The notes beneath the pieces were generated by a model, which saw nothing but the letters and a program-made list of their open reading frames with translations, was not told the origin of the DNA and did no database searches. A stretch of 64,000 nucleotides of DNA from Clostridia bacterium (lineage in GTDB: Bacteria > Bacillota > Clostridia > UBA1381 > UBA9506): the NCBI GenBank assembly GCA_017935435.1, contig JAGBHP010000006.1, forward strand, positions 2,726 through 66,725, written 5' to 3'. The translations under genes were made by a program, and so were the position numbers. The number at the start of each line of letters is the position of its first letter. Within the stretch, counting starts at the first letter, position 1. This document shows positions 1 through 64,000 of the stretch, piece by piece.

Positions 1-497
1 GAATTGTAAGATTGCATATTTTGGCAAACAGTAATTCAGCAGAGGATCAAAAATTAAAACTTAAAGTTCGTGACAGCTTGCTTTTGGCTGATGTTTTTAA
101 AGAAAAAGAGCCTGATTTAGCCCAAATATGCGAAATGGCAGATAAAATAATTAAAGAAAACGGAAAAAATTACACGTCGAAAGCTGAGCGTGGAAGATTT
201 TATTTTCCGACTAAAAGGTACGAAAATATTTCACTTCCTGCAGGTGAGTACGAGGCACTAAGGGTTGTGCTTGGAGAGGGAAAAGGCGAAAACTGGTGGT
301 GCGTTATGTATCCGCCCCTGTGCTTTGGCAAAAACGCAAGAGGGGAGCTTGATGAAAAAAGCGAAGAAGAGCTTAAAAAAATGCTTACAGAGGAAAGCTT
401 TAACCTTGTGTCAGGAAAAGAAATTCGCTTTGTTCCTGCATTTAAAACAGTTGAAATATGGCAGGAATTAAAGGAAAAATTTAAAAAAGGTGTATAA
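1..497 (+). CDS. spoIIR: stage II sporulation protein R, N-terminus cut by window edge
   Basis: Frame open back to nt 3. HILANSNSAEDQKLKLKVRD and GENWWCVMYPPLCF are SpoIIR hallmarks. Confidence 0.8.
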   Translation, partial: IVRLHILANSNSAEDQKLKLKVRDSLLLADVFKEKEPDLAQICEMADKIIKENGKNYTSKAERGRFYFPTKRYENISLPAGEYEALRVVLGEGKGENWWCVMYPPLCFGKNARGELDEKSEEELKKMLTEESFNLVSGKEIRFVPAFKTVEIWQELKEKFKKGV

Positions 498-531
498 ATT
501 GTAAAAAAATTAAAATAAAACCAAAAAACTA

Positions 532-560
532 TTGATTAATTTCGCCAAAAGCGGTATAAT
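532..560 (+). promoter_or_regulatory. sigma-A type promoter upstream of yajC
   Basis: TTGATT, 17-nt spacer, TATAAT, 45 nt before the yajC ATG. Confidence 0.6.
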
Positions 561-604
561 ATAATAGATTTTATATATATTACAAAAAATGGAGGTGTAA
601 CGTA

Positions 605-967
605 ATGATTTACGCTTTTGCAAATCCCGCACCGACAGCAGGCGCAGACGCAGCAGCTCAGGCAGCAGGTGAAGTTAGCCCTGTTATGGCAATGATAGTT
701 CAGTTTGCTCCGCTTATTCTCCTCGTTGTTGTTTTCTACTTTTTCTTAATCAGACCTCAGAGAAAAAAAGATAAAGAAAACAAGATGATGCTTGAAAGCT
801 TAAAGGTTGGCGATGAAATCTGCACAATCGGCGGTATCGTTGGAAAAATCGTAAGAATTAAAGACGAAAAGATTTATGTTGAAACAGGTCTTAAGGAAGA
901 TAAGTCTGTTGTTCTTATGGAACGTTGGGCAGTAAGAAATGTAATTAAACCTATTTCAGCTGATTAA
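605..967 (+). CDS. yajC: preprotein translocase subunit YajC
   Basis: Single TM helix followed by LIRPQRKK...GDEICTIGGIVGKIV, the YajC signature. GGAGG RBS. Confidence 0.9.
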   Translation: MIYAFANPAPTAGADAAAQAAGEVSPVMAMIVQFAPLILLVVVFYFFLIRPQRKKDKENKMMLESLKVGDEICTIGGIVGKIVRIKDEKIYVETGLKEDKSVVLMERWAVRNVIKPISAD

Positions 968-978
968 TTTTGTTCATA

Positions 979-1036
979 AACCTACCTGCGCGTGAATATG
1001 CTTTAACAAAAAGAATTTTCGCTTTGGAGGTAGGTT
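979..1036 (+). promoter_or_regulatory. hairpin that pairs with the Shine-Dalgarno region of the next gene
   Basis: AACCTACCT (979-987) is the perfect complement of AGGTAGGTT (1028-1036). The second arm overlaps the GGAGG RBS and abuts the ATG at 1037. Confidence 0.35.
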
Positions 1037-1456
1037 ATGTATAAAAATGAAAGTGTAGCTATAAAGGAAACCAAAATACAGGGTAGTTTTGCGGTGTTTT
1101 TTAAGGCAGTTTTTGCCTCTGTTTTATTTACTGCAGCAGTATTTTTAGTGTTTTCACTTTTGGTGTGTTATACGCCGCTGTCTTGCGAGTGTATTCCTTT
1201 TGTTTCGCTTTTTGTTATGGTGCTGAGTGTGCTTTTGTGCGCATCTATTGTCTGCCGAAATGCAAAAAGCCGAGGCTATCTTAAAGGAGCTTTGGCAGGT
1301 TTTAGCTACGTTTTCATAATTTACTTAGTTTCCGCCTTGTGGGGCGGTGGTCTTTACTTTAATGCTTACAGTCTGCTTTTGGTGTTTTTAGGAATTTTTG
1401 TCGGAAGCATCGGCGGAATTTTAGGCATTAATATGAAAGACAGACGCAGAAGATAA
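1037..1456 (+). CDS. small polytopic membrane protein (TIGR04086-like)
   Basis: 139 aa with about four hydrophobic helices. Lies between yajC and SCIFF, as in many Clostridia. Confidence 0.5.
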   Translation: MYKNESVAIKETKIQGSFAVFFKAVFASVLFTAAVFLVFSLLVCYTPLSCECIPFVSLFVMVLSVLLCASIVCRNAKSRGYLKGALAGFSYVFIIYLVSALWGGGLYFNAYSLLLVFLGIFVGSIGGILGINMKDRRRR

Positions 1457-1475
1457 TTTTTTGGAGGTGTATACC

Positions 1476-1616
1476 ATGAAACATATCAAAACAGTTAAAA
1501 AAGCTTGTTTAAAAGAAAGCGCAAAGCGCGGCGGCTGCGGAGAATGTCAAACATCTTGTCAGTCAGCTTGTAAGACATCTTGCACAGTAGCTAACCAGAA
1601 GTGCGAAAGATTATAA
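1476..1616 (+). CDS. SCIFF six-cysteine ranthipeptide precursor (46 aa, absent from ORF track)
   Basis: MKHIKTVKKACLKESAKRGGCGECQTSCQSACKTSCTVANQKCERL. GGAGG RBS 8 nt upstream. The GGCGECQTSCQSACKTSC core is the family signature. Confidence 0.9.
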   Translation: MKHIKTVKKACLKESAKRGGCGECQTSCQSACKTSCTVANQKCERL

Positions 1617-1720
1617 GAACTATGTGGGCGAACAAAAAATGCGTATACCACGCAAAGCGTTAAAAAGTTTTGCAAAGTAGTTGGATAGAATAAACCATTT
1701 AAGCTATTCAAAATTAAAGG

Positions 1721-1750
1721 AAGAAATTCGTTGCAAAACGAATTTCTTTT
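1721..1750 (+). terminator. intrinsic-terminator-like hairpin after the SCIFF precursor
   Basis: AAGAAATTCGTT-GCAA-AACGAATTTCTT followed by TT. Confidence 0.5.
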
Positions 1751-1854
1751 GCAATAAAGCTTTGCGTTTTGAACAAACTTCGCCTCTCGCGGTACCTTTG
1801 TACAGCGTCGGGACTCAGTTTGTCCAATCTACGCTATTTTTAGTCCGCCCAAGA

Positions 1855-1887
1855 AGAGGGGTTGTAGCATTTTGCTACAACCCCTCT
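1855..1887 (+). other. perfect 15-bp hairpin just upstream of the maturase RBS
   Basis: AGAGGGGTTGTAGCA-TTT-TGCTACAACCCCTCT with no U-tract. The AAGGAG RBS follows about 12 nt later. Confidence 0.5.
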
Positions 1888-1914
1888 AAATGCTTGTTAA
1901 GGAGTCGTTATCAA

Positions 1915-3294
1915 ATGATACATAAATTTACTATCGACAACACCAATATCGTTTTAGACGTACACAGCGGCGCTGTGCACGAGGTTGACGATATTGTTAT
2001 GGATATACTCGATTTTTTAGGGGAAAATCGTCCGGAAACCGAAATTGCACCTAACGCTTTGATTGAAAAATTAAGCGGAAAATATTCCGAGCAGGATATT
2101 AAGGATGCATACTCAGACATTTTTGAGCTTACAGAAGAAGAAATGCTTTTTACTGACGATGATTATGCAGAAGAAGCAGGTAGAGTTAAGAAAAATTCTG
2201 TTATTAAAGCGCTTTGTCTTCATATTGCGCACGATTGCAATTTGAGATGTCAGTACTGCTTTGCAGGTGAGGGCAATTACTGCGGTGAAAGAAGTCTTAT
2301 GCCGCTCGAGGTCGGCGAAAAGGCGATTGATTTTGTTATTGAAAACTCAGGAAACCGCAAAAATATTGAGGTTGACTTTTTTGGCGGAGAACCGCTTTTA
2401 AACTTTGACGTGGTTAAAGGTATTGTTAGTTACGCACGTAAAAGAGAAAAAGAAACGGGCAAGCATTTCCGTTTTACAATCACCACCAACGGAATTTTGC
2501 TTGACGAGGATAAAAAGAAATATATTAATGAAAATATGTCAAACATCGTGCTCAGCTTAGACGGCAGAAAAGAAGTAAATGACCGTATGAGAAGAAGAGT
2601 TGACGGCACTGGCTGTTATGATGCGATTGTGGACAAATTTATTGATATGGCAGAGTCAAGAAATCAGGATAATTACTATATAAGAGGAACTTTTACAAAA
2701 TATAATCTTGATTTTGGAAACGATGTTTTGCACTTTGCGGATTTAGGCTTTAAGCAGATGTCGGTTGAGCCTGTCGTTGCAGAAAAAACTGAGCCTTATG
2801 CCCTTACAGAAGATGATTTGGAAACAATCAACAAAGAATACGAACGCTTGGCGGTCGAATACATAAAAAGAAGAAAAGAAGGCAAGGGCTTCAACTTTTT
2901 CCACTTTATGATTGACTTAGACGGCGGACCTTGCGTTTTAAAACGTATTTCAGGATGCGGTGCAGGTCACGAATATGTTGCAATTACGCCTGACGGCGAT
3001 ATTTATCCGTGCCATCAGTTTGTAGGCGGAAATGAAGAGCTTAAAATGGGTAACGTGTTTGAAGGAACGCTGAATCAGGAAATAAAAGAAACATTCCAAA
3101 GCTCTAATGTATATACTAAGCCATCGTGTAAGGAATGTTTTTCAAAATTCTATTGCTCGGGCGGATGTCCTGCAAATGCATATAAATATTGCGGTGATAT
3201 TAATACTCCGCTTGAAATTACCTGCAAATTGCAGAGAATGAGAACCGAGTGTGCACTTTATTGTGCAGTAAAGTTAAGAGAATTAAGCGAATAA
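1915..3294 (+). CDS. SCIFF radical SAM maturase (SPASM-domain thioether synthase)
   Basis: CNLRCQYC radical-SAM motif, C-terminal Cys clusters (CGAG..C, CKEC..CSGGC), adjacent to SCIFF. ATG 1915 with AAGGAG RBS chosen over the track start at 1681. Confidence 0.9.
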   Translation: MIHKFTIDNTNIVLDVHSGAVHEVDDIVMDILDFLGENRPETEIAPNALIEKLSGKYSEQDIKDAYSDIFELTEEEMLFTDDDYAEEAGRVKKNSVIKALCLHIAHDCNLRCQYCFAGEGNYCGERSLMPLEVGEKAIDFVIENSGNRKNIEVDFFGGEPLLNFDVVKGIVSYARKREKETGKHFRFTITTNGILLDEDKKKYINENMSNIVLSLDGRKEVNDRMRRRVDGTGCYDAIVDKFIDMAESRNQDNYYIRGTFTKYNLDFGNDVLHFADLGFKQMSVEPVVAEKTEPYALTEDDLETINKEYERLAVEYIKRRKEGKGFNFFHFMIDLDGGPCVLKRISGCGAGHEYVAITPDGDIYPCHQFVGGNEELKMGNVFEGTLNQEIKETFQSSNVYTKPSCKECFSKFYCSGGCPANAYKYCGDINTPLEITCKLQRMRTECALYCAVKLRELSE

Positions 3295-3307
3295 AAGGTA
3301 TATTAAC

Positions 3308-3347
3308 AAAAGTGTCGCATTGGTGTTTGCGACACTTTTGTTTTTTT
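3308..3347. terminator. bidirectional terminator between the maturase and dus
   Basis: AAAAGTGTCGCA-loop-TGCGACACTTTT followed by a T-run. Confidence 0.8.
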
Positions 3348-3353
3348 ATGTAA

Positions 3354-4283
3354 TTAATATTTTAATTCAGGCAGGCACTCAACCGCATTTAAAAAATCAC
3401 GCATAAAATTTGCTTTTTTTATAGCTTTTGTAATCTTTTTTTCATCGGGAAAATTTTTCATAACGTAAAGACCGATTTCTTTCATTTTATTAAGAGTATA
3501 TCTGTCCGAATTTAAAAGCGCAGAATAATCCTCGCTGAGTTTTTTTAAAAATCTTACGAGCTCGTATGTTTTGAGATTATCCCCTCCACGCAGAACTCGA
3601 AAAAGTGCAGGATTTATAACTGCGCCTCTTCCAATCATAGCCGATTTAAGCTCGGGATAAGCCGATTTAATCCTTAAAAAATCTTCTTTTGAAAAGATGT
3701 CGCCATTATAGCACACATTGTTTTTAGATTCGCTATACGCCTTTTTAAAGCACTCCATATTCGGCTCGCCGTTATAGTAGTTAGCTCTTGCTCGTGGGTG
3801 AATAATTAAAAGCTTTAGCGGATATTTATTATAAACCTCCATAAGCTTTTCCATTTCGTCGCCCGAGTCAAAGCCAATTCTTGTTTTTACGCTGACTTTT
3901 AAACTCGTTTTTTCAAAAATTTCATACAAAACCCTGTCGAGCCTTTCGGGAAAGCGCAAAAAACCTGCGCCCCTGTCCTTTTTAACAACCGTACCCGAAG
4001 GACAGCCGAAGTTTAAATTAACCTCCGAAAAACCCACCTCTTTTATTCTTTCCTCAAAGTGGAAAAAAGCCTCCGATGTGTTTACAAGCGTCTGTGGCAC
4101 AAGGTTTATGTCTTTATTTTTTTCGGGAACAATATCCCTTAAGCTTTTAATTGAAACACGCTCATTTTCGCTCGGTGTTATAAAGGGCGCAAAGTAGCTG
4201 TCGCATCCGCCGAAAATTTCATTATGCGCATTTCTGTAAATATAAGATGTAATGCCCTCTAAGGGCGCAAAAAATAAATTCAT
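3354..4283 (-). CDS. tRNA-dihydrouridine synthase family protein
   Basis: Dus/FMN TIM-barrel motifs: LAPLEGIT, NLNFGCP, HPR. Confidence 0.8.
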   Translation of the reverse strand: MNLFFAPLEGITSYIYRNAHNEIFGGCDSYFAPFITPSENERVSIKSLRDIVPEKNKDINLVPQTLVNTSEAFFHFEERIKEVGFSEVNLNFGCPSGTVVKKDRGAGFLRFPERLDRVLYEIFEKTSLKVSVKTRIGFDSGDEMEKLMEVYNKYPLKLLIIHPRARANYYNGEPNMECFKKAYSESKNNVCYNGDIFSKEDFLRIKSAYPELKSAMIGRGAVINPALFRVLRGGDNLKTYELVRFLKKLSEDYSALLNSDRYTLNKMKEIGLYVMKNFPDEKKITKAIKKANFMRDFLNAVECLPELKY

Positions 4284-4482
4284 ATTTTCACCTTTTAAAG
4301 TATTTTCACAAAAGTATTATATAACTTTTATATTACTTCGTCAACATTTTTTAGAATTGGTCGCAATTTTTACAAAAAGGCTAATTTTTGAACACAAATA
4401 TCAAAAAAAGATTGTTGACGCACTGTTTTTTCTTTGATAAAATTATACCATAATAAAATTTTTATAAGGAGAAACGGCTAAT

Positions 4483-5673
4483 ATGACACTTAATGACGCT
4501 TACAAAATTTGTTGTGAAAAAACAAAACTTCATATGAAGAAAAACGCAGGACTTTTAATTGCTCCAACCGAATCATTTACGGCAGATTATTATGACGATG
4601 CTAAAAAATGCGACTTTGCAGGAAACCGTTGGGTATGGCTTAACTCTATGATTACAGGTATGGTTTCGATTTATGCGCAAACGGAGAACGATTTAGATGC
4701 GATTAAGTCAAACAATGAATTTAAAAAGGACTATCACGACAAGGTTTTTGTTTTATATACACAGACAATGCACGATATTGGCTTTTTATATATCCCTTAT
4801 TCTGTACATATGTATCAGTTAACGGGTGATGTTTCGCACCGTGACACGGCGCTAAAAGCTGCTGATGAGCTTGCAAAACGCTTTAACCCGAGAGGTCGTT
4901 TTATCGAGGCTTGGGATGATATGAATATGGAAAAACGTGAATGCAGAATGATTGTGGATTCATCAATGAACGTTCCGCTTCTTTTCTGGGCATGGCAGGA
5001 AACAGGACATTATTTTTATCGTGATATTGCAGATTGCCACTTAGAAACCATTATCAAAACCTTAGTGCGTGATGATTATTCTGTTGCTCACGCATGGTTT
5101 TTTGATAGCGCAACAGGTGAGCCAACACTTGAGGCAAATTCGTGCGGCTTTGCAAACGGCTCGTTCTGGGCAAGAGGAACGGCATGGCTCGTTTTTGGTC
5201 TCGCTATGGCATATTCTTATACGAAAAATGAATATTATTTAGAGGTTGCAACAAAGGTGGGCGAAAAATATCTCGATTCGTTAGCTGAAAGCCCCGTTCC
5301 TGTGTGGGATTTCAGGCTTCCTGAAGATAAGCCTGCAAAAATCTGCTCGAATATGCGTGGTGACGTTTTAACGTGGGACGAATCTGATCCCAAAAATATG
5401 ATTTACAATGTAGATACGTCTGCAGCTGCCATTATGGCGTGCGGCTTTGAGCTTATAAACTCATTTAAGCAAAACGAAAGATTTGAAAAATATGTAGACG
5501 ATGCGCTTGCGGTTTTATCAAACGAATACTTAAATACGGACACAACAAAAACCGCATTACTAAGAGCATCGAACGGAAGAAACGGCTACACAATATATGG
5601 TGATTACTACTATATGCTTGCGCTTAGCGTAAAGCTTTATAATATCAAAAGCCCTTGGGGAAGCATTAAATAA
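4483..5673 (+). CDS. glycoside hydrolase family 88 (unsaturated glucuronyl hydrolase-like), cytoplasmic
   Basis: HDIGFLY, NVPLLFWA, ARGTAWLVFG, VWDF and GDYYY blocks resemble Bacillus UGL. No signal peptide. Confidence 0.75.
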   Translation: MTLNDAYKICCEKTKLHMKKNAGLLIAPTESFTADYYDDAKKCDFAGNRWVWLNSMITGMVSIYAQTENDLDAIKSNNEFKKDYHDKVFVLYTQTMHDIGFLYIPYSVHMYQLTGDVSHRDTALKAADELAKRFNPRGRFIEAWDDMNMEKRECRMIVDSSMNVPLLFWAWQETGHYFYRDIADCHLETIIKTLVRDDYSVAHAWFFDSATGEPTLEANSCGFANGSFWARGTAWLVFGLAMAYSYTKNEYYLEVATKVGEKYLDSLAESPVPVWDFRLPEDKPAKICSNMRGDVLTWDESDPKNMIYNVDTSAAAIMACGFELINSFKQNERFEKYVDDALAVLSNEYLNTDTTKTALLRASNGRNGYTIYGDYYYMLALSVKLYNIKSPWGSIK

Positions 5674-5680
5674 GAGAATC

Positions 5681-5715
5681 AAAAAGTCCTGAAAAATAAT
5701 TTTCGGGACTTTTTT
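5681..5715 (+). terminator. intrinsic terminator after GH88
   Basis: AAAAAGTCC...GGGACTTTTTT. Confidence 0.75.
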
Positions 5716-5791
5716 ATCTTTTGCTCTTGTAAATATTATGAAAATGTTATAAAATATAGTAGATATAAAAATTTTAAGGAGTGGTTTTATA

Positions 5792-7018
5792 ATGGCAAAT
5801 GCAGTAGTAGGTCAGTCAGGCGGACCTTCAGTTGCAATTAACTCAAGCTTGGCAGGTGTTTTTAAGGGTGCGCTTGAAAATCCTGCAATAGATAAAATTT
5901 ATGGTATGGTAAACGGTCTTCAGGGACTTTTAGAAGAACATTTAACACTTCTTACCGACTCAATTAAAGACGAAAATGATTTAGAGCTTTTAAGACGCAC
6001 GCCTGCATCTTTCCTCGGCTCATGCAGATACAAGCTTCCAAAGCTTGACTCAGGCAGCGACGTTTTTGAAAAGGTAATTTCTATTTTAAATAAATATGAT
6101 ATTAAATATTTCTTCTATATTGGTGGTAACGATTCTATGGATACCGTTATGAAGCTTTCAAACTATGCTAAAGAAAATGGAATTACCGATATTAAATTTG
6201 TCGGCGTTCCCAAAACAATAGATAATGACTTAGTTGCAACAGACCACACTCCGGGATTTGGTAGTGCTGCAAAATATATTGCAACAACGGTTAAGGAAAT
6301 TTCACGTGACAGCTTTGTTTATGATACATATTCTGTTACGATAATTGAGATTATGGGAAGAAACGCAGGCTGGCTCACCGCAGCATCAAGCCTTGCTCGT
6401 GGCGAAGATATGGACGCTCCTGACCTTATTTATTTACCTGAATGTAACTTTGATTTTGATAAATTCATTGATGACGTGAAAAAAGTTGCAGCTAAGAAGA
6501 AAAACGTTATTGTTACTGTTTCTGAAGGTATTCATACCGCAGACGGAAAATACGTTTGTGAAGCCGTTTCGAGCGGTACTGCTGATGCTTTCGGTCACAA
6601 ATACTTAGGCGGAACTGCAAGATTTTTAGAAGACCTCGTTCGTGACCGCTTAGGCTATAAGGCTCGTGGAATTGAGCTTAATATCCCACAAAGATGCGCT
6701 GCTCACATTTCTTCTATGACAGACCTTGACGAAGCAATGCAGGTAGGTATTAAGGCAGTTGAAGCAGCAGTAAGCGGCAAAACGGGTATTATGATGGCTT
6801 ACGTGCGCAAGTCAAACGCTCCTTATACAATAGACTTTGAAGCTCTTGATGTAAATAATATCGCAAATGCAGAAAAGGTTATTCCTAAAGAATGGATTAA
6901 TGCAGATGAAAACGATGTTACTCAGGATTTTATCGATTATGCTTATCCGCTCATTCAGGGTGAGGTAACCATTCCTTATAAAAACGGTCTGCCGGTACAT
7001 CTTGTTTTAAAGAAATAA
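5792..7018 (+). CDS. pfk: 6-phosphofructokinase, long PFK-family type (possibly PPi-dependent)
   Basis: GGNDSMDT, PKTIDNDL and MGRNAGWL PFK motifs; 408 aa. Confidence 0.85.
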   Translation: MANAVVGQSGGPSVAINSSLAGVFKGALENPAIDKIYGMVNGLQGLLEEHLTLLTDSIKDENDLELLRRTPASFLGSCRYKLPKLDSGSDVFEKVISILNKYDIKYFFYIGGNDSMDTVMKLSNYAKENGITDIKFVGVPKTIDNDLVATDHTPGFGSAAKYIATTVKEISRDSFVYDTYSVTIIEIMGRNAGWLTAASSLARGEDMDAPDLIYLPECNFDFDKFIDDVKKVAAKKKNVIVTVSEGIHTADGKYVCEAVSSGTADAFGHKYLGGTARFLEDLVRDRLGYKARGIELNIPQRCAAHISSMTDLDEAMQVGIKAVEAAVSGKTGIMMAYVRKSNAPYTIDFEALDVNNIANAEKVIPKEWINADENDVTQDFIDYAYPLIQGEVTIPYKNGLPVHLVLKK

Positions 7019-7042
7019 TAAAAATTTAATAATTAATTTTTT

Positions 7043-7078
7043 AAATGAGTTCGGTGCTTTGCCGAACTCATTTTGTTT
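7043..7078 (+). terminator. intrinsic terminator after pfk
   Basis: AATGAGTTCGG-loop-CCGAACTCATT followed by TTTGTTT. Confidence 0.8.
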
Positions 7079-7087
7079 GGTCGCGAA

Positions 7088-7342
7088 CGTAGGGGAGGAT
7101 ATTATCCGCCCGAACAAAACATCGAAATGACTTAAACGGGCGGATGAAGGCATCCGCCCCTACGTTGCAGCCGCTGATTTTTCGGTTATGTTGTAGGGAA
7201 TGGATTTATCCATTCCGCCTGTATTGTTGTCAATAGCAGAAGGCATAAATGCCTTCCCTGTAATTTTTGCCGTAATACTGCTGTCTGTATTGTAGGGGCG
7301 GTTCACGAACCGCCCACGGGCAAATCGTGATTTGCCCCTACA
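7088..7342. repeat. REP/BIME-like cluster of GTAG-headed GC-rich palindromic units (units A1-A3)
   Basis: cGTAGGGG...CCCCTACg (7088-7164). TGTAGG[GAATGGA/TCCATTC]...[GAAGGCA/TGCCTTC]CCTGTA (7192-7262). TGTAG[GGGCGGTTC/GAACCGCCC]a[CGGGCAAATC/GATTTGCCC]CTACA (7291-7342). Confidence 0.8.
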
Positions 7343-7395
7343 AAGTTCAATCGTTTGTTATTACATAAATTGGGATTTAACTGTCGGTTAAGCGT

Positions 7396-7548
7396 AGCCT
7401 CCACTGTACCCAATGGGGCAGGCTCTGTAAGGGGAGGTGGGTTTTGCAAAGCAAAACTCGGAGGGGTTGTTATTAAAATACGGTCGTTGATACAAAAACA
7501 ACCCCTCAGTCACCTTTCGGTGACAGCTCCCCTTACACAGGGGAGCCT
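7396..7548 (+). repeat. four-helix junction module, copy 1 (possible structured RNA or ssDNA element)
   Basis: P1 GTAAGGGGAG/CTCCCCTTAC. P2 GGGTTTTGC/GCAAAACTC. P3 GAGGGGTTGTT/AACAACCCCTC. P4 GTCACC/GGTGAC. A second copy lies inverted at 11455-11588. Confidence 0.7.
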
Positions 7549-7563
7549 GTCGCTCTACCAAAC

Positions 7564-7597
7564 GTTAGTGCGTTAAATTGGAATTTAACGCACTAAC
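7564..7597. repeat. 34-nt palindrome with perfect 16-nt arms
   Basis: GTTAGTGCGTTAAATT-GG-AATTTAACGCACTAAC. Contains the recurring AAATTGGRATTTAAC motif. Confidence 0.85.
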
Positions 7598-7610
7598 ATT
7601 TGGTCGTGTT

Positions 7611-7787
7611 TGTAGGGGAGCCCCTCTGTGGGCTCCCGCGGGCGGGCACAGAGACCCGCCCCTACTCAACCAACAGGTAAATTGGGATTTAACGTACGAA
7701 CATTTTGGTGAGATTTGTAGGGGACGGCCTCCCGGACGTCCCTTTTGCATTTAATTTTCTCGGGAGGGCGCAGAGACCCTCCCCTAC
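7611..7787. repeat. REP/BIME-like units A4-A5
   Basis: TGTAG[GGGAGCCC/GGGCTCCC]gc[GGGCGGG/CCCGCCC]CTAC. TGTAG[GGGACG/CGTCCC]...[GGGAGGG/CCCTCCC]CTAC. Confidence 0.8.
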
Positions 7788-7865
7788 GAGTCCAAATCAC
7801 AATCGAAAGCTAAATTCCAATTTACATCCTAAACATATGTATAATTTAGTAATCTAATTCACTTT

Positions 7866-7898
7866 AAAAAAAATCAGCGCAAATATGCGCTGATTTTT
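7866..7898 (-). terminator. terminator after glnN (bidirectional shape)
   Basis: AAAAATCAGCGC-AAATAT-GCGCTGATTTTT. Confidence 0.8.
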
Positions 7899-7920
7899 GA
7901 TATTTAATTACTTATAAGTT

Positions 7921-10002
7921 TTACAATTTAAACAAAAGCTCGCTATATGTAGGCATAGGCCAGTATTTTTCGGAAACAATCGTTTCAAGCTCGTCGGCTA
8001 CTGCACGCAGAAGCTGCATTGCCTCAAACACATCTTTTGAGAAAAACGTTGCTTTTTTGGTTGTATCATCAATTTCTTTTGACTTAATGATTGCAGCATC
8101 TAAAACATCGATTTTTTCATAAAGAGATTTTCCGAGTGCTGAAAGCTTAGATAAGATATCCATTTCGACTTCGCTATCCACCCCAAGCTCTTTTTTGAGT
8201 TTAGCAGTTTTTGCGACTTCTTTTGAATACAATATCACCGCAGGCAAGATATCTCTTTTTGCCATTTCAAGCATTGTGAGTGCTTCGATGTTTAGCACCT
8301 TAATATAAGAATCGAGCTTAACCTCCTGACGTGAAATAAGCTCAGCTTCTGTGTAAACCTTGTGTTTGGCAAAAAGCTTCACATTCTTTTCGCTTGCAAA
8401 CATTGGCAGGCAATCAGCGGAGGAGTGAAGATTTAAAAGTCCTCTTTTTTCAGCTTCAGCTACCCATTCATCAGAATAGTTGTTACCATTAAATATAATT
8501 CTGAAATGTTTTTTTACAGTTCTTTTTATAAGCTTTGAAAGCGCTGAGTTAAAGTCTTCTGCATTTTCAAGCTCGTCTGCAAATTCGCATAAGCTATCGG
8601 CAACAATTGTGTTTATAATAGTATTTATACCCGCAATTGACTGGCTTGAGCCGGGCATACGGAACTCGAATTTATTACCTGTAAACGCAAAAGGTGATGT
8701 TCTGTTTCTGTCGGTTGTGTCTTTGGAAAATCTCGGGAGCATATCAACACCGATTTCAAGCTTTTCTTTTTTGTGCTGACTGTATTCTTCGCCTGAAATA
8801 ATTGCCTCTAAGATTTCTTCGAGTTCATCGCCGACAAACATCGAAACTATCGCAGGAGGAGCCTCGTTTCCTCCAAGTCGGTGGTCATTTCCTGCAGACG
8901 CTACCGAAATTCTAAGTAAATCCTGGTGCTCGTCAACGGCTTTAATAACTGCGCTTAAAAACAGCAAAAATTGTGCATTTTCGCTCGGTGATGCGCCCGG
9001 GTCCATAAGATTTCCGCAGCCTTCAGCCGAAAGCGACCAGTTATTGTGCTTACCGCTTCCGTTTACGCCTGCAAACGGCTTTTCGTGCAACAAACAAACC
9101 AAGCCGTGCTTTTCTGCAACCTTTTTCATCGTTTCCATAATAAGCTGATTGTGGTCGGTTGCAACATTTGTAGTTCCAAAAATGGGAGCAAGCTCATGCT
9201 GAGCAGGTGCACCCTCGTTGTGCTTGGTTTTGGAAAGTATTCCAAGAGTCCAGAGTTCTTCGTCTAAGTCCTTCATATACTCTGAAATTTTTGTTTTTAT
9301 GCTTCCGTAGTAATGGTCATCAAGCTCCTGACCCTTGGGCGGTTTTGCCCCGAAAAGCGTCCTTCCTGTGAACATAAGGTCATCACGCTTATCGTAATAT
9401 TTTTTGTCAATTATAAAATATTCCTGCTCTGCGCCAACTGAAGACACAACTCTCGGCGGATTTTTGCCGAATAAATGCAGTATTCTTTTTGCCTGTACAT
9501 CAATTGCTTCCATTGAGCGCAAAAGCGGTGTTTTTTTGTCAAGTGCCTCGCCTGAATATGAGCAAAAAACAGTCGGTATGTAAAGCGTTCCGTCTTTTAC
9601 AAAAGCATAAGAGCTTGGGTCCCAGGCGGTATATCCTCTTGCTTCAAAGGTTGCCCTTAAACCGCCTGACGGGAAAGAAGATGCATCGGATTCGCCTTTA
9701 ATAAGCTCTTTTCCTGAAAACTCCATAATTACTGTGCTTCCGTCTGTCGGCGTAATAAAGCTTTCGTGCTTTTCGGCAGTAACGCCTGTCATAGGCTGAA
9801 ACCAATGTGTATAATGCGTTGCGCCTTTTGAGATTGCCCAGTCCTTCATTGAGTTTGCAACAACGGTTGCAATGGAATTATCAAGTGCCGCACCGCTATC
9901 TATCGTTTTTTTAAGCTTTTTGAAAATGTCCTTTGGCAGAGTTTCCCTCATTACGTGCTCGTTATAAACCGAGCGACCAAAAATTTCAGGTACGTTTGTC
10001 AT
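7921..10002 (-). CDS. glnN: glutamine synthetase type III
   Basis: About 690 aa. THYTHWFQP..TAEKH and the GSIII catalytic region. ATG at 10002 preferred over the upstream TTG at 10020 used by the track. Confidence 0.9.
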   Translation of the reverse strand: MTNVPEIFGRSVYNEHVMRETLPKDIFKKLKKTIDSGAALDNSIATVVANSMKDWAISKGATHYTHWFQPMTGVTAEKHESFITPTDGSTVIMEFSGKELIKGESDASSFPSGGLRATFEARGYTAWDPSSYAFVKDGTLYIPTVFCSYSGEALDKKTPLLRSMEAIDVQAKRILHLFGKNPPRVVSSVGAEQEYFIIDKKYYDKRDDLMFTGRTLFGAKPPKGQELDDHYYGSIKTKISEYMKDLDEELWTLGILSKTKHNEGAPAQHELAPIFGTTNVATDHNQLIMETMKKVAEKHGLVCLLHEKPFAGVNGSGKHNNWSLSAEGCGNLMDPGASPSENAQFLLFLSAVIKAVDEHQDLLRISVASAGNDHRLGGNEAPPAIVSMFVGDELEEILEAIISGEEYSQHKKEKLEIGVDMLPRFSKDTTDRNRTSPFAFTGNKFEFRMPGSSQSIAGINTIINTIVADSLCEFADELENAEDFNSALSKLIKRTVKKHFRIIFNGNNYSDEWVAEAEKRGLLNLHSSADCLPMFASEKNVKLFAKHKVYTEAELISRQEVKLDSYIKVLNIEALTMLEMAKRDILPAVILYSKEVAKTAKLKKELGVDSEVEMDILSKLSALGKSLYEKIDVLDAAIIKSKEIDDTTKKATFFSKDVFEAMQLLRAVADELETIVSEKYWPMPTYSELLFKL

Positions 10003-10044
10003 ATTTTCGTTTCCTTTCAAGCTGTAATTTACGTAAAAATAAAC

Positions 10045-10083
10045 AAAAAAGGCTGTGCGACAAAAAACAGTCGCACAGCGCCT
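10045..10083 (-). terminator. terminator hairpin between csp and glnN, downstream of a promoter-like site
   Basis: Minus strand reads GCTGTGCGAC-TGTTTTTT-GTCGCACAGC followed by CTTTTTTG. Confidence 0.75.
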
Positions 10084-10104
10084 TTGCTGTAAAACTATAT
10101 TTAG

Positions 10105-10133
10105 ATTATACTATAAAGGAAATATTTTGTCAA
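10105..10133 (-). promoter_or_regulatory. consensus sigma-A promoter upstream of the glnN leader
   Basis: Minus strand TTGACA, 17-nt spacer, TATAAT. Confidence 0.6.
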
Positions 10134-10151
10134 TACCTTTTTTAGTCCCGA

Positions 10152-10367
10152 TTACACAACAGGAACTACATTTACAGCACGTTTTTTAGCTTCATTTTTC
10201 GGGTCAGCCTCAACGTCGAATGTTACTGTCTGACCTTCCTGAAGAGTTTTAAATCCGTCACATACGATAGCTGAAAAATGTACGAATACATCATCGCCGC
10301 CCTCTTCGTTTGCAATAAAACCATAGCCCTTTTCTGCATTAAACCACTTTACTGTACCTTTGTTCAT
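10152..10367 (-). CDS. cold-shock protein (CspA family)
   Basis: [18 protein letters not shown]...VFVHFSAI carries the RNP1/RNP2 motifs. GGAGG RBS. Start at M15 of the track ORF. Confidence 0.93.
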
Positions 10368-10407
10368 TTTGTAAACCTCCAAAAATATATTTATTACTCT
10401 TATGCTC

Positions 10408-10471
10408 AAAAAAAATAACCCGCATATTTTTGTAAATCATCAACCCCAACAATGACTTACAAAAATATGCG
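10408..10471 (-). terminator. 15-bp hairpin plus U8 inside the predicted csp 5' UTR (also positioned to terminate the upstream SLOG gene)
   Basis: Minus strand CGCATATTTTTGTAA, 21-nt loop, TTACAAAAATATGCG, then GGTTATTTTTTTT. Confidence 0.75.
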
Positions 10472-10503
10472 AGTCCATAGCAAGCTTTTAAGAATACCCT
10501 TTT

Positions 10504-10532
10504 ATTATATGACATTTTCCGCAATTTGTCAA
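10504..10532 (-). promoter_or_regulatory. perfect consensus promoter for csp, overlapping the stop codon of the upstream gene
   Basis: Minus strand TTGACA, 17-nt spacer, TATAAT. The TGA stop of the SLOG gene lies inside TTGACA. Confidence 0.6.
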
Positions 10533-11086
10533 TACTTGTTATCGGTATTATCAGAAAAATAGGATTTTAAGGGTTTAATAAACACGTTAACAATCTTCTT
10601 CTTTTTCTTGTTTGCGTATTCATAAGCAGCTTTTGTTCCGCTTTTTGGCTGGTAGTCTGTAACAGAGCGTTTGCTCGCCTTTTGTTTTGAAGGTAAATAG
10701 CTTTCGTCATAATACATAACACAGACGTCTGATTTATCTATCATTTCGCAGTTGCGCTCAACGTAAGCCGCCTTGCCTGCGTTTGTGATTTTAGCAGGAA
10801 AATATGTATCGTCAAAATCTCTTAGGAGATATTTTCGGTAGCTTTCGCTTATTTCGGGATTTTCAGCTCGTACATAAATGCGCTCAATATGAGGATATCT
10901 GACTTTAAGTGAAGTAACAACATTTACGCAAAGCTCGTTAAATTCGCTCTTGCTTCCAAATAAAAACATCTCAATTTTATCCTCAGTAATAAGCTTTTCA
11001 ACTGTTTCGTAAACCCTGTTCTTTAGTATTTCACGTGATTTTATTTTTCTGTGTCCTAAAAAGCAACAAGCTTTCTTTCCGTCCAT
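10529..11086 (-). CDS. SLOG-superfamily protein, YpsA/DUF1273-like
   Basis: CFLGHRKI N-terminal motif, FLFGSKSEF, and IDKSDVCVMYYDES block. These parallel B. subtilis YpsA (ITGYKPHELG, ISGQLG, IDKSDGLLLLYDPE). Confidence 0.6.
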   Translation of the reverse strand: MDGKKACCFLGHRKIKSREILKNRVYETVEKLITEDKIEMFLFGSKSEFNELCVNVVTSLKVRYPHIERIYVRAENPEISESYRKYLLRDFDDTYFPAKITNAGKAAYVERNCEMIDKSDVCVMYYDESYLPSKQKASKRSVTDYQPKSGTKAAYEYANKKKKKIVNVFIKPLKSYFSDNTDNKY

Positions 11087-11332
11087 AAATCATACTCCAA
11101 TCATAAAAAAATGCGCAGCCACCTTTTGACAGAGAAGCTGCGCACAAAAAACGCAGTGACTCCGTTTCAAAAAGGTTGCTACACCTGTTTAAGCATAATC
11201 AAGAATAATATAATATTACACCGTTCAAGAGTATGATGAAACAAGAGTGTACGCTTTTTACATATAGCGTACCTCTCGTAACGGTGTTATATTCAAAAAA
11301 CCTGCCAAAATTGACATGCTTAAAAGTGTAGC
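11087..11332 (-). promoter_or_regulatory. about 245-nt structured 5' leader with terminator directly before the RBS (candidate riboswitch or attenuator)
   Basis: Nested helices P1 (11177-11196 with 11316-11333), P2 (11212-11225 with 11280-11293), P3 (11241-11255 with 11266-11279). Terminator TGCGCAGC, 17-nt loop, GCTGCGCA, T7 at 11105-11144. Confidence 0.5.
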
Positions 11333-11338
11333 ATATAT

Positions 11339-11367
11339 ATTATACCACACATATAAAATTAATTCAA
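11339..11367 (-). promoter_or_regulatory. promoter for the SLOG-gene leader
   Basis: Minus strand TTGAAT, 17-nt spacer, TATAAT with TGg extended -10. Confidence 0.6.
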
Positions 11368-11454
11368 GAAAAAATTAATTGAAATTTATATAACATTTTA
11401 GTAAATTATTTGGAAAAATTGGGATTTACATTAGCGATGTTACGGCGTGCGTTA

Positions 11455-11588
11455 GGCTCCCTTGTGTAAAGGGAGCTGTCACCGCATGGTGACTGAGGGA
11501 TTGTTTTTGTTATAACAATCGCATTTCTAATGACAATCCCTCCGAGTTTTGCTCCGCAAAACTCACCTCCCTTTGCACAAGGGAGGCT
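11455..11588 (-). repeat. four-helix junction module, copy 2 (inverted relative to copy 1)
   Basis: Same P1-P4 architecture as 7396-7548. Two stem positions changed on both sides (G:C to A:T in P1 and P3). Hairpin loops differ. Confidence 0.7.
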
Positions 11589-11665
11589 ATGCTCGACCAC
11601 AACATTTGGTCGCATAAATTCCAATTTAGCACGCAACTAATGGCTGTGCTGTCATAGGGACAGGC

Positions 11666-11846
11666 GTACCCGAGGGGGCAGACCCTCCTCGACGTCTCGT
11701 TTGTGCCTCACGAGAACAATGTTATGGTGGGACGTCCGGGAGGCCGTCCCCTACAACATAACCGCCGGTTTTGGGCGAGATTGTAGGGAACGGGCTTGCT
11801 CGTTCCGCTCATATTTTTCGGGAGGGCGCAGAGACCCTCCCCTACA
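11666..11846. repeat. REP/BIME-like units B1-B3
   Basis: GTACCCGAGGGGGCAGACCCT motif. [GGGACG/CGTCCC]CTACA at 11729-11755 is the exact reverse complement of 7716-7742. TGTAG[GGAACG/CGTTCC]...[GGGAGGG/CCCTCCC]CTACA. 11819-11845 is identical to 7761-7787. Confidence 0.8.
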
Positions 11847-11884
11847 AACCCAACCAGATGTTGGTGCGCTAAATTCCAAGTTAA

Positions 11885-11920
11885 CAAAAAAGCGAGCACA
11901 AATTTAAGCTTTGTGCTCGC
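11885..11920 (-). terminator. intrinsic terminator after purC
   Basis: Minus strand GCGAGCACAAA-loop-TTTGTGCTCGC followed by TTTTTT. Confidence 0.85.
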
Positions 11921-11937
11921 CGAATTTATTATATTTT

Positions 11938-12621
11938 TTATCTATTTAAGATAAGCTTTGTGAGTTCAACGGGTTCAACGATTTTGTCGCCCTTATAAAC
12001 ACGCATATTACCTGATGCGATTTCGTCGATTAAGATAACTTCGCCATTGTTATAGCCAAACTCAAATTTAATATCCCACAAATCGAGACCGATTTCTTTT
12101 AAGTCATCAGCAACAATTTTTGTAATCTTAAGTGTCTGCTCTTTCATGCTTTCAAACATTTCAAGTGACATAATGCCGAGAGCAGCTAAACCTTCGCCTG
12201 TAACGAGCGGATCGCCTTTAGCGTCGTTTTTAAAAGTACATTCAACGTAGCCACCATCAAGCGGTGTTCCGTCTTCGATATATTCACCATATCTTCTTAT
12301 AAAGCTTCCTGTTGCAACCAAGCGGCAGATAACCTCAAGACCATGACCGAAAACCTTGCCGGGAAGAACCTCCATTGTAGCTTCATCTAAGTTAGCACTT
12401 ACATAGTGAGTCTTAATGCCTGCTTTGTTTAAAAGCTCAAAATAACGGATTGAAGTTTCTAAGTTTGCTTTTCCGATACCTTCAATTGTAAGACCAACGC
12501 TATTTTCGCCGGGGTCAAATACGCCGTCTTTACCTGTGCAGTCATCCTTGAACTTAAGCATCACATTGCCGTTATCAAGAGAATAAACGTCTTTTGTTTT
12601 TCCTTCGTAAATCTTTTTCAT
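11938..12621 (-). CDS. purC: phosphoribosylaminoimidazole-succinocarboxamide synthase
   Basis: [14 protein letters not shown]-terminus; SAICAR synthetase blocks throughout. Confidence 0.92.
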
Positions 12622-12793
12622 TAGTTACAACACTCCTTTGCTTTTTTTCAAATTCTACATTTATATATTTTATCACAAAAATTTGTTGTTGTATAGTTTT
12701 TTTTGAAAAAAATTCGTCGGAAATTTTAATAAAATTATTGAAAAAATTTATTTTATTATTGTTAAATTGTTATTTTTCGTCTTCAAAATTATA

Positions 12794-12822
12794 TTGACAT
12801 ATTGATATTGGTATGATAATAT
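12794..12822 (+). promoter_or_regulatory. promoter of the IclR/KDG cluster
   Basis: TTGACA, 17-nt spacer, TAATAT. Confidence 0.55.
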
Positions 12823-12847
12823 AACAGTAAACGTATATATAAACTGT

Positions 12848-12863
12848 GTTCGCATATACGAAC
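12848..12863. promoter_or_regulatory. candidate IclR/KdgR operator palindrome
   Basis: GTTCGCAT|ATACGAAC, 7 of 8 symmetric positions, between the promoter and the regulator start codon. Confidence 0.4.
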
Positions 12864-12877
12864 GAAACGGAGGGCTT

Positions 12878-13639
12878 ATGCATCAACCAACAAAAAGAGT
12901 GATAGATATTTTGGAATATATTGTAAAAAAAGGCGAAAATGTGCGCCTTACAGACTTTAGCCGCGAGCTTGAAATGCCCAAAAGCACGCTTTTAGCAATT
13001 TTAAAAACCTTGTGCGACTACAAGTTTTTGGTGAACGAAAACGGAATGTATTCAGCAGGAACGGCTTTATTTTCTCTTGGCGCGGCTTTTACGGGTAATT
13101 TTCCAACGCTGAATTTTGTAAGAAAACAGCTTGATGATTTGGTGGGTTTACTTGGCGAAACCTGCTATTTTGGTGTTTTGGAAGAGGGAAATGTTTTGTA
13201 CCTTGAAAAAGCAGATTCTTTGCATCCGCTCAGAATGCTTATAACAACAGGACGCAGGCTCCCTGCTTATTCAACGGGCATCGGCAAGGCACTTTTAATT
13301 GATTGTAGCGAAGATGAACTTAAAAAAATTTATCCTGACGGACTTTTGCCGTTTACTAAAAACACAATAACCGATTTTAAAGTGCTTGCAAGTCAGCTTG
13401 AATGTGCTAAAAATGATGGGTACGTGTGGGAAATAGAGGAGTCGATGGAACATATTCGCTGTTTTGCTGTACCTGTAAGAAAAAATAGCAGAGTAGTTGC
13501 GGCAGTCAGTGTTGCGATTCCCGTTTTCAGATTTAATGAGGAAAAAAGAGATTTTATTATAGATAGTGTAAAAAACGTTGCACAGAAAATAAGCGAAACT
13601 ATCGAGCAAACAGATGCACATTTCGGAAATATTTTTTAA
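12878..13639 (+). CDS. IclR-family transcriptional regulator (KdgR-like)
   Basis: N-terminal wHTH (RVIDILEYI...LTDFSRELEMPKSTL) plus C-terminal IclR effector domain. Confidence 0.88.
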   Translation: MHQPTKRVIDILEYIVKKGENVRLTDFSRELEMPKSTLLAILKTLCDYKFLVNENGMYSAGTALFSLGAAFTGNFPTLNFVRKQLDDLVGLLGETCYFGVLEEGNVLYLEKADSLHPLRMLITTGRRLPAYSTGIGKALLIDCSEDELKKIYPDGLLPFTKNTITDFKVLASQLECAKNDGYVWEIEESMEHIRCFAVPVRKNSRVVAAVSVAIPVFRFNEEKRDFIIDSVKNVAQKISETIEQTDAHFGNIF

Positions 13640-13653
13640 TAGGAGGTTTTCAG

Positions 13654-14598
13654 ATGCCTGAATTTGTAACATTTGGTGAAACGATGGCAGTTTTTGTTCC
13701 TGAGAGCATTGGGTCTTTAAGGTATAGCAAGACTTTTTCTTTGGAAATGGCAGGAGCAGAAAGTAATACGGCAATTGGTATTGCAAAACTTGGTCATACT
13801 TCGGGATGGATTAGCGCACTTGGATGTGACGAACTTGGCGATTACGTCATTTCCGCTATTCGCGCAGAAGGTGTGGATACTTCGTGCGTTTTAAGGGATG
13901 AAAAACACAGAACGGGTCTTATGATAAAGCAGTTTTCAGCAGCTGAAACTGAGGTTTTTTATTACAGAGATAAGTCTGCTGCAAGCTTTTTTGGTGCAGA
14001 AAATATTTCATATGAATATTTAAAAAACACTAAAATTATTCATCTTACGGGAATAACGCCTGTTTTGAGCGAAAACTGTATGGACGCAGTTGCAACAATT
14101 GCCGATTTTGCAAAAAAATATAATATTTTGTTAAGCTTTGATGCAAATATCAGAAAAAAGCTTTGGAAAGGGAAAGATTACTCCGAAATGATTTCAAAAC
14201 TTTTGTTTACATCAGATATTGCGCTTTTAGGGCTTGATGAGGCGGAGCTCCTTTTAAAAATCAAAAATCCAGAGGAAATTATAAGGTGTTTACTAAGTCA
14301 AGGTGTAAAAATGATTGCTTTAAAAGACGGCGCAAATGGTGCGATTGTAGCAAACAAAGACAACTGCTTTAAAATTTCGCCGCAAAGATGCAAGCCGATT
14401 GATCCGATTGGTGCAGGTGACGGCTTTAATGCAGGCTTTTTGGCGGGTGTTTTAGAAAAACGCGACCTTAAAACATGTGGTACAATGGGCGCAATAGCAG
14501 GTGCTATGGCAACTGAAACGAAGGGCGATGTAACGGGATATCCGTCGAAAAAACGGATGGAGCAACGCCTTTTAAACGAAGAAAAAATTTATAGATAG
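13654..14598 (+). CDS. kdgK: PfkB-family sugar kinase, 2-dehydro-3-deoxygluconokinase-like
   Basis: GGAESNTA-type N-terminal motif (AGAESNTAIG) and C-terminal DPIGAGDGF PfkB signature. Confidence 0.85.
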   Translation: MPEFVTFGETMAVFVPESIGSLRYSKTFSLEMAGAESNTAIGIAKLGHTSGWISALGCDELGDYVISAIRAEGVDTSCVLRDEKHRTGLMIKQFSAAETEVFYYRDKSAASFFGAENISYEYLKNTKIIHLTGITPVLSENCMDAVATIADFAKKYNILLSFDANIRKKLWKGKDYSEMISKLLFTSDIALLGLDEAELLLKIKNPEEIIRCLLSQGVKMIALKDGANGAIVANKDNCFKISPQRCKPIDPIGAGDGFNAGFLAGVLEKRDLKTCGTMGAIAGAMATETKGDVTGYPSKKRMEQRLLNEEKIYR

Positions 14599-14608
14599 GA
14601 GTAAAGTT

Positions 14609-15244
14609 ATGCTCAATATGAAGCAAATTATCGCGGAAAATCCGATTCTTGCGATTATGAGAAATGTTCCCAAGGAAATTGCAATAGACTATGCAAAGGC
14701 AATTTCAGATGGCGGAGTAAAGTTTTTTGAAGTAGCGCTAAATTCTAAGGATGCTTTAGAGGAAATTGAAATGCTTAAAAACTATTTTGGCGAAAATGCC
14801 TATATAGGAGCAGGCACTGCGATAACAGTAGAGCGTGCTGAAAGTGCTGTAAAAAGCGGCGCACAGTTCTTGCTTGCGCCATCTACGGATATAGATGTGC
14901 TTTCGTGGTGTGCAAAAGAAAATGTATCAATTCTACCCGGGGCGCTTACACCGACAGATGTTTCTACATGCGTGCGCTATGGATTTAATATAATTAAGCT
15001 TTTTCCTGCGGGTGACATGCCAAATGGTTACATAAAGAGCCTTAAGGGGCCGTTTGATGATACGGATTATGTTGCAATCGGCGGCGTAAATAAAGATAAT
15101 ATCAGCGATTTTTTTAAACAGGGATATATTGGTGTTGGTCTTGGAAGCAATATTTTGCCTAAAGAGGCAGTTTTAAAAAGAGATTGGGCTTTGGCAAGCG
15201 ATTATGTGAAAAGCTTGCTCCAAAAGATTAAAGAAAATGCATAG
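14609..15244 (+). CDS. eda: 2-dehydro-3-deoxyphosphogluconate / KDPGal aldolase (Eda family)
   Basis: FEVALNS, GAGT and KLFPA motifs of class I KDPG aldolases. Confidence 0.85.
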   Translation: MLNMKQIIAENPILAIMRNVPKEIAIDYAKAISDGGVKFFEVALNSKDALEEIEMLKNYFGENAYIGAGTAITVERAESAVKSGAQFLLAPSTDIDVLSWCAKENVSILPGALTPTDVSTCVRYGFNIIKLFPAGDMPNGYIKSLKGPFDDTDYVAIGGVNKDNISDFFKQGYIGVGLGSNILPKEAVLKRDWALASDYVKSLLQKIKENA

Positions 15245-15256
15245 GGGGAGAGAAAT

Positions 15257-16405
15257 ATGAAAATTGTAAGTGTTAATACATATTTTGTACGCCCAAGGTG
15301 GGGCTTTGTTGAAATCGAAACGGATGATGGGTTTGTCGGTTGGGGCGAAGCGGTTTTAGAGGGGCATGCAAGTGCTGTGCTTGCGTGCGTCGAGGAAATG
15401 AAGGATTATTTAATCGGTCAGGACGCAGGAAATATTGAGGGACTTTGGGAAACAATGTACCGCGCAGGATTTTACCGCGGCGGCGGAGTTTTGATGAGTG
15501 CAATTTCAGGCATCGACCAGGCTCTTTGGGATATTAAAGGCAAGTACTTTGGTGTGCCTGTTTATGAGCTTATGGGAGGAAGATGCCGTGATAAAATGAA
15601 GGTTTATTCGTGGGTTGGCGGTGATCGTCCGTCTGATGTTGGGAGTGCAGCTAAGGAAAAAATGGACGCAGGCTTTCGTGCAATAAAAATGAATGCAACG
15701 GAAGAACTTCAAATGATAGATTCTTATGATAAAATTGATGCAGTTTTAGAGCGTGTTGCGGCAATTCGCGAAACTTGTGGAAAATATTTTGGTATCGCAA
15801 TCGACTTTCACGGAAGAGTTCATAAGCCTATGGCAAAAATCTTAGCTAAAAAGCTTGAAGAGTTTGACCCGATGTTTATTGAAGAACCTGTACTTTGCGA
15901 AAATATGGAGGTATTTAAGGAGATTGCGGCTTGCTGTAACATACCGATTGCAACGGGTGAAAGGCTTTTTTCAAAATATGATTTTAAAAGACTTTTGTCT
16001 TATGGCGGCGTAGATATAATTCAGCCTGATTTATCACATGCGGGCGGAATTACCGAGGTTAAAAAGATTGCAGCCATGGCAGAAAGCTATGATGTGGCTT
16101 TAGCACCGCACTGTCCGCTTGGACCGATTGCGCTTAGCGCATGCTTAAATGTCGATGCAACGAGCTATAATGCGGTAATTCAGGAGCAGAGCATAGGTAT
16201 TCACTATAATGTTGGAAAAAGTGTTCTTGATTATGTTAAAAATCAGGAAGATTTTAAGTTTACTGACGGCTTTGTGGAATTGCCCAAACTTGCAGGTCTT
16301 GGTGTAGATGTAAATAAAGAACTCGTAATAGAAGAAAATAAAAATCCACACAACTGGAAAAATCCTGTGTGGCATCACGAGGATGGCTCAGTCAGTGAGT
16401 GGTAA
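15257..16405 (+). CDS. dgoD: D-galactonate dehydratase (enolase superfamily)
   Basis: 382 aa, collinear with E. coli DgoD as I recall it from PRW.F..IETD.G.VGWGE through the C-terminal NP.W.HEDGSV.EW. Confidence 0.88.
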
Positions 16406-16421
16406 GAAAGGGGAGGTTATA

Positions 16422-17726
16422 TTGAAAACTACGTATACAAAGGAAATACGTGTACGGGGAGAATATGATGTGGTAATTTGCGGCGGAGGTCCTGCAGGAA
16501 TAGGCGCGGCGGTTGCGGCGGCAGAGAAGGGTGCAAAAACCCTGCTTGTTGAAAGACTCGGCTTTTTAGGGGGAATGGCAACTGCAGGACTTGTTAATCC
16601 AATGAGTGAGTTTGCATATAACAATAAAAGGGTTATAGGTGGCATTGCGTGGCGCTTTGCTAAAATGTTAGAGGACGCTAATGGTGCAATAATTGAATAT
16701 CCCCGTTGCAATATTTCGTTTAATCCTGAAATTTATAAGGTTGTAGCTCAAAGAATGGTACTGGGAGCGGGTGTGGATTTACTTACAAATACTCAACTTG
16801 TCGATTGTGTTGTTTTAGACGGATGCATAAAGGAGATTATTGTGGCAGGAAAAAATGGTATGGAAGCAATACGCAGTAAATACTTTATTGATGCAACCGG
16901 AGATGCGACACTTGCTGAATTTGCGGGGATGGAAATGCTTGAAAATAGTCGTCCGATGCAGCCGGGAACATTATGCTTTACAATGGCGAATGTGGACACT
17001 TCGAGCGAAAGACTTAATATTATTCATCAAAAAACCCAGGGTATAAATCATCAGGCAATGTGCATAAGGGAAAAACTGCTTGAGTTAAAAGCGCAAGGCG
17101 TTTGTGTGCCGCAATTTGGGGGTCCGTGGTTGTGCACAACGTTAAACGAAGGCGTTATTACACTTAATCTTACAAGAGCAGCTATGGATGCGTCAAATGC
17201 AGAAAGCTATAATGCTGCGGAAAGAACCCTGCTTGAAGATGTATTTACGTTTGCTAAGCTTATTACTGAAAATGTAGAAGAATTTAAAAATGCGTATGTA
17301 TCTTCTGTTGCGACCATTACCGGAACAAGACAGAGTCGCCGTATAAAAGGTATACATACTCTTACCGGAGAAGAATATGCAAACGGCGTGAAATTTAAGG
17401 ATTCTATTGCACGTGCTTGTCACGCAATAGACATTCATCTTCCGGGAGATGAGGGGCAGATTTTGAAATACCCTGACGATGCAGGCTATATACCATATGA
17501 CAGTATGGTGAATGAAAATTTTGATAATTTAATTATTGCAGGAAGAGCAATATCTGCGGATGAAGATGCTTTTGCGGCAATCAGAGTTCAGGCTCCGTGT
17601 ATGGAAATGGGACAGGCGGCAGGATTTGCAGTGAATATCTGTATGAAAAACGGAAATATTCCGGTTTGGAATATTAACCGTGCAGAGCTTGTTGAAAAGG
17701 TGAGAAAAGAAGGAAGCTTTGTTTAA
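16422..17726 (+). CDS. FAD-dependent oxidoreductase (FAD_oxidored/PF12831-like)
   Basis: DVVICGGGPAGIGAAVAAAE dinucleotide-binding motif. TTG 16422 with GGGGAGG RBS preferred over the ATG at 16383, which overlaps dgoD. Confidence 0.75.
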   Translation: MKTTYTKEIRVRGEYDVVICGGGPAGIGAAVAAAEKGAKTLLVERLGFLGGMATAGLVNPMSEFAYNNKRVIGGIAWRFAKMLEDANGAIIEYPRCNISFNPEIYKVVAQRMVLGAGVDLLTNTQLVDCVVLDGCIKEIIVAGKNGMEAIRSKYFIDATGDATLAEFAGMEMLENSRPMQPGTLCFTMANVDTSSERLNIIHQKTQGINHQAMCIREKLLELKAQGVCVPQFGGPWLCTTLNEGVITLNLTRAAMDASNAESYNAAERTLLEDVFTFAKLITENVEEFKNAYVSSVATITGTRQSRRIKGIHTLTGEEYANGVKFKDSIARACHAIDIHLPGDEGQILKYPDDAGYIPYDSMVNENFDNLIIAGRAISADEDAFAAIRVQAPCMEMGQAAGFAVNICMKNGNIPVWNINRAELVEKVRKEGSFV

Positions 17727-17783
17727 GGCAAAGGTAGTTTTTAATGGCTTTAATAAGCTTTTCAAAGTTTGAGGAGGTTAAAA

Positions 17784-18650
17784 ATGAGATTATCTTTAGA
17801 AAACTATATATTAAGAAACCGTTTTGGTGAGGAAGAAGCAATAAAAATGGCAAAGGAAGCGGGTTTTGATGCCATTGACTATTCTTATTATTGGCTCGAT
17901 GAAAACTCTGAAATTTTGGGAGAAAATTATTTAGAGTATGCTAAAAATGTGAAAAAACTCCTTGAAAAATATGGCTTGGTTTGTAATCAGGCGCATGCAC
18001 CGTTTGATTTAAAATATGACGATAATTTGGATATGTCGAACGAAAAGTATTTGTGTCTTGTGCGCTCGATTGAGGCGGCAGGCTTAATTGGTGCAGAAAA
18101 CATCGTGGTTCACACAATTCATATGCCGGAGAATTCAGAAAAGGGCTTTTGGGAATACAATCAGAATTTCTATAAAGGACTTGCACCTTTTGCACAAAAA
18201 GCAGGGATTAAAATTGCGGTTGAAAACCTTTTTTGCAGAGATAGCAAAAGACAGTGCATAAGCAGGCAGGGAAGGCTTGCAACACCTGAGATGCTGAGCC
18301 GATTTGTTAAAGAACTCGGAACGGATAATTTTAGCGCTTGCATAGATTTAGGTCATGCTGCAATTTCAGGAACTGAGCCTGAGGATTTTATTTGCGGTAT
18401 GGAAAAAGGACTTATAAAAGCGCTGCATGTTCAGGATACTGATTATTTAGATGACAGACATACAATTCCGTATGCCGCAAAGCACAACTGGCAGAATATA
18501 ACAAGAGCTTTAAAGGACTATGGATATAGTGGTGATTTGACGTTTGAAACACTTAAGTTTATTCAAGGATTTCCTGATAAGCTTATGCCAAAGTGCCTTG
18601 AATTTATGGCAAGTATTGGGCGGTATCTTATAGATTTAATTGAAAATTAA
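17784..18650 (+). CDS. sugar phosphate isomerase/epimerase (xylose isomerase-like TIM barrel)
   Basis: AP-endonuclease-2/TIM barrel blocks (VVHT, AVENL, DLGHA, HVQD). GAGGAGG RBS before ATG 17784. Confidence 0.8.
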   Translation: MRLSLENYILRNRFGEEEAIKMAKEAGFDAIDYSYYWLDENSEILGENYLEYAKNVKKLLEKYGLVCNQAHAPFDLKYDDNLDMSNEKYLCLVRSIEAAGLIGAENIVVHTIHMPENSEKGFWEYNQNFYKGLAPFAQKAGIKIAVENLFCRDSKRQCISRQGRLATPEMLSRFVKELGTDNFSACIDLGHAAISGTEPEDFICGMEKGLIKALHVQDTDYLDDRHTIPYAAKHNWQNITRALKDYGYSGDLTFETLKFIQGFPDKLMPKCLEFMASIGRYLIDLIEN

Positions 18651-18653
18651 CTA

Positions 18654-18698
18654 AAAAAGCGGATATTGTGACACAATTTGTTGCAGTATTCGCTTTTT
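18654..18698 (+). terminator. terminator after the sugar-acid cluster
   Basis: AAAAAGCGGATATTG-loop-CAGTATTCGCTTTTT. Confidence 0.7.
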
Positions 18699-18722
18699 GT
18701 ATTAAAATATTAGCCTTAAAAA

Positions 18723-18751
18723 TTGACTTTTTGTGTTTTTTATGATAAAAT
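18723..18751 (+). promoter_or_regulatory. promoter for the Pro/Ser-rich gene and tsaEB
   Basis: TTGACT, 17-nt spacer, TAAAAT with TGa extended -10. Confidence 0.55.
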
Positions 18752-18790
18752 ATTAAGGATGATTTCTTCTAAAAGTTAAGGAGGATAATT

Positions 18791-19369
18791 ATGGCAAGAC
18801 GTAGAAAGAAAAATCAGGGCGCTAAGAAGGCATTAATGTTTATAATATTTTTCTTGGTGCTTGTACTCATATTTTTAGGTTCATTTTGGATAACAGGTAT
18901 GGTTTTAAGGCATCAGTCTGATGTCGGAGATGGTTGGTACAGCGGTGATGATGAGGTAACAGAAACTCAAAAGCCGGCAAAAGATAAAGAAGACGAGGAT
19001 AAAAAGGACAGTAAAGATGATAGTGACGTAAAGCCGTCGGAGACGCCTTCTGCAGAACCGAGTGCTACGCCGAAACCGAGTGAATCGCCAAAGCCGAGCG
19101 AAACACCAAAACCGTCGGTGTCACCAAAGCCGTCGGCAGCGCCGCAGGCTTCTGCTTCGCCAAAACCCTCAGTAGCACCAGTAGTTACACCATCGCCGAA
19201 ACCATCGGCAACACCTGCACCGTCAGCTACACCGAAGCCGTCTGTTGCACCAAGCCCAAGCCCGAGTCCGAGTCCAAGCCCGAGCGCAGCACCTGCGCCG
19301 AGTGAAGCTCCGGCACCTGTCAAAAAACCGATAAAACCGGTAGCTCCGGGAGCGGAGGCAGTAGGCTGA
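18791..19369 (+). CDS. membrane-anchored low-complexity protein with (S/T)PKPS repeats
   Basis: Basic N-terminus, one TM helix, an acidic stretch, then about 100 aa of PKPS/PSPS repeats. Stop overlaps the tsaE start (ATGA). Confidence 0.6.
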   Translation: MARRRKKNQGAKKALMFIIFFLVLVLIFLGSFWITGMVLRHQSDVGDGWYSGDDEVTETQKPAKDKEDEDKKDSKDDSDVKPSETPSAEPSATPKPSESPKPSETPKPSVSPKPSAAPQASASPKPSVAPVVTPSPKPSATPAPSATPKPSVAPSPSPSPSPSPSAAPAPSEAPAPVKKPIKPVAPGAEAVG

Positions 19370-19803
19370 TGACAGAAAGAACAGTTATAACAACAAGTGA
19401 AAGTGAAACCTTTGAGCTTGCAGTAAATTTTGCAAAAACGCTTGAAGCGGGAAGTGTAATTTGTCTTTCGGGAGATTTGGGAGCAGGAAAAACTGTTTTT
19501 GCCAAAGGTATTTGCAGTGCGCTTGACGTAACGGAATACATAAGCAGTCCGACCTTTACCATTGTAAATGAATATGAAGGAAAAATGCGCGTTTTTCATT
19601 TTGATATGTATAGAATTGAAGACGAGGATGAGCTTATTGAAATCGGATATGATGAATATTTGGCAAGTGGAGGAATATGCATCATAGAGTGGCCCGAAAA
19701 TATAAAAAATTCCCTGCCTAAAAAAAGGATTGAGATTTCAATTTTAAGAGATTTATCGGTGGGCGATGACGTAAGGAAAGTTATTTTTAAGGAGTTTAAG
19801 TGA
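19369..19803 (+). CDS. tsaE: tRNA t6A37 biosynthesis ATPase TsaE
   Basis: GDLGAGKT Walker A, SPTF and HFD.YR motifs. Confidence 0.9.
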   Translation: MTERTVITTSESETFELAVNFAKTLEAGSVICLSGDLGAGKTVFAKGICSALDVTEYISSPTFTIVNEYEGKMRVFHFDMYRIEDEDELIEIGYDEYLASGGICIIEWPENIKNSLPKKRIEISILRDLSVGDDVRKVIFKEFK

Positions 19804-20468
19804 TGCGTATATTGGGTACGGAAACTTCGTCACGTGCGGCAACTGTTGCACTTTTAGAAGACGGCGAAATATTGTGTGAATATACTCTAAATCATAAAAA
19901 GACACATTCTCAGGTTATGCAGCCTCTTGTTTTGCGTATGCTTGGCGACCTTGGTCTTACGCTTTCAGATATTGATGTTTTTGCGTGCGGAATAGGTCCA
20001 GGCTCTTTTACGGGTCTTAGAATTGGTGTTTCTATGACAAAGGGCTTTGCGCAGGCACTTTCAAAACCGTGTGCCGCCGTTAGTACGCTTATGGCGCTCA
20101 GCCAAAACGTATATGGCTTTAATGGAGTAAGAGTTTCTTTGATTTATGCAAGAGCTGATGAAGTTTTTTATGGAATATATGATGATGAAAAGGCGTCAGA
20201 GGGCGTTTGCACGATTGATGAGCTTTTAGATATGCTTGCGGGTCAAAAATGCATTTTCTGTGGTGATGGCGCAGAGGTATTTAAAGAAAAAATCAGCTCA
20301 AAAATGGGCGAATGTGCAGTTTTTGCAAACAAAAGGCAAAATATTGTAAGTGCGTCCGCTATATGCTTGCTTGCTCAAAAACAAGCAAACGAAGAAAAGC
20401 TTGTAAGCTTTAGTGAGCTTGCGCCTGTTTATATGCGTCCGTCGCAGGCAGAGCGTGAATTTGGTTAA
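19803..20468 (+). CDS. tsaB: tRNA t6A37 biosynthesis protein TsaB
   Basis: ILG.ETS N-terminus, GPGSFTGLRIG motif. TGATG overlap with tsaE. Confidence 0.9.
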   Translation: MRILGTETSSRAATVALLEDGEILCEYTLNHKKTHSQVMQPLVLRMLGDLGLTLSDIDVFACGIGPGSFTGLRIGVSMTKGFAQALSKPCAAVSTLMALSQNVYGFNGVRVSLIYARADEVFYGIYDDEKASEGVCTIDELLDMLAGQKCIFCGDGAEVFKEKISSKMGECAVFANKRQNIVSASAICLLAQKQANEEKLVSFSELAPVYMRPSQAEREFG

Positions 20469-20488
20469 TTAAGTATAAAGGAGATAGA

Positions 20489-20620
20489 TTAACGTGAAAA
20501 ATCACGTTAGCCTCCGGCGGATTTAAATGCACCGCCGATTTTTCGTGACGAAAGGCACGAAACGGCGATGTGCAATTTTATCATACGCCTTATCTGCCCA
20601 CGATGAGGAACGTGTGTATT
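20489..20620. repeat. run of four short GC-containing hairpins downstream of tsaB
   Basis: TAACGTGA/TCACGTTA, CGGCGG/CCGCCG, TTTCGTG/CACGAAA, CACG/CGTG. Confidence 0.5.
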
Positions 20621-20649
20621 TTTAATTACTATTTGTGGGCAGAAAGGCT

Positions 20650-21096
20650 ATGGAAATTATTATGATAGGAATTGGATGTGACCATGGTGGTGTAGAGCTT
20701 AAAAATGTTCTGCGTGACCATTTAAAAGATTTGGGTTATGAGGTAGTTGACCACGGAGTTTTCGATAAACAAAGCGTGGATTATCCTGATATTGCAAAGG
20801 ATGTTTGTCCGCACGTTGTAAGCGGAGAATATGAGTTTGCGGTGCTTGTTTGCGGAACGGGAATTGGTATTTCGATTGCGGCAAATAAGATTGACGGGGT
20901 GCGTTGTGCACTTGTAAATAACGAATATAGCGCCGCTAAAACAAAAGAGCATAACAATGCAAATGTTTTGGCTTTTGGCGGAAGAACAACGGGTCCTGAC
21001 CTTGCGATTTCGATTATCGACAGCTATATAAATGCTGAATTTCAAGGCGGAAGACACCAAAACCGCATTGATAAAATTCATGAACTTGAAAAATAA
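20650..21096 (+). CDS. rpiB: ribose-5-phosphate isomerase B
   Basis: IGIGCDHGG and CGTGIGISIAANK motifs. Start ambiguous between 20650 and 20662. Confidence 0.88.
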   Translation: MEIIMIGIGCDHGGVELKNVLRDHLKDLGYEVVDHGVFDKQSVDYPDIAKDVCPHVVSGEYEFAVLVCGTGIGISIAANKIDGVRCALVNNEYSAAKTKEHNNANVLAFGGRTTGPDLAISIIDSYINAEFQGGRHQNRIDKIHELEK

Positions 21097-21136
21097 CATA
21101 CATAAAAAAAATAAATAAAAAAAAGGGGGGAGTAAC

Positions 21137-21625
21137 TTGGAAAGACGAGATAAAGCCAATTATTATTTAGATATAGCAGAGTCTGTTTTGGAGCGTGGAA
21201 CGTGCATAAGGCGTAATTATGGTGCAATTATCGTAAAAAATGACGAAATTATATCAACAGGCTATACTGGTGCGCCGAGAGGCAGAAAAAACTGCATAGA
21301 TTTGGGATATTGCAGACGCGAAAAAATGAATATTCCAAGGGGAGAGCGATATGAACTGTGCCGCAGCGTTCATTCTGAGGCAAACTGCATTATAAGTGCA
21401 TCACGAAGAGATATGATTGACTCTACGATGTATCTTGTGGGAAAAGATGCGCAGACGGGCGAGCTTGTAAAAAATGCCACGAGTTGTGCTATGTGTAAAC
21501 GAATGATAATTAACGCAGGAATAAAAACGGTTATTGTTCGTGATACGCAAACAGAGTATAGGGTGATTAATACTGAGGACTGGATAACGGAGGACGATTC
21601 GCTTTCCGATGAACTTGGTTATTAA
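21137..21625 (+). CDS. dCMP deaminase (ComEB-type cytidine/deoxycytidylate deaminase)
   Basis: HSEANCI and CAMCKRMIINAGI zinc-binding motifs. TTG start after a G-rich RBS. Confidence 0.85.
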   Translation: MERRDKANYYLDIAESVLERGTCIRRNYGAIIVKNDEIISTGYTGAPRGRKNCIDLGYCRREKMNIPRGERYELCRSVHSEANCIISASRRDMIDSTMYLVGKDAQTGELVKNATSCAMCKRMIINAGIKTVIVRDTQTEYRVINTEDWITEDDSLSDELGY

Positions 21626-21683
21626 TTTGCTTTTAGGTTAAAGAGAAATAAAAAATACAAAATAAAATGACAGGAGATTATTT

Positions 21684-23147
21684 ATGAATTATACGGAATT
21701 TGCAGTATTTGTTGTGTACTTACTTTTTATGCTTGCTATCGGCGTTTACTTCTTCTTTAAGAATAAAAACGCAGGCGAAAAGGGTTACTTTTTAGGCGGA
21801 AGAAAAATGGGACCTTGGGTTTCTGCTTTGTCTGCCGGCGCATCGGATATGAGTGCGTGGGTTTTGATGGGTCTTCCCACTGCAATTTATGCAGTTGGCT
21901 TTGGTGAGGTTTGGATTCCTGTTGGTCTTGCTATCGGATACACTATCAGCTGGATATATGAAGCTCCAAGACTTAGAAAGTTTTCAATTGTTGCAAACGA
22001 CTCAATTACAATTCCGCAGTATCTTACAAACAGATTTTTATCTAAATCTAAAGCTCTTCAGGTAATTTGCGCAATTGTATTTATTGTTGCTTATACTATT
22101 TATTCTGCATCGAGCATAAAAGCTTGCGGAACGCTCTTTAATACAGTTATGGGTATTGACGCAACAGTTGCTATGTGGATTGCAACGGTAATTATTGTTG
22201 GATATACCTTCCTTGGCGGATTTTCAGCAGTATGCTGGACAGACTTCTTCCAGGGAATGCTTATTTTAGGTGCTATGCTTTTAGCTCCTATCTTTGCAGG
22301 ATTTATGCTCGATAGCGCAGCAGTAGCAGAAACGACTACCTCACTTCCTGAAAATTACTGGAGCTTATTTGCTGATTGGAAAAAGGTTGTATCGGGTTTA
22401 GCATGGGGTCTTGGCTACTTTGGCATGCCGCACATTATCATCAGATATATGTCGATTGAGTCACAGAAATCTCTTAAAAAGTCTGCTAAAATAGGTATAA
22501 GCTGGACAGTAATTATTGTAATTGCAGCAGCATTTATCGGTATAATCGGCAGAATGTTCTTAGGTTACAGTGACGAAATCAATAACAATTCATTAGTATT
22601 TATTCAAATGGTAAGAAAAATTTTCCCGAGCCTTATTTCAGGCGTACTTTTATCAGCTGTTCTTGCAGCATCTATGAGTACGGCAGACAGTCAGTTGCTC
22701 GCAGCGTCTTCTTCTTTTGCAAGCGATGTTTATAAGCCTATTTTCCGCAAGGATAAAGCAGGCGATAAGGAAATGCTCTGGGCAGGACGTGTGGTGGTTT
22801 TTGCAATTGCAATATGTGCTATTATCATTGCGTCTGACCCGAACGCAGGTTCAATTATGAGCCTCGTTTCAAATGCGTGGGGCGTGTTCGGCGCAGCTTT
22901 TGGTCCTGCAATTATGCTCAGCCTTTTCTGGAAACGCTTTAACTTTAAAGGCGCAGTTGCAGGTATCGTAGTTGGTGCTTTGGTGGATATCTTATGGCTC
23001 GCATTCTTAGCAAGTACGGGCATTTACGAAATTCTCCCCGGTTTTGTTGCAGGCTTAATTGCAGCAGTTGTTGTATCACTTGCAACTAAAGCTCCTGAAA
23101 AAGAAGTTGAAGAACTCTTTGATAAAGCAGTAGCTTACGAAGACTAA
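21684..23147 (+). CDS. putP: sodium:proline symporter (SSS family)
   Basis: 487 aa polytopic protein. GGR.MG..VSALSAGASDMS and the C-terminal half are typical of PutP. Confidence 0.85.
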   Translation: MNYTEFAVFVVYLLFMLAIGVYFFFKNKNAGEKGYFLGGRKMGPWVSALSAGASDMSAWVLMGLPTAIYAVGFGEVWIPVGLAIGYTISWIYEAPRLRKFSIVANDSITIPQYLTNRFLSKSKALQVICAIVFIVAYTIYSASSIKACGTLFNTVMGIDATVAMWIATVIIVGYTFLGGFSAVCWTDFFQGMLILGAMLLAPIFAGFMLDSAAVAETTTSLPENYWSLFADWKKVVSGLAWGLGYFGMPHIIIRYMSIESQKSLKKSAKIGISWTVIIVIAAAFIGIIGRMFLGYSDEINNNSLVFIQMVRKIFPSLISGVLLSAVLAASMSTADSQLLAASSSFASDVYKPIFRKDKAGDKEMLWAGRVVVFAIAICAIIIASDPNAGSIMSLVSNAWGVFGAAFGPAIMLSLFWKRFNFKGAVAGIVVGALVDILWLAFLASTGIYEILPGFVAGLIAAVVVSLATKAPEKEVEELFDKAVAYED

Positions 23148-23165
23148 TAAAAAGTTAATTCGATA

Positions 23166-23205
23166 AAAATTAAATCTACCGTAAAAGGTAGATTTATTTT
23201 TTTTA
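23166..23205. terminator. bidirectional terminator between putP and glxK
   Basis: AAATCTACC-GTAAAA-GGTAGATTT followed by a T-run. Confidence 0.8.
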
Positions 23206-23217
23206 TTTATTAAAATA

Positions 23218-24357
23218 TTATTTTAAATTTATAGATGCTTTTATTATTCTGAAAAGTCTTTCTGCGGCGCTTTCGTAAAGTAATTCTGCGTTTTTAATAG
23301 CGTTATCAAGCGTCATGGGGGAGTTAACTGTGGGCATTACAGAACAGATTCCGCAGTCAAATATTTTTTCTGCGCCATCTCCCATTCCGCCAACAATTGC
23401 AAAGGCGGGTTTTCCTGCTTTTTTAGCTCTTAAACCAACTCCGCTTGCAACCTTTCCGCAAACGGATTGTCCGTCCATTCTTCCCTCGCCTGTAATTATT
23501 ACATCTGCCTTTTTTGCCAATTCGTCAAAGTTAATTAAGTCGAGAAGAGTTTCTATGCCCGATTTCATTTCTGCATCTAAAAATACGAGAAGTGCTGCGC
23601 CTAAGCCGCCTGCGGCGCCTCCGCCAGATAGATTTTCACAGGAAATACCGAGCTTTTCTTTTATTACCGAAGCATAGTTTTTCATGCCGTTTTCCAAGCG
23701 TTTTTGCATATCGCAATCTGCACCTTTTTGTGCACCAAAGATGTAGGTTGCGCCGTTTTCGCCTGTAAGTGGGTTATTTACATCGCACATGACGGTAAAT
23801 TTTGCATCTTTTGCGCTGCTATGAAGATTTGTAATGTCAATATCTGCGACTTTTTCCAAATCCTCTCCCGCACCTTTTAAAAGATTTCCGTCTTTATCGA
23901 AAAACTTAACGCCGAGAGCACTCATTGCGCCCATACCACCGTCATTTGTGGCACTTCCGCCGATTGCGATGGTTATATCTTTTGCGCCACTGTCTAATGC
24001 CGCGCGGATAAGCTCGCCTGTCCCAAAGGTTGAGGTTTTAAGCGGATTGCGCTCATTATCTTTTAAAAGAGGAAGGCCTGAAGCCTGCGCCATTTCGATA
24101 ATTGCAGAATTTTCGCCCGTTTTACCGTAGCAAGCGCAAATTTCTCTTCCTAATGGGTCTTGTGCACTAATTGTAATTTTTTTGCCTCCGGTACCTGCTA
24201 AAACGGCATCAAGCGTACCTTCTCCGCCGTCTGCGGTTAAAACAGAGTGGGTAGTGCAGTCGGGAAATGTTTTTAAAGCGGATTTAGTTAAAAGCTCGCT
24301 TATTTTTTCGGATGTAAGGCTTCCTTTAAATGAATCAGATGCAAAAAGAAAGTTCAT
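23218..24357 (-). CDS. glxK: glycerate kinase
   Basis: ASDSFKGSL N-terminus and ITGEGR.D.QS motif. Confidence 0.9.
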   Translation of the reverse strand: MNFLFASDSFKGSLTSEKISELLTKSALKTFPDCTTHSVLTADGGEGTLDAVLAGTGGKKITISAQDPLGREICACYGKTGENSAIIEMAQASGLPLLKDNERNPLKTSTFGTGELIRAALDSGAKDITIAIGGSATNDGGMGAMSALGVKFFDKDGNLLKGAGEDLEKVADIDITNLHSSAKDAKFTVMCDVNNPLTGENGATYIFGAQKGADCDMQKRLENGMKNYASVIKEKLGISCENLSGGGAAGGLGAALLVFLDAEMKSGIETLLDLINFDELAKKADVIITGEGRMDGQSVCGKVASGVGLRAKKAGKPAFAIVGGMGDGAEKIFDCGICSVMPTVNSPMTLDNAIKNAELLYESAAERLFRIIKASINLK

Positions 24358-24374
24358 ATTTTTCCTCCTTAGGG

Positions 24375-24683
24375 TTATATAAATAATTCTGTGATAAAGA
24401 CTACTGCTGAGGCAACGAGTGCAACTGTCAGCAGGCTTTTATTTTTGTATGCTAAAATCAGAGCTGCGCCAAAACCCAAAAAAGCCGATATTTTAGAGCT
24501 TGTTGAATAAAATATCGCAGGTATGGTCATCGCAGAGAGCGTCGCATACGGAACGTAGTGCAAAAAAGAACGGAGAAATCTGTTCGTGATTTTTTTGCGA
24601 ATTAAAGTAAGCGGCAATGCTCTTATTAAATAGGTAACAAGTGCCATCACCAAAATATATATGTAAATGGAAATGTTATTCAT
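24375..24683 (-). CDS. azlD: branched-chain amino acid exporter small subunit AzlD
   Basis: About 100 aa with 3-4 TM helices, LIRALPL motif. ATGAATAA overlap with the azlC stop. Start at M17 of the track ORF. Confidence 0.8.
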   Translation of the reverse strand: MNNISIYIYILVMALVTYLIRALPLTLIRKKITNRFLRSFLHYVPYATLSAMTIPAIFYSTSSKISAFLGFGAALILAYKNKSLLTVALVASAVVFITELFI

Positions 24684-25386
24684 CTTTTTCGTCCTCCAAG
24701 GGAAAGAAAATAGCGGCGCACGTTGCGGCAATTATTGTCGCAATTATAATCTGAAAGCCAGAAGAAATTCCTGAAAGCACAGGTGCATATTTTAAAATGC
24801 ACGAAAGAGCTATTGCTAAAAGTGCGGCAAAAAGTATATGCTTATCTTTTTTAGAGTCGGGAACGACTATTGCGATAAACATACCATAAATTGCAATCCC
24901 GAGAGCCGATGTAACGGAAAAGGGGAGCAGGTCGCCTGAAATTACACCGAGCAGCGTGCCAAAACACCAACCGAAAATAGAAACGGTCATAAGACCGTAG
25001 TTATAAAACGGACTAAGCTCACCTTTTACGCTTACGCTCACTCCGAAAATCTCATCAGTTACGCCGTGTGCCACCAAAAGTCTTGAAAGTGTTGAGGTTT
25101 TGTATGACAGTTTCTGCGAAAGAGCGCAGGACATTAAAAGATAGCGCAGATTGAGAATTAGTTGAGTTATTGCAAGCTCTAAAAGCGATGCGCCTGCGGC
25201 GATTATGGAAAGAGATGCAAATTGTCCTGCAGACGTAACATTAGTAAGTGACATTATCACGGCTTGAAGAGCAGACAGACCTGCGCTGCTTGCCTGTATT
25301 CCGAAAGCAAAAGAAACGGCAAGGTAGCCGAAGCATATCGGCAGACCGTCTTTTGTTCCTTTTTTATATATTGAAAGCTTATTCAT
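24676..25386 (-). CDS. azlC: AzlC family branched-chain amino acid exporter
   Basis: 236 aa polytopic protein. G.P...GY..V.FAFG N-terminus typical of AzlC. Confidence 0.85.
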   Translation of the reverse strand: MNKLSIYKKGTKDGLPICFGYLAVSFAFGIQASSAGLSALQAVIMSLTNVTSAGQFASLSIIAAGASLLELAITQLILNLRYLLMSCALSQKLSYKTSTLSRLLVAHGVTDEIFGVSVSVKGELSPFYNYGLMTVSIFGWCFGTLLGVISGDLLPFSVTSALGIAIYGMFIAIVVPDSKKDKHILFAALLAIALSCILKYAPVLSGISSGFQIIIATIIAATCAAIFFPLEDEKDE

Positions 25387-25645
25387 CTTTTTGTATGTTC
25401 CCTTCTTTTATAAGCTTGAGCTTTTGAGGTTTGGTAAGTTTTTTTATTGCACACTCCCGTTTTAGCGCATCTGATTTTGAAGAAAATTCCTCGAAATATG
25501 CAAGCTTTACGGGAAGGCGTGATTTTGTGTATTTTGCACCTTGACCATCGTTGTGAGTTTTAACACGCTTTTCGACATCGTTCGTATAGCCACAGTATAA
25601 TGAGCCGTCGCAACATTCTAAAAGATAAACAAAATATGCAGACAT
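25379..25645 (-). CDS. GIY-YIG nuclease family protein (UPF0213)
   Basis: YFVYLLEC.DGSLYCGYTNDVEKRV..HN GIY-YIG motif. Confidence 0.85.
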   Translation of the reverse strand: MSAYFVYLLECCDGSLYCGYTNDVEKRVKTHNDGQGAKYTKSRLPVKLAYFEEFSSKSDALKRECAIKKLTKPQKLKLIKEGNIQKDE

Positions 25646-25706
25646 CGAAAACAGCCTCTCCTTTTTGCAAAATACTTAGATATTTTACCACATCAGCAAA
25701 ATAATG

Positions 25707-26669
25707 TCAATTTCCCGACAAGATATTATTTACCTCTTTTCCAAAATCGGGATTTTTAATTTCAAATGTTTTTCCGTTTAAGTAATTTAAAATTCCTGCA
25801 TCGGTTTTAAAATCGAATTTTAATTTGTAGGAAATAAGAGCTTGTTTATTAACCTGTGCCTTTCTTCCTGTGATGCCGTATTTGCCGTCACCTAAAAGCG
25901 GACAGCCGATATGTGCCATTTGCGCGCGTATCTGATGGGTTCTGCCTGTGTGAAGCTCAACCTCGCAAAGAGTATGATTTTTATAGGTCTTTTTGGTTTT
26001 ATAATCAAGTATTGCAGTTTTTGCGTTCTTGCGGGGATTGTCGTAAACTGCAACAGTATTTTCCTTTTCGTTCTTTATTAAATAGGAAGTAATTCTGTCA
26101 GACTGCTTTTTAGGATGACCGCAGACAACACAAAGATAAAACTTTTGTATTTCACGGTTTTTGATTTTGTCATTTATAATACGAAGAGATTCAGCGTTTT
26201 TTACCGCTATAACAATTCCACGGGTGTTGCGGTCGATGCGGTTAGCCAGTGCAGGCGCAAAGCTCTGCTCATTTTCGGGCAGATATTCTTCCTTATTATA
26301 TAGGTAGCTTTGTATGTGGTTGATTAATGTGTTAACGCTTTCGTTTTCGTCTGAGTGAACCACCATGCCCTGAGGTTTGTCGCAAAGCAAAATATTTTCG
26401 TCTTCGTAAACTATCGAAAGCTCGGGGGTTTTTATTGCGCTGAAGGTTTTGTTTTCCTGAGCCTCAAAAAACTCATCGTTAATATAAAGCTCTAAAACAT
26501 CACCGCAGGAAAGCTTAAAAGCTTCCTTTTCGTGCTTGCCGTTTACACGCACTCTTTTTTTGCGCAGAGCTTTATAAACCATGCTTTGCGGCATCGTTTT
26601 AAAATATTTGATTAAGAATTTGTCAAGACGCTGACCTGCGTCGTTGGAGTTTACAGTTATTTTTTTCAT
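25707..26669 (-). CDS. RluA-family pseudouridine synthase with S4 domain
   Basis: RLD..L N-terminus, NRIDRNTRG and HTGRTHQIRAQMA catalytic blocks. Confidence 0.88.
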   Translation of the reverse strand: MKKITVNSNDAGQRLDKFLIKYFKTMPQSMVYKALRKKRVRVNGKHEKEAFKLSCGDVLELYINDEFFEAQENKTFSAIKTPELSIVYEDENILLCDKPQGMVVHSDENESVNTLINHIQSYLYNKEEYLPENEQSFAPALANRIDRNTRGIVIAVKNAESLRIINDKIKNREIQKFYLCVVCGHPKKQSDRITSYLIKNEKENTVAVYDNPRKNAKTAILDYKTKKTYKNHTLCEVELHTGRTHQIRAQMAHIGCPLLGDGKYGITGRKAQVNKQALISYKLKFDFKTDAGILNYLNGKTFEIKNPDFGKEVNNILSGN

Positions 26670-26799
26670 ATTGACCTCTGAGTAACTTTATAGTATAATT
26701 ATATTATACATTATATAGCTCGAAAAAGTTGCACAAAAAAGTAATGAAAATTCGCGAAAAGTTTGTGAAATATTTTTTGAACAAATTTTTATAAAAAAC

Positions 26800-26828
26800 T
26801 TGCAATTTTGGCGAAAATAGTGTATTAT
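26800..26828 (+). promoter_or_regulatory. promoter of the S10 operon
   Basis: TTGCAA, 17-nt spacer, TATTAT, about 335 nt upstream of rpsJ. Confidence 0.55.
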
Positions 26829-27036
26829 TATATAGGCTGTGACATGGCATACGATGAAGTGGGAGGTTGCCGCAAATGATGCGGGTTTTTCCATGGAGAA
26901 TGTCCGATTCATGAAACCGGGCGACAGAGTCATAGGCATAACAAAACGTAACTTGCGCTTGCGCTTATCCTTAGGGATTTTGCGCATATACGCACTTTTT
27001 GCGTCTTGTTTGCTGCTTAATTTAAGCACGATTGCG

Positions 27037-27070
27037 CCCAAAACAGTCTCGGCAGTTTTGGGTTTTATTT
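27037..27070 (+). terminator. terminator-like hairpin inside the S10 leader (candidate attenuator)
   Basis: CCCAAAAC-AGTCTCGGCA-GTTTTGGG followed by TTTTATTT. Confidence 0.6.
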
Positions 27071-27164
27071 CTGTCAGGGCACGAAACACCCGGCAGAGTG
27101 TGCTGAAAAAATGCTGTCGTTTCAAGACTCACAGACAACACTATTAATTAAGGAGGAAAGCAAG

Positions 27165-27479
27165 ATGGCACAGACAAGTCAGAAAATCAGAATCAGACTC
27201 AAAGCTTACGATCACATTCTTTTAGACCAGTCAGCTGAAAAGATTGTTGAAACAGCTAAGAGAACAGGAGCTAAGGTATCAGGTCCTATTCCGCTTCCGA
27301 CAAAGAAGGAAGTTATCACGATTCTGCGTGCTGTACACAAGTACAAAGATTCCAGAGAGCAGTTTGAAATGAGAACTCACAAAAGACTCATTGATATTCT
27401 TCTCCCCACACAGAAGACTATGGATGCATTAATGCGCATAGAACTGCCCGCAGGTGTGGACATCGAAATGAAACAATAA
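27165..27479 (+). CDS. rpsJ: 30S ribosomal protein S10
   Basis: [13 protein letters not shown]; AGGAGG RBS. Confidence 0.97.
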
Positions 27480-27586
27480 ACGGAAACTTTAAAGCTAAAT
27501 GCTTGGTTTCCTAAAGGCACTGTCGCAATTGCGGTAGGTCATGTTCACGAACAGTGAACCAATAACCATTATAGGAGGTGCTTTGT

Positions 27587-28216
27587 GTGAATAAAGCAAT
27601 TTTAGGTAAAAAGCTTGGTATGACTCAGCTTTTTGACGAGGAAGCAAGACTCGTTCCCGTTACGGTTATCGAGGCTGGCCCTTGCAGAGTCATCCAGAAA
27701 AAGACTGCAGAAAACGATGGATACGATGCAGTACAGTTAGGCTTCGGCGAAAAGAAAGAAAAACACACTTCAAAGCCGATGCAGGGACATTTCAAAAAAG
27801 CAGGTACAGCTTACATGCAGTACTTAAGAGAGTTCAAACTCGAAAATTCTGCTGAAATGAATGTTGGCGATGAAATCAAAGCAGACGTTTTTGCTGCTGG
27901 TGACAAAGTTGACGTTACAGGAATCAGCAAAGGTAAAGGTTATGCCGGCACGGTAAAAAGATGGGGAACACACCGCGGTCCTATGACTCACGGTTCAGGT
28001 TACCACAGAGGCCCCGGTTCTATGGGCGCTTGTTCTACTCCTTCAAGAGTAATGAAGGGCAAGAAGCTTGCAGGACACCTTGGTGTTGAAAAAGTTACCG
28101 TACAAAATCTTGATGTCATCACAATTGATGCAGAAAAGAACATTATCGCAATCCGCGGCTCCATTCCCGGACCTAAGGGCGGATTAGTAATCATCAAAAA
28201 TTCTGTTAAGGCGTAA
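27587..28216 (+). CDS. rplC: 50S ribosomal protein L3
   Basis: [11 protein letters not shown]; GTG start 8 nt after AGGAGG. Confidence 0.95.
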
Positions 28217-28244
28217 CCCGACAGAAACGAAAGGAGGAAGTTAA

Positions 28245-28868
28245 ATGCCTAACACAGCGATTTATAACATGGAAGGCAAGGAACTCGGAAAAATTGAGTT
28301 AAACGAAGCAGTTTTCGGTATCGAACCGAGCGAAGCTGCTGTTCATACAGTTGTAGTAAACTACCTGGCAAATCAGAGACAGGGCACACAGAGCGCTTTA
28401 ACACGTGCTGAAGTTCGTGGCGGCGGTATTAAGCCTTGGAGACAGAAAGGTACAGGCCGTGCAAGACAGGGTTCAATCAGAGCTCCACAGTGGACCGGCG
28501 GTGGCGTTGTTTTTGCTCCGAAGCCGAGAAGTTACAGAACTTCTGTTAACAAGAAGATTAAAAAGCTTGCTATGCAGTCAGTTCTCACTTCTAAAGCTGC
28601 AAATGAAAACATCATTGTTTTAGATGCTCTCACTGTTGATGCTATCAAAACAAAAACTATCACAGAAATGCTTAAAAATTTAAACGTTACAGGTAAAGCT
28701 TTATTATTAACAAAAGAAGCTGACAAAAACGTTTATATGTCGGCAAGAAACATCCCCGGCGTTGATACAGCATTCGTGGGAACAGTAAACGTTTACGATA
28801 TCTTAAACCACACAAAGCTTATCGTAGCTAAAGATGCGGTTGAATTATTAGAGGAGGTGTATGCATAA
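28245..28868 (+). CDS. rplD: 50S ribosomal protein L4
   Basis: RQGT...[12 protein letters not shown] motif. Confidence 0.97.
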
Positions 28869-29161
28869 TGACGTGTGCGCACGATATTATTGTAAGACCT
28901 ATCATCTCTGAACAGAGCATGGAACAGATGGCAGACAAAAAATATACTTTTGAAGTAAAAAAATCTGCTAACAAAATTGAAATAAAGAAAGCTGTTGAGG
29001 AAGTTTTCGGCGTTAAGGTTTTAAACGTTACCACTTCAAATATGCTCGGCAAAAAGAAGAGAATGGGACGTTTTGAAGGAAGAAGAGCTTCTTGGAAAAA
29101 AGCAGTTGTTAAGCTTACTGCTGACAGCAAGACAATCGAATTCTTTGACGGAATGGCGTAA
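28868..29161 (+). CDS. rplW: 50S ribosomal protein L23
   Basis: [10 protein letters not shown]...YTFEV..A.K.EIK.AVE. Confidence 0.95.
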
Positions 29162-29204
29162 GCCGAAGGCGTCAAAAACAAAACAGATTAAGGAGTGAAA
29201 GTAG

Positions 29205-30038
29205 ATGGCAATTAAAAAGTATAGTCCTACTTCTCCCGCCAGAAGATTTATGACGGTTTCCACTTTCGAGGAAATCACAAAGTTTGAGCCTGAGCGTTCT
29301 TTGCTTGAGCCGCTTAACAAAACGGCCGGCAGAAACTCTTACGGAAGAATAACCGTTAGACACAGAGGCGGCGGAAACAAGAGAAAATACAGAATTATAG
29401 ATTTTAAGAGAAATAAACCCGGAAGTGCAACAGTTATCGGTATCGAGTACGATCCTAACAGAACAGCAAACATTGCTTTAGTTCAGTATGAGGACGGCGA
29501 AAAGAGATACTTCATTGCTCCTGAAGGTGTAACAGACGGTGCAGTTTTAGTTACAGCTCCCGATGGCGCTGATATTAAGCCCGGTAACGCAATGCAGATT
29601 CAGTATATCCCTGTTGGTACTTTAATTCACAACATCGAGCTTATGCCCGGCAAAGGTGGTCAGCTTGTAAAAGCGGCCGGCGGTGCAGCTCAGCTCATGG
29701 CTAAAGAAGGTAAGTACGCTCAGGTTAGACTTCCCTCAGGCGAAGTTAGACTTATAAGACTTAACTGTATGGCAACAATCGGTCAGGTTGGTAATCTCGA
29801 TCACGAGAATATTTCAATCGGTAAAGCCGGCAGAAAGCGCCATATGGGCTTTAGACCCACAGTTCGTGGTTCTGTAATGAACCCCTGCGACCATCCGCAT
29901 GGTGGTGGTGAAGGTAAGTCACCTGTTGGACGTCCGTCACCTGTTACTCCTTGGGGTAAACCGGCACTCGGTCTTAAAACAAGGAAGAAAAAGAACATTA
30001 ACGATAAGTTCATCGTTAAGAGAAGAAACCAGAAATAA
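29205..30038 (+). CDS. rplB: 50S ribosomal protein L2
   Basis: RHRGGG.KR.YR.IDF...HPHGGGEG. Confidence 0.98.
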
Positions 30039-30092
30039 TGTAGCAGCTTGACTGCTAAACGGAATAAAATCTTGGTCGAAGGAGGAAAAACA

Positions 30093-30365
30093 GTGAGTAG
30101 ATCGGTTAAAAAAGGACCTTTTGTCGAAGAACGTTTATTAAACAGAATCGTTAAAATGAACGAAGCTAACGAGAAAAAGGTTATCAAAACATGGTCAAGA
30201 AGCTCGTCCATTTTCCCTGAAATGGTTGGTCACACAATCGCAGTTTATGACGGAAGAAAACATGTACCGGTATTCGTATCAGAGGACATGGTTGGTCACA
30301 AGCTTGGCGAGTTTGCACCGACAAGAACCTTTAAGGGTCATGCAGGAGCAAAGACTACTAAGTAA
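30093..30365 (+). CDS. rpsS: 30S ribosomal protein S19
   Basis: [10 protein letters not shown]...GHK.GEF..TR; GTG start after GGAGG. Confidence 0.95.
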
Positions 30366-30469
30366 TTTATAAAAATTCCTTTCGCTTCGGAAAATCTTCT
30401 TATATAAATATCGAAGCGAGTTTCAAAAGACTAAGCATTCTTAGTCGATAACAGAGAGGAGGAGTAATT

Positions 30470-30805
30470 GTGGAAGCAAGAGCAACACTCAGTTATGCTC
30501 GTATTTCATCCAGAAAGGCAAAAATTGTACTGGATTTAATAAGAAACAAGCCCGTAGGCGAAGCTATGGGTATCATAAAAAATACTCCGAAGGCAGCAAG
30601 TGAGCTTTTGGAAAAACTCTTAGCATCAGCTATCGCAAATGCTGAGAACAATCATCATATGGACGTAAACAGCTTGTATGTGGCAGAATGTTTTGCAAAT
30701 CAGGGACCGACTCTTAAGAGAATCAGACCCAGAGCGCAGGGCAGAGCTTTCAGAATCAGAAAGAGAACAAGTCACATCACATTAGTATTAAAAGAGAAAG
30801 AATAA
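30470..30805 (+). CDS. rplV: 50S ribosomal protein L22
   Basis: [13 protein letters not shown]...RA.GRA..I.KRTSHI; GTG start. Confidence 0.96.
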
Positions 30806-30824
30806 GGAAAAGGAGGTAAGCAGT

Positions 30825-31505
30825 TTGGGTCAGAAAATGCATCCCCACGGTTTAAGAGTGGGCGTTATTAAGGATTGGGATTCAAGATGGTTCGCAGGCA
30901 AAAAAGAATTTGGCGAGAACCTCGTTGAAGACTACAAAATCAGAAAGTTTTTAAAGAAACTTTTGTTCCAGGCAGGTATTTCAAAAATTGAAATTGAGCG
31001 TACCTCAAAGAGAGTAAAAGTTAATATCTTTGCTGCAAAACCCGGTATCATCATTGGCCGTGGCGGCAGTGAAATCGATAAAGTTAAGAAACAAGTTGAA
31101 AATTTAACAAAGAAGAGCGTAGCACTTAACATTGAAGAGGTTAAACACCCCGACATGGATGCTCAGCTCGTTGCTGAAAACATCGCATCACAGCTCGAAC
31201 GCAGAATTTCGTTCAGAAAAGCTATGAAGTCCGTTATGGGCAGAGCTATGAAGTTCGGTGCTAAAGGTATCAAAACTGAATGTTCAGGTCGTTTAGGCGG
31301 CGCTGAAATCGCAAGAAGCGAAAGATACCACGAAGGAACTATTCCGCTGCAGACTTTAAGAGCAGATATCGATTACGGTTTCTGGGAGGCTGATACCACT
31401 TATGGTAAAATCGGCGTTAAGGTTTGGATATACAAGGGCGAAATACTTCCCGAAAGCAAAAAGAATGTTAAAGTAGCAGATGCTGCTCAAGTGGGAGGGA
31501 AATAA
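30825..31505 (+). CDS. rpsC: 30S ribosomal protein S3
   Basis: GQK.HP.G.R.G; KH domain; TTG start. Confidence 0.97.
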
Positions 31506-31508
31506 GCA

Positions 31509-31934
31509 ATGTTATTACCTAAGAGAGTTAAATACAGAAGAGTAATGCGTGGCAGAATGAAGGGCAAAGCAAGCCGTGGTAATACAGTGACTTACGGTGA
31601 ATATGGTCTTCAGGCAATGGAAGCTGCTTGGATTACAAGCAACCAGATAGAAGCTGCCCGTATCGCTATGACACGTTACATCAAAAGAGGTGGTCAGGTT
31701 TGGATTAAAATATTCCCTGACAAGCCGATAACAGAGAAACCTGCTGAAACCCGAATGGGTAGTGGTAAGGGTTCACCTGAGTACTGGGTAGCAGTTGTTA
31801 AGCCCGGCCGTGTAATGTTTGAAATTGCAGGCGTGGCTGAAGATGTTGCAAGGGAGGCACTTCGTCTTGCTATGCACAAGCTGCCTATCAAGTGCAAAAT
31901 CGTCAAAAAAGACGACCAAGAAATGGAGGCGTAG
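31509..31934 (+). CDS. rplP: 50S ribosomal protein L16
   Basis: [10 protein letters not shown]...RMGSGKG. Confidence 0.98.
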
Positions 31935-31937
31935 AAT

Positions 31938-32141
31938 ATGAAGGTTAATGAAATTCGTGAATTTACAGCAGCCGAGCTTGAAAGTAATCTCGCTGATCTT
32001 AAAAAAGAGCTTTTTAACCTCCGATTCCAGAATGCTACCAATCAGCTTGAAAATCCTATGAGAATTGTTGAGGTAAAGAAAACTATTGCCAGAATTAAGA
32101 CAGTTATGATGGAAAGAGAGCTTGCTAAAGAAGCTAACTAA
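31938..32141 (+). CDS. rpmC: 50S ribosomal protein L29
   Basis: [13 protein letters not shown]. Confidence 0.96.
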
Positions 32142-32173
32142 GCTTTAAAGACGAGCTTGAAAGGAGTGAAATC

Positions 32174-32431
32174 ATGGAAGCAAGAAATTTCAGAAAACAG
32201 AGAATCGGTAAGGTTATAAGCGATAAGATGGACAAGACCATCGTTGTTGCTATTGAATATAACGTTAAGCATCCGCTTTACGGAAAAATCGTAAAGAGAA
32301 CCTACAAGCTTAAAGCTCATGACGAAAACAATGAGTGCCGTGTAGGTGACAGAGTTGCAGTTATGGAAACCAGACGTCTTTCTAAAGATAAGAGATGGAT
32401 ACTGGTTAAAATAGTAGAAAAAGCACAATAA
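32174..32431 (+). CDS. rpsQ: 30S ribosomal protein S17
   Basis: G.V.SDKMDKT.VV....HP.Y.K. Confidence 0.97.
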
Positions 32432-32470
32432 TTTTAATATTGATAAACACCAAGAAATGGAGGTAACCAT

Positions 32471-32839
32471 ATGATTCAACAGCAGACGCTTTTGAAGGTT
32501 GCAGATAACACCGGCGCTAAAGAGCTTATGTGTATCCGAGTTTTAGGTGGTTCTAAAAGAAGATATGCAAACATCGGCGATGTTGTTATTGCTTCGGTTA
32601 AAAAAGCAACACCCGGCGGTGTTGTAAAAAAAGGCGACGTAATTAAAGCCGTAATCGTTCGTTCAGTTAAGGGCGTTAGACGTGTAGACGGAACATACAT
32701 CCGTTTCGATGATAACGCAGCAGTTATTATAAGAGATGACAAAAACCCCAGAGGAACCCGTATATTTGGCCCTGTTGCCAGAGAGCTTAGAGAAAAAGAA
32801 TACATGAAGATTCTTTCACTCGCTCCGGAAGTACTTTAA
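32471..32839 (+). CDS. rplN: 50S ribosomal protein L14
   Basis: MIQQQT.L.VADN.GAK. Confidence 0.98.
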
Positions 32840-32888
32840 TTTAAAATCTCAAGTGAAGATTGCTTGAAATCTAAGGAGGTGCTAAATA

Positions 32889-33212
32889 ATGGCAAGTATG
32901 CACATTAAATCCGGCGATAGCGTAGTTGTTATTTCCGGTAAAGATAAAGGTAAAAAGGGCAAGGTTTTAGAAGTTTTCCCAAAAGCGGAAAAAGTTATTG
33001 TTGAAGGTGTAGCTTTTGCTACAAAGCACACAAAGCCCAGACGTGCAGGCGAAACCGGTGGTATAATCAAACAGGAAACACCGATTTATGCATCAAATGT
33101 TATGCATGTTTGCAATAAGTGCAACAAAGCAACAAGAATTGCCAGAAAAATATTAGAAGACGGCAGCAAGGTTAGATACTGCAAAAAATGCGGAGAAGTA
33201 TTTAACGATTAA
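32889..33212 (+). CDS. rplX: 50S ribosomal protein L24 (with C-terminal CxxC...CxxC ribbon)
   Basis: KSGD.V.VISGKDKGK.G KOW motif; CNKCNK...CKKCG. Confidence 0.96.
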   Translation: MASMHIKSGDSVVVISGKDKGKKGKVLEVFPKAEKVIVEGVAFATKHTKPRRAGETGGIIKQETPIYASNVMHVCNKCNKATRIARKILEDGSKVRYCKKCGEVFND

Positions 33213-33240
33213 TTTTTGCGAAAAGGAGGTATAAAACCTA

Positions 33241-33783
33241 ATGGCTAGACTGCAGGAAAAATATAAAAATGAAGTTGCTCCAGCTCTTATGGAGAAATTC
33301 GGATATAAAAGCGTAATGCAGATTCCGAAGCTTGAAAAGATTGTTATTAACATCGGTCTTGGAGAAGCTAAGGAAAACGCAAAAGCACTTGATAGTGCAG
33401 TAAGCGATTTAGCTTTAATCACAGGTCAGAAGCCTGTTATCACAAAAGCTAAGAAGAGCGTAGCTGCATTTAAAATCAGAGAGGGAATGAACATCGGCTG
33501 TAAGGTAACGCTTCGTGGCGAGAAAATGTATGAATTCTTAGACAGATTCTTCAACGTTGCTCTCCCGCGTGTACGTGACTTCCGTGGAATTAACCCAAAT
33601 TCTTTTGATGGAAGAGGTAACTATTCTACCGGCGTTAAAGAACAGCTCATTTTCCCTGAAATCGAATATGACAAAATTGATAAAATCAGAGGTATGGATA
33701 TTATAATTGTTACTACTGCGAAGACCGACGAGGAAGGCAGAGAACTTCTGTCACTCATGGGTGCTCCGTTTTCCGGTAAGTAA
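33241..33783 (+). CDS. rplE: 50S ribosomal protein L5
   Basis: RLQEKYK.EV...L...F.Y. Confidence 0.98.
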
Positions 33784-33797
33784 GGAGGAGGCACGTT

Positions 33798-33983
33798 ATG
33801 GCAAAGAAAGCTATGGTTAACAAACAGCAGAAAACGCCTAAATTCAGCACGCGTCACTACAACAGATGTAAAATCTGCGGAAGACCGCATGCTTATTTGA
33901 GAAAATTCGGCATCTGCCGTATTTGCTTCAGGGAACTTGCTCACCAGGGTCAGATTCCGGGCGTAAAGAAAGCTAGCTGGTAA
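33798..33983 (+). CDS. rpsN: 30S ribosomal protein S14 type Z (zinc form)
   Basis: 61 aa; [19 protein letters not shown]. Confidence 0.97.
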
Positions 33984-34016
33984 TTATTTAATTGATTTTG
34001 GAAGGAGGTACTATTA

Positions 34017-34412
34017 ATGCAGATCACCGATCCTATTGCAGATATGCTTACAAGAATCAGAAATGCAAATGCTGCAAGACATGAGTCTGTTGATGTTCCG
34101 GCATCCAATATGAAGAAGGCTATTGCTCAGATTCTTTTGGAAGAGGGATATATCAAAAATTATCAAGTAATCGAGGACGGCAAACAGGGCATCATTAGAA
34201 TCGCTCTTAAGTATGTCGGTAAAGAAAAGGTTATTTCAGGTATAAAGAGAATTTCCAAGCCGGGTCTTAGAATATACAAAAGCTCAGAAGAGCTTCCCAG
34301 AGTACTGAAAGGACTTGGTATTGCTATCGTTTCGACATCACGCGGCGTGATGACCGACAAAAAGGCAAGAAAAGAAAATGTCGGCGGAGAAATTTTAGCA
34401 TTCGTATGGTAA
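34017..34412 (+). CDS. rpsH: 30S ribosomal protein S8
   Basis: [13 protein letters not shown]. Confidence 0.98.
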
Positions 34413-34441
34413 AAAATATAGGCTAAAGGAGGTTAGAGGCA

Positions 34442-34987
34442 ATGTCAAGAATAGGTAGAGCGCCTATCGAAGTTCCTAACGGCGTAACAGTTACAATTGC
34501 TGAAGGCAATGTTGTTACAGTCAAGGGTCCTAAGGGCGAATTAACTAAAAACTTACATTCTGATATGACAATTAAGCAAGAAGGAAACGAGCTTATCGTA
34601 ACTCGTCCTTCAGAAAATAAAAATCACAGAGCGCTTCATGGTCTTACAAGATCGCTCTTGAATAACATGGTAGTCGGCGTAACAAACGGTTATGAGAAAG
34701 TGTTAGAGGTTAACGGTGTTGGTTACCGTGCACAGATGGAAGGCAAAAACCTTGTTATGAACCTTGGTTTTTCTCACAACGTTGTAATGGAGCCGGTTGA
34801 CGGTATTACAATAGCTTGCCCCACACCCAACCAGATCGTAATTTCTGGTATCGACAAACAGGTTGTTGGCGAATTTGCAGCTGTTGTAAGAAAGAAAAGA
34901 CCCCCCGAACCGTATAAAGGTAAAGGTATCAAATACGCTGATGAGTATATCAGACGTAAAGAGGGTAAAACAGGCGGTAAGAAGTAA
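34442..34987 (+). CDS. rplF: 50S ribosomal protein L6
   Basis: SRIG..PI..P.GV.V. Confidence 0.98.
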
Positions 34988-35063
34988 TTTTAGTTCCTTA
35001 TACGCTTTTGCTATGGCAAAATCCATGGCGGCTTAAAAGCTAAAAAGAAAAGGAGTGAATAAC

Positions 35064-35423
35064 GTGATTAATAAGCCATCAAGTAATGAGGCAAGACTCA
35101 GAAGACATAAAAGAGTTCGTAAACAGATCAGCGGTACAGCTGCTCGTCCGAGACTCGCAGTTTTCAGAAGTCTTAAAAATATATACGCTCAGATTATCGA
35201 CGACGATAAGGGCGTAACACTCGTTTCCGCATCTTCACTCGATAAAGCTATCGAAGGAAACGGCGGTAACAAAGAAGCAGCAAGAGCAGTTGGTAAGCTC
35301 GTAGCTGAAAAGGCACTCGCTGCCGGAATTAAATCTGTTGTTTTTGACAGAGGTGGATACATCTACCACGGACGTGTTCTTGAGCTCGCAGAGGGAGCAA
35401 GAGAAGGCGGACTCGAATTTTAA
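35064..35423 (+). CDS. rplR: 50S ribosomal protein L18
   Basis: RLRRHKRVR...RPRL.VFRS; GTG 35064 placed 8 nt after AAGGAG. Confidence 0.95.
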
Positions 35424-35441
35424 GAAAAGGAGGTAAGTAGC

Positions 35442-35942
35442 TTGGCACAGTTAATCGATGCAAGTGTTTTGGATATACAGGAAAAGGTTGTAAAAATCAG
35501 CCGTGTTGCAAAGGTTGTTAAGGGTGGTCGTACATTCCGTTTTTCAGCACTCGTTGTTGTTGGTGACGGTAACGGTCATGTTGGCTGCGGTACAGGTAAG
35601 GCTGCAGAAATTCCGGACGCAATCAGAAAAGGTATTGAGGATGCTAAGAAGAATATTATTAAGGTTAACCTTGATAATACAACTATTCCTCATGAAGTAA
35701 TTGGTGAGTTTGGTGCTGGTCGTGTACTCATGAAACCTGCTGCTCCCGGTACAGGTGTTATCGCAGGTGGTCCTGCCAGAGCGGTTATTGAACTTGCTGG
35801 TATTTCTGATATCAGAACCAAGTCATTGCGTTCAAACAATCCCCGTAACATGGTTAATGCTACTATCGCGGGTCTTGCTCAGCTTAAGGATGCAGAGGAA
35901 TTAGCAAAATTAAGAGGCAAAGCCGTAGAAGATTTAAAGTAA
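35442..35942 (+). CDS. rpsE: 30S ribosomal protein S5
   Basis: [22 protein letters not shown]; TTG start. Confidence 0.97.
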
Positions 35943-35962
35943 AGAGTTAGGAGGGACAAGAA

Positions 35963-36145
35963 ATGGCTGGTAAGCTTAAAGTAACTCTTAAAAAGAGCAT
36001 AATCGGCAGAAAGAAAGATCAGATTGCAACAGTTGAGGCTCTTGGTCTTAAGAAAATTCGTGATTCTAAAATTCACGATAAATCACCTGCTGTTTTAGGT
36101 ATGATTGAAAAGGTCGGCTTCATGCTCGACGTAGAGGAAATATAA
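35963..36145 (+). CDS. rpmD: 50S ribosomal protein L30
   Basis: [11 protein letters not shown]...Q..T..ALGL. Confidence 0.95.
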
Positions 36146-36167
36146 ATACAAAGGGAGGTGCCAGATA

Positions 36168-36611
36168 ATGGAACTTAACGAACTCAGACCGGCTGTCGGC
36201 TCTAAAAAGGAAGCTTTTAGAAAAGGTCGCGGACACGGTTCAGGTAACGGCAAAACCTCAGGTAGAGGTCACAAAGGTCAGTGGGCTCGTTCAGGCGGCG
36301 GTGTAAGACCGGGCTTTGAAGGTGGTCAGATGCCTTTATACAGACGTCTTCCTAAGAGAGGATTTACCAATATATTCGCAAAAGTTTATACTGAAATAAA
36401 TGTTTCTGATCTTAACAGATTTGCTGAAGGTCAGGAGGTTACAGCTGAGGCTTTATTAGAAGCTGGCGTAATCAAGAAGGTTAATGATGGAGTTGTAGTA
36501 TTAGGTAAGGGCGAACTCACATCTAAAAAACTCACTGTAAAGGCAGCAAGATTTTCAAAATCAGCCGCAGAGAAGATTGCAGCGGCAGAAGGAAAGGCTG
36601 AGGTGATCTAA
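36168..36611 (+). CDS. rplO: 50S ribosomal protein L15
   Basis: L..L.P..GS.K...R.GRG.GSG.GKT.GRGHKGQ. Confidence 0.98.
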
Positions 36612-36612
36612 G

Positions 36613-37908
36613 ATGCTTCAAACCCTTAGAAACGCTTGGAAAATCCCCGACTTAAGAAAGAAAATGCTTTTTACGGTGCTCATGGTTATTATTTTCAGAA
36701 TGGGCTCCTATATCCCGGTTCCGGGATTAGACGCTGCTGCAATTGAGGAACTTTTTGGTGGTTTCTCAGGCGGTATGCAAGGATTACTCAACAACTTCTC
36801 CGGTGGTGCGATGGAGCGTGGCTCAATTTTTGCAATGAGTATTTCACCTTACATTAACGCATCAATTATTATGCAGCTTTTAACAGTTGCAATCCCTGCT
36901 TTAGAAAGACTTTCTAAAGAGGGCGAAGAGGGAAGAAAGAAAATCAGCTCATACACGAGATATGCAACGGTTGTTTTAGGATTTCTTCAGGCAATGGGTT
37001 TGTTCTTTGGTTTAAAGAACAGCATCGCCGGAAATGACGTACTCAACTTCTTCGTTGTAACTCTTACTTTCACCGCTGGTACCGCATTTTTGATGTGGCT
37101 CGGTGAGCAGATTACAGAAAAGGGTATAGGTAACGGTATTTCAATTCTCATCTTTATCGGTATCGTATCGAGAGGACCTGCTATGATTCAGTCGCTTCGT
37201 GCAACACTTATGTCAAGCGGTGATGCAATCTCGATTTCAGCAGTAATTTCTATCGTAGCAATTTTAGTAATTTCGGTTCTTATGATTGCTTTCGTAGTAT
37301 TTATGAACGATGCTGAGCGCAGAATTCCTGTACAGTATGCTAAACGTGTTGTTGGCAGAAAAATGTACGGCGGACAGAGCACTCATATTCCGATTAAGGT
37401 TGCTATGGCAGGTGTTATTCCGATAATCTTTGCCGTTTCTATCATGAGCTTTCCGCAGACAATTAATATGTTTATAAACGGAACTCAGATGCCTGATTCA
37501 AAATTCTGGGCAGCAGTGCTCGGTCTTTTCCAGCAGACACATCCGTTCTATATTATAGCATATTTCTTGCTTATACTTTTCTTCACATATTTCTATACAG
37601 CTATTCAGTTCAATCCGATTGAAATGGCTAATAATATGAAGAAAAACGGCGGATTTATTCCGGGTATCAGACCTGGAAAGTCAACCTCGGATTATATTTC
37701 CAAGGTTCTTTCAAGAATTACACTCGTAGGTGCATTATTCTTAGCAGTTATCGCTATATTCCCGATTCTTATGGCGTTCATTCCGAATATGGGAAATATC
37801 AGCATCGGCGGTACATCACTCTTAATCGTAGTTGGTGTAGCACTTGAAACTGTTAAACAGATTGAGTCTATGATGCTCATGCGTCATTATAAAGGATTTT
37901 TAGAATAA
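36613..37908 (+). CDS. secY: preprotein translocase subunit SecY
   Basis: 431 aa with 10 TM helices. LRKK..FT...RMGSYIPVPG and GNGISILIF blocks. Confidence 0.98.
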   Translation: MLQTLRNAWKIPDLRKKMLFTVLMVIIFRMGSYIPVPGLDAAAIEELFGGFSGGMQGLLNNFSGGAMERGSIFAMSISPYINASIIMQLLTVAIPALERLSKEGEEGRKKISSYTRYATVVLGFLQAMGLFFGLKNSIAGNDVLNFFVVTLTFTAGTAFLMWLGEQITEKGIGNGISILIFIGIVSRGPAMIQSLRATLMSSGDAISISAVISIVAILVISVLMIAFVVFMNDAERRIPVQYAKRVVGRKMYGGQSTHIPIKVAMAGVIPIIFAVSIMSFPQTINMFINGTQMPDSKFWAAVLGLFQQTHPFYIIAYFLLILFFTYFYTAIQFNPIEMANNMKKNGGFIPGIRPGKSTSDYISKVLSRITLVGALFLAVIAIFPILMAFIPNMGNISIGGTSLLIVVGVALETVKQIESMMLMRHYKGFLE

Positions 37909-37940
37909 GCACTTTTAACAAGTTACAAGGAGAGGTAGAA

Positions 37941-38588
37941 ATGAAACTTGTATTACTTGGACCGCCGGGAGCGGGCAAGGGAACTCAGGCAGTAAAATTA
38001 TCTGAAAAGCTTGGTATTCCCACAATATCAACAGGCGAAATCATTAGAAATGCTATAAAAAATGAAACACCTGTTGGTAAGATTGCAAAAGATACAATCG
38101 AACGTGGTGAACTTGTTTCGGATGAATTGGTGCTTGAAATCGTAAAAGACAGATTAAAAGATGACGATTGCAAGGACGGATATATTTTAGACGGATTTCC
38201 CAGGACACTTGCTCAGGCAGAGATGATGCAGAGTGTAGAAAATAATATTGGCGTAGATTTTGTGATAAACATTGATGTTTCAGATGATGAAATAGTGAGT
38301 CGTCTTTCCGGCAGAAGGGTTTGCCCCTCCTGCGGGAAAACGTACCACGTAGTAAGCCTTCCGTCGTCTTGCGGCGACAAATGTGAGGCTTGCGGAGAAA
38401 AGCTGATTGTCAGAAAAGATGATAGCCCCGAGGTTATCTTAAATCGTCTTAAGGTTTATCATGAACTCACCGCGCCACTCACTCGATTCTATGACGAACA
38501 AAAAATATTATATACTGTAAAAGGTGCCGAAAGCTTAGATGCTGTTACGGCACAGGTTATGGATATCGTCGGCAGACAGAGGCGTTAA
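37941..38588 (+). CDS. adk: adenylate kinase (zinc-lid type)
   Basis: GPPGAGKGTQ P-loop. CPSCGKTYH...CEACG lid. Confidence 0.98.
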   Translation: MKLVLLGPPGAGKGTQAVKLSEKLGIPTISTGEIIRNAIKNETPVGKIAKDTIERGELVSDELVLEIVKDRLKDDDCKDGYILDGFPRTLAQAEMMQSVENNIGVDFVINIDVSDDEIVSRLSGRRVCPSCGKTYHVVSLPSSCGDKCEACGEKLIVRKDDSPEVILNRLKVYHELTAPLTRFYDEQKILYTVKGAESLDAVTAQVMDIVGRQRR

Positions 38589-38592
38589 AATT

Positions 38593-39345
38593 ATGATAAA
38601 AATCAAGTCCCACAGCGAAATAGAAAATATGAAGGCAGCAGGCACAATTGTTGCCGAAACCTTCGAGCTTTTAAAGGAGGCTGTTAAGCCGGGTGTTACA
38701 ACGCTTGAGCTTGACGAAATAGCTGCAAAGTTCATTAAAAAGAGCGGTGCGGTTGCTTCTTTTAAAAACTACAACGGATACCCAAAAAGCATTTGTACCT
38801 CTGTTAATTCACAGGTGGTGCATGGTATTCCAAATCGCAACACGGTCTTAAAAGCAGGAGATATTATAAGCATTGACATCGGAGCGTGCTATAAAGGTTA
38901 TCATGGCGATAGTGCCAAAACCTTTGGAGTAGGAAAAATTTCCGATGAAGCTCAAAGGCTTATTGATGTAACACGTCAGAGCTTTTATGAAGGCATAAAG
39001 GCGGCGGGTTCAGGAAACAGAGTTGGTGATATTTCGGCAAGCGTGCAGCGCTATGCTGAAGAAAACGGATATTCTGTTGTCCGTGCTTTGGTAGGACACG
39101 GTGTAGGAAGCGAGCTTCACGAATCTCCTGAGGTTCCAAATTTTGGAACGGCAGGCAGAGGAGTAAGATTGGTTTCCGGAATGACGATTGCGGTTGAGCC
39201 TATGATTAATCAGGGTTCATACCATGTGAACACACTTTCTGACGGATGGACAGTGGTAACAGCAGACGGAAAGCTATCTGCGCATTACGAACATTCGATT
39301 TTAATATCGGATAACGGATGTGAATTGCTCACCGTTTGCCGGTAA
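38593..39345 (+). CDS. map: type I methionine aminopeptidase
   Basis: IKS..EIE.M..AG. Metal ligands D..D, H, E, E in conserved blocks. ATG 38593 rather than the track start, which lies inside adk. Confidence 0.95.
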   Translation: MIKIKSHSEIENMKAAGTIVAETFELLKEAVKPGVTTLELDEIAAKFIKKSGAVASFKNYNGYPKSICTSVNSQVVHGIPNRNTVLKAGDIISIDIGACYKGYHGDSAKTFGVGKISDEAQRLIDVTRQSFYEGIKAAGSGNRVGDISASVQRYAEENGYSVVRALVGHGVGSELHESPEVPNFGTAGRGVRLVSGMTIAVEPMINQGSYHVNTLSDGWTVVTADGKLSAHYEHSILISDNGCELLTVCR

Positions 39346-39366
39346 ATTGTATGAGGTGATGATATT

Positions 39367-39642
39367 TTGAATATAAATCCCGCAGACATTGTTTATTCTA
39401 AGGCAGGCAGAGATAAGGGTAAACCTTTTGTGGTAATTTCTTTGGAAAGCGAGCTGTTTGCTTTAATTGCAGACGGGGATATGCGAAAAATCACTAAACC
39501 AAAGAGAAAAAAAATAAAACATCTTAAATTGACCGGAAAAAGTGCTGATTTTGTAGCTGAAAAGCTGAAAAACGGTACAGAGGTTACCAATAAAGAACTA
39601 AAGAAGGCAATAGCCGAATTTATTAACGGTACGATGGCTTAA
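39367..39642 (+). CDS. KOW domain-containing RNA-binding protein
   Basis: VYSKAGRDKGKPFVV KOW motif. Conserved map-KOW-infA position in Clostridia. TTG start after GAGGTGA. Confidence 0.75.
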   Translation: MNINPADIVYSKAGRDKGKPFVVISLESELFALIADGDMRKITKPKRKKIKHLKLTGKSADFVAEKLKNGTEVTNKELKKAIAEFINGTMA

Positions 39643-39657
39643 TAAGGAGGAATTGTT

Positions 39658-39876
39658 ATGGCAAAAGAAGGAGTTTTGGAGCTTGAAGGTAAAATCATCG
39701 AGGCTCTGCCGAATGCGATGTTTCAGGTGGAACTTGAGAACGGACATCGGATTTTAGCCCACATCTCAGGTAAGCTGAGAATGAATTTTATCAGGATTTT
39801 ACCCGGTGATAAGGTAACGGTTGAGCTTTCACCGTATGACCTTACAAAGGGCAGAATAACCTGGAGAGCGAAATAA
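39658..39876 (+). CDS. infA: translation initiation factor IF-1
   Basis: AKE..LE..G.I.E.LPNAMF.V.LENGH..LAHISGK.R. Confidence 0.98.
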
Positions 39877-40041
<165 letters not shown>

Positions 40042-40059
40042 TTATCCCATTTTGCTTTT

Positions 40060-40106
40060 AAAACCGCGAGGCGGCTGCACAGATTTTTCTGTGACTTACG
40101 GTTTTT
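40060..40106 (+). terminator. terminator-like hairpin between rpmJ and rpsM
   Basis: AAAACCG...CGGTTTT enclosing CACAG/CTGTG, followed by a T-run. Confidence 0.4.
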
Positions 40107-40165
40107 GCAAATATATTTTATTAAATTAAGTAATTAGCGTAAAACAGTAGGAGGTGCAAAAGTAA

Positions 40166-40534
40166 ATGGCCAGAATTTCAGGCGTTGACTTACCGCGTGA
40201 AAAAAGAGTTGAGATCGGACTTACTTATATTTTCGGTATCGGTCTTCCCAGCTCAAAGGAAATTTTAGAAAAAACGGGAATTAATCCTGACACCAGAGTT
40301 AAAGATCTGACTGAGGATGAAATTTCTAAGCTCAGAGAGGTAATAGATAGAGATTACACAGTAGAAGGTGACTTAAGACGTGATGTTGCTTTAAACATTA
40401 AGCGTTTGATGGAAATCGGCTGCTACCGTGGAATCAGACACAGAAAAGGTCTCCCCGTAAGAGGACAGAGAACTAAAACAAATGCCAGAACCAGAAAAGG
40501 TCCGGCAAGAACCATTGCTAATAAGAAGAAGTAA
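40166..40534 (+). CDS. rpsM: 30S ribosomal protein S13
   Basis: ARI.GVD.P..K. Confidence 0.98.
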
Positions 40535-40556
40535 GTAGTGAAAGGAGGACTCATAA

Positions 40557-40949
40557 ATGGCAAAAGTAGCTAGAAGAAGCACTCGTAAGAAAGTTAAGAA
40601 AAATATTGAGCGCGGTGCGGTTCATATTCGTTCTAGTTTCAACAACACTATCATAACCATAACAGATACAGAAGGTAATGCCATTAGCTGGGCAAGTGCC
40701 GGTGGCTTAGGCTTCCGCGGTTCCAGAAAGAGCACACCTTTTGCTGCACAGATGGCAGCAGAAACTGCTGCAAAAGCAGCTCAGGAGCATGGTTTAAAGT
40801 CTGTTGAAGTTTACGTAAAAGGACCGGGCGCAGGTCGTGAGGCTGCAATCAGAGCTCTTCAGGCAGTTGGCCTTGAAGTTAGCATGATTAAGGATGTTAC
40901 TCCTATCCCTCACAACGGATGCCGTCCGCCTAAGAGAAGAAGAGTTTGA
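40557..40949 (+). CDS. rpsK: 30S ribosomal protein S11
   Basis: G..HI.S.FNNT....TD..GN...W.S.G. Confidence 0.98.
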
Positions 40950-40981
40950 TTTAAAATTTTTGAAGTGAGGAGGATAAACAA

Positions 40982-41575
40982 ATGGCAAGAAATATGCAGC
41001 CTATATTAAAAAGATGCAGAACTTTAGGTATTTCGCCTTCTGTTATGGGTATTGATAAAAGCTCAAACAGAAACCCAAAGCCGAATAAGAGAAAGCAAAG
41101 CGAATATGGTCGCCAGCTTACTGAAAAGCAGAAGGTTAAATTTATATACGGAATGCTCGAAAAACAGTTTGCAAGATATTATGAAATGGCTACAAAGATG
41201 CCCGGTATTACCGGTGAAAATCTTCTCCAGATTTTGGAGTCAAGACTTGACAATGTAGTTTTCAGATTAGGTCTTGCTAACACAAGAAGAGAGTCCAGAC
41301 AGTTCGTAAATCATGGACACGTTCTTGTAAACGGAAAGAGAGTTGACATCCCTTCATACCGTGTAAAGGTTGGCGATGTTATCACTATTAAGGAGAAATT
41401 GCTTTCAACTGACAGAATGAAGGAAGTTATCGAAGCTAATTCTTCAAGAGCAGTTCCGAAGTGGCTCGATATGGACAAAAATACTGCTACCGGTAAAGTT
41501 ATTGCTATGGCAGAAAGAGAAGACATTGATTTCGAGGTTGAAGAACATCTTATCGTCGAGTTGTATTCGAGATAA
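40982..41575 (+). CDS. rpsD: 30S ribosomal protein S4
   Basis: S4 N-terminal region plus S4 RNA-binding domain (RLDNVVFRLG.A.TR..ARQ.V.HGH). Confidence 0.97.
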   Translation: MARNMQPILKRCRTLGISPSVMGIDKSSNRNPKPNKRKQSEYGRQLTEKQKVKFIYGMLEKQFARYYEMATKMPGITGENLLQILESRLDNVVFRLGLANTRRESRQFVNHGHVLVNGKRVDIPSYRVKVGDVITIKEKLLSTDRMKEVIEANSSRAVPKWLDMDKNTATGKVIAMAEREDIDFEVEEHLIVELYSR

Positions 41576-41667
41576 TAGGCTTTTGGATTTACTCGAGATT
41601 ACCCTCGATAAAATTTATGCGATATCCGCATAAAACACTAAATTACTAACAGAGGGAGGGTTAAACG

Positions 41668-42618
41668 ATGTTAGAAATTGAAAAACCAAGCGTTGAGTGC
41701 GTTGAAACAAATGAAGACGGAACTTATGGAAAATTTGTGGCTGAACCTTTAGAAAGAGGATATGGTACGACTTTGGGTAATTCTCTTCGTCGTATGCTTT
41801 TATCATCACTTCCGGGTGCTGCTGCTACATCCGTTAAAATTGACGGTGTACTTCATGAGTTCTCAACTATCCCCGGTGTTAAAGAGGATGTTACGGAGAT
41901 TATCTTAAACATCAAGCAGTTAGCTGTTAAGCTTCACTGCGACACACCTAAGGTTATATATGTTGAAGCAAATGAAGAAGGTGAGCTTAAAGCAGGTGAT
42001 TTTAAGCTGGATTCAGATATCGAAATCTTTAATCCTGAGCTTCATATCGCAACACTTTCAAAAGGCGCTCGTCTTTATATGGAAATTACATTTTCCAAGG
42101 GCAGAGGTTATGTATCTGCTGAAAAGAACAAACAACTTAATCAAAATATTATCGGCGTAATTCCTGTGGATTCTATCTACACTCCGGTACAGAAGGTTAA
42201 TTATAATGTTTTAAATACCCGTGTTGGTCAGATTACCGATTATGACAAGCTTTCTTTGGAAGTTTGGACTGACGGTTCAATCCGTGCTGATGAAGCGGTA
42301 AGCTTAGCAGCTAAAATCATAAACGAGCATTTAATGCAGTTTATTGACCTTTCGGAAGAAGCTAAGAACACAGAAATTATGGTAGAAAAAGAAGAAGGCA
42401 AGAAAGAAAAAGTTCTGGAAATGACAATTGAAGAGCTTGACCTTTCGGTGCGTTCTTACAACTGCTTGAAGCGTGCAGGTATTAACACTGTTGAAGACCT
42501 TACCAATAGAACGGAAGAAGATATGGTTAAGGTTAGAAACTTAGGACGTAAGTCTTTAGAAGAAGTTATCGGCAAGCTTCATGCTTTGGGTCAGTCCTTT
42601 TCAAGAAGAGAGGACTAA
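41668..42618 (+). CDS. rpoA: DNA-directed RNA polymerase subunit alpha
   Basis: G.F..EPLERG.G.TLGN.LRR.LLSS. C-terminal domain [16 protein letters not shown]. Confidence 0.98.
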
Positions 42619-42645
42619 TTAGATTATAAAAGAGGAGGTAGCAAG

Positions 42646-42987
42646 ATGCCCGGAACAAGAAAATTGGGTCGTCCAACCGATCAGAGAAATGCTATGCTCA
42701 GAAATATGACGACTTCGCTTTTGGAGCATGGAAGAATTGAAACAACTCTTACACGTGCTAAAGAGCTCAGATGTATGGCAGAAAAAATGATTACCCTCGG
42801 CAAAGAAAACACGCTGCATTCCAGAAGGCAAGCCCTTTCTTACATCATGAGAAAGGATGTTGTATATAAATTGTTTGAGGAGATTGCTCCTAAATATGCG
42901 GAGCGCAAGGGCGGTTATACAAGAATACTTAAAACCGGCCCAAGACGTGGTGACGCGTCCCCCATGGCGATTATTGAATTAGTTTAA
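42646..42987 (+). CDS. rplQ: 50S ribosomal protein L17
   Basis: KLGR...R.AMLRN....L..GRI.TT. Confidence 0.98.
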
Positions 42988-43020
42988 TTCTAAATTCAAT
43001 AGTATTTAAGGGAAATAAAG

Positions 43021-43061
43021 CCTGTCTGTGTTGGGTCATTCAGCGCAGACAGGATTTTTTT
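43021..43061 (+). terminator. intrinsic terminator ending the alpha operon
   Basis: CCTGTCTG-loop-CAGACAGG followed by ATTTTTTT. Confidence 0.85.
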
Positions 43062-43086
43062 CTTGTAAAGGCTGAGATAAATGTAT

Positions 43087-43135
43087 CTTTATATATAAGA
43101 AAGCAAAAGAACTTTTTGTTTCCTTATATATAAAG
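43087..43135. promoter_or_regulatory. 49-nt AT-rich near-perfect inverted repeat upstream of typA
   Basis: CTTTATATATAAGAAAGCAAAAG-AA-CTTTTTGTTTCCTTATATATAAAG. Confidence 0.5.
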
Positions 43136-43163
43136 CTACCTAAAAAAGTTTGGAGGAAAAATA

Positions 43164-44990
43164 ATGAATAACAACATAAGAAATATCGCAATAATCGCTC
43201 ACGTTGACCATGGTAAAACAACATTGGTTGATGGTTTGCTTAAAAACAGCGGAATATTTCGTGATAATGAGCAGGTAGAAGACAGAGTAATGGACTCAAA
43301 CGACTTAGAGCGTGAAAGAGGAATTACAATCCTTTCAAAAAATACTTCTGTTATATATAATGATATAAAAATAAATATTGTGGATACCCCCGGACACGCA
43401 GACTTCGGTGGCGAGGTTGAACGTGTGCTTGGTATGGTTGAGGGCGTGCTCCTTGTGGTTGATGCCTTTGAAGGTGCTATGCCGCAGACAAGATTTGTTT
43501 TAAAGAAAGCTTTAGAGCTGAATTTAAAGCCGATTGTTGTAATTAATAAGATTGACCGCCCGCAAGCAAGACCTGAGGCGGTAATTGATGAGGTTTTAGA
43601 CCTCTTTATTGAGCTTGGTGCAAGTGATGAACAGGCTGATTTTACTGTTGTTTATGCATCAGCAAAGCAAGGAATTTGTGGATTAGAGCGTGATAATTTA
43701 GCTGATAGCTTTGAGCCGCTTTTTGAAACTATTATTAAGGAAGTTCCGGCTCCAAAAGGAGAAAAAGACGAGCCGCTTCAGATGCTTATTTCAAATATTG
43801 ACTACGATGAATATATCGGAAGAATTGCAGTAGGCAAAATTGCGCGTGGCGAGGTAAATTATAACCAAAATGCCGTAATTTGCAGAAAAGACGGCAAAAA
43901 CGATAACGTAAAAATAGGCAGAGTTTATACCTTTGAGGGATTAAAGCGTACAGAAACAATGGAGGCATACGCTGGAGATATTGTGTGCATCGCAGGTCTT
44001 GGTGATATTAATATCGGCGAAACAATATGCGCAAGTGACTGCATCGACCCGCTTCCTGTTATCGAGGTTGATGAGCCTACTATTTCTATGAATTTTATTG
44101 TAAATAACAGCCCATTTGCAGGTAAAGAGGGTCAGTTTGTAACAAGTAGACACCTTCGTGACCGCCTTTTCCGTGAGCTTGAAACTAATGTAAGCTTAAA
44201 GGTTGAGGAAACAGACAGTGCTGATGCATTTAAGGTTTCCGGCAGAGGAGAGCTTCATTTATCAATCCTAATCGAAACAATGCGCCGTCAGGGCTATGAA
44301 TTTCAGGTGTCACGCCCTCAGGTTATCTTAAAACACAAAGACGGCATGGTTTTAGAGCCTGTTGAAAATCTCGTTATTGACGTTCCCGATGAATTTTCAG
44401 GTGCAGTTATCGAAAAACTCGGTCAGAGAAAGGCTGAAATGACAAATATGCAGCCTGGAGAAGACGGATATATGCGTCTTGAGTTTAAAATTCCTTCTCG
44501 TGGTCTTATAGGATACCGTAGTGAGTTTTTAACGGACACCAAGGGTAATGGTATTATGAACTCAATACTCGCCGGCTTTGAAGAATTTAAGGGCGAGATT
44601 GCTGAGCGCAGCCACGGCTCTATGATTGCCTGGGAAACAGGCGAAACCGTAACTTATGGACTTTTTAACGCTCAGGGAAGAGGCAGACTCTTTGTTGATG
44701 CAGGCGTAAAGGTTTATGAGGGTATGATTGTTGGTGAAAATGCTAAAGCTGAGGATATAACAGTTAATGTTTGTAAGAAAAAGCACGTAACTAATATGCG
44801 TGCCGCAGGCAGCGATGATACAATTAAGCTTACACCGCCGCTTGTTATGAGCTTAGAGCAGTGCCTTGAGTTTATTGCAGACGACGAATATGTTGAGGTA
44901 ACTCCCGAAAGCATAAGACTCAGAAAGAAGCTTCTTTCAAAGCAGGATAGAGATAAGCTTGCAGGAAGAAATAAGAACGCTGCTAAATAA
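43164..44990 (+). CDS. typA: translational GTPase TypA/BipA
   Basis: [19 protein letters not shown] and DTPGHADFGGEV; 608 aa. Confidence 0.96.
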   Translation: MNNNIRNIAIIAHVDHGKTTLVDGLLKNSGIFRDNEQVEDRVMDSNDLERERGITILSKNTSVIYNDIKINIVDTPGHADFGGEVERVLGMVEGVLLVVDAFEGAMPQTRFVLKKALELNLKPIVVINKIDRPQARPEAVIDEVLDLFIELGASDEQADFTVVYASAKQGICGLERDNLADSFEPLFETIIKEVPAPKGEKDEPLQMLISNIDYDEYIGRIAVGKIARGEVNYNQNAVICRKDGKNDNVKIGRVYTFEGLKRTETMEAYAGDIVCIAGLGDINIGETICASDCIDPLPVIEVDEPTISMNFIVNNSPFAGKEGQFVTSRHLRDRLFRELETNVSLKVEETDSADAFKVSGRGELHLSILIETMRRQGYEFQVSRPQVILKHKDGMVLEPVENLVIDVPDEFSGAVIEKLGQRKAEMTNMQPGEDGYMRLEFKIPSRGLIGYRSEFLTDTKGNGIMNSILAGFEEFKGEIAERSHGSMIAWETGETVTYGLFNAQGRGRLFVDAGVKVYEGMIVGENAKAEDITVNVCKKKHVTNMRAAGSDDTIKLTPPLVMSLEQCLEFIADDEYVEVTPESIRLRKKLLSKQDRDKLAGRNKNAAK

Positions 44991-45082
44991 TGGTTGATTT
45001 TAAAGAAAATCTTCCTATTGAAAAACTTTAAAAAATATAGTAAGATGTAATATATACCGATAACAGTTCAGGGGTGAAAATT

Positions 45083-45928
45083 ATGTATAAAATTGTAAAA
45101 AAACGTGTACTAAACGAGCAGGTAAAGCTTATGGAGATTGAAGCTCCGTTAATTGCCAAAAAAGCTCAGCCGGGTCAGTTTATAATTTTTAGAATAAATG
45201 AAACAGGGGAGAGAATCCCTCTTACCATTGCAGGATACGACCGAACTCGTGGAACTGTTACCATAATTTTTCAGGAAGTTGGAGCAACAACAAAGCAGCT
45301 TGGACAAATGAATGAAGGGGATGCGCTTTTAGATTTTGTTGGACCTTTGGGTTTAGCTACTCATTTAGACGGCTATAAAAAGGTCGCAGTAATTGGCGGA
45401 GGCCTGGGAACCGCGATTGCATATCCGCAAGCAAAAGCTCTTTTTGAAAAGGGTGCGTGCGTTCATTCGATTGTCGGCTTTAGAAATAAAGATTTAGTGA
45501 TTTTAGAAGATGAAATGAAAGCCGTTTCAAACGAGCTTTTTGTTATGACAGATGACGGCTCTAATGGTAATCAGGGCTTTGTAACAACGGCTTTGGAAAA
45601 ACAGATTGAAAAAGGCGAAAATTACGACTTAGTTATTGCAATCGGTCCGCTTGTTATGATGAAGGCGGTATCCGAGCTTACAAAAAAATACGGCATTAAA
45701 ACGATTGTAAGTATGAATCCTGTTATGATTGACGGAACAGGTATGTGCGGCGGTTGCCGTGTGACAGTGGGCGGAGAAACAAAGTTTGCCTGCGTTGACG
45801 GACCTGATTTTGACGGTCATTTGGTTGATTTTGATGCGGCAATTCGCAGACAGGGTATGTATAAAAAGCAAGAAAGAGAGTCGGCAGAGCATAAGTGCAG
45901 AATGTTGGGAGGGATACAAAATGCCTAA
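45083..45928 (+). CDS. nfnA: NfnA-like FAD/NAD-binding [2Fe-2S] subunit (sulfide/dihydroorotate dehydrogenase-like)
   Basis: FNR-like fold, C-terminal C.GGC..C...C cluster, 8-nt overlap with the partner subunit gene. Confidence 0.7.
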   Translation: MYKIVKKRVLNEQVKLMEIEAPLIAKKAQPGQFIIFRINETGERIPLTIAGYDRTRGTVTIIFQEVGATTKQLGQMNEGDALLDFVGPLGLATHLDGYKKVAVIGGGLGTAIAYPQAKALFEKGACVHSIVGFRNKDLVILEDEMKAVSNELFVMTDDGSNGNQGFVTTALEKQIEKGENYDLVIAIGPLVMMKAVSELTKKYGIKTIVSMNPVMIDGTGMCGGCRVTVGGETKFACVDGPDFDGHLVDFDAAIRRQGMYKKQERESAEHKCRMLGGIQNA

Positions 45929-47315
45929 TATGTCACTTAAAAAAGTAGCAATTCCCGAACAGGAGCCAAATATCCGAAACAAAAATTTTAAAGAAGTAAG
46001 CCTTGGATATACCGAGGAAATGGCGATAGAAGAGGCTAACAGATGCCTTAGATGTAAGCATAAGCCTTGTATGGGCGGTTGCCCTGTTAACGTAAAGATT
46101 CCGGATTTTATCGCTTTGGTTGCTGAGGGAAAATTTTTGGATGCTTACAGAAAAATAAAGGAAACAAGCGCACTTCCTGCAGTATGCGGAAGGGTTTGTC
46201 CTCAGGAAAGTCAGTGCGAAAAACAATGCGTTAGAGGCGTTAAGGGCGAAAGCGTTGCAATTGGACGCCTGGAGCGTTTTTGTGCTGATTGGTATATGAA
46301 AAATGTTGAAGAAAAAATAGAAGTGCCGATGTCAAACGGTCATAAGGTTGCAGTTGTCGGCGGAGGCCCTGCAGGTCTTACGTGCGCAGGGGATTTGGCT
46401 AAAATGGGATATAAGGTTACCATTTTTGAAGCGTTTCATACTGCAGGCGGCGTTTTGATGTACGGAATTCCCGAATTTCGTCTGCCGAAGGATATCGTAA
46501 GAAAAGAAATTGACAATTTAAAAGCACTTGGTGTTGAAATTGAAACGAATATGGTTATCGGCAAGATTTTTTCAGTTGACGAGCTATTAGATAACGGCTT
46601 CGATGCAGTATTTATCGGCTCGGGCGCAGGTCTTCCAAGCTTTATGAAGATAGAGGGCGAAAATTTAAACGGCGTATACAGCGCAAATGAATTTTTAACC
46701 AGAATTAACCTTATGAAAGCATACGATTTCCCGAATAACGATACACCTATTTTTGTAGGCAAAAATGTTGCAGTTGTCGGCGGAGGAAATGTTGCTATGG
46801 ATGCGGCAAGATGTGCAAAACGCTTAGGTGCTGAAAATGTGTACATAGTTTACCGCCGCTCAGAAGAAGAAATGCCTGCGCGCTTAGAGGAAGTGCATCA
46901 CGCAAAGGAAGAGGGCATAATATTTAAAATGCTCACAAACCCAAACAAAATTTTAGGCACAGATGACGGTTGGGTGAGTGGTATGGAATGTATAAAAATG
47001 GAGCTTGGCGGTGCTGACGAAACCGGCAGACGCAGACCGGTTAGAATAAAGGGCTCTGAGTTCATTTTAGATGTCGAAACAGTTATCATTGCAATTGGTC
47101 AGTCGCCGAATCCTTTAATCAAGAACACCACAGAGGGTCTTAAAACTGAGCCTTGGGGCGGAATTGTTGCAGGAGCAAGCGGCGTTACCTCAAAACAGGG
47201 CGTTTTCGCAGGCGGCGATGCCGTAACGGGCGCTGCAACCGTAATACTTGCTATGGGCGCAGGTAAAAAAGCAGCAGAAGCAATTGATAAATATATAAAA
47301 GAGAATAAAATATAA
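45921..47315 (+). CDS. nfnB: NfnB-like / GltD-type NADPH-dependent oxidoreductase subunit
   Basis: N-terminal CxxC..C Fe-S motifs and two GGGPAG/GGGNVAMD dinucleotide folds. ATG 45921 chosen; the track start at 45786 lies inside nfnA. Confidence 0.75.
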   Translation: MPNMSLKKVAIPEQEPNIRNKNFKEVSLGYTEEMAIEEANRCLRCKHKPCMGGCPVNVKIPDFIALVAEGKFLDAYRKIKETSALPAVCGRVCPQESQCEKQCVRGVKGESVAIGRLERFCADWYMKNVEEKIEVPMSNGHKVAVVGGGPAGLTCAGDLAKMGYKVTIFEAFHTAGGVLMYGIPEFRLPKDIVRKEIDNLKALGVEIETNMVIGKIFSVDELLDNGFDAVFIGSGAGLPSFMKIEGENLNGVYSANEFLTRINLMKAYDFPNNDTPIFVGKNVAVVGGGNVAMDAARCAKRLGAENVYIVYRRSEEEMPARLEEVHHAKEEGIIFKMLTNPNKILGTDDGWVSGMECIKMELGGADETGRRRPVRIKGSEFILDVETVIIAIGQSPNPLIKNTTEGLKTEPWGGIVAGASGVTSKQGVFAGGDAVTGAATVILAMGAGKKAAEAIDKYIKENKI

Positions 47316-47316
47316 A

Positions 47317-47883
47317 ATGATTAAAGAAATCAATTTAAAAGAAAAAACTATTAAATATGATTTTCAGCAAAAAAACGTTAAAAATATCAATCTTCGTATA
47401 AAATACGACGGCACGATTTGTGTTTCGGCAAACAGAAGAGTCACGCAAAGAGATATTGACGTTTTTTTGCGTTCTAAAGAGGATTTTATTTTAAAAGCTC
47501 TCAAAAAGTGTGCCGAAAAAAACAACGAGCCTTGTTGTGAGTATTTTAGACAGGATGAAATCAGGGATGTTATTTTAAAACTTTGCGAAAAGGTATATCC
47601 GTACTTTAAAGAGCGAAGCGTAAAATTTCCAATGATTAAATTCAGAAGAATGGTTTCGCAATGGGGCAACTGTCATTACCAAAAAGGCGTTCTAACCTTT
47701 AATTTAAACCTTATGTATGCGCCGAAAGAGTGCGTTGAATACGTTGTTGTGCATGAATTTACGCATTTTTTGCATCCCAACCATTCAAAAAGGTTTTACG
47801 ATGAAATGGCGAAAATATTGCCTGATTGGAAATGCCGCAGACAAAAACTAAAGGAAATATCTTTAAGAGGTTTAGCTGATTGA
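47317..47883 (+). CDS. YgjP-like metallopeptidase (DUF45/M48 superfamily)
   Basis: HEFTHFLHPNHS HExxH motif near the C-terminus. Confidence 0.75.
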   Translation: MIKEINLKEKTIKYDFQQKNVKNINLRIKYDGTICVSANRRVTQRDIDVFLRSKEDFILKALKKCAEKNNEPCCEYFRQDEIRDVILKLCEKVYPYFKERSVKFPMIKFRRMVSQWGNCHYQKGVLTFNLNLMYAPKECVEYVVVHEFTHFLHPNHSKRFYDEMAKILPDWKCRRQKLKEISLRGLAD

Positions 47884-47907
47884 AAAGATGTTAATATAAA
47901 ATATTAG

Positions 47908-47939
47908 CGGGGTGTCGATAAATGCGACACCCCGTTTTT
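47908..47939. terminator. bidirectional terminator between DUF45 and galK
   Basis: CGGGGTGTCG-loop-CGACACCCCG followed by TTTTT. Confidence 0.85.
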
Positions 47940-47948
47940 AGCTATACA

Positions 47949-49130
47949 TTACTTTATTTCGTGCCCCCCGTCAGCAATTTTTGACACATAAAAGGAGGCT
48001 TTATAACCAATTTTTTCTTCGTATTTTTCGCCTACGGTTTTAATAAATTCATCTACATTCTCATTTTTTACAAGCGAAACAGTACATCCGCCAAAGCCTG
48101 CGCCCGTCATACGTGAGCCGAGCACGCCGTCAATTTTTCTTGCCTCAAAAACTAAGGTATCAAGCTCAATCCCTGTTACTTCATAATCCTCTTTTAAGGA
48201 ATCGTGCGAGGCGTTCATTAGCTCGCCGAACTTTTTCATGTTGCTATTCTTTAGCGCATCCATAGAAGCTAAAACTCTGTCAATTTCAGTGATAACGTGC
48301 TTTGCACGGCGGTATACAACATCATTTTCAATTGTTTTCCCGTATTTTTCAAAATCGATTAGAGAAACATCTGCAAGGCAGGTGATTTCAGGAAGTGATT
48401 TTTTCAAAATAGAAACCGCCTCTTCGCACTCGCTTCTTCTTTCGTTATATTTAGAGGTAGCTAAGCTTCTTTTTTTGTTTGTGTTTGCAATGATAAGCGA
48501 AAAGCCGTCCATCGCAAGACGAGAGTAGTCATATTTAAGCGTATCACATTTTAGAAGTATAGCGCAGTCACGCTTGCCCATAGCAGAGGCAAACTGGTCC
48601 ATAATACCGCAGTTTAAGCCGATATAATTATTTTCTGCACGTTGACCGATAAGCGCCATTTTGACCATATCAACGGGAGCAGAAATACCATTTTTTTCAT
48701 TACTTAATGTCGCAAAAGCAAGGGCTGTTGCAACCTCGATTGCAGCAGAGGATGAAAGACCGCCGCCGTGAGGAAGAGTGTCATCATAGAGCATATCGCA
48801 GGCGCAAATACTAAACCCATCTTTTTTTAGCTCGCTCATTACACCTGCCTGATAATTTCCCCAACTTAAATCCTTGTAACTTTCAAGCTTTTCAAGGTCA
48901 ATTGTAACAAAATCGTCAAGGTCGGTTGCTTTCATATGAACGAGGTTATCATCTCGCAATCGCAGCGCAATTGTTGTGCCCATAGAAAGTGCCGCAGGGA
49001 ACACGAAACCTCCGTTATAGTCGGTATGTTCGCCGATTAAGTTAACACGGCCGGGGGCGTGGAAAAATCTTATTTCGCCGCCGTCGCCGTAAAGCTTTAT
49101 AAATTCATTTTTAAGTTTATCTAAAGTCAT
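47949..49130 (-). CDS. galK: galactokinase
   Basis: APGRVNLIGEHTDYNGG and GGGLSSSAA GHMP motifs. Confidence 0.96.
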   Translation of the reverse strand: MTLDKLKNEFIKLYGDGGEIRFFHAPGRVNLIGEHTDYNGGFVFPAALSMGTTIALRLRDDNLVHMKATDLDDFVTIDLEKLESYKDLSWGNYQAGVMSELKKDGFSICACDMLYDDTLPHGGGLSSSAAIEVATALAFATLSNEKNGISAPVDMVKMALIGQRAENNYIGLNCGIMDQFASAMGKRDCAILLKCDTLKYDYSRLAMDGFSLIIANTNKKRSLATSKYNERRSECEEAVSILKKSLPEITCLADVSLIDFEKYGKTIENDVVYRRAKHVITEIDRVLASMDALKNSNMKKFGELMNASHDSLKEDYEVTGIELDTLVFEARKIDGVLGSRMTGAGFGGCTVSLVKNENVDEFIKTVGEKYEEKIGYKASFYVSKIADGGHEIK

Positions 49131-49148
49131 GTTTATTTCCTTTCGGGT

Positions 49149-50123
49149 TTACTTTTGGTTCAGGAATTTTTCGTAAGCTATTCTTAATTCTTCTGCCTTT
49201 TCTTCGGGTGCTGTGGGGTTACAATGCGCCCATGCGCCTGTTTCGGAGGAAGCATTAAATTTTTGCTTGTCTGCGGCTCTCATTGGTGGGAAAAATTCGA
49301 TGTGGAAATGATAGTACTCGCTTGCGTCCTCGGAATTTACAGGGCTTTGATGCATACACATCATATAAGGGAAGGTGTAGCCGAAAAGATTGTCAAGCGC
49401 ACCTACTGTTTTCTTTAAAATATCAGCTAAGCTGTCCTTTTCTTTATCTGTCATTTCCTCTAAATTGCCAAAATGTCTTTTTGACATAATGTAAACGCCG
49501 TAAGGGTATTCCGAAAAGAATGGAAGAAACGTTACAAAATTGTCATTTTCAATAACTATGCGCTTTTTAAAAGCAATTTCGTTTTCAAGCATATCACAAA
49601 ACAGACATTTACCTGTTTTTTCTAAATGCTCCTTAGAAGACGAAAGCTCAAGCTCAAGCTTTTTCGGGATAAAAGAATATCCGTAAATCTGACCGTGCGG
49701 ATGTGGCATAGTAACACCGACAACTTCACCACGGTTTTCAAAAATGAATACATATTTAATATTTTCGTCTTTTTTAATCTCGCAAAAACGCTCGCTCCAT
49801 AAATCCACGATTTTTCTGATATGAGGTGTATCAAGCTCTGACATCGTTGTTGTGTGGTCAGGAGAGTAGAGAATTACCTCGCACTTGCCGTATGCCGGCT
49901 TAACTTTAAAGAAATCATTTTGAACATCGTCAGGCTCGGGCGGATTTTTAGAGAGTGCAGGAAAATCATTATCATATTTTAAAACAGTATATCCCTCATC
50001 GGGAACTTTGCCTGAACCAGGACAGAAAGGACACCAGTCCTTAGGCATCTGTGGTCTGTTCTGTCTGTGAGATGCAATCATTACCCAGTCTTTTGTAAGA
50101 GGGTTATAACGTAATTCAGCCAT
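49149..50123 (-). CDS. galT: galactose-1-phosphate uridylyltransferase (type 1)
   Basis: CPFCPG zinc site and HPHGQIY active-site HPH motif. Confidence 0.93.
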   Translation of the reverse strand: MAELRYNPLTKDWVMIASHRQNRPQMPKDWCPFCPGSGKVPDEGYTVLKYDNDFPALSKNPPEPDDVQNDFFKVKPAYGKCEVILYSPDHTTTMSELDTPHIRKIVDLWSERFCEIKKDENIKYVFIFENRGEVVGVTMPHPHGQIYGYSFIPKKLELELSSSKEHLEKTGKCLFCDMLENEIAFKKRIVIENDNFVTFLPFFSEYPYGVYIMSKRHFGNLEEMTDKEKDSLADILKKTVGALDNLFGYTFPYMMCMHQSPVNSEDASEYYHFHIEFFPPMRAADKQKFNASSETGAWAHCNPTAPEEKAEELRIAYEKFLNQK

Positions 50124-50144
50124 TTTGTTTTTCTCCTTTAGGTT

Positions 50145-50519
50145 TTATTCACATTCCGAGGTAAAAAATCCTTCCAAATCGAGTGCAAGCTCTTCGCCTG
50201 ATTCTTTAAATTTTAAAAGCTTACACACGTGGAATATATCTTTATTTCGCACATAAATTGTTTTTATGCCCTTTAAGTCTGCGTGAAATAAAAGAGAGCG
50301 TGCAAGAGATAAAAGCATCGTGATATTATCGTTTTCAGAATCCATTTTAAGGTCTGATAAGTATACCTTAGTGCCCCACAGGCTAAGTGCGCCTGCACCG
50401 ACAATATCTACGCCCTGAAAAACGCCCATAACAATATCTTCAGAGTGTGCAATTAAATTAAATTTTGCAATAACGGCAGTTGCCGCACTTTTATTATCTA
50501 TCTTTTTTATCTCAATCAT
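50145..50519 (-). CDS. hypothetical 124-aa protein (possibly a short GNAT-like fold)
   Basis: Tightly packed in the dacB-rluB-galTK transcription unit. I recognise no diagnostic motif. Confidence 0.4.
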   Translation of the reverse strand: MIEIKKIDNKSAATAVIAKFNLIAHSEDIVMGVFQGVDIVGAGALSLWGTKVYLSDLKMDSENDNITMLLSLARSLLFHADLKGIKTIYVRNKDIFHVCKLLKFKESGEELALDLEGFFTSECE

Positions 50520-50527
50520 ACATTCAC

Positions 50528-51253
50528 CTACTTTTTATTGTATCCTAAAAGAGTCAATTCGCTATCTGTTAAGTGCCTCCATTTACCACGCGGCAAATGT
50601 CCAAGCTTTACGCCGCCTATTGACGTTCTTGTAAGCTTTAGTACCTCGTGCCCAATCTCTTCGCACATACGTCTTACCTGTCTGTTTCTGCCCTCAGAAA
50701 TTGTTATGGTAAGTTCGGAGGTATTTTCTAAGGTTTTAGTAATCTGAACAAGAGCAGGGGAGGTTTTTTTGCCGTCTAAGAGAATACCCTGCCTGAGTTT
50801 TGCAATTTCGAGCGGGTCGGGATGCCCCATAACCACCGCTTTATAGGTTTTGTTAATCTGCTTTGATGGGTGAGTTACCTGTTGCATAAAATCGCCGTCG
50901 TTAGTTAAAAACAAAAGACCTTCACTGTCATAGTCAAGTCTTCCAACAGGGTAAAGCCGTTCGTTTAAGTCGCCAACGAGCTCTATAACCGTTCTTCTGT
51001 CAAATTGGTCGGAAACAGTTGTAACATAGCCTGACGGTTTATTCAGCGCAATATAGTATTTTTTATTTACAATTGAAATGGGCTTGCCGTCAACGAAAAC
51101 TTTTGCGTTGTCGGGGTCAACCTTTGTGCCAAGCTCGGTGACAACAGTTTTGCCGACCTTAACCTTGCCCTCTAAGATTAGCGCTTCTGCTGCACGTCTT
51201 GATGCTACTCCGCACATTGAAATGTATTTTTGCAGTCTTATTTTTTCTGCCAT
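50528..51253 (-). CDS. rluB: pseudouridine synthase, RsuA/RluB family with S4 domain
   Basis: RLQKYIS.CGVASRR S4 domain; GRLD.DSEGLL..TNDG catalytic motif. Confidence 0.9.
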   Translation of the reverse strand: MAEKIRLQKYISMCGVASRRAAEALILEGKVKVGKTVVTELGTKVDPDNAKVFVDGKPISIVNKKYYIALNKPSGYVTTVSDQFDRRTVIELVGDLNERLYPVGRLDYDSEGLLFLTNDGDFMQQVTHPSKQINKTYKAVVMGHPDPLEIAKLRQGILLDGKKTSPALVQITKTLENTSELTITISEGRNRQVRRMCEEIGHEVLKLTRTSIGGVKLGHLPRGKWRHLTDSELTLLGYNKK

Positions 51254-51256
51254 AAT

Positions 51257-52384
51257 TTATCCTCCAAAGGGTGTAATTAACTTGTATAAAATCTCCCAGA
51301 AGCTTGGTTTTGGGGGATTTATATACAAAATGTCATCTTGTGATGTAAGTTCAATTTGCTTTAAAACTTCGCCACTATAACTTATTGTAAGCGAGCCTAA
51401 ACAATCTTCTTTCGCTATGGGCGCACGAAGATTTTCGGGAATATTTATCTCTATTTTATAATCCGATAAATTTTCATTTTTTCCCGATAAAACATAATAA
51501 TTTTCTTTAGGAACTATCTCCGCCTGCTCTTTATCGCCGAAAGACACGGGAACAGTTTTTATAGGCACGTCTTTTTTAATTAAAGGTACGGCAGAATAAT
51601 TTGAAAAAGCGTAGTCGAGCATATTTTTGTGGTCATTCCAGTCATCAGGCGCTGAAAGCGTCACACAGATTACTCGCATATTGTCTTTTTCTGCCGCAGA
51701 AACCAGACATCTTCCTGTTTTTTTAGTGTATCCTGTTTTAACACCGATACAACCCGGGTACATTCTTAAAAGCTTGTTGTGATTTGTAAGATACCGCTCG
51801 GGAACAGTATTGCTTCCCGTGAGCTTACAGCTTTTTGTCTGTACAATTTTTGAAAAGTCGGGATTTTTAAGTGCAGCTCGTGTGATTTTTGCTAAATCGT
51901 AGGCGGTAGTATAATGCCCCTCGGCATCTAAACCGTTAGGATTTTTAAAGCTGGTATTATTTGCACCGATTTTTTTTGCGGCATCGTTCATAAGCTTACA
52001 AAAACCATCAACGCTTTTTGCCGTATGTTCTGCAATCGCCACGGCGGCGTCATTTCCCGAAGAAAGCATAAGACCATACAAAAGGTCATGCATCGGAAGC
52101 TTTTCACCTGATTTTAAGTACATACTTGAGCCCTCAACACCTGCGCTTTTTTCGCTTACAGTAACAATTTCATCAGGCGAGGTATTTAAAAGAGCAACAT
52201 AAGCGGTCATAATTTTGGTAGTGCTTGCCATAGAATGTGTTTTGTGGGCATTTTTTTCATATAAAATGCGCCCGCTTCCTGCATCAATTACACAGGCATA
52301 CGCAGCAGAAACGGATAAAGCGTCAGCCGCAGTTGGTACAAAAACTATAAGGCACAGAATAAAAAGAGAAACAAGACCTTTCAA
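51257..52384 (-). CDS. D-alanyl-D-alanine carboxypeptidase (serine type, PBP5/DacB-like)
   Basis: Signal peptide plus SMASTTK (SxxK), SSGN (SxN) and KTGYT (KTG) motifs. TTG start. Confidence 0.88.
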   Translation of the reverse strand: MKGLVSLFILCLIVFVPTAADALSVSAAYACVIDAGSGRILYEKNAHKTHSMASTTKIMTAYVALLNTSPDEIVTVSEKSAGVEGSSMYLKSGEKLPMHDLLYGLMLSSGNDAAVAIAEHTAKSVDGFCKLMNDAAKKIGANNTSFKNPNGLDAEGHYTTAYDLAKITRAALKNPDFSKIVQTKSCKLTGSNTVPERYLTNHNKLLRMYPGCIGVKTGYTKKTGRCLVSAAEKDNMRVICVTLSAPDDWNDHKNMLDYAFSNYSAVPLIKKDVPIKTVPVSFGDKEQAEIVPKENYYVLSGKNENLSDYKIEINIPENLRAPIAKEDCLGSLTISYSGEVLKQIELTSQDDILYINPPKPSFWEILYKLITPFGG

Positions 52385-52391
52385 AAAATCA

Positions 52392-52440
52392 CCGCCAAAA
52401 AATATATTTACTGTTATTATATGTTTTTGGCGGCTTTTTT
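52392..52440. other. 10-bp hairpin with flanking T/A runs between divergent dacB-like and hpf genes
   Basis: CCGCCAAAAA, 22-nt loop, TTTTTGGCGG, then CTTTTTT. On the minus strand it ends 8 nt before the dacB TTG start. Confidence 0.5.
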
Positions 52441-52639
52441 ATCATCATAATGATAAAATAAGTCTTTAAACCCTCTTATAATCGTGCATTTTCTGTTAAA
52501 AGTATAACATATATTGAAAAAAATGTAAATAAATTTTGTTAATTTAATTAAAAATGTTTAAAACGTAAAAAAGAGGGGTAAATATTAAACATAAAGTTTT
52601 TATAAAGCTTTAATTTACATATATCAAGGAGTGGTTTGT

Positions 52640-53179
52640 ATGAAAATAACAATCTCAGGAAAGCAAATTGAATTAACGGAGGGTTTAAAAAAGAGGATAG
52701 AAGACAGATTTGCAAAGCTTGATAGATATTTCCATAAGGACACAGAGGCATTTGTTACACTGAGTGTTCAGCGTGAACTCCAGAAGGTTGAGGCAAGCAT
52801 AGTTTCCGCAAACCTTACAATGAGAGTTGAAGAAGCAACGGACGATATGTACGTTTCAATAGATAATTCAGTTGATATTTTAGAGCGTCAGCTCAGAAAA
52901 CATAAAACGAAGATTGAAAAGAAGCTTAAAAAGGATGTTTTTGAAGCTGAAGCACTCGCAAATGCTAAGTTCGACGATGATGTTGAAGAGGAGAAGGAAT
53001 TTAAAATCGTTCGTACCAAAAAATTCTCCTTTAAGCCTATGAGCCCCGAAGAAGCAATTCTTCAGATGAATCTTTTAGGTCATCAGTTCTTTATATTTAA
53101 TAATGATAAAACTGAGGCTCCGAACGTTGTATATATTCGTAAAAACGGCGACTACGGCTTAATCGAACTCGAAAAATAA
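52640..53179 (+). CDS. hpf: ribosome hibernation promoting factor (long HPF)
   Basis: MKITISGKQIELTEGLK N-terminal domain plus C-terminal dimerisation domain (MSPEEAILQMNLLGHQFFIF). Confidence 0.93.
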   Translation: MKITISGKQIELTEGLKKRIEDRFAKLDRYFHKDTEAFVTLSVQRELQKVEASIVSANLTMRVEEATDDMYVSIDNSVDILERQLRKHKTKIEKKLKKDVFEAEALANAKFDDDVEEEKEFKIVRTKKFSFKPMSPEEAILQMNLLGHQFFIFNNDKTEAPNVVYIRKNGDYGLIELEK

Positions 53180-53197
53180 AACTAAAATAAAATCCAA

Positions 53198-53230
53198 AGG
53201 GCGCAGGAATTACCTGCGCTTCTTTTTTCT
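53198..53230 (+). terminator. terminator after hpf
   Basis: GCGCAGG-AATTA-CCTGCGC followed by TTCTTTTTT. Confidence 0.75.
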
Positions 53231-53264
53231 CTGCTTTTTTATTTAAAAATTAGCAAAAAAAGTA

Positions 53265-53293
53265 TTGACATAGCAAAATTAATGTGTTAAAAT
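53265..53293 (+). promoter_or_regulatory. promoter of the L7Ae-rpsL-rpsG-fusA-tuf operon
   Basis: TTGACA, 17-nt spacer, TAAAAT with TGt extended -10. Confidence 0.65.
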
Positions 53294-53371
53294 CAAATAG
53301 TATGTTTGATAGTATGAGTAATTATGGGTAATTACGACAAATTACATCAAACAGAGGAAAGGTACAGGAAA

Positions 53372-53614
53372 ATGCTTGAGGAATTAAAGGGTAAAAAAGT
53401 CTTGGTTGGTCTTAAACAATCGACTGAGGCGATACTTTCAAAAAAGGCAGAAAAAGCATATCTTGCAAGCGATACAGATAGCTTTATAAAAGATTCTTTT
53501 TTAGAGCTTTGCGCTGAAAACGATGTTGAGGTTATTTTTGCCGAAAGTAAAAAAATGCTTGGAAAAGCGTGCTCTATAAATGTTCCGGCTGCCTGTGCGG
53601 TCTTGCTTAAATAA
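53372..53614 (+). CDS. L7Ae/L30e-family ribosome-associated protein (YbxF-like)
   Basis: About 80 aa. GLKQS..A....KA..A.LASD motif. Canonical position before rpsL. Start at the internal ATG 53372. Confidence 0.8.
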   Translation: MLEELKGKKVLVGLKQSTEAILSKKAEKAYLASDTDSFIKDSFLELCAENDVEVIFAESKKMLGKACSINVPAACAVLLK

Positions 53615-53670
53615 GCTTATTATAATTTATTTATAATATAGAAGAATTTAAGAGAGGAGGAAATCATTAA

Positions 53671-54087
53671 ATGCCTACATTTAACCAGTTGGTAAGAAAA
53701 GGTAGAGAAGTTTCTGTTAAAAAGTCAACAGCTCCTGCACCTTTAAAGGGTCTTAACACTTTACAGAAGAAAACTACCGACACAAAGTCACCTCAGAAAA
53801 GAGGAGTTTGCACCACAGTTAAAACAATGACACCTAAAAAGCCTAACTCAGCTCTTCGTAAAGTTGCCAGAGTAAGACTTACAAACGGTATCGAAGTAAC
53901 AGCTTACATCCCCGGTATTGGTCACAATCTCCAGGAGCATAGCGTGGTACTCATCCGTGGCGGAAGAATAAAAGACCTTCCTGGTGTTAGATATCACATT
54001 ATCCGTGGTTCACTTGATACATCAGGTGTTGCAAACAGAAATCAGTCCAGAAGCAAATACGGTGCTAAGAGAGCTAAAAAGAAATAA
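53671..54087 (+). CDS. rpsL: 30S ribosomal protein S12
   Basis: PT.NQL.RKGR...[17 protein letters not shown]. Confidence 0.98.
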
Positions 54088-54241
54088 TTAAGCTCTAAAA
54101 TCACAAATTGTGCTGTACTTTTAAACGAAAAACAGATTTTTATCTTTATATATATTATTTTTTGTTAGTACGGCGCGGCGATTTTTTTAAAATCGAGTAC
54201 CTGTGATTTCATTTTCAAAATTAATGAAGGAGGGAAGCAAA

Positions 54242-54712
54242 GTGCCAAGAAGAGGTTTTATTGCTAAAAGAGAAGTTTTAGCAGATCCTATGTATAACAG
54301 CACTGTTGTAACAAGACTTATCAACAACATCATGCTCGACGGCAAAAAGGGTGTTGCTCAGAAGATTGTTTACGGTGCATTTGAAATTGTTCAGGAAAAG
54401 ACCGGCAAAGAGCCGCTTGATGCTTTTAACGAAGCTATGAACAATATCATGCCTGTTTTAGAGGTTAAGGCAAGACGTGTAGGTGGTGCAACATACCAGG
54501 TTCCTATGGAGGTTCGCCCCGAAAGACGTCAAACACTCGGTCTTAGATGGCTCACACTTTACAGCCGTCAGAGAAACGAAAAGACAATGAAAGAGCGTTT
54601 AGCTGCTGAAATCATTGATGCTATTAACAACACAGGCTCTTCTGTAAAGAAGAAAGAAGATACTCATAAAATGGCTGAAGCTAACAGAGCTTTCGCACAT
54701 TACAGATGGTAA
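54242..54712 (+). CDS. rpsG: 30S ribosomal protein S7
   Basis: PRRG....R.VL.DP.Y.S; GTG start after AAGGAGGG. Confidence 0.96.
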
Positions 54713-54766
54713 AATCAGAGTTTTATGCAATTTCTGCATAGAATATAAAAGAAGGAGGAAAACCAG

Positions 54767-56848
54767 GTGGCTAGAGAGTTTTCTCTGCAGAAAACCAGAA
54801 ACATCGGTATCATGGCGCACATCGACGCTGGTAAAACCACTACAACAGAGCGTATTCTGTTCTATACAGGTATTAACCACAAAATGGGTGAAACTCATGA
54901 CGGCGGCGCTACGATGGACTGGATGGAACAAGAGCAGGAAAGAGGTATCACAATTACTTCTGCTGCTACTACTGCACACTGGAAAAACCACAGAATTAAC
55001 ATTATCGACACACCCGGACACGTTGACTTTACTGTTGAGGTTGAGCGTTCACTTCGTGTACTCGACGGTAGCGTAACCGTTCTTTGTGCTAAAGGCGGCG
55101 TTGAGCCTCAGTCTGAAACTGTTTGGAGACAGGCTGATAACTATCGTGTACCCCGTATGGCTTATGTTAATAAGATGGATATTATGGGTGCAGACTTTTA
55201 TAACGTTGTACAGATGATGAAGGACAGACTTCATTGTAATGCTGTACCGATTCAGCTTCCTATCGGTAAGGAAGAAACCTTTAAGGGTTTAGTTGACCTT
55301 GTTTTAAATAAGGCATTCGTATATTATGATGATTTAGGAAAAGACATCCGTGAGGAAGAAGTTCCTGAAGATATGGCTGACTTAGTTGAAGAATACAGAA
55401 CCGCTCTTTTAGAGTCTGTTGCTGAAACAGATGAAGCTTTAATGGAGAAGTATTTTGAAACTGGCGAGCTTTCAGAGCAGGAAATTAAGACTGCTATCAG
55501 AAAGGCTACTATCAACAATGATATGGTACCTGTACTTTGCGGTACTTCATATAAGAACAAGGGCGTTCAGAAGCTCTTAGACGCTGTTGTTGACTATATG
55601 CCTTCTCCTGTTGACGTTCCTGCTATCCGTGGTGTTGTACCGGGCACAGAAGAAGAGATCGAAAGTCCTTCATCTGATGATGCTCCGTTTGCAGCTCTTG
55701 CATTTAAGATTATGACAGACCCGTTTGTTGGTAAGCTCTGCTTCTTCAGAGTATACTCGGGTACGCTTAATGCAGGTTCAGCAGTTCTTAACTCTACCAA
55801 GGATAACAAAGAGCGTGTAGGTAGAATACTTCAGATGCACTCAAACGAAAGAAAAGATATCGATATGGTATATTCAGGCGATATCGCCGCTGCTGTTGGT
55901 CTTAAGAACACAACAACAGGTGATACCCTCTGTACACCGGATCGTCCGATTATCTTAGAGTCAATGGAATTCCCTGAACCTGTTATCAGGGTTGCTATTG
56001 AGCCTAAGACAAAAGAAGGACAGGAAAAAATGGGTATCGGTCTTTCAAAGCTTGCTGAAGAAGATCCGACATTTAAGACTTATACAGACGAAGAAACCGG
56101 ACAGACAATTATCGCTGGTATGGGTGAGCTTCACTTAGAGATTATTGTTGACCGTCTCCTTCGTGAGTTTAAGGTTGAAGCAAACGTTGGTAAGCCTCAG
56201 GTTGCTTATAAAGAAACTATCAGAAAGACTGTTGATATTGAACAGAAATATGCAAGACAGTCTGGTGGTAAGGGTCAGTATGGTCATGTTAAGATGACAC
56301 TTGAGCCATTAGAGCCGGGTGGCGGATACGAATTTGTTAACAAGATTGTCGGCGGTGCTATTCCTAAGGAATATATCCCCGCAGTTGACGCAGGTGTTCA
56401 GGGAGCTATGCTTTCTGGTGTACTTGCAGGCTACAATGTTGTTGACGTTCGTGTAACACTCTATGATGGTTCATACCACGAAGTTGACTCATCTGAAATG
56501 GCGTTTAAGATTGCAGGTTCTATGGCATTCAAAGATGGTTGCCGTAAAGCAGATTGCGTATTAAAAGAGCCTATCATGCAGGTTGACGTTGTTGTTCCTG
56601 AAGAGTACATGGGTGACGTTATGGGCGACCTTAACTCAAGACGTGGACAGATTCAGGGTATGGAAGCTCGTCCCGGTGCGCAGGCTATTCATGCTTTCGT
56701 TCCGCTTTCCGAAATGTTCGGTTATGCAACAGAGCTCCGTTCAAGAACACAGGGTCGTGGTCAGTATACCATGCAGCCCAGCCACTATGAAGAAGTTCCG
56801 AAGAGCATTCAGGAGAAAATTATTTCTGAAAGAGTTAAAAAGGACTAA
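54767..56848 (+). CDS. fusA: elongation factor G
   Basis: [21 protein letters not shown] and DTPGHVDFT; 693 aa; GTG start. Confidence 0.98.
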
Positions 56849-56966
56849 TTCTGAATATTTTGCCTAAAAATCAGGTAAAACACTTGATTTTTAGGAATAA
56901 ATGTTATAAAATAATATAAAAATAAAAAACTAATTTACAAAATAAATTTTAGGGAGGAAATGTAAA

Positions 56967-58169
56967 ATGGCAAAAGCTAAATATGAAAGAACCAAACCGC
57001 ACGTTAACATTGGTACCATTGGTCACGTTGACCACGGTAAAACAACTTTAACTGCTGCTATCACAAAAGTATTAGGTCTTAAAGGACAGGCAGACTTCAA
57101 AGCATACGATCAGATCGACGGTGCTCCTGAAGAAAGAGAAAGAGGTATTACAATTTCAACAGCTCACGTTGAGTATGAAACTGACAATCGTCACTACGCT
57201 CACGTTGACTGCCCTGGACATGCTGACTATGTTAAGAACATGATCACAGGTGCTGCTCAGATGGACGGCGCTATTCTCGTTGTATCAGCTGCTGACGGCC
57301 CGATGCCTCAGACAAGAGAACACATCCTTCTTTCAAGACAGGTTGGCGTTCCTTACATCGTTGTATTCATGAACAAAGCTGACCAGGTTGACGATCCTGA
57401 ACTCTTAGAGCTCGTTGAAATGGAAATCAGAGAACTCTTAAACGAGTATGAATTCCCGGGAGATGATACTCCTATCGTTTGTGGTTCTGCTTACCAGGCA
57501 CTTTCTTCAGACGCTACAGATCCGAGCGCTCCTGAATACGCTCCTATCTTAAAGCTCATGGATGAAGTTGACGCTTATATCCCCACACCTGAAAGAAAGA
57601 CAGACCTTCCTTTCCTTATGCCTGTTGAGGACGTATTCTCAATCACAGGTCGTGGTACTGTTGCAACTGGTAGAGTTGAAAGAGGTACTTTAAATCTTAA
57701 TGACGAAGTTGAACTCGTTGGTCTTGCTGACGAATCAAGAAAGCTCGTTGTTACAGGTATCGAAATGTTCAGAAAGCTTCTTGACAGCGCTGAAGCTGGT
57801 GATAACATCGGTGCGCTCTTAAGAGGTATTCAGAAGAACGAAATCGAAAGAGGACAGGTTTTAGCTAAACCGGGTTCAATCAATCCTCACACAGCTTTCA
57901 AAGGACAGGTTTACGTTCTTACTAAAGAAGAAGGTGGACGTCATACACCGTTCTTTAACAATTACAGACCTCAGTTCTATTTCAGAACAACTGACGTTAC
58001 TGGCGTAGTTAAGCTTCCTGAAGGAACAGAAATGTGCATGCCCGGTGATAACGTTGATATGGAAGTTGAACTTATCACTCCTATCGCTATTGAAGAAGGC
58101 TTACGTTTCGCTATCCGTGAAGGCGGAAGAACTGTTGGTTCAGGCGTTGTTACAGCTATCAATAAGTAA
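56967..58169 (+). CDS. tuf: elongation factor Tu
   Basis: [24 protein letters not shown] and DCPGHADY. Confidence 0.99.
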
Positions 58170-58192
58170 TTAACGTTTCTATTTTATATAGC

Positions 58193-58227
58193 AAAAGCCG
58201 TTTGTGAGAAATCACAAACGGCTTTTT
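58193..58227 (+). terminator. intrinsic terminator after tuf
   Basis: AAAAGCCGTTTGTGA-GAAA-TCACAAACGGCTTTT. Confidence 0.9.
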
Positions 58228-58328
58228 GCAATAATGTTTGTTTGCGGCTAAATTTTGCAATTTTAAAAGAATGCAAGCTTTAGCACAAAATTTTCATAAA
58301 GGAAAGCGCAACAAAACGGAGGAAAACT

Positions 58329-59201
58329 ATGAAAAAGGAATATTTATATGCGGGAACATCCATACTTTTGTGGTCAACAGTAGCTACTACAACAAAGCTT
58401 TTGCTTGGTAACCTTAACAACTTGCAGGTTTTGTGGATAAGCGCATTTTTAGCAGGACTATTTTTGCTTATTGTAAATATTTTCAATGGAAAAATCAGAA
58501 AACTTAAAAGCTATACGGCAAAAGATTACCTCATTTCTGTACTTGTGGGTATGCCGAGTACGTTCTTTTACTATGTGTTTTACTACGCAGGGGCAGATTT
58601 ATTGCCTGCATCCCAAGCTTTTATAATAAACTATCTTTGGCCTGTTATGAGCATAGTTTTTGCGTGCGTTATTTTAAAGGAAAAAATTACGCTGAAAAAA
58701 GTAATTGCCGTTTTAATTTCATTTTGCGGCGTGGCGATAGTTGTAAGCGGTGACATTATGAATTTTAATACAAATATGCTTTTGGGTGCGATTTTTTGTA
58801 TGCTTGGCGCAGTTTCTTATGGTATATTTACCGCACTCAGTCAAAAGGTTGATTACGACAAAAGTAACACAAATATGCTCAGCTATTTTGCAAGCTTCAT
58901 TTTAACAAGTGTAATTAATTTTGTAAACGGAGATTTGTTTTTGCCAGGTGGCTTTGAGCTTTGCGGTTTTATATGGAATGCCGTGTTTACAATGGCAATT
59001 GCAAATACTGTGTGGGTTTGCGCTCTGGCTAAAGGAAATACCGCTAAAATATCAAATCTTGCGTACATAACCCCGTTTTTGTCGCTTGTGTGGACAAGCC
59101 TTATACTTAAAGAAACACTTGCTCTTTCTTCCGTTGCAGGTCTTGTTGTAATCGTTTTAGGAATTGTTATACAGCTAAAAGATGAAAAAACTAAAGTGTA
59201 A
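58329..59201 (+). CDS. DMT-superfamily (EamA-like) transporter
   Basis: 290 aa, about 10 TM helices in two EamA halves. Confidence 0.8.
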   Translation: MKKEYLYAGTSILLWSTVATTTKLLLGNLNNLQVLWISAFLAGLFLLIVNIFNGKIRKLKSYTAKDYLISVLVGMPSTFFYYVFYYAGADLLPASQAFIINYLWPVMSIVFACVILKEKITLKKVIAVLISFCGVAIVVSGDIMNFNTNMLLGAIFCMLGAVSYGIFTALSQKVDYDKSNTNMLSYFASFILTSVINFVNGDLFLPGGFELCGFIWNAVFTMAIANTVWVCALAKGNTAKISNLAYITPFLSLVWTSLILKETLALSSVAGLVVIVLGIVIQLKDEKTKV

Positions 59202-59207
59202 TTTTAA

Positions 59208-59259
59208 TTAAGCCACCCCCAAAAATTAGAGTAAAATCTAACTTTTGGGGGTGGCTTAA
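59208..59259. terminator. bidirectional terminator between the EamA and XRE genes
   Basis: TTAAGCCACCCCCAAAA-loop-TTTTGGGGGTGGCTTAA. Confidence 0.85.
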
Positions 59260-59276
59260 TTGATGCTACGTTAATA

Positions 59277-59513
59277 TTAATCTCTGAAATCAAATAAATC
59301 TTTTTCTGATATGCTTAGAACATCACATATTTTAAATATTACATCCAGGGAAGCTCCAACATTTCCAAGTTCAATTGCACTCATATGACTTCTGTCAATA
59401 TCAATAAGTTCGGCTAACTGCATTTGTGTGTACCCTGTGCGTTTTCTGTAAAATGCAATGTTTAATCCTAAGTTTTTGTAATTTCTTACATACTCTTTGT
59501 TCACTTTAGTCAC
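59277..59513 (-). CDS. XRE-family helix-turn-helix transcriptional regulator
   Basis: R...G.TQ.QLAELI.IDRSHMSAIE HTH_3 motif; 78 aa. Confidence 0.85.
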   Translation of the reverse strand: MTKVNKEYVRNYKNLGLNIAFYRKRTGYTQMQLAELIDIDRSHMSAIELGNVGASLDVIFKICDVLSISEKDLFDFRD

Positions 59514-59586
59514 CTCTTTATAATTGTACCAACTATCTTGTGAGTATTAAACCTTGTAAAATAAGTTAAATGACTATTGACACAAG

Positions 59587-59615
59587 TCGTAATATGTGTT
59601 ACACTATAAGTGAAA
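59587..59615 (+). promoter_or_regulatory. promoter of the zinc-ribbon/OB gene (divergent from XRE)
   Basis: TTGACA, 17-nt spacer, TACACT. Confidence 0.5.
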
Positions 59616-59638
59616 TAAAAAACAAAGGAGCATGTAAA

Positions 59639-60178
59639 ATGTCAAACAAAATGATTAAATGTAAAAATTGTGGTAATGAAATTAATGTAAAAGCAGCAGT
59701 ATGTCCTAATTGCGGAGTAGCCAACAAAAAGCCTTTCTATAAAAAAGGCTGGTTTATTGCGGTTGTATGTATTGTTATAATTATAGCGATTACTTCAATG
59801 GGTGGAAGTGATGAGAATACGAATACAGTTCAAAATACAATTGACAATTCTGTGTCTAACGAATATACGGATTTTTCAGTTTCTCAGTTGGTTAGTGATT
59901 TGGAAAATAACGCTCTAAAGGCTGAAAATACTTATAAGGATAAATATGTTAGATTAACAGGTAAGCTTTCTAACATTGATGCAGGCGGAAAATATATTTC
60001 TATTTCTCCAAATGATGGAAGTTTTACTTTATATAATATTCAATGCTACTTGAAAACCGAGGAACATAAAAATACCGTTATGAATATGTCTATTGGAGAT
60101 ACAATAATTGTAAAAGGCAAAATAACAGATATTGGTGAGATTTTTGGCTACCAAATGAACGTTGATAGCTTCGAATAA
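59639..60178 (+). CDS. zinc-ribbon, single-TM, OB-fold (tRNA_anti-like) protein
   Basis: CKNCGN...CPNCG ribbon, one TM helix, C-terminal YKDKYVRLTGK...GDTIIVKGKI OB-like domain. ATG 59639 after AAAGGAG. Confidence 0.65.
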   Translation: MSNKMIKCKNCGNEINVKAAVCPNCGVANKKPFYKKGWFIAVVCIVIIIAITSMGGSDENTNTVQNTIDNSVSNEYTDFSVSQLVSDLENNALKAENTYKDKYVRLTGKLSNIDAGGKYISISPNDGSFTLYNIQCYLKTEEHKNTVMNMSIGDTIIVKGKITDIGEIFGYQMNVDSFE

Positions 60179-60499
60179 AATAAAAGTATACATAAAGGCA
60201 GCATCACTTTTGTGATGCTGCTCAGACTGTCGAAAAACTCGTTCTACCGCAAGAATCATAATTTATAAGAAGAAAACAAAAAAATTTAACAGAAAAATAG
60301 AATGGAGTACTTCTTTTAAAAAGCGCTCCATTGCTTGCTTTTTGCGAACTCAAACTCTACCGTACCCTCGTACGCCGACGAATTTGAGTTCACAAAATAT
60401 AACTTCGTTTTTCAAAGTCTGCTCAGTTTGATGTTATATCTATGAATAATTATTCATTTTGTAATATATTGTAACATCTTATACTTCATATTTATTTCA

Positions 60500-60579
60500 T
60501 GTAGGGCACAGCGTTTACGATGTGCCGAAAACGGTTCGTACCCGATGGGGCAGACCCTCGGAAATCGCCGAACCCTACA
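60500..60579. repeat. REP/BIME-like unit pair (third island)
   Basis: TGTAG[GGCACA/TGTGCC]...GGTTCG-GTACCCGATGGGGCAGACCCTCGG-...CGAACCCTACA. Confidence 0.75.
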
Positions 60580-60696
60580 TCATAAACTTTTAGATGCTAC
60601 AAGGTAGTAGGGGTCATACGTGTTTGCACCTACGGTTTTAGGTATTTATACATAGTAAATGTTTATTAAGACTCTTCTTTTTTTCTTTCAAAATGT

Positions 60697-63558
60697 TTAA
60701 TTTTTTTCTTCGTTATTTTTTAAAGTAGGCTCAATAAATTCCAAAACCTCGCAATTTTCTTTTGAAATTACCATAATTAAGCCGAAATCAGGAGATTTTA
60801 TATTCCACGCTTTTCCGTTATCGACGCTTGTTACATCAAGGGTTTTAAAATCATATCCCAAGCCTTTTAATATTTCAAAAGCTACATTTTTTGCCGTTTC
60901 ACTATCGGGAATAATTCCGCTTTCTAAAACAGGGGCAGGGATTAATTCCTCAAATTCAGGATTATCTTCTTTTTTTGCCTCGGTTACGGTAATCAGTCTT
61001 TCTTCTGGATTCCAGTTAACGTTAAAGCCAAGATTTTCTGCAATAAATCTGAGAGGCACAAATGTGCGCTCGTCTGAAATCACGGCGGGGGAGTCTAATG
61101 CGATTTCTTTGCCGTCTACCATAGCTGTTTTAGAGTCTATGGTAAGCACAATTTCTTTTTCGCCTAAACTTGCTTTAACTTCTCTTGTATCAGCTTTAAA
61201 ATCAACTGTTGCGCCTAAGTTTTCTAAAAGCGCACGCACAGGAACCTGTGTTCTGTTGTTTGAAATAAAGGGCAAAACGTCAGGCACTACAATTTTGTTC
61301 TTTATATTTAACATTATTTCGTTTTTGAATTTGGGAATATCTATCGTTTTACTTTCGTTTACAACAATTTTGCCGTTTGATGTACCGATTGATAAAATAT
61401 CCTCTTCAAAAGTTAACTTTTCCCACGTAACGCAGTTTTCGGAAAGGTAAAGCTCATTTTTATCGGCATAATAGAAATATTCGCCGATAGTGTCTACATA
61501 TTTTGGTGCGTTTTTTGCAAAAATTACGGGCGTAAAGCTTTCGCCGTTTTCGGTGATATAAAGGGTCTTATCCTTGTAGGCTACTGCAATATTTTTACTT
61601 TCGGCAAAAAGAGGAACACTAAAGCCTGGGAGAAATTCGTTCCAGTTTACGCCGTCTTTGGAGTAAAAATTTCCGTTTTTAGTAGAAACATAGTATTTTC
61701 CGAAGGCATAAGAAACGTCTTTTGGGAAAAAGTCAAACTGCTTTTGCGAAATTACATTAAAGTTTTCGTCTAAAATGTAGAGATTGTTGAAATACTTTAA
61801 GGTTTCAGCATAAAGCGAGGGCGTATCTAAATATGCCGAGCATCTTGCGGTGTAACCTTTTCCGGCACGTCTTATTTCATAGTCATTCCACTTGTTTTCA
61901 AAAAGTGCGGTGGTTTTAACATCAATTTCCTGCTTTGTAAAGGTTTTATTGTCAGGCGAAATGAAAAGCTCGCCGTTTTCCCACTTGTAATATTCGCTTC
62001 CTGTAAAATTGGACTTTTTAAGGTATGGCGAGGTTTTTGTTTCTTCAAAAACAATTTCTGTCGGAATATCGGTTACAGAAAAACTGTTTTCCATACCGCC
62101 TGCGCAGTTTGTGGGAAGTGTAACCTCTAATATAAATTCCGTTGTTTTGCCGTCGGGAAGCTCAACACAGGCTAAGGTATCTAAAACCTTGGTGTCTGTT
62201 TGACCCTTTGTGACGGTGTAAGGAGTCAGATAATTACCGTTAATATCCCTTACATTTATGAGATTGTCGGAGGTTGTTTTTAAATGATAGTTAAAATATC
62301 TTGTTTTTCCGCTTGTGTTTTCGATTTTTAAGTGATAATTTGTTTTAACGCCGTAGTTACCTAAATTACAACCAAAGCCTGAGTTTTCACGTGCCGTTGT
62401 AAGAGGGTAGTTTGGTATATATTCGCTTTTTTTGTAGCCTGTAAATTCTTCACCGTCCCAGTTTGTTGTATCGCTGTGGAAACAGTCAAAAACCCATACG
62501 TCGTCTTTGTCGGGTTCACGCACAAATGCACCGTAATAATCGAGTTTAGAGCTATCTTTATATTTAAACGAAAGCATGTCGGATTCTGCACATAAATCTC
62601 TTGACCAGATATCCTCCTGCGGATTAAGATGCGTAAACCATTTGTTTAAGGTGTTGCCGTCAGGCTGGAATTGATTGTAAACCGTCACGGGAAGAAAAGT
62701 TCCGCCAACAAAGTATTCGTCGATGGTGTAGCTTAAAACATCGGAGGTGACGGAGGGCAGAGTGTCCGCAATTCCTTTATACTGCCTGTCACGGTAATAT
62801 TTACCGGGATGTGCGTTTTTTACGTGAGCGCTTCTGTCGCCAAGAGCGGCTTTTGAGCGAAGTGCGGCGATGTTTATATCCATAGTGCCTGAAATAATCT
62901 GCACATCTGCTAAAATCTGCACACCTTTAAGCCACGGAACAGAGCGGTAATTTTCTATAAATTCACTCAGCCATACAGTGTCGCCCTTTTTTAACTTTAT
63001 GCTTTGAGGGGTAAACTTGTGCGGAAAATACTTAACAGAAGAATTTTGTTGATAAATGGGTCTTCCTGTATAATCGCTAACGGCGGTAAGACAAGACCAC
63101 GGGCGGTCTTTTTTGGTTAAAACACCGTTTTCAAAGTAAATGTCATAGTCGGTGACGCTAAAGCCGATTGCGTTTATTTTAAGCACAGAGCTTTCTTTAG
63201 CATAAAACTCTACGTCAAGCTCGATATCAAAACCCTGTTCGTCTATTACGTTGGTGGTTTGAAAACGGGTTTCTGTTCTGTTTATAAAAGAAAGATATAA
63301 ACTGTAAGCATCGGAAGAAAGTCCTTCGTTTTTCATTATATACTCAGGTGTGGGGTTTGAACTGTCCGTAATATGCGAACGCAAAATCCCTTCATTATTA
63401 TTTACGTAAATAAACTTACCACCGCCGTCGGGGGTGAATTTAAGGTCTTGCGCATATATGCCGTCAAAATATTCGTGCTTTATGGCATTTGCAGGCACAA
63501 AAAGAGCAAAAATAAGCGTAAAACAAAGTAATAATGCAAAAAATCGTTTCGTAAACAT
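60697..63558 (-). CDS. secreted 953-aa protein with Asp-box-like repeats and a copper-amine-oxidase-N-like (stalk) domain
   Basis: Signal peptide MFTKRFFALLLCFTLIFALFVPANA. SKDGVNW, SENCVTW and TENGESF repeats. VPVRALLENLGATV...FVPLRFIAENLGFNV domain. ATG 63558 after AGGAGG. Confidence 0.7.
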   Translation of the reverse strand: MFTKRFFALLLCFTLIFALFVPANAIKHEYFDGIYAQDLKFTPDGGGKFIYVNNNEGILRSHITDSSNPTPEYIMKNEGLSSDAYSLYLSFINRTETRFQTTNVIDEQGFDIELDVEFYAKESSVLKINAIGFSVTDYDIYFENGVLTKKDRPWSCLTAVSDYTGRPIYQQNSSVKYFPHKFTPQSIKLKKGDTVWLSEFIENYRSVPWLKGVQILADVQIISGTMDINIAALRSKAALGDRSAHVKNAHPGKYYRDRQYKGIADTLPSVTSDVLSYTIDEYFVGGTFLPVTVYNQFQPDGNTLNKWFTHLNPQEDIWSRDLCAESDMLSFKYKDSSKLDYYGAFVREPDKDDVWVFDCFHSDTTNWDGEEFTGYKKSEYIPNYPLTTARENSGFGCNLGNYGVKTNYHLKIENTSGKTRYFNYHLKTTSDNLINVRDINGNYLTPYTVTKGQTDTKVLDTLACVELPDGKTTEFILEVTLPTNCAGGMENSFSVTDIPTEIVFEETKTSPYLKKSNFTGSEYYKWENGELFISPDNKTFTKQEIDVKTTALFENKWNDYEIRRAGKGYTARCSAYLDTPSLYAETLKYFNNLYILDENFNVISQKQFDFFPKDVSYAFGKYYVSTKNGNFYSKDGVNWNEFLPGFSVPLFAESKNIAVAYKDKTLYITENGESFTPVIFAKNAPKYVDTIGEYFYYADKNELYLSENCVTWEKLTFEEDILSIGTSNGKIVVNESKTIDIPKFKNEIMLNIKNKIVVPDVLPFISNNRTQVPVRALLENLGATVDFKADTREVKASLGEKEIVLTIDSKTAMVDGKEIALDSPAVISDERTFVPLRFIAENLGFNVNWNPEERLITVTEAKKEDNPEFEELIPAPVLESGIIPDSETAKNVAFEILKGLGYDFKTLDVTSVDNGKAWNIKSPDFGLIMVISKENCEVLEFIEPTLKNNEEKN

Positions 63559-63757
63559 AGCTACCTCCTGAAAAAACGTCATATTTATTTATATTTTAAC
63601 ACAATATAAGCACATTGTAAAATAATTTATTAAAAATACTTGTTATTTTACTTGAAATTTGATAAAATATAGAGTGTATAGATTTATTTTGGTGCGTCTT
63701 TACAGTCTGCGGTAAGGAAAACGCAAAAAATAAGCAGACAGAAAGGTTACGGAGAAA

Positions 63758-64000
63758 ATGGAAAGAAAAATCCTTGTTGTTGACGACGAAAAACCTATTG
63801 TTGATATACTTCGCTATAATCTTGAAAAGGATGGATTTGCCGTAATTGAGGCAAATGACGGCGCAAGGGGATTAGAGCTTGCGTTATCTGAAAAACCCGA
63901 CCTTATTTTACTCGATATTATGCTTCCTAAAATGGACGGCTTTGATGTTTGTAAAAAAGTAAGAGAAAAAAGCGATGTGCCGATTATTATGATTACGGCA
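63758..64000 (+). CDS. OmpR-family response regulator (WalR/PhoP-like), C-terminus beyond window
   Basis: KILVVDDEKPIVDIL...DLILLDIMLPKMDG receiver domain. Confidence 0.88.
   Translation, partial: MERKILVVDDEKPIVDILRYNLEKDGFAVIEANDGARGLELALSEKPDLILLDIMLPKMDGFDVCKKVREKSDVPIIMITA

Follow-up and report, generated by a model that had tools for sequence, protein, structure and literature searches.

A strain-variable mosaic of GTAG-tagged hairpins of the REP/BIME kind in a Clostridia genome

REP/BIME elements and the domesticated RAYTs that accompany them have been studied almost only in Proteobacteria. Classical REP families have one RAYT per REP type, and the REP copy number per genome is typically above 100. 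In the GTAG super-family, a GTAG (or GTGG) tag stands 0-2 nt 5' of the hairpin foot, the palindrome measures 20-40 nt and has a GC-rich, often imperfect stem, units cluster in alternating orientation, mostly 3' of convergent or co-directional genes, and the cognate RAYT, with HuH and Y---NP motifs and GTAG-contact residues, is usually encoded in the same genome amid such REPs. In the E. coli REP/BIME and TnpA_REP pair (RAYT group 2, the 'REPtron'), a 5' GTAG adjoins a GC-rich imperfect palindrome, and BIMEs are composed of two different REP types (Y and Z) in inverted pairs, with conserved linkers that carry the IHF-site L motif, in clusters downstream of genes. In Pseudomonas REPINs, which go with RAYT groups 2 and 3 (Bertels and Rainey), it is the inverted REP doublet that replicates, and its arms, inverted copies of a single REP, fold together into one long hairpin; the RAYTs of these REPINs are single-copy, vertically inherited genes at fixed chromosomal positions. 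A GTAG super-family was defined by Di Nocera et al. (2013) and includes, e.g., SMAG of Stenotrophomonas as well as elements of Opitutus and cyanobacteria. Neither Firmicutes nor Clostridia hosts appear in that survey, in agreement with an earlier note on the present DNA, which had stated that such elements are described mainly in Proteobacteria. The broad surveys consulted record no Firmicutes hosts for GTAG REPs (PMC3733652) and name Clostridia only for the long, REP-less RAYTs of group 1 (PMC5581495, PMC6006769). Two other groups of elements bear some resemblance to the locus described here: IS200/IS605 and their PATE derivatives, in which ssDNA hairpins and a 5' guide tetranucleotide are recognized by a Y1 HuH enzyme, and the BOX, RUP and SPRITE repeats of Firmicutes.

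The window (the whole 64-kb stretch of Clostridia DNA that was analysed) contains an island at 7088-7830, flanked by the genes for PFK (pfk) and a type III glutamine synthetase (glnN). The island lies between the intrinsic terminator of pfk (7043-7073, plus strand) and that of glnN (7869-7898), as the earlier note had stated. It had also been called GC-rich, and its GC content does exceed that of the window, albeit modestly (48.7% vs 39.7%). The heptamer GTAGGGG occurred 11 times in the window for 2.3 expected, a number reached in none of 100 shuffles. With a strict definition of the unit (GTAG, 0-2 nt, a stem of 6-8 bp or more with no more than one mismatch, a loop of 2-8 nt and a stem GC content of at least 50%), 14 units were found, compared to 0.97 +/- 1.05 in 100 dinucleotide shuffles (maximum 5), and the control tags CTAC, AGTG and GTGA gave one or two units under the same definition. 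Thirteen of the 14 were located in three intergenic islands: nine in the 7088-7830 island (7089, 7163-, 7193, 7292, 7341-, 7612, 7665-, 7717 and 7787-), three in 11729-11845 and one at 60501, so that the earlier estimate of a dozen or more units across three islands was correct. The last one, at 6261 inside pfk, looks like a chance occurrence. GTAG sat directly at the foot of the hairpin in the 13 island units (about one expected), and unit hairpins had stems 8-10 bp long, with loops of 2-6 nt and no more than one mismatch.

Units were arranged in inverted pairs of the form GTAG(hairpin)-spacer-(hairpin)CTAC. Five such doublets occurred in the 7088-7830 island, with further ones in island 2 (see below) and in another contig, L001. 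Doublet 1 (7089-7163) reads GTAG(GGGAGGATA/TATCCGCCC), a 26-nt spacer and (GGGCGGATG/CATCCGCCC)CTAC; its predicted ssDNA fold reaches -23.7 kcal/mol (z=-6.0) and its right hairpin is of the canonical RAYT-linked type. Doublet 2 (7193-7262) reads GTAG(GGAATGGA/TCCATTCC), 22 nt and (GAAGGCA/TGCCTTC)CCTGTA, its right tag being decayed to CTGTA (fold z=-5.7); its hairpin type GGGAATGG..CCATTCC was also found at 1993-2062 of the RAYT-bearing locus L297. Doublet 3 (7292-7341) is tight, with a 2-nt spacer; in its predicted fold, TGTAG and CTACA close a three-way junction (-19.5 kcal/mol, z=-5.6), and L001 contains an inverted copy of this doublet at 1631-1682. Doublet 4 (7612-7665), GTAG(GGGAGCCC/GGGCTCCC)gc(GGGCGGG/CCCGCCC)CTAC, is framed by outer arms TTTGGT...ACCAAC. 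Doublet 5 (7717-7787) consists of GTAG(GGGACGGCC/GGACGTCCC), 19 nt and (GGGAGGG/CCCTCCC)CTAC, and both of its hairpins recur in island 2 (11729-11754 and 11820-11845). A G.A mismatch in its left stem was kept at 7721-7742, at 11729-11754 (a 28-nt match) and in a related hairpin of locus L087, where this type occurs both in and beside a RAYT gene; the right hairpin is identical to two copies in L042.

About ten different hairpins were counted within one island, with stem sequences that vary and complementarity that is kept. The stem pairs quoted in the earlier note (GGGCGGTTC/GAACCGCCC with GGGCAAATC/GATTTGCCC, and GGGAGCCC/GGGCTCCC with GGGCGGG/CCCGCCC) were all present, as were its compensated variants GGGCGGG/CCCGCCC and GGGAGGG/CCCTCCC. 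Doublets are predicted to fold as ssDNA with z-scores from -3.3 to -6.0. In every doublet the partner hairpins differed in stem sequence, and the predicted fold was either two hairpins side by side or a three-way junction. This organization recalls the Y/Z pairs of E. coli BIMEs, with their conserved linkers and clusters downstream of genes, as well as REPINs, where an inverted doublet is also the unit; yet it departs from the latter in that the two arms are not copies of one REP forming a single long hairpin. The locus further differs from E. coli REP/BIME by its Bacillota host and by many more hairpin variants per island. The doublets fit the definition of the GTAG super-family given by Di Nocera et al. 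(2013), and a scan for the doublet pattern also matched Opitutaceae, Oscillatoria and Pasteurellaceae.

The earlier note had described the island as built from GTAG palindromes. This holds for the nine units, but some 40% of the island, made of other modules, had been overlooked: a core at 7398-7550, four copies of an AT-rich box (TAAATTGGRATTTAAC) and conserved linkers. Box copy 1 (TAAATTGGGATTTAAC, 7366-7381, plus strand) is a 16-nt AT-rich near-palindrome that bounds modules. Copy 2 (7574-7589) forms the centre of a 48-nt palindrome (7557-7604) with 23-nt arms that are 96% complementary, copy 3 lies at 7678-7693 (plus strand) and copy 4 is inverted (TAAATTCCAATTTA, 7811-7824, minus strand). 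The linkers contain this box, in contrast to the IHF-site L motif of E. coli BIME linkers. A modular mosaic of short intergenic repeats in a Gram-positive genome is reminiscent of BOX, RUP and SPRITE; those repeats, however, have neither a GTAG tag nor a link to RAYTs, and no sequence similarity between them and the window was seen. The open reading frames at 7355-7576 (plus strand) and 7565-7750 (minus strand) had no Pfam match and are spurious, as previously noted. Rfam gave no match on the island, either with gathering scores or when E<=10 was allowed over 7000-12000, and an assignment to a known ncRNA, omega-RNA or HEARO was dropped for that reason.

The core (about 150 nt, plus strand) consists of five hairpins that together form a nested palindrome, and hairpin 1 is interrupted by a 21-nt insertion (7405-7425). 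The core showed 95% identity to positions 1410-1563 of L001 and 85% to 11454-11571 of the window, both on the minus strand, with compensated changes. A 20-nt motif of the core was found in at least 120 metagenome stretches. The core belongs to a separate repeat family, widespread in gut metagenomes; it is a second, independent family of palindromic repeats, lodged in the same safe sites as the GTAG units. It had no match in Rfam, and no protein recurrently adjoined it other than orthologous housekeeping genes. No pertinent publication on the core motif string or on REPs in Ruminococcaceae was found. A role of the core as terminator was discarded, since a T-run followed it in only 8 of 82 cases and its orientation was unbiased. 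In an RNAalifold analysis of ten cores, local hairpins and a long-range stem were not separable, because the element is a nested palindrome.

Four islands shared the same modules, rearranged in order and orientation, for a total of about 20 units across some 68 kb of this genome. Island 2 (11418-11885), downstream of the purC terminator, comprises a box, a core in reverse orientation (11453-11588), a box, a hairpin with a 'D' insert, a lone REP (11729-11754), a doublet (11783-11845) and a box. Island 3 (60501-60633) lies between convergent genes and is identical in contig L304; it is composed of GTAG(GGCACA..TGTGCC), (GGTTCG..(D insert)..CGAACC)CTAC and a weak GTAGGGG..CCTAC unit. The islands might alternatively be MITE-like composites mobilized by a DDE-type transposase, with the TAAATTGGRATTTAAC box as terminal inverted repeat and the GTAG hairpins as passengers: both in L001 and in island 2 the core is enclosed by boxes in inverted orientation, and boxes flank box-to-box units of about 105-130 nt. 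Yet the boxes at 7574 and 7678 are direct rather than inverted, no transposase was found nearby, and the box was rare in other Clostridia loci while GTAG doublets were widespread there. In IMG/VR viral contigs, neither the core motif nor the combination of box and GTAG units was found. Together with the lack of a visible target-site duplication at the single empty site available for comparison (see below), these observations make a MITE-like origin very improbable.

All four islands were extragenic, three of them between convergent genes and one between co-directional genes, and all islands checked for terminators lay outside them. Their position after gene ends raises the alternative that the hairpins are RNA or DNA structures selected by the host (terminators, protectors of mRNA 3' ends, sites for nucleoid proteins or gyrase) and spread by ordinary recombination without a dedicated transposase. 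Several features would agree with it: the hairpins at 7239-7256 and 11787-11806 are followed by T-runs and have terminator-like scores, core half-units with a T-run stand directly 3' of stop codons at some metagenome loci, and the terminator used by glnN, a bidirectional hairpin (7869-7898), comes from the strain-variable block described below. On the other hand, the island lies outside the terminators of both genes, its units occur in both orientations, and the conserved GTAG tag plays no part in termination. Stem mismatches were not enriched in G.T, so that no signature of RNA wobble pairing (G.U-type bias) was apparent. Finally, identical modules occur in unrelated loci and species, and a conspecific strain does without the island altogether. 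Selection by the host alone is accordingly regarded as unlikely, though somewhat less so than a MITE-like origin.

This conspecific strain (L301, GCA_964574375.1, a fragmented MAG) has a pfk gene 99% identical to that of the window and a glnN product identical at 435 of 440 amino acids. The whole 823-nt block (7080-7902), i.e. the entire island plus the second terminator, is missing from it and replaced by an 81-nt spacer with one terminator, that of pfk; the flanks align through position 7079 and again from about 7903. The island thus differs between strains, which answers the check on presence and absence suggested in the earlier note. The 823-nt indel could be a deletion in L301 rather than an insertion in the window strain, and the junctions displayed no clear RAYT-type signature. 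More distant pfk orthologues (92%, 84% and 70% identity) say little on the empty site since gene order around pfk differs. The island-bearing strain is represented in metagenome assemblies ERZ28654397 and ERZ28654337 (project code XIEF21). Metagenome contigs of the window strain are interrupted within the island, which suggests many genomic copies, and contig L303 departs from the window exactly at a repeat.

The doublet architecture, and even identical hairpins, were common to many other Clostridia. At least 120 GTDB genome stretches contained the GTAG doublet pattern, and roughly half of them belong to Oscillospiraceae or other Clostridia; the 56 labelled Clostridia or Oscillospirales contained 269 units, with an approximately 7-fold enrichment outside long ORFs. 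RAYT-like genes were found in 4 of 120 doublet loci (within an 8-kb stretch), and RAYT genes of other Clostridia were found at L134, L087, L297, L281 and L289. The RAYT ORF of L134 (149 aa) has GTAG REP arrays on both sides; it matches REP_Tyr_transpos of NCBIfam (E=3.5e-22), Y1_Tnp of Pfam and PDB 4ER8 (E=4.7e-10), and its H-I-H, its Tyr motif and the residues at W94, Q95, E100 (D), H101 and R104 all align. RAYT-like genes, whose lack in the genome and its relatives the earlier note had named among the refuting observations, do exist in relatives. In the window and the 4 kb upstream of it, no Y1 or RAYT ORF was present; likewise, no RAYT was detected in the window, in L001-L004 or in 120 core-motif loci with a crude HuH...Y regular expression and tblastn with 120 RAYTs. 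A search for the RAYT of the window lineage through in-gene REP peptides yielded no RAYT tied to this genome.

The Clostridial proteins are Y1 HuH proteins of about 150-165 amino acids that resemble E. coli TnpA_REP most closely among PDB entries, and their family reaches 6292 members at E<=1e-20. Like TnpA_REP, they keep the HuH motif, the tyrosine, W94, Q95, H101 and R104 (PMC8266576, PMC6006769): their HIH, YIEENP and IWQRSFYDHAIR segments align to 4ER8 with W94/Q95/E100/H101/R104, E100 being replaced by D. In contrast to TnpA_REP, they fall just below the NCBIfam cut-off (NF047646: E=1e-15 to 1e-22, 57-79 bits for an 80-bit equivalog threshold) and many carry in-frame REP units within the ORF; some are flanked by GTAG REP arrays. 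Clusters P0047 and P0036 displayed the same gene neighbours across many samples, which is in line with the fixed, vertically inherited position of REPIN RAYTs. The relationship to IS200/IS605 and PATE is limited to ssDNA hairpins with a tetranucleotide tag and a Y1 HuH protein, since no tnpA or tnpB lies between the window hairpins, units measure 25-75 nt and the protein relatives belong to the RAYT class, not to IS200.

Hairpins of the window are connected to these genes through L087 and L297, whose hairpin types are also window types. In L087, an identical 26-mer REP of the type at 7717-7742 is found inside and outside the RAYT gene. The window hairpin at 7138-7163 shares its type with the REP carried inside the genes of RAYT clusters P0013-P0048: it translates as GRMKASAPT, close to their 'GPMKASAPT' segment, and is the only window hairpin that closely matches RAYT in-gene REPs. 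Within otherwise 95%-identical RAYT orthologues, the in-gene REP differed by a clustered 6-nt replacement. This replacement, as well as the departure of L303 exactly at a repeat, might be ascribed to replication or repair (template switching in quasi-palindromes, gene conversion) with no element-specific enzyme, all the more so as template switching automatically restores complementarity in variable stems. Such by-products would, however, explain neither the invariant GTAG/CTAC tags, nor the spread of identical units across unlinked loci and into other species, nor the association with RAYT genes, and we see little chance that they account for the islands.

The island is a real, strain-variable GTAG-hairpin cluster of the REP/BIME kind. 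The REP/BIME reading of the earlier note is supported by the GTAG tag, the GC-rich and often imperfect palindromes, the inverted pairs, the clusters and the extragenic location after gene ends, and the element belongs to a phylum (Bacillota) for which published surveys list none. Its architecture is probably best described as a BIME-like mosaic of GTAG-tagged hairpins, inverted doublets of two different hairpins and linkers with an AT-rich box. Each unit would fold on single-stranded DNA, e.g. the lagging-strand template, where a RAYT encoded elsewhere in the genome would bind tag and hairpin, cut the strand and rejoin it. Doublets could in this way be copied or moved into other permissive sites, and islands would grow through repeated insertion beside or into earlier units and through recombination between copies. 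Their persistence would be explained by the presumed neutrality of the space after convergent genes. Since stems show far greater variety than those of classical REP families, many units may be decayed, or substrates of nothing.

A broader proposal, advanced tentatively and with rather less confidence, is that gut Clostridia harbour an undescribed, self-referential REP-RAYT system. Its small, chromosomally fixed RAYTs would carry in frame an inverted pair of their own GTAG REPs, located behind the first beta-strand and immediately behind the HuH motif, respectively, with the in-gene variant swapped between close orthologues. Genomic REPs would have diversified into dozens of hairpin types in non-identical doublets (three-way junctions), sharing safe sites with the very widespread five-hairpin element, which has no Rfam family or known mobilizer.

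On the practical side, GTAG repeats break metagenome assemblies, create spurious ORFs and may cause chimeric joins. The natural hairpin variants, together with the REPs embedded in RAYT genes, form a series for studying substrate recognition by Y1 enzymes. Taken together, the strain-variable GTAG mosaic of this Clostridium from the ruminant gut and the thousands of small RAYT homologues in Clostridia suggest that a REP-RAYT system is commonly present in a lineage that is dominant in the gut.

Island 1 (7088-7830) was located between two genes whose stop codons border it on the left (PFK gene, 5792-7018, forward strand) and on the right (type III glutamine synthetase gene glnN, 7921-10020, reverse strand); their terminator hairpins (7043-7073 for pfk, 7869-7898 for glnN) lay just outside it. 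It displayed every testable hallmark of REP/BIME elements. Strict units were required to have GTAG, 0-2 nt and then a GC-rich hairpin with a minimum of 6-8 bp in the stem, no more than one mismatch and 2-8 nt in the loop. The window contained 14 of them, whereas 100 dinucleotide-shuffled versions averaged 0.97 +/- 1.05 and never exceeded 5; control tetranucleotides such as CTAC, AGTG and GTGA yielded 1-2. Likewise, GTAGGGG occurred 11 times for 2.3 expected. Nine strict units were situated in island 1, three at 11729-11845 and one at 60501, so that the earlier note's description of this sequence proved accurate. The GC enrichment that it describes was modest (48.7% versus 39.7%).

The GTAG units of island 1 were organized as five doublets, i.e. 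inverted pairs opened by GTAG and closed by CTAC, with spacers of 26 nt (7089-7163), 22 nt (7193-7262, where the right tag had decayed to CTGTA), 2 nt (7292-7341 and 7612-7665) and 19 nt (7717-7787). Partner hairpins were never alike within a doublet, which separates these doublets from REPINs in the strict sense (two copies of one REP); the Y/Z pairs of E. coli BIMEs offer a closer likeness. Predicted folding of the doublets as ssDNA gave z values of -3.3 to -6.0 versus shuffles, and the tight doublet at 7289-7344 was predicted to adopt a three-way junction closed by TGTAG/CTACA. As rival explanations of the island, RNA or DNA structures under selection and palindromes produced by template switching each fit fewer of the observations than a REP/BIME origin.

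Besides GTAG palindromes, island 1 contained an AT-rich, near-palindromic box of 16 nt in four copies (TAAATTGGRATTTAAC; 7366, 7574, 7678 and, inverted, 7811), conserved arms (ATTTGGT-N-GTAGGGG ... CCCCTAC-N-ACCAAC) and a core of roughly 150 nt (7398-7550). Three more islands were assembled from the same modules: island 2 (11418-11885), 3' of the purC terminator, island 3 (60501-60633), between convergent genes, and one located a short way 5' of the window on the same-strain contig L001 (1400-1980), where spoIIIAH and an aspartokinase-like gene flank it. Modules common to these islands were 84-100% identical, their order and orientation being shuffled. The boxes could be read as the borders of a MITE, but this accounts for fewer of the observations than REP/BIME elements do. 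A 21-24-nt piece (GTACCCRAKGGGRCAGRCYCT) was found four times, in three contexts independent of one another (window 7405-7425, 11660-11690 and 60536-60560; L001:1757-1785). Its host was always another palindrome (core hairpin 1, a GGGAC..GTC REP or a GGTTCG..CGAACC hairpin), and it sat in the apical part or loop, which would suit hairpin loops acting as insertion points.

The core is a nested palindrome of five hairpins, its left half repeating the right half in inverted form. It comprises hairpin 1 (CCTCCCyT..AGGGGAGG), a variable hairpin 2, a GGAGGG-stem..CCCTC part, hairpin 4 (GTCACC..GGTGAC) and hairpin 5 (GCTCCCC..GGGGAGC), with a predicted ssDNA fold of -43.7 kcal/mol (z=-9.3). Further copies were found at 11453-11588, at L001:1435-1575 and in metagenome stretches (L154-L273). 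Differences among copies were compensated. The invariant motif TCAGTCACC-N4-GGTGACAGCTC was recovered from at least 120 metagenome stretches of human gut and other sources, those listed having 31-65% GC and representing roughly 50-80 different contexts. Among these matches, the right half often occurred alone, GTAG hairpins were rare nearby (4 of 83 contexts) and a T-run followed in only 8 of 82 cases; the contexts listed revealed neither a bias in orientation relative to genes nor a recurrent neighbouring gene, and an Rfam search returned no family. The core is treated here as an independent palindromic repeat family occupying the same permissive sites as GTAG units.

Comparison of strains, which the earlier note had proposed, showed that island 1 is variable: it was absent from a conspecific contig (CAZNNF010000247.1 of GCA_964574375.1) although the PFK encoded there is 99% identical to that of the window and the glutamine synthetase shares 435 of 440 residues. 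In this contig, the pfk-glnN stop-to-stop gap measured 81 nt and contained one terminator hairpin, matching the pfk terminator of the window. Since flanks aligned up to 7079 and resumed at about 7903, the window carries an extra 823 nt, consisting of the entire island 1 and the second terminator. The difference may reflect either gain or loss. The junctions share only short T-rich microhomology. The glnN terminator lies inside the variable block of the island-bearing strain, and a single bidirectional hairpin serves both genes in the island-free one. Another conspecific contig (L303, identical PurC) matched the window through island 2 as far as the end of the core (L303:3685-4441 versus window 11060-11937), beyond which it continued into other repeat modules and an NAPRTase gene, where the window has a YpsA-like gene. 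The repeat has either been the site of a rearrangement, or one of the two sequences, possibly the window itself, was joined chimerically during assembly. Four same-strain metagenome contigs all stopped within island 1, as expected when assemblers meet a multi-copy repeat.

The doublet pattern TGTAGGGG-N12-20-CCC-NN-GGG-N12-20-CCCCTAC matched 29 IMG/VR contigs and, among GTDB species genomes, at least 120 stretches. Among the 120 GTDB matches listed, 56 bore Clostridia-type labels (Oscillospiraceae, Faecousia, Eubacteriales, Ruminococcus, Gemmiger, Lawsonibacter and Sedimentibacter), and others included Acidobacteriota, Omnitrophota, Planctomycetota and the known REP hosts Opitutaceae, Oscillatoria and Pasteurellaceae. 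These 56 loci contained 269 units of 192 distinct sequences, about half of them in the 13% of sequence beyond long ORFs; stem mismatches showed no excess of G.T pairs. The window hairpin GGGAGGGCGCAGAGACCCTCCC-CTAC was present twice in a Clostridia MAG from goat rectum (L042), and four genome MAGs as well as an IMG/VR viral contig contained GGGCGGATATTATCCGCCC, which differs from window 7093-7111 by a single change. Doublets closely resembling window 7612-7665 (hairpin GGGAGCCCC..GGGCTCCC followed by GCGGGAGGG..) were also observed in Thermoanaerobaculia (Acidobacteriota) and a Proteobacteria MAG (L085, L126 and L147), a likeness that could stem from convergence on simple G/C stems or from REP/RAYT transfer between phyla.

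No RAYT gene was found in the 64-kb window. The RAYT-like genes anticipated in relatives do exist in Clostridia, some beside GTAG REPs: 4 of the 120 listed genome stretches (8 kb each) harboured such an ORF (L079, L087, L134 and L145). In L134, from a rumen Ruminococcaceae MAG, an array of five or more 81-nt repeats in tandem (7540-8000), each with REP GTAGTGGCCGATGCCCACATCGGCCA, lay 5' of the 149-aa ORF, and three further REPs in alternating orientation came after it. Translated without interruption, the array gives a spurious ORF of 269 aa (repeat VVADAHIGHKAAGRAGF). The L134 protein scored 25.4 bits against Pfam Y1_Tnp (cut-off 23) and 78.9 bits, under the cut-off of 80, against the NCBIfam REP-associated tyrosine transposase; its sole PDB match was E. 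coli TnpA_REP (4ER8, E=4.7e-10). Alignment to the latter showed conservation of H-I-H, YIEENP and the GTAG-contact positions W94, Q95, H101 and R104, with D at E100, a replacement reported for RAYT subclasses 2.5/2.7 (PMC6006769). This protein retrieved 454 proteins at E<=1e-10 and a second RAYT, P0036, 6292 at E<=1e-20; source names of some members read "transposase [Clostridia bacterium]" or, at JGI, "RayT". Several RAYTs occupied fixed chromosomal positions with unchanged neighbours across many samples (dapA-RAYT-pepP for P0047; NUDIX-RAYT-rubrerythrin for P0036, P0022 and P0013), as is typical of domesticated genes passed on vertically. Genomes of 29-32% GC supplied P0049, found on short contigs with GTAGTGGTCGTATGCCCACATCGACC-type REPs on either side.

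Some RAYT-linked REPs were of types also present in the window. The L087 RAYT gene had REPs within and just 5' of it, including GTAGGGGACGGCGTCCTCGACGTCCC (identical copy 1.4 kb away), which is of the type of window 7717-7742, G.A mismatch included. In L297, which holds P0036, an intergenic doublet (GTAGGGAATGGTCTTGACCATTCC...CTAC) had the same build as window 7193-7262, and the REP in the P0036 gene (GGGCCGATGAAGGCATCGGCCCCTAC) was one compensated pair apart from window 7138-7163 (GGGCGGATGAAGGCATCCGCCCCTAC).

Most of these Clostridial RAYTs (proteins P0005-P0120) carried two in-frame REP units at fixed positions inside the ORF (L297:10112-10137 and 10253-10278; L281:3115-3140 and 3256-3281; L087:3322-3347, 3510-3533 and 3574-3599). 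The forward one follows the FITIC strand and encodes (I/V)VGxDAHIxP; the reverse one, directly past the HuH motif, encodes GTM(R/K/W)ASSPT and is an insertion compared with E. coli TnpA_REP. The variant changed by lineage and could equal REPs beyond the gene. Orthologues L297:10001-10462 and L300:2501-2962 shared synteny and 95% DNA identity. Six clustered changes between them all fell within the first in-gene REP (GTAGGGGGCGATGCCCTCATCGCCCC versus GTAGGGGACGGCGTCCTCGACGCCCC), a difference resembling the exchange of one REP variant for another. No mention of in-gene REPs was found in a non-exhaustive search of the REP/RAYT literature.

SCIFF, spoIIIA and spoIIR genes and ENA samples under the project code XIEF21 indicate that the window belongs to a Clostridia-class bacterium of the ruminant gut, and the class assignment was supported by an S10-Clostridia ribosomal protein leader (Rfam RF03136, 51.8 bits; 26846-26927) 5' of the ribosomal protein operon; beyond the species, the closest PFK relatives were only 60-70% identical. 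Other Clostridia thus possess the putative cognate enzyme class together with REPs of types seen in the window. Most likely, a RAYT would recognise GTAG and the folded hairpin on single-stranded DNA in this organism, followed by cleavage and strand transfer, the mechanism worked out in E. coli and Pseudomonas. Firmicutes were absent from the GTAG REP hosts of Di Nocera et al. 2013 and unmentioned as REP hosts in Nunvar 2010, and RAYT group 1, noted in Clostridia by Bertels 2017, corresponds to subclass 2.1 of Quentin 2018, whose members are long and REP-less. Given these gaps, a Clostridia GTAG REP/BIME system accompanied by a clade of small RAYTs appears undescribed in the REP/RAYT literature surveyed; automated annotation already tags some Clostridial proteins as RayT. 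The in-gene REPs and the core family could turn out to be more novel than island 1.
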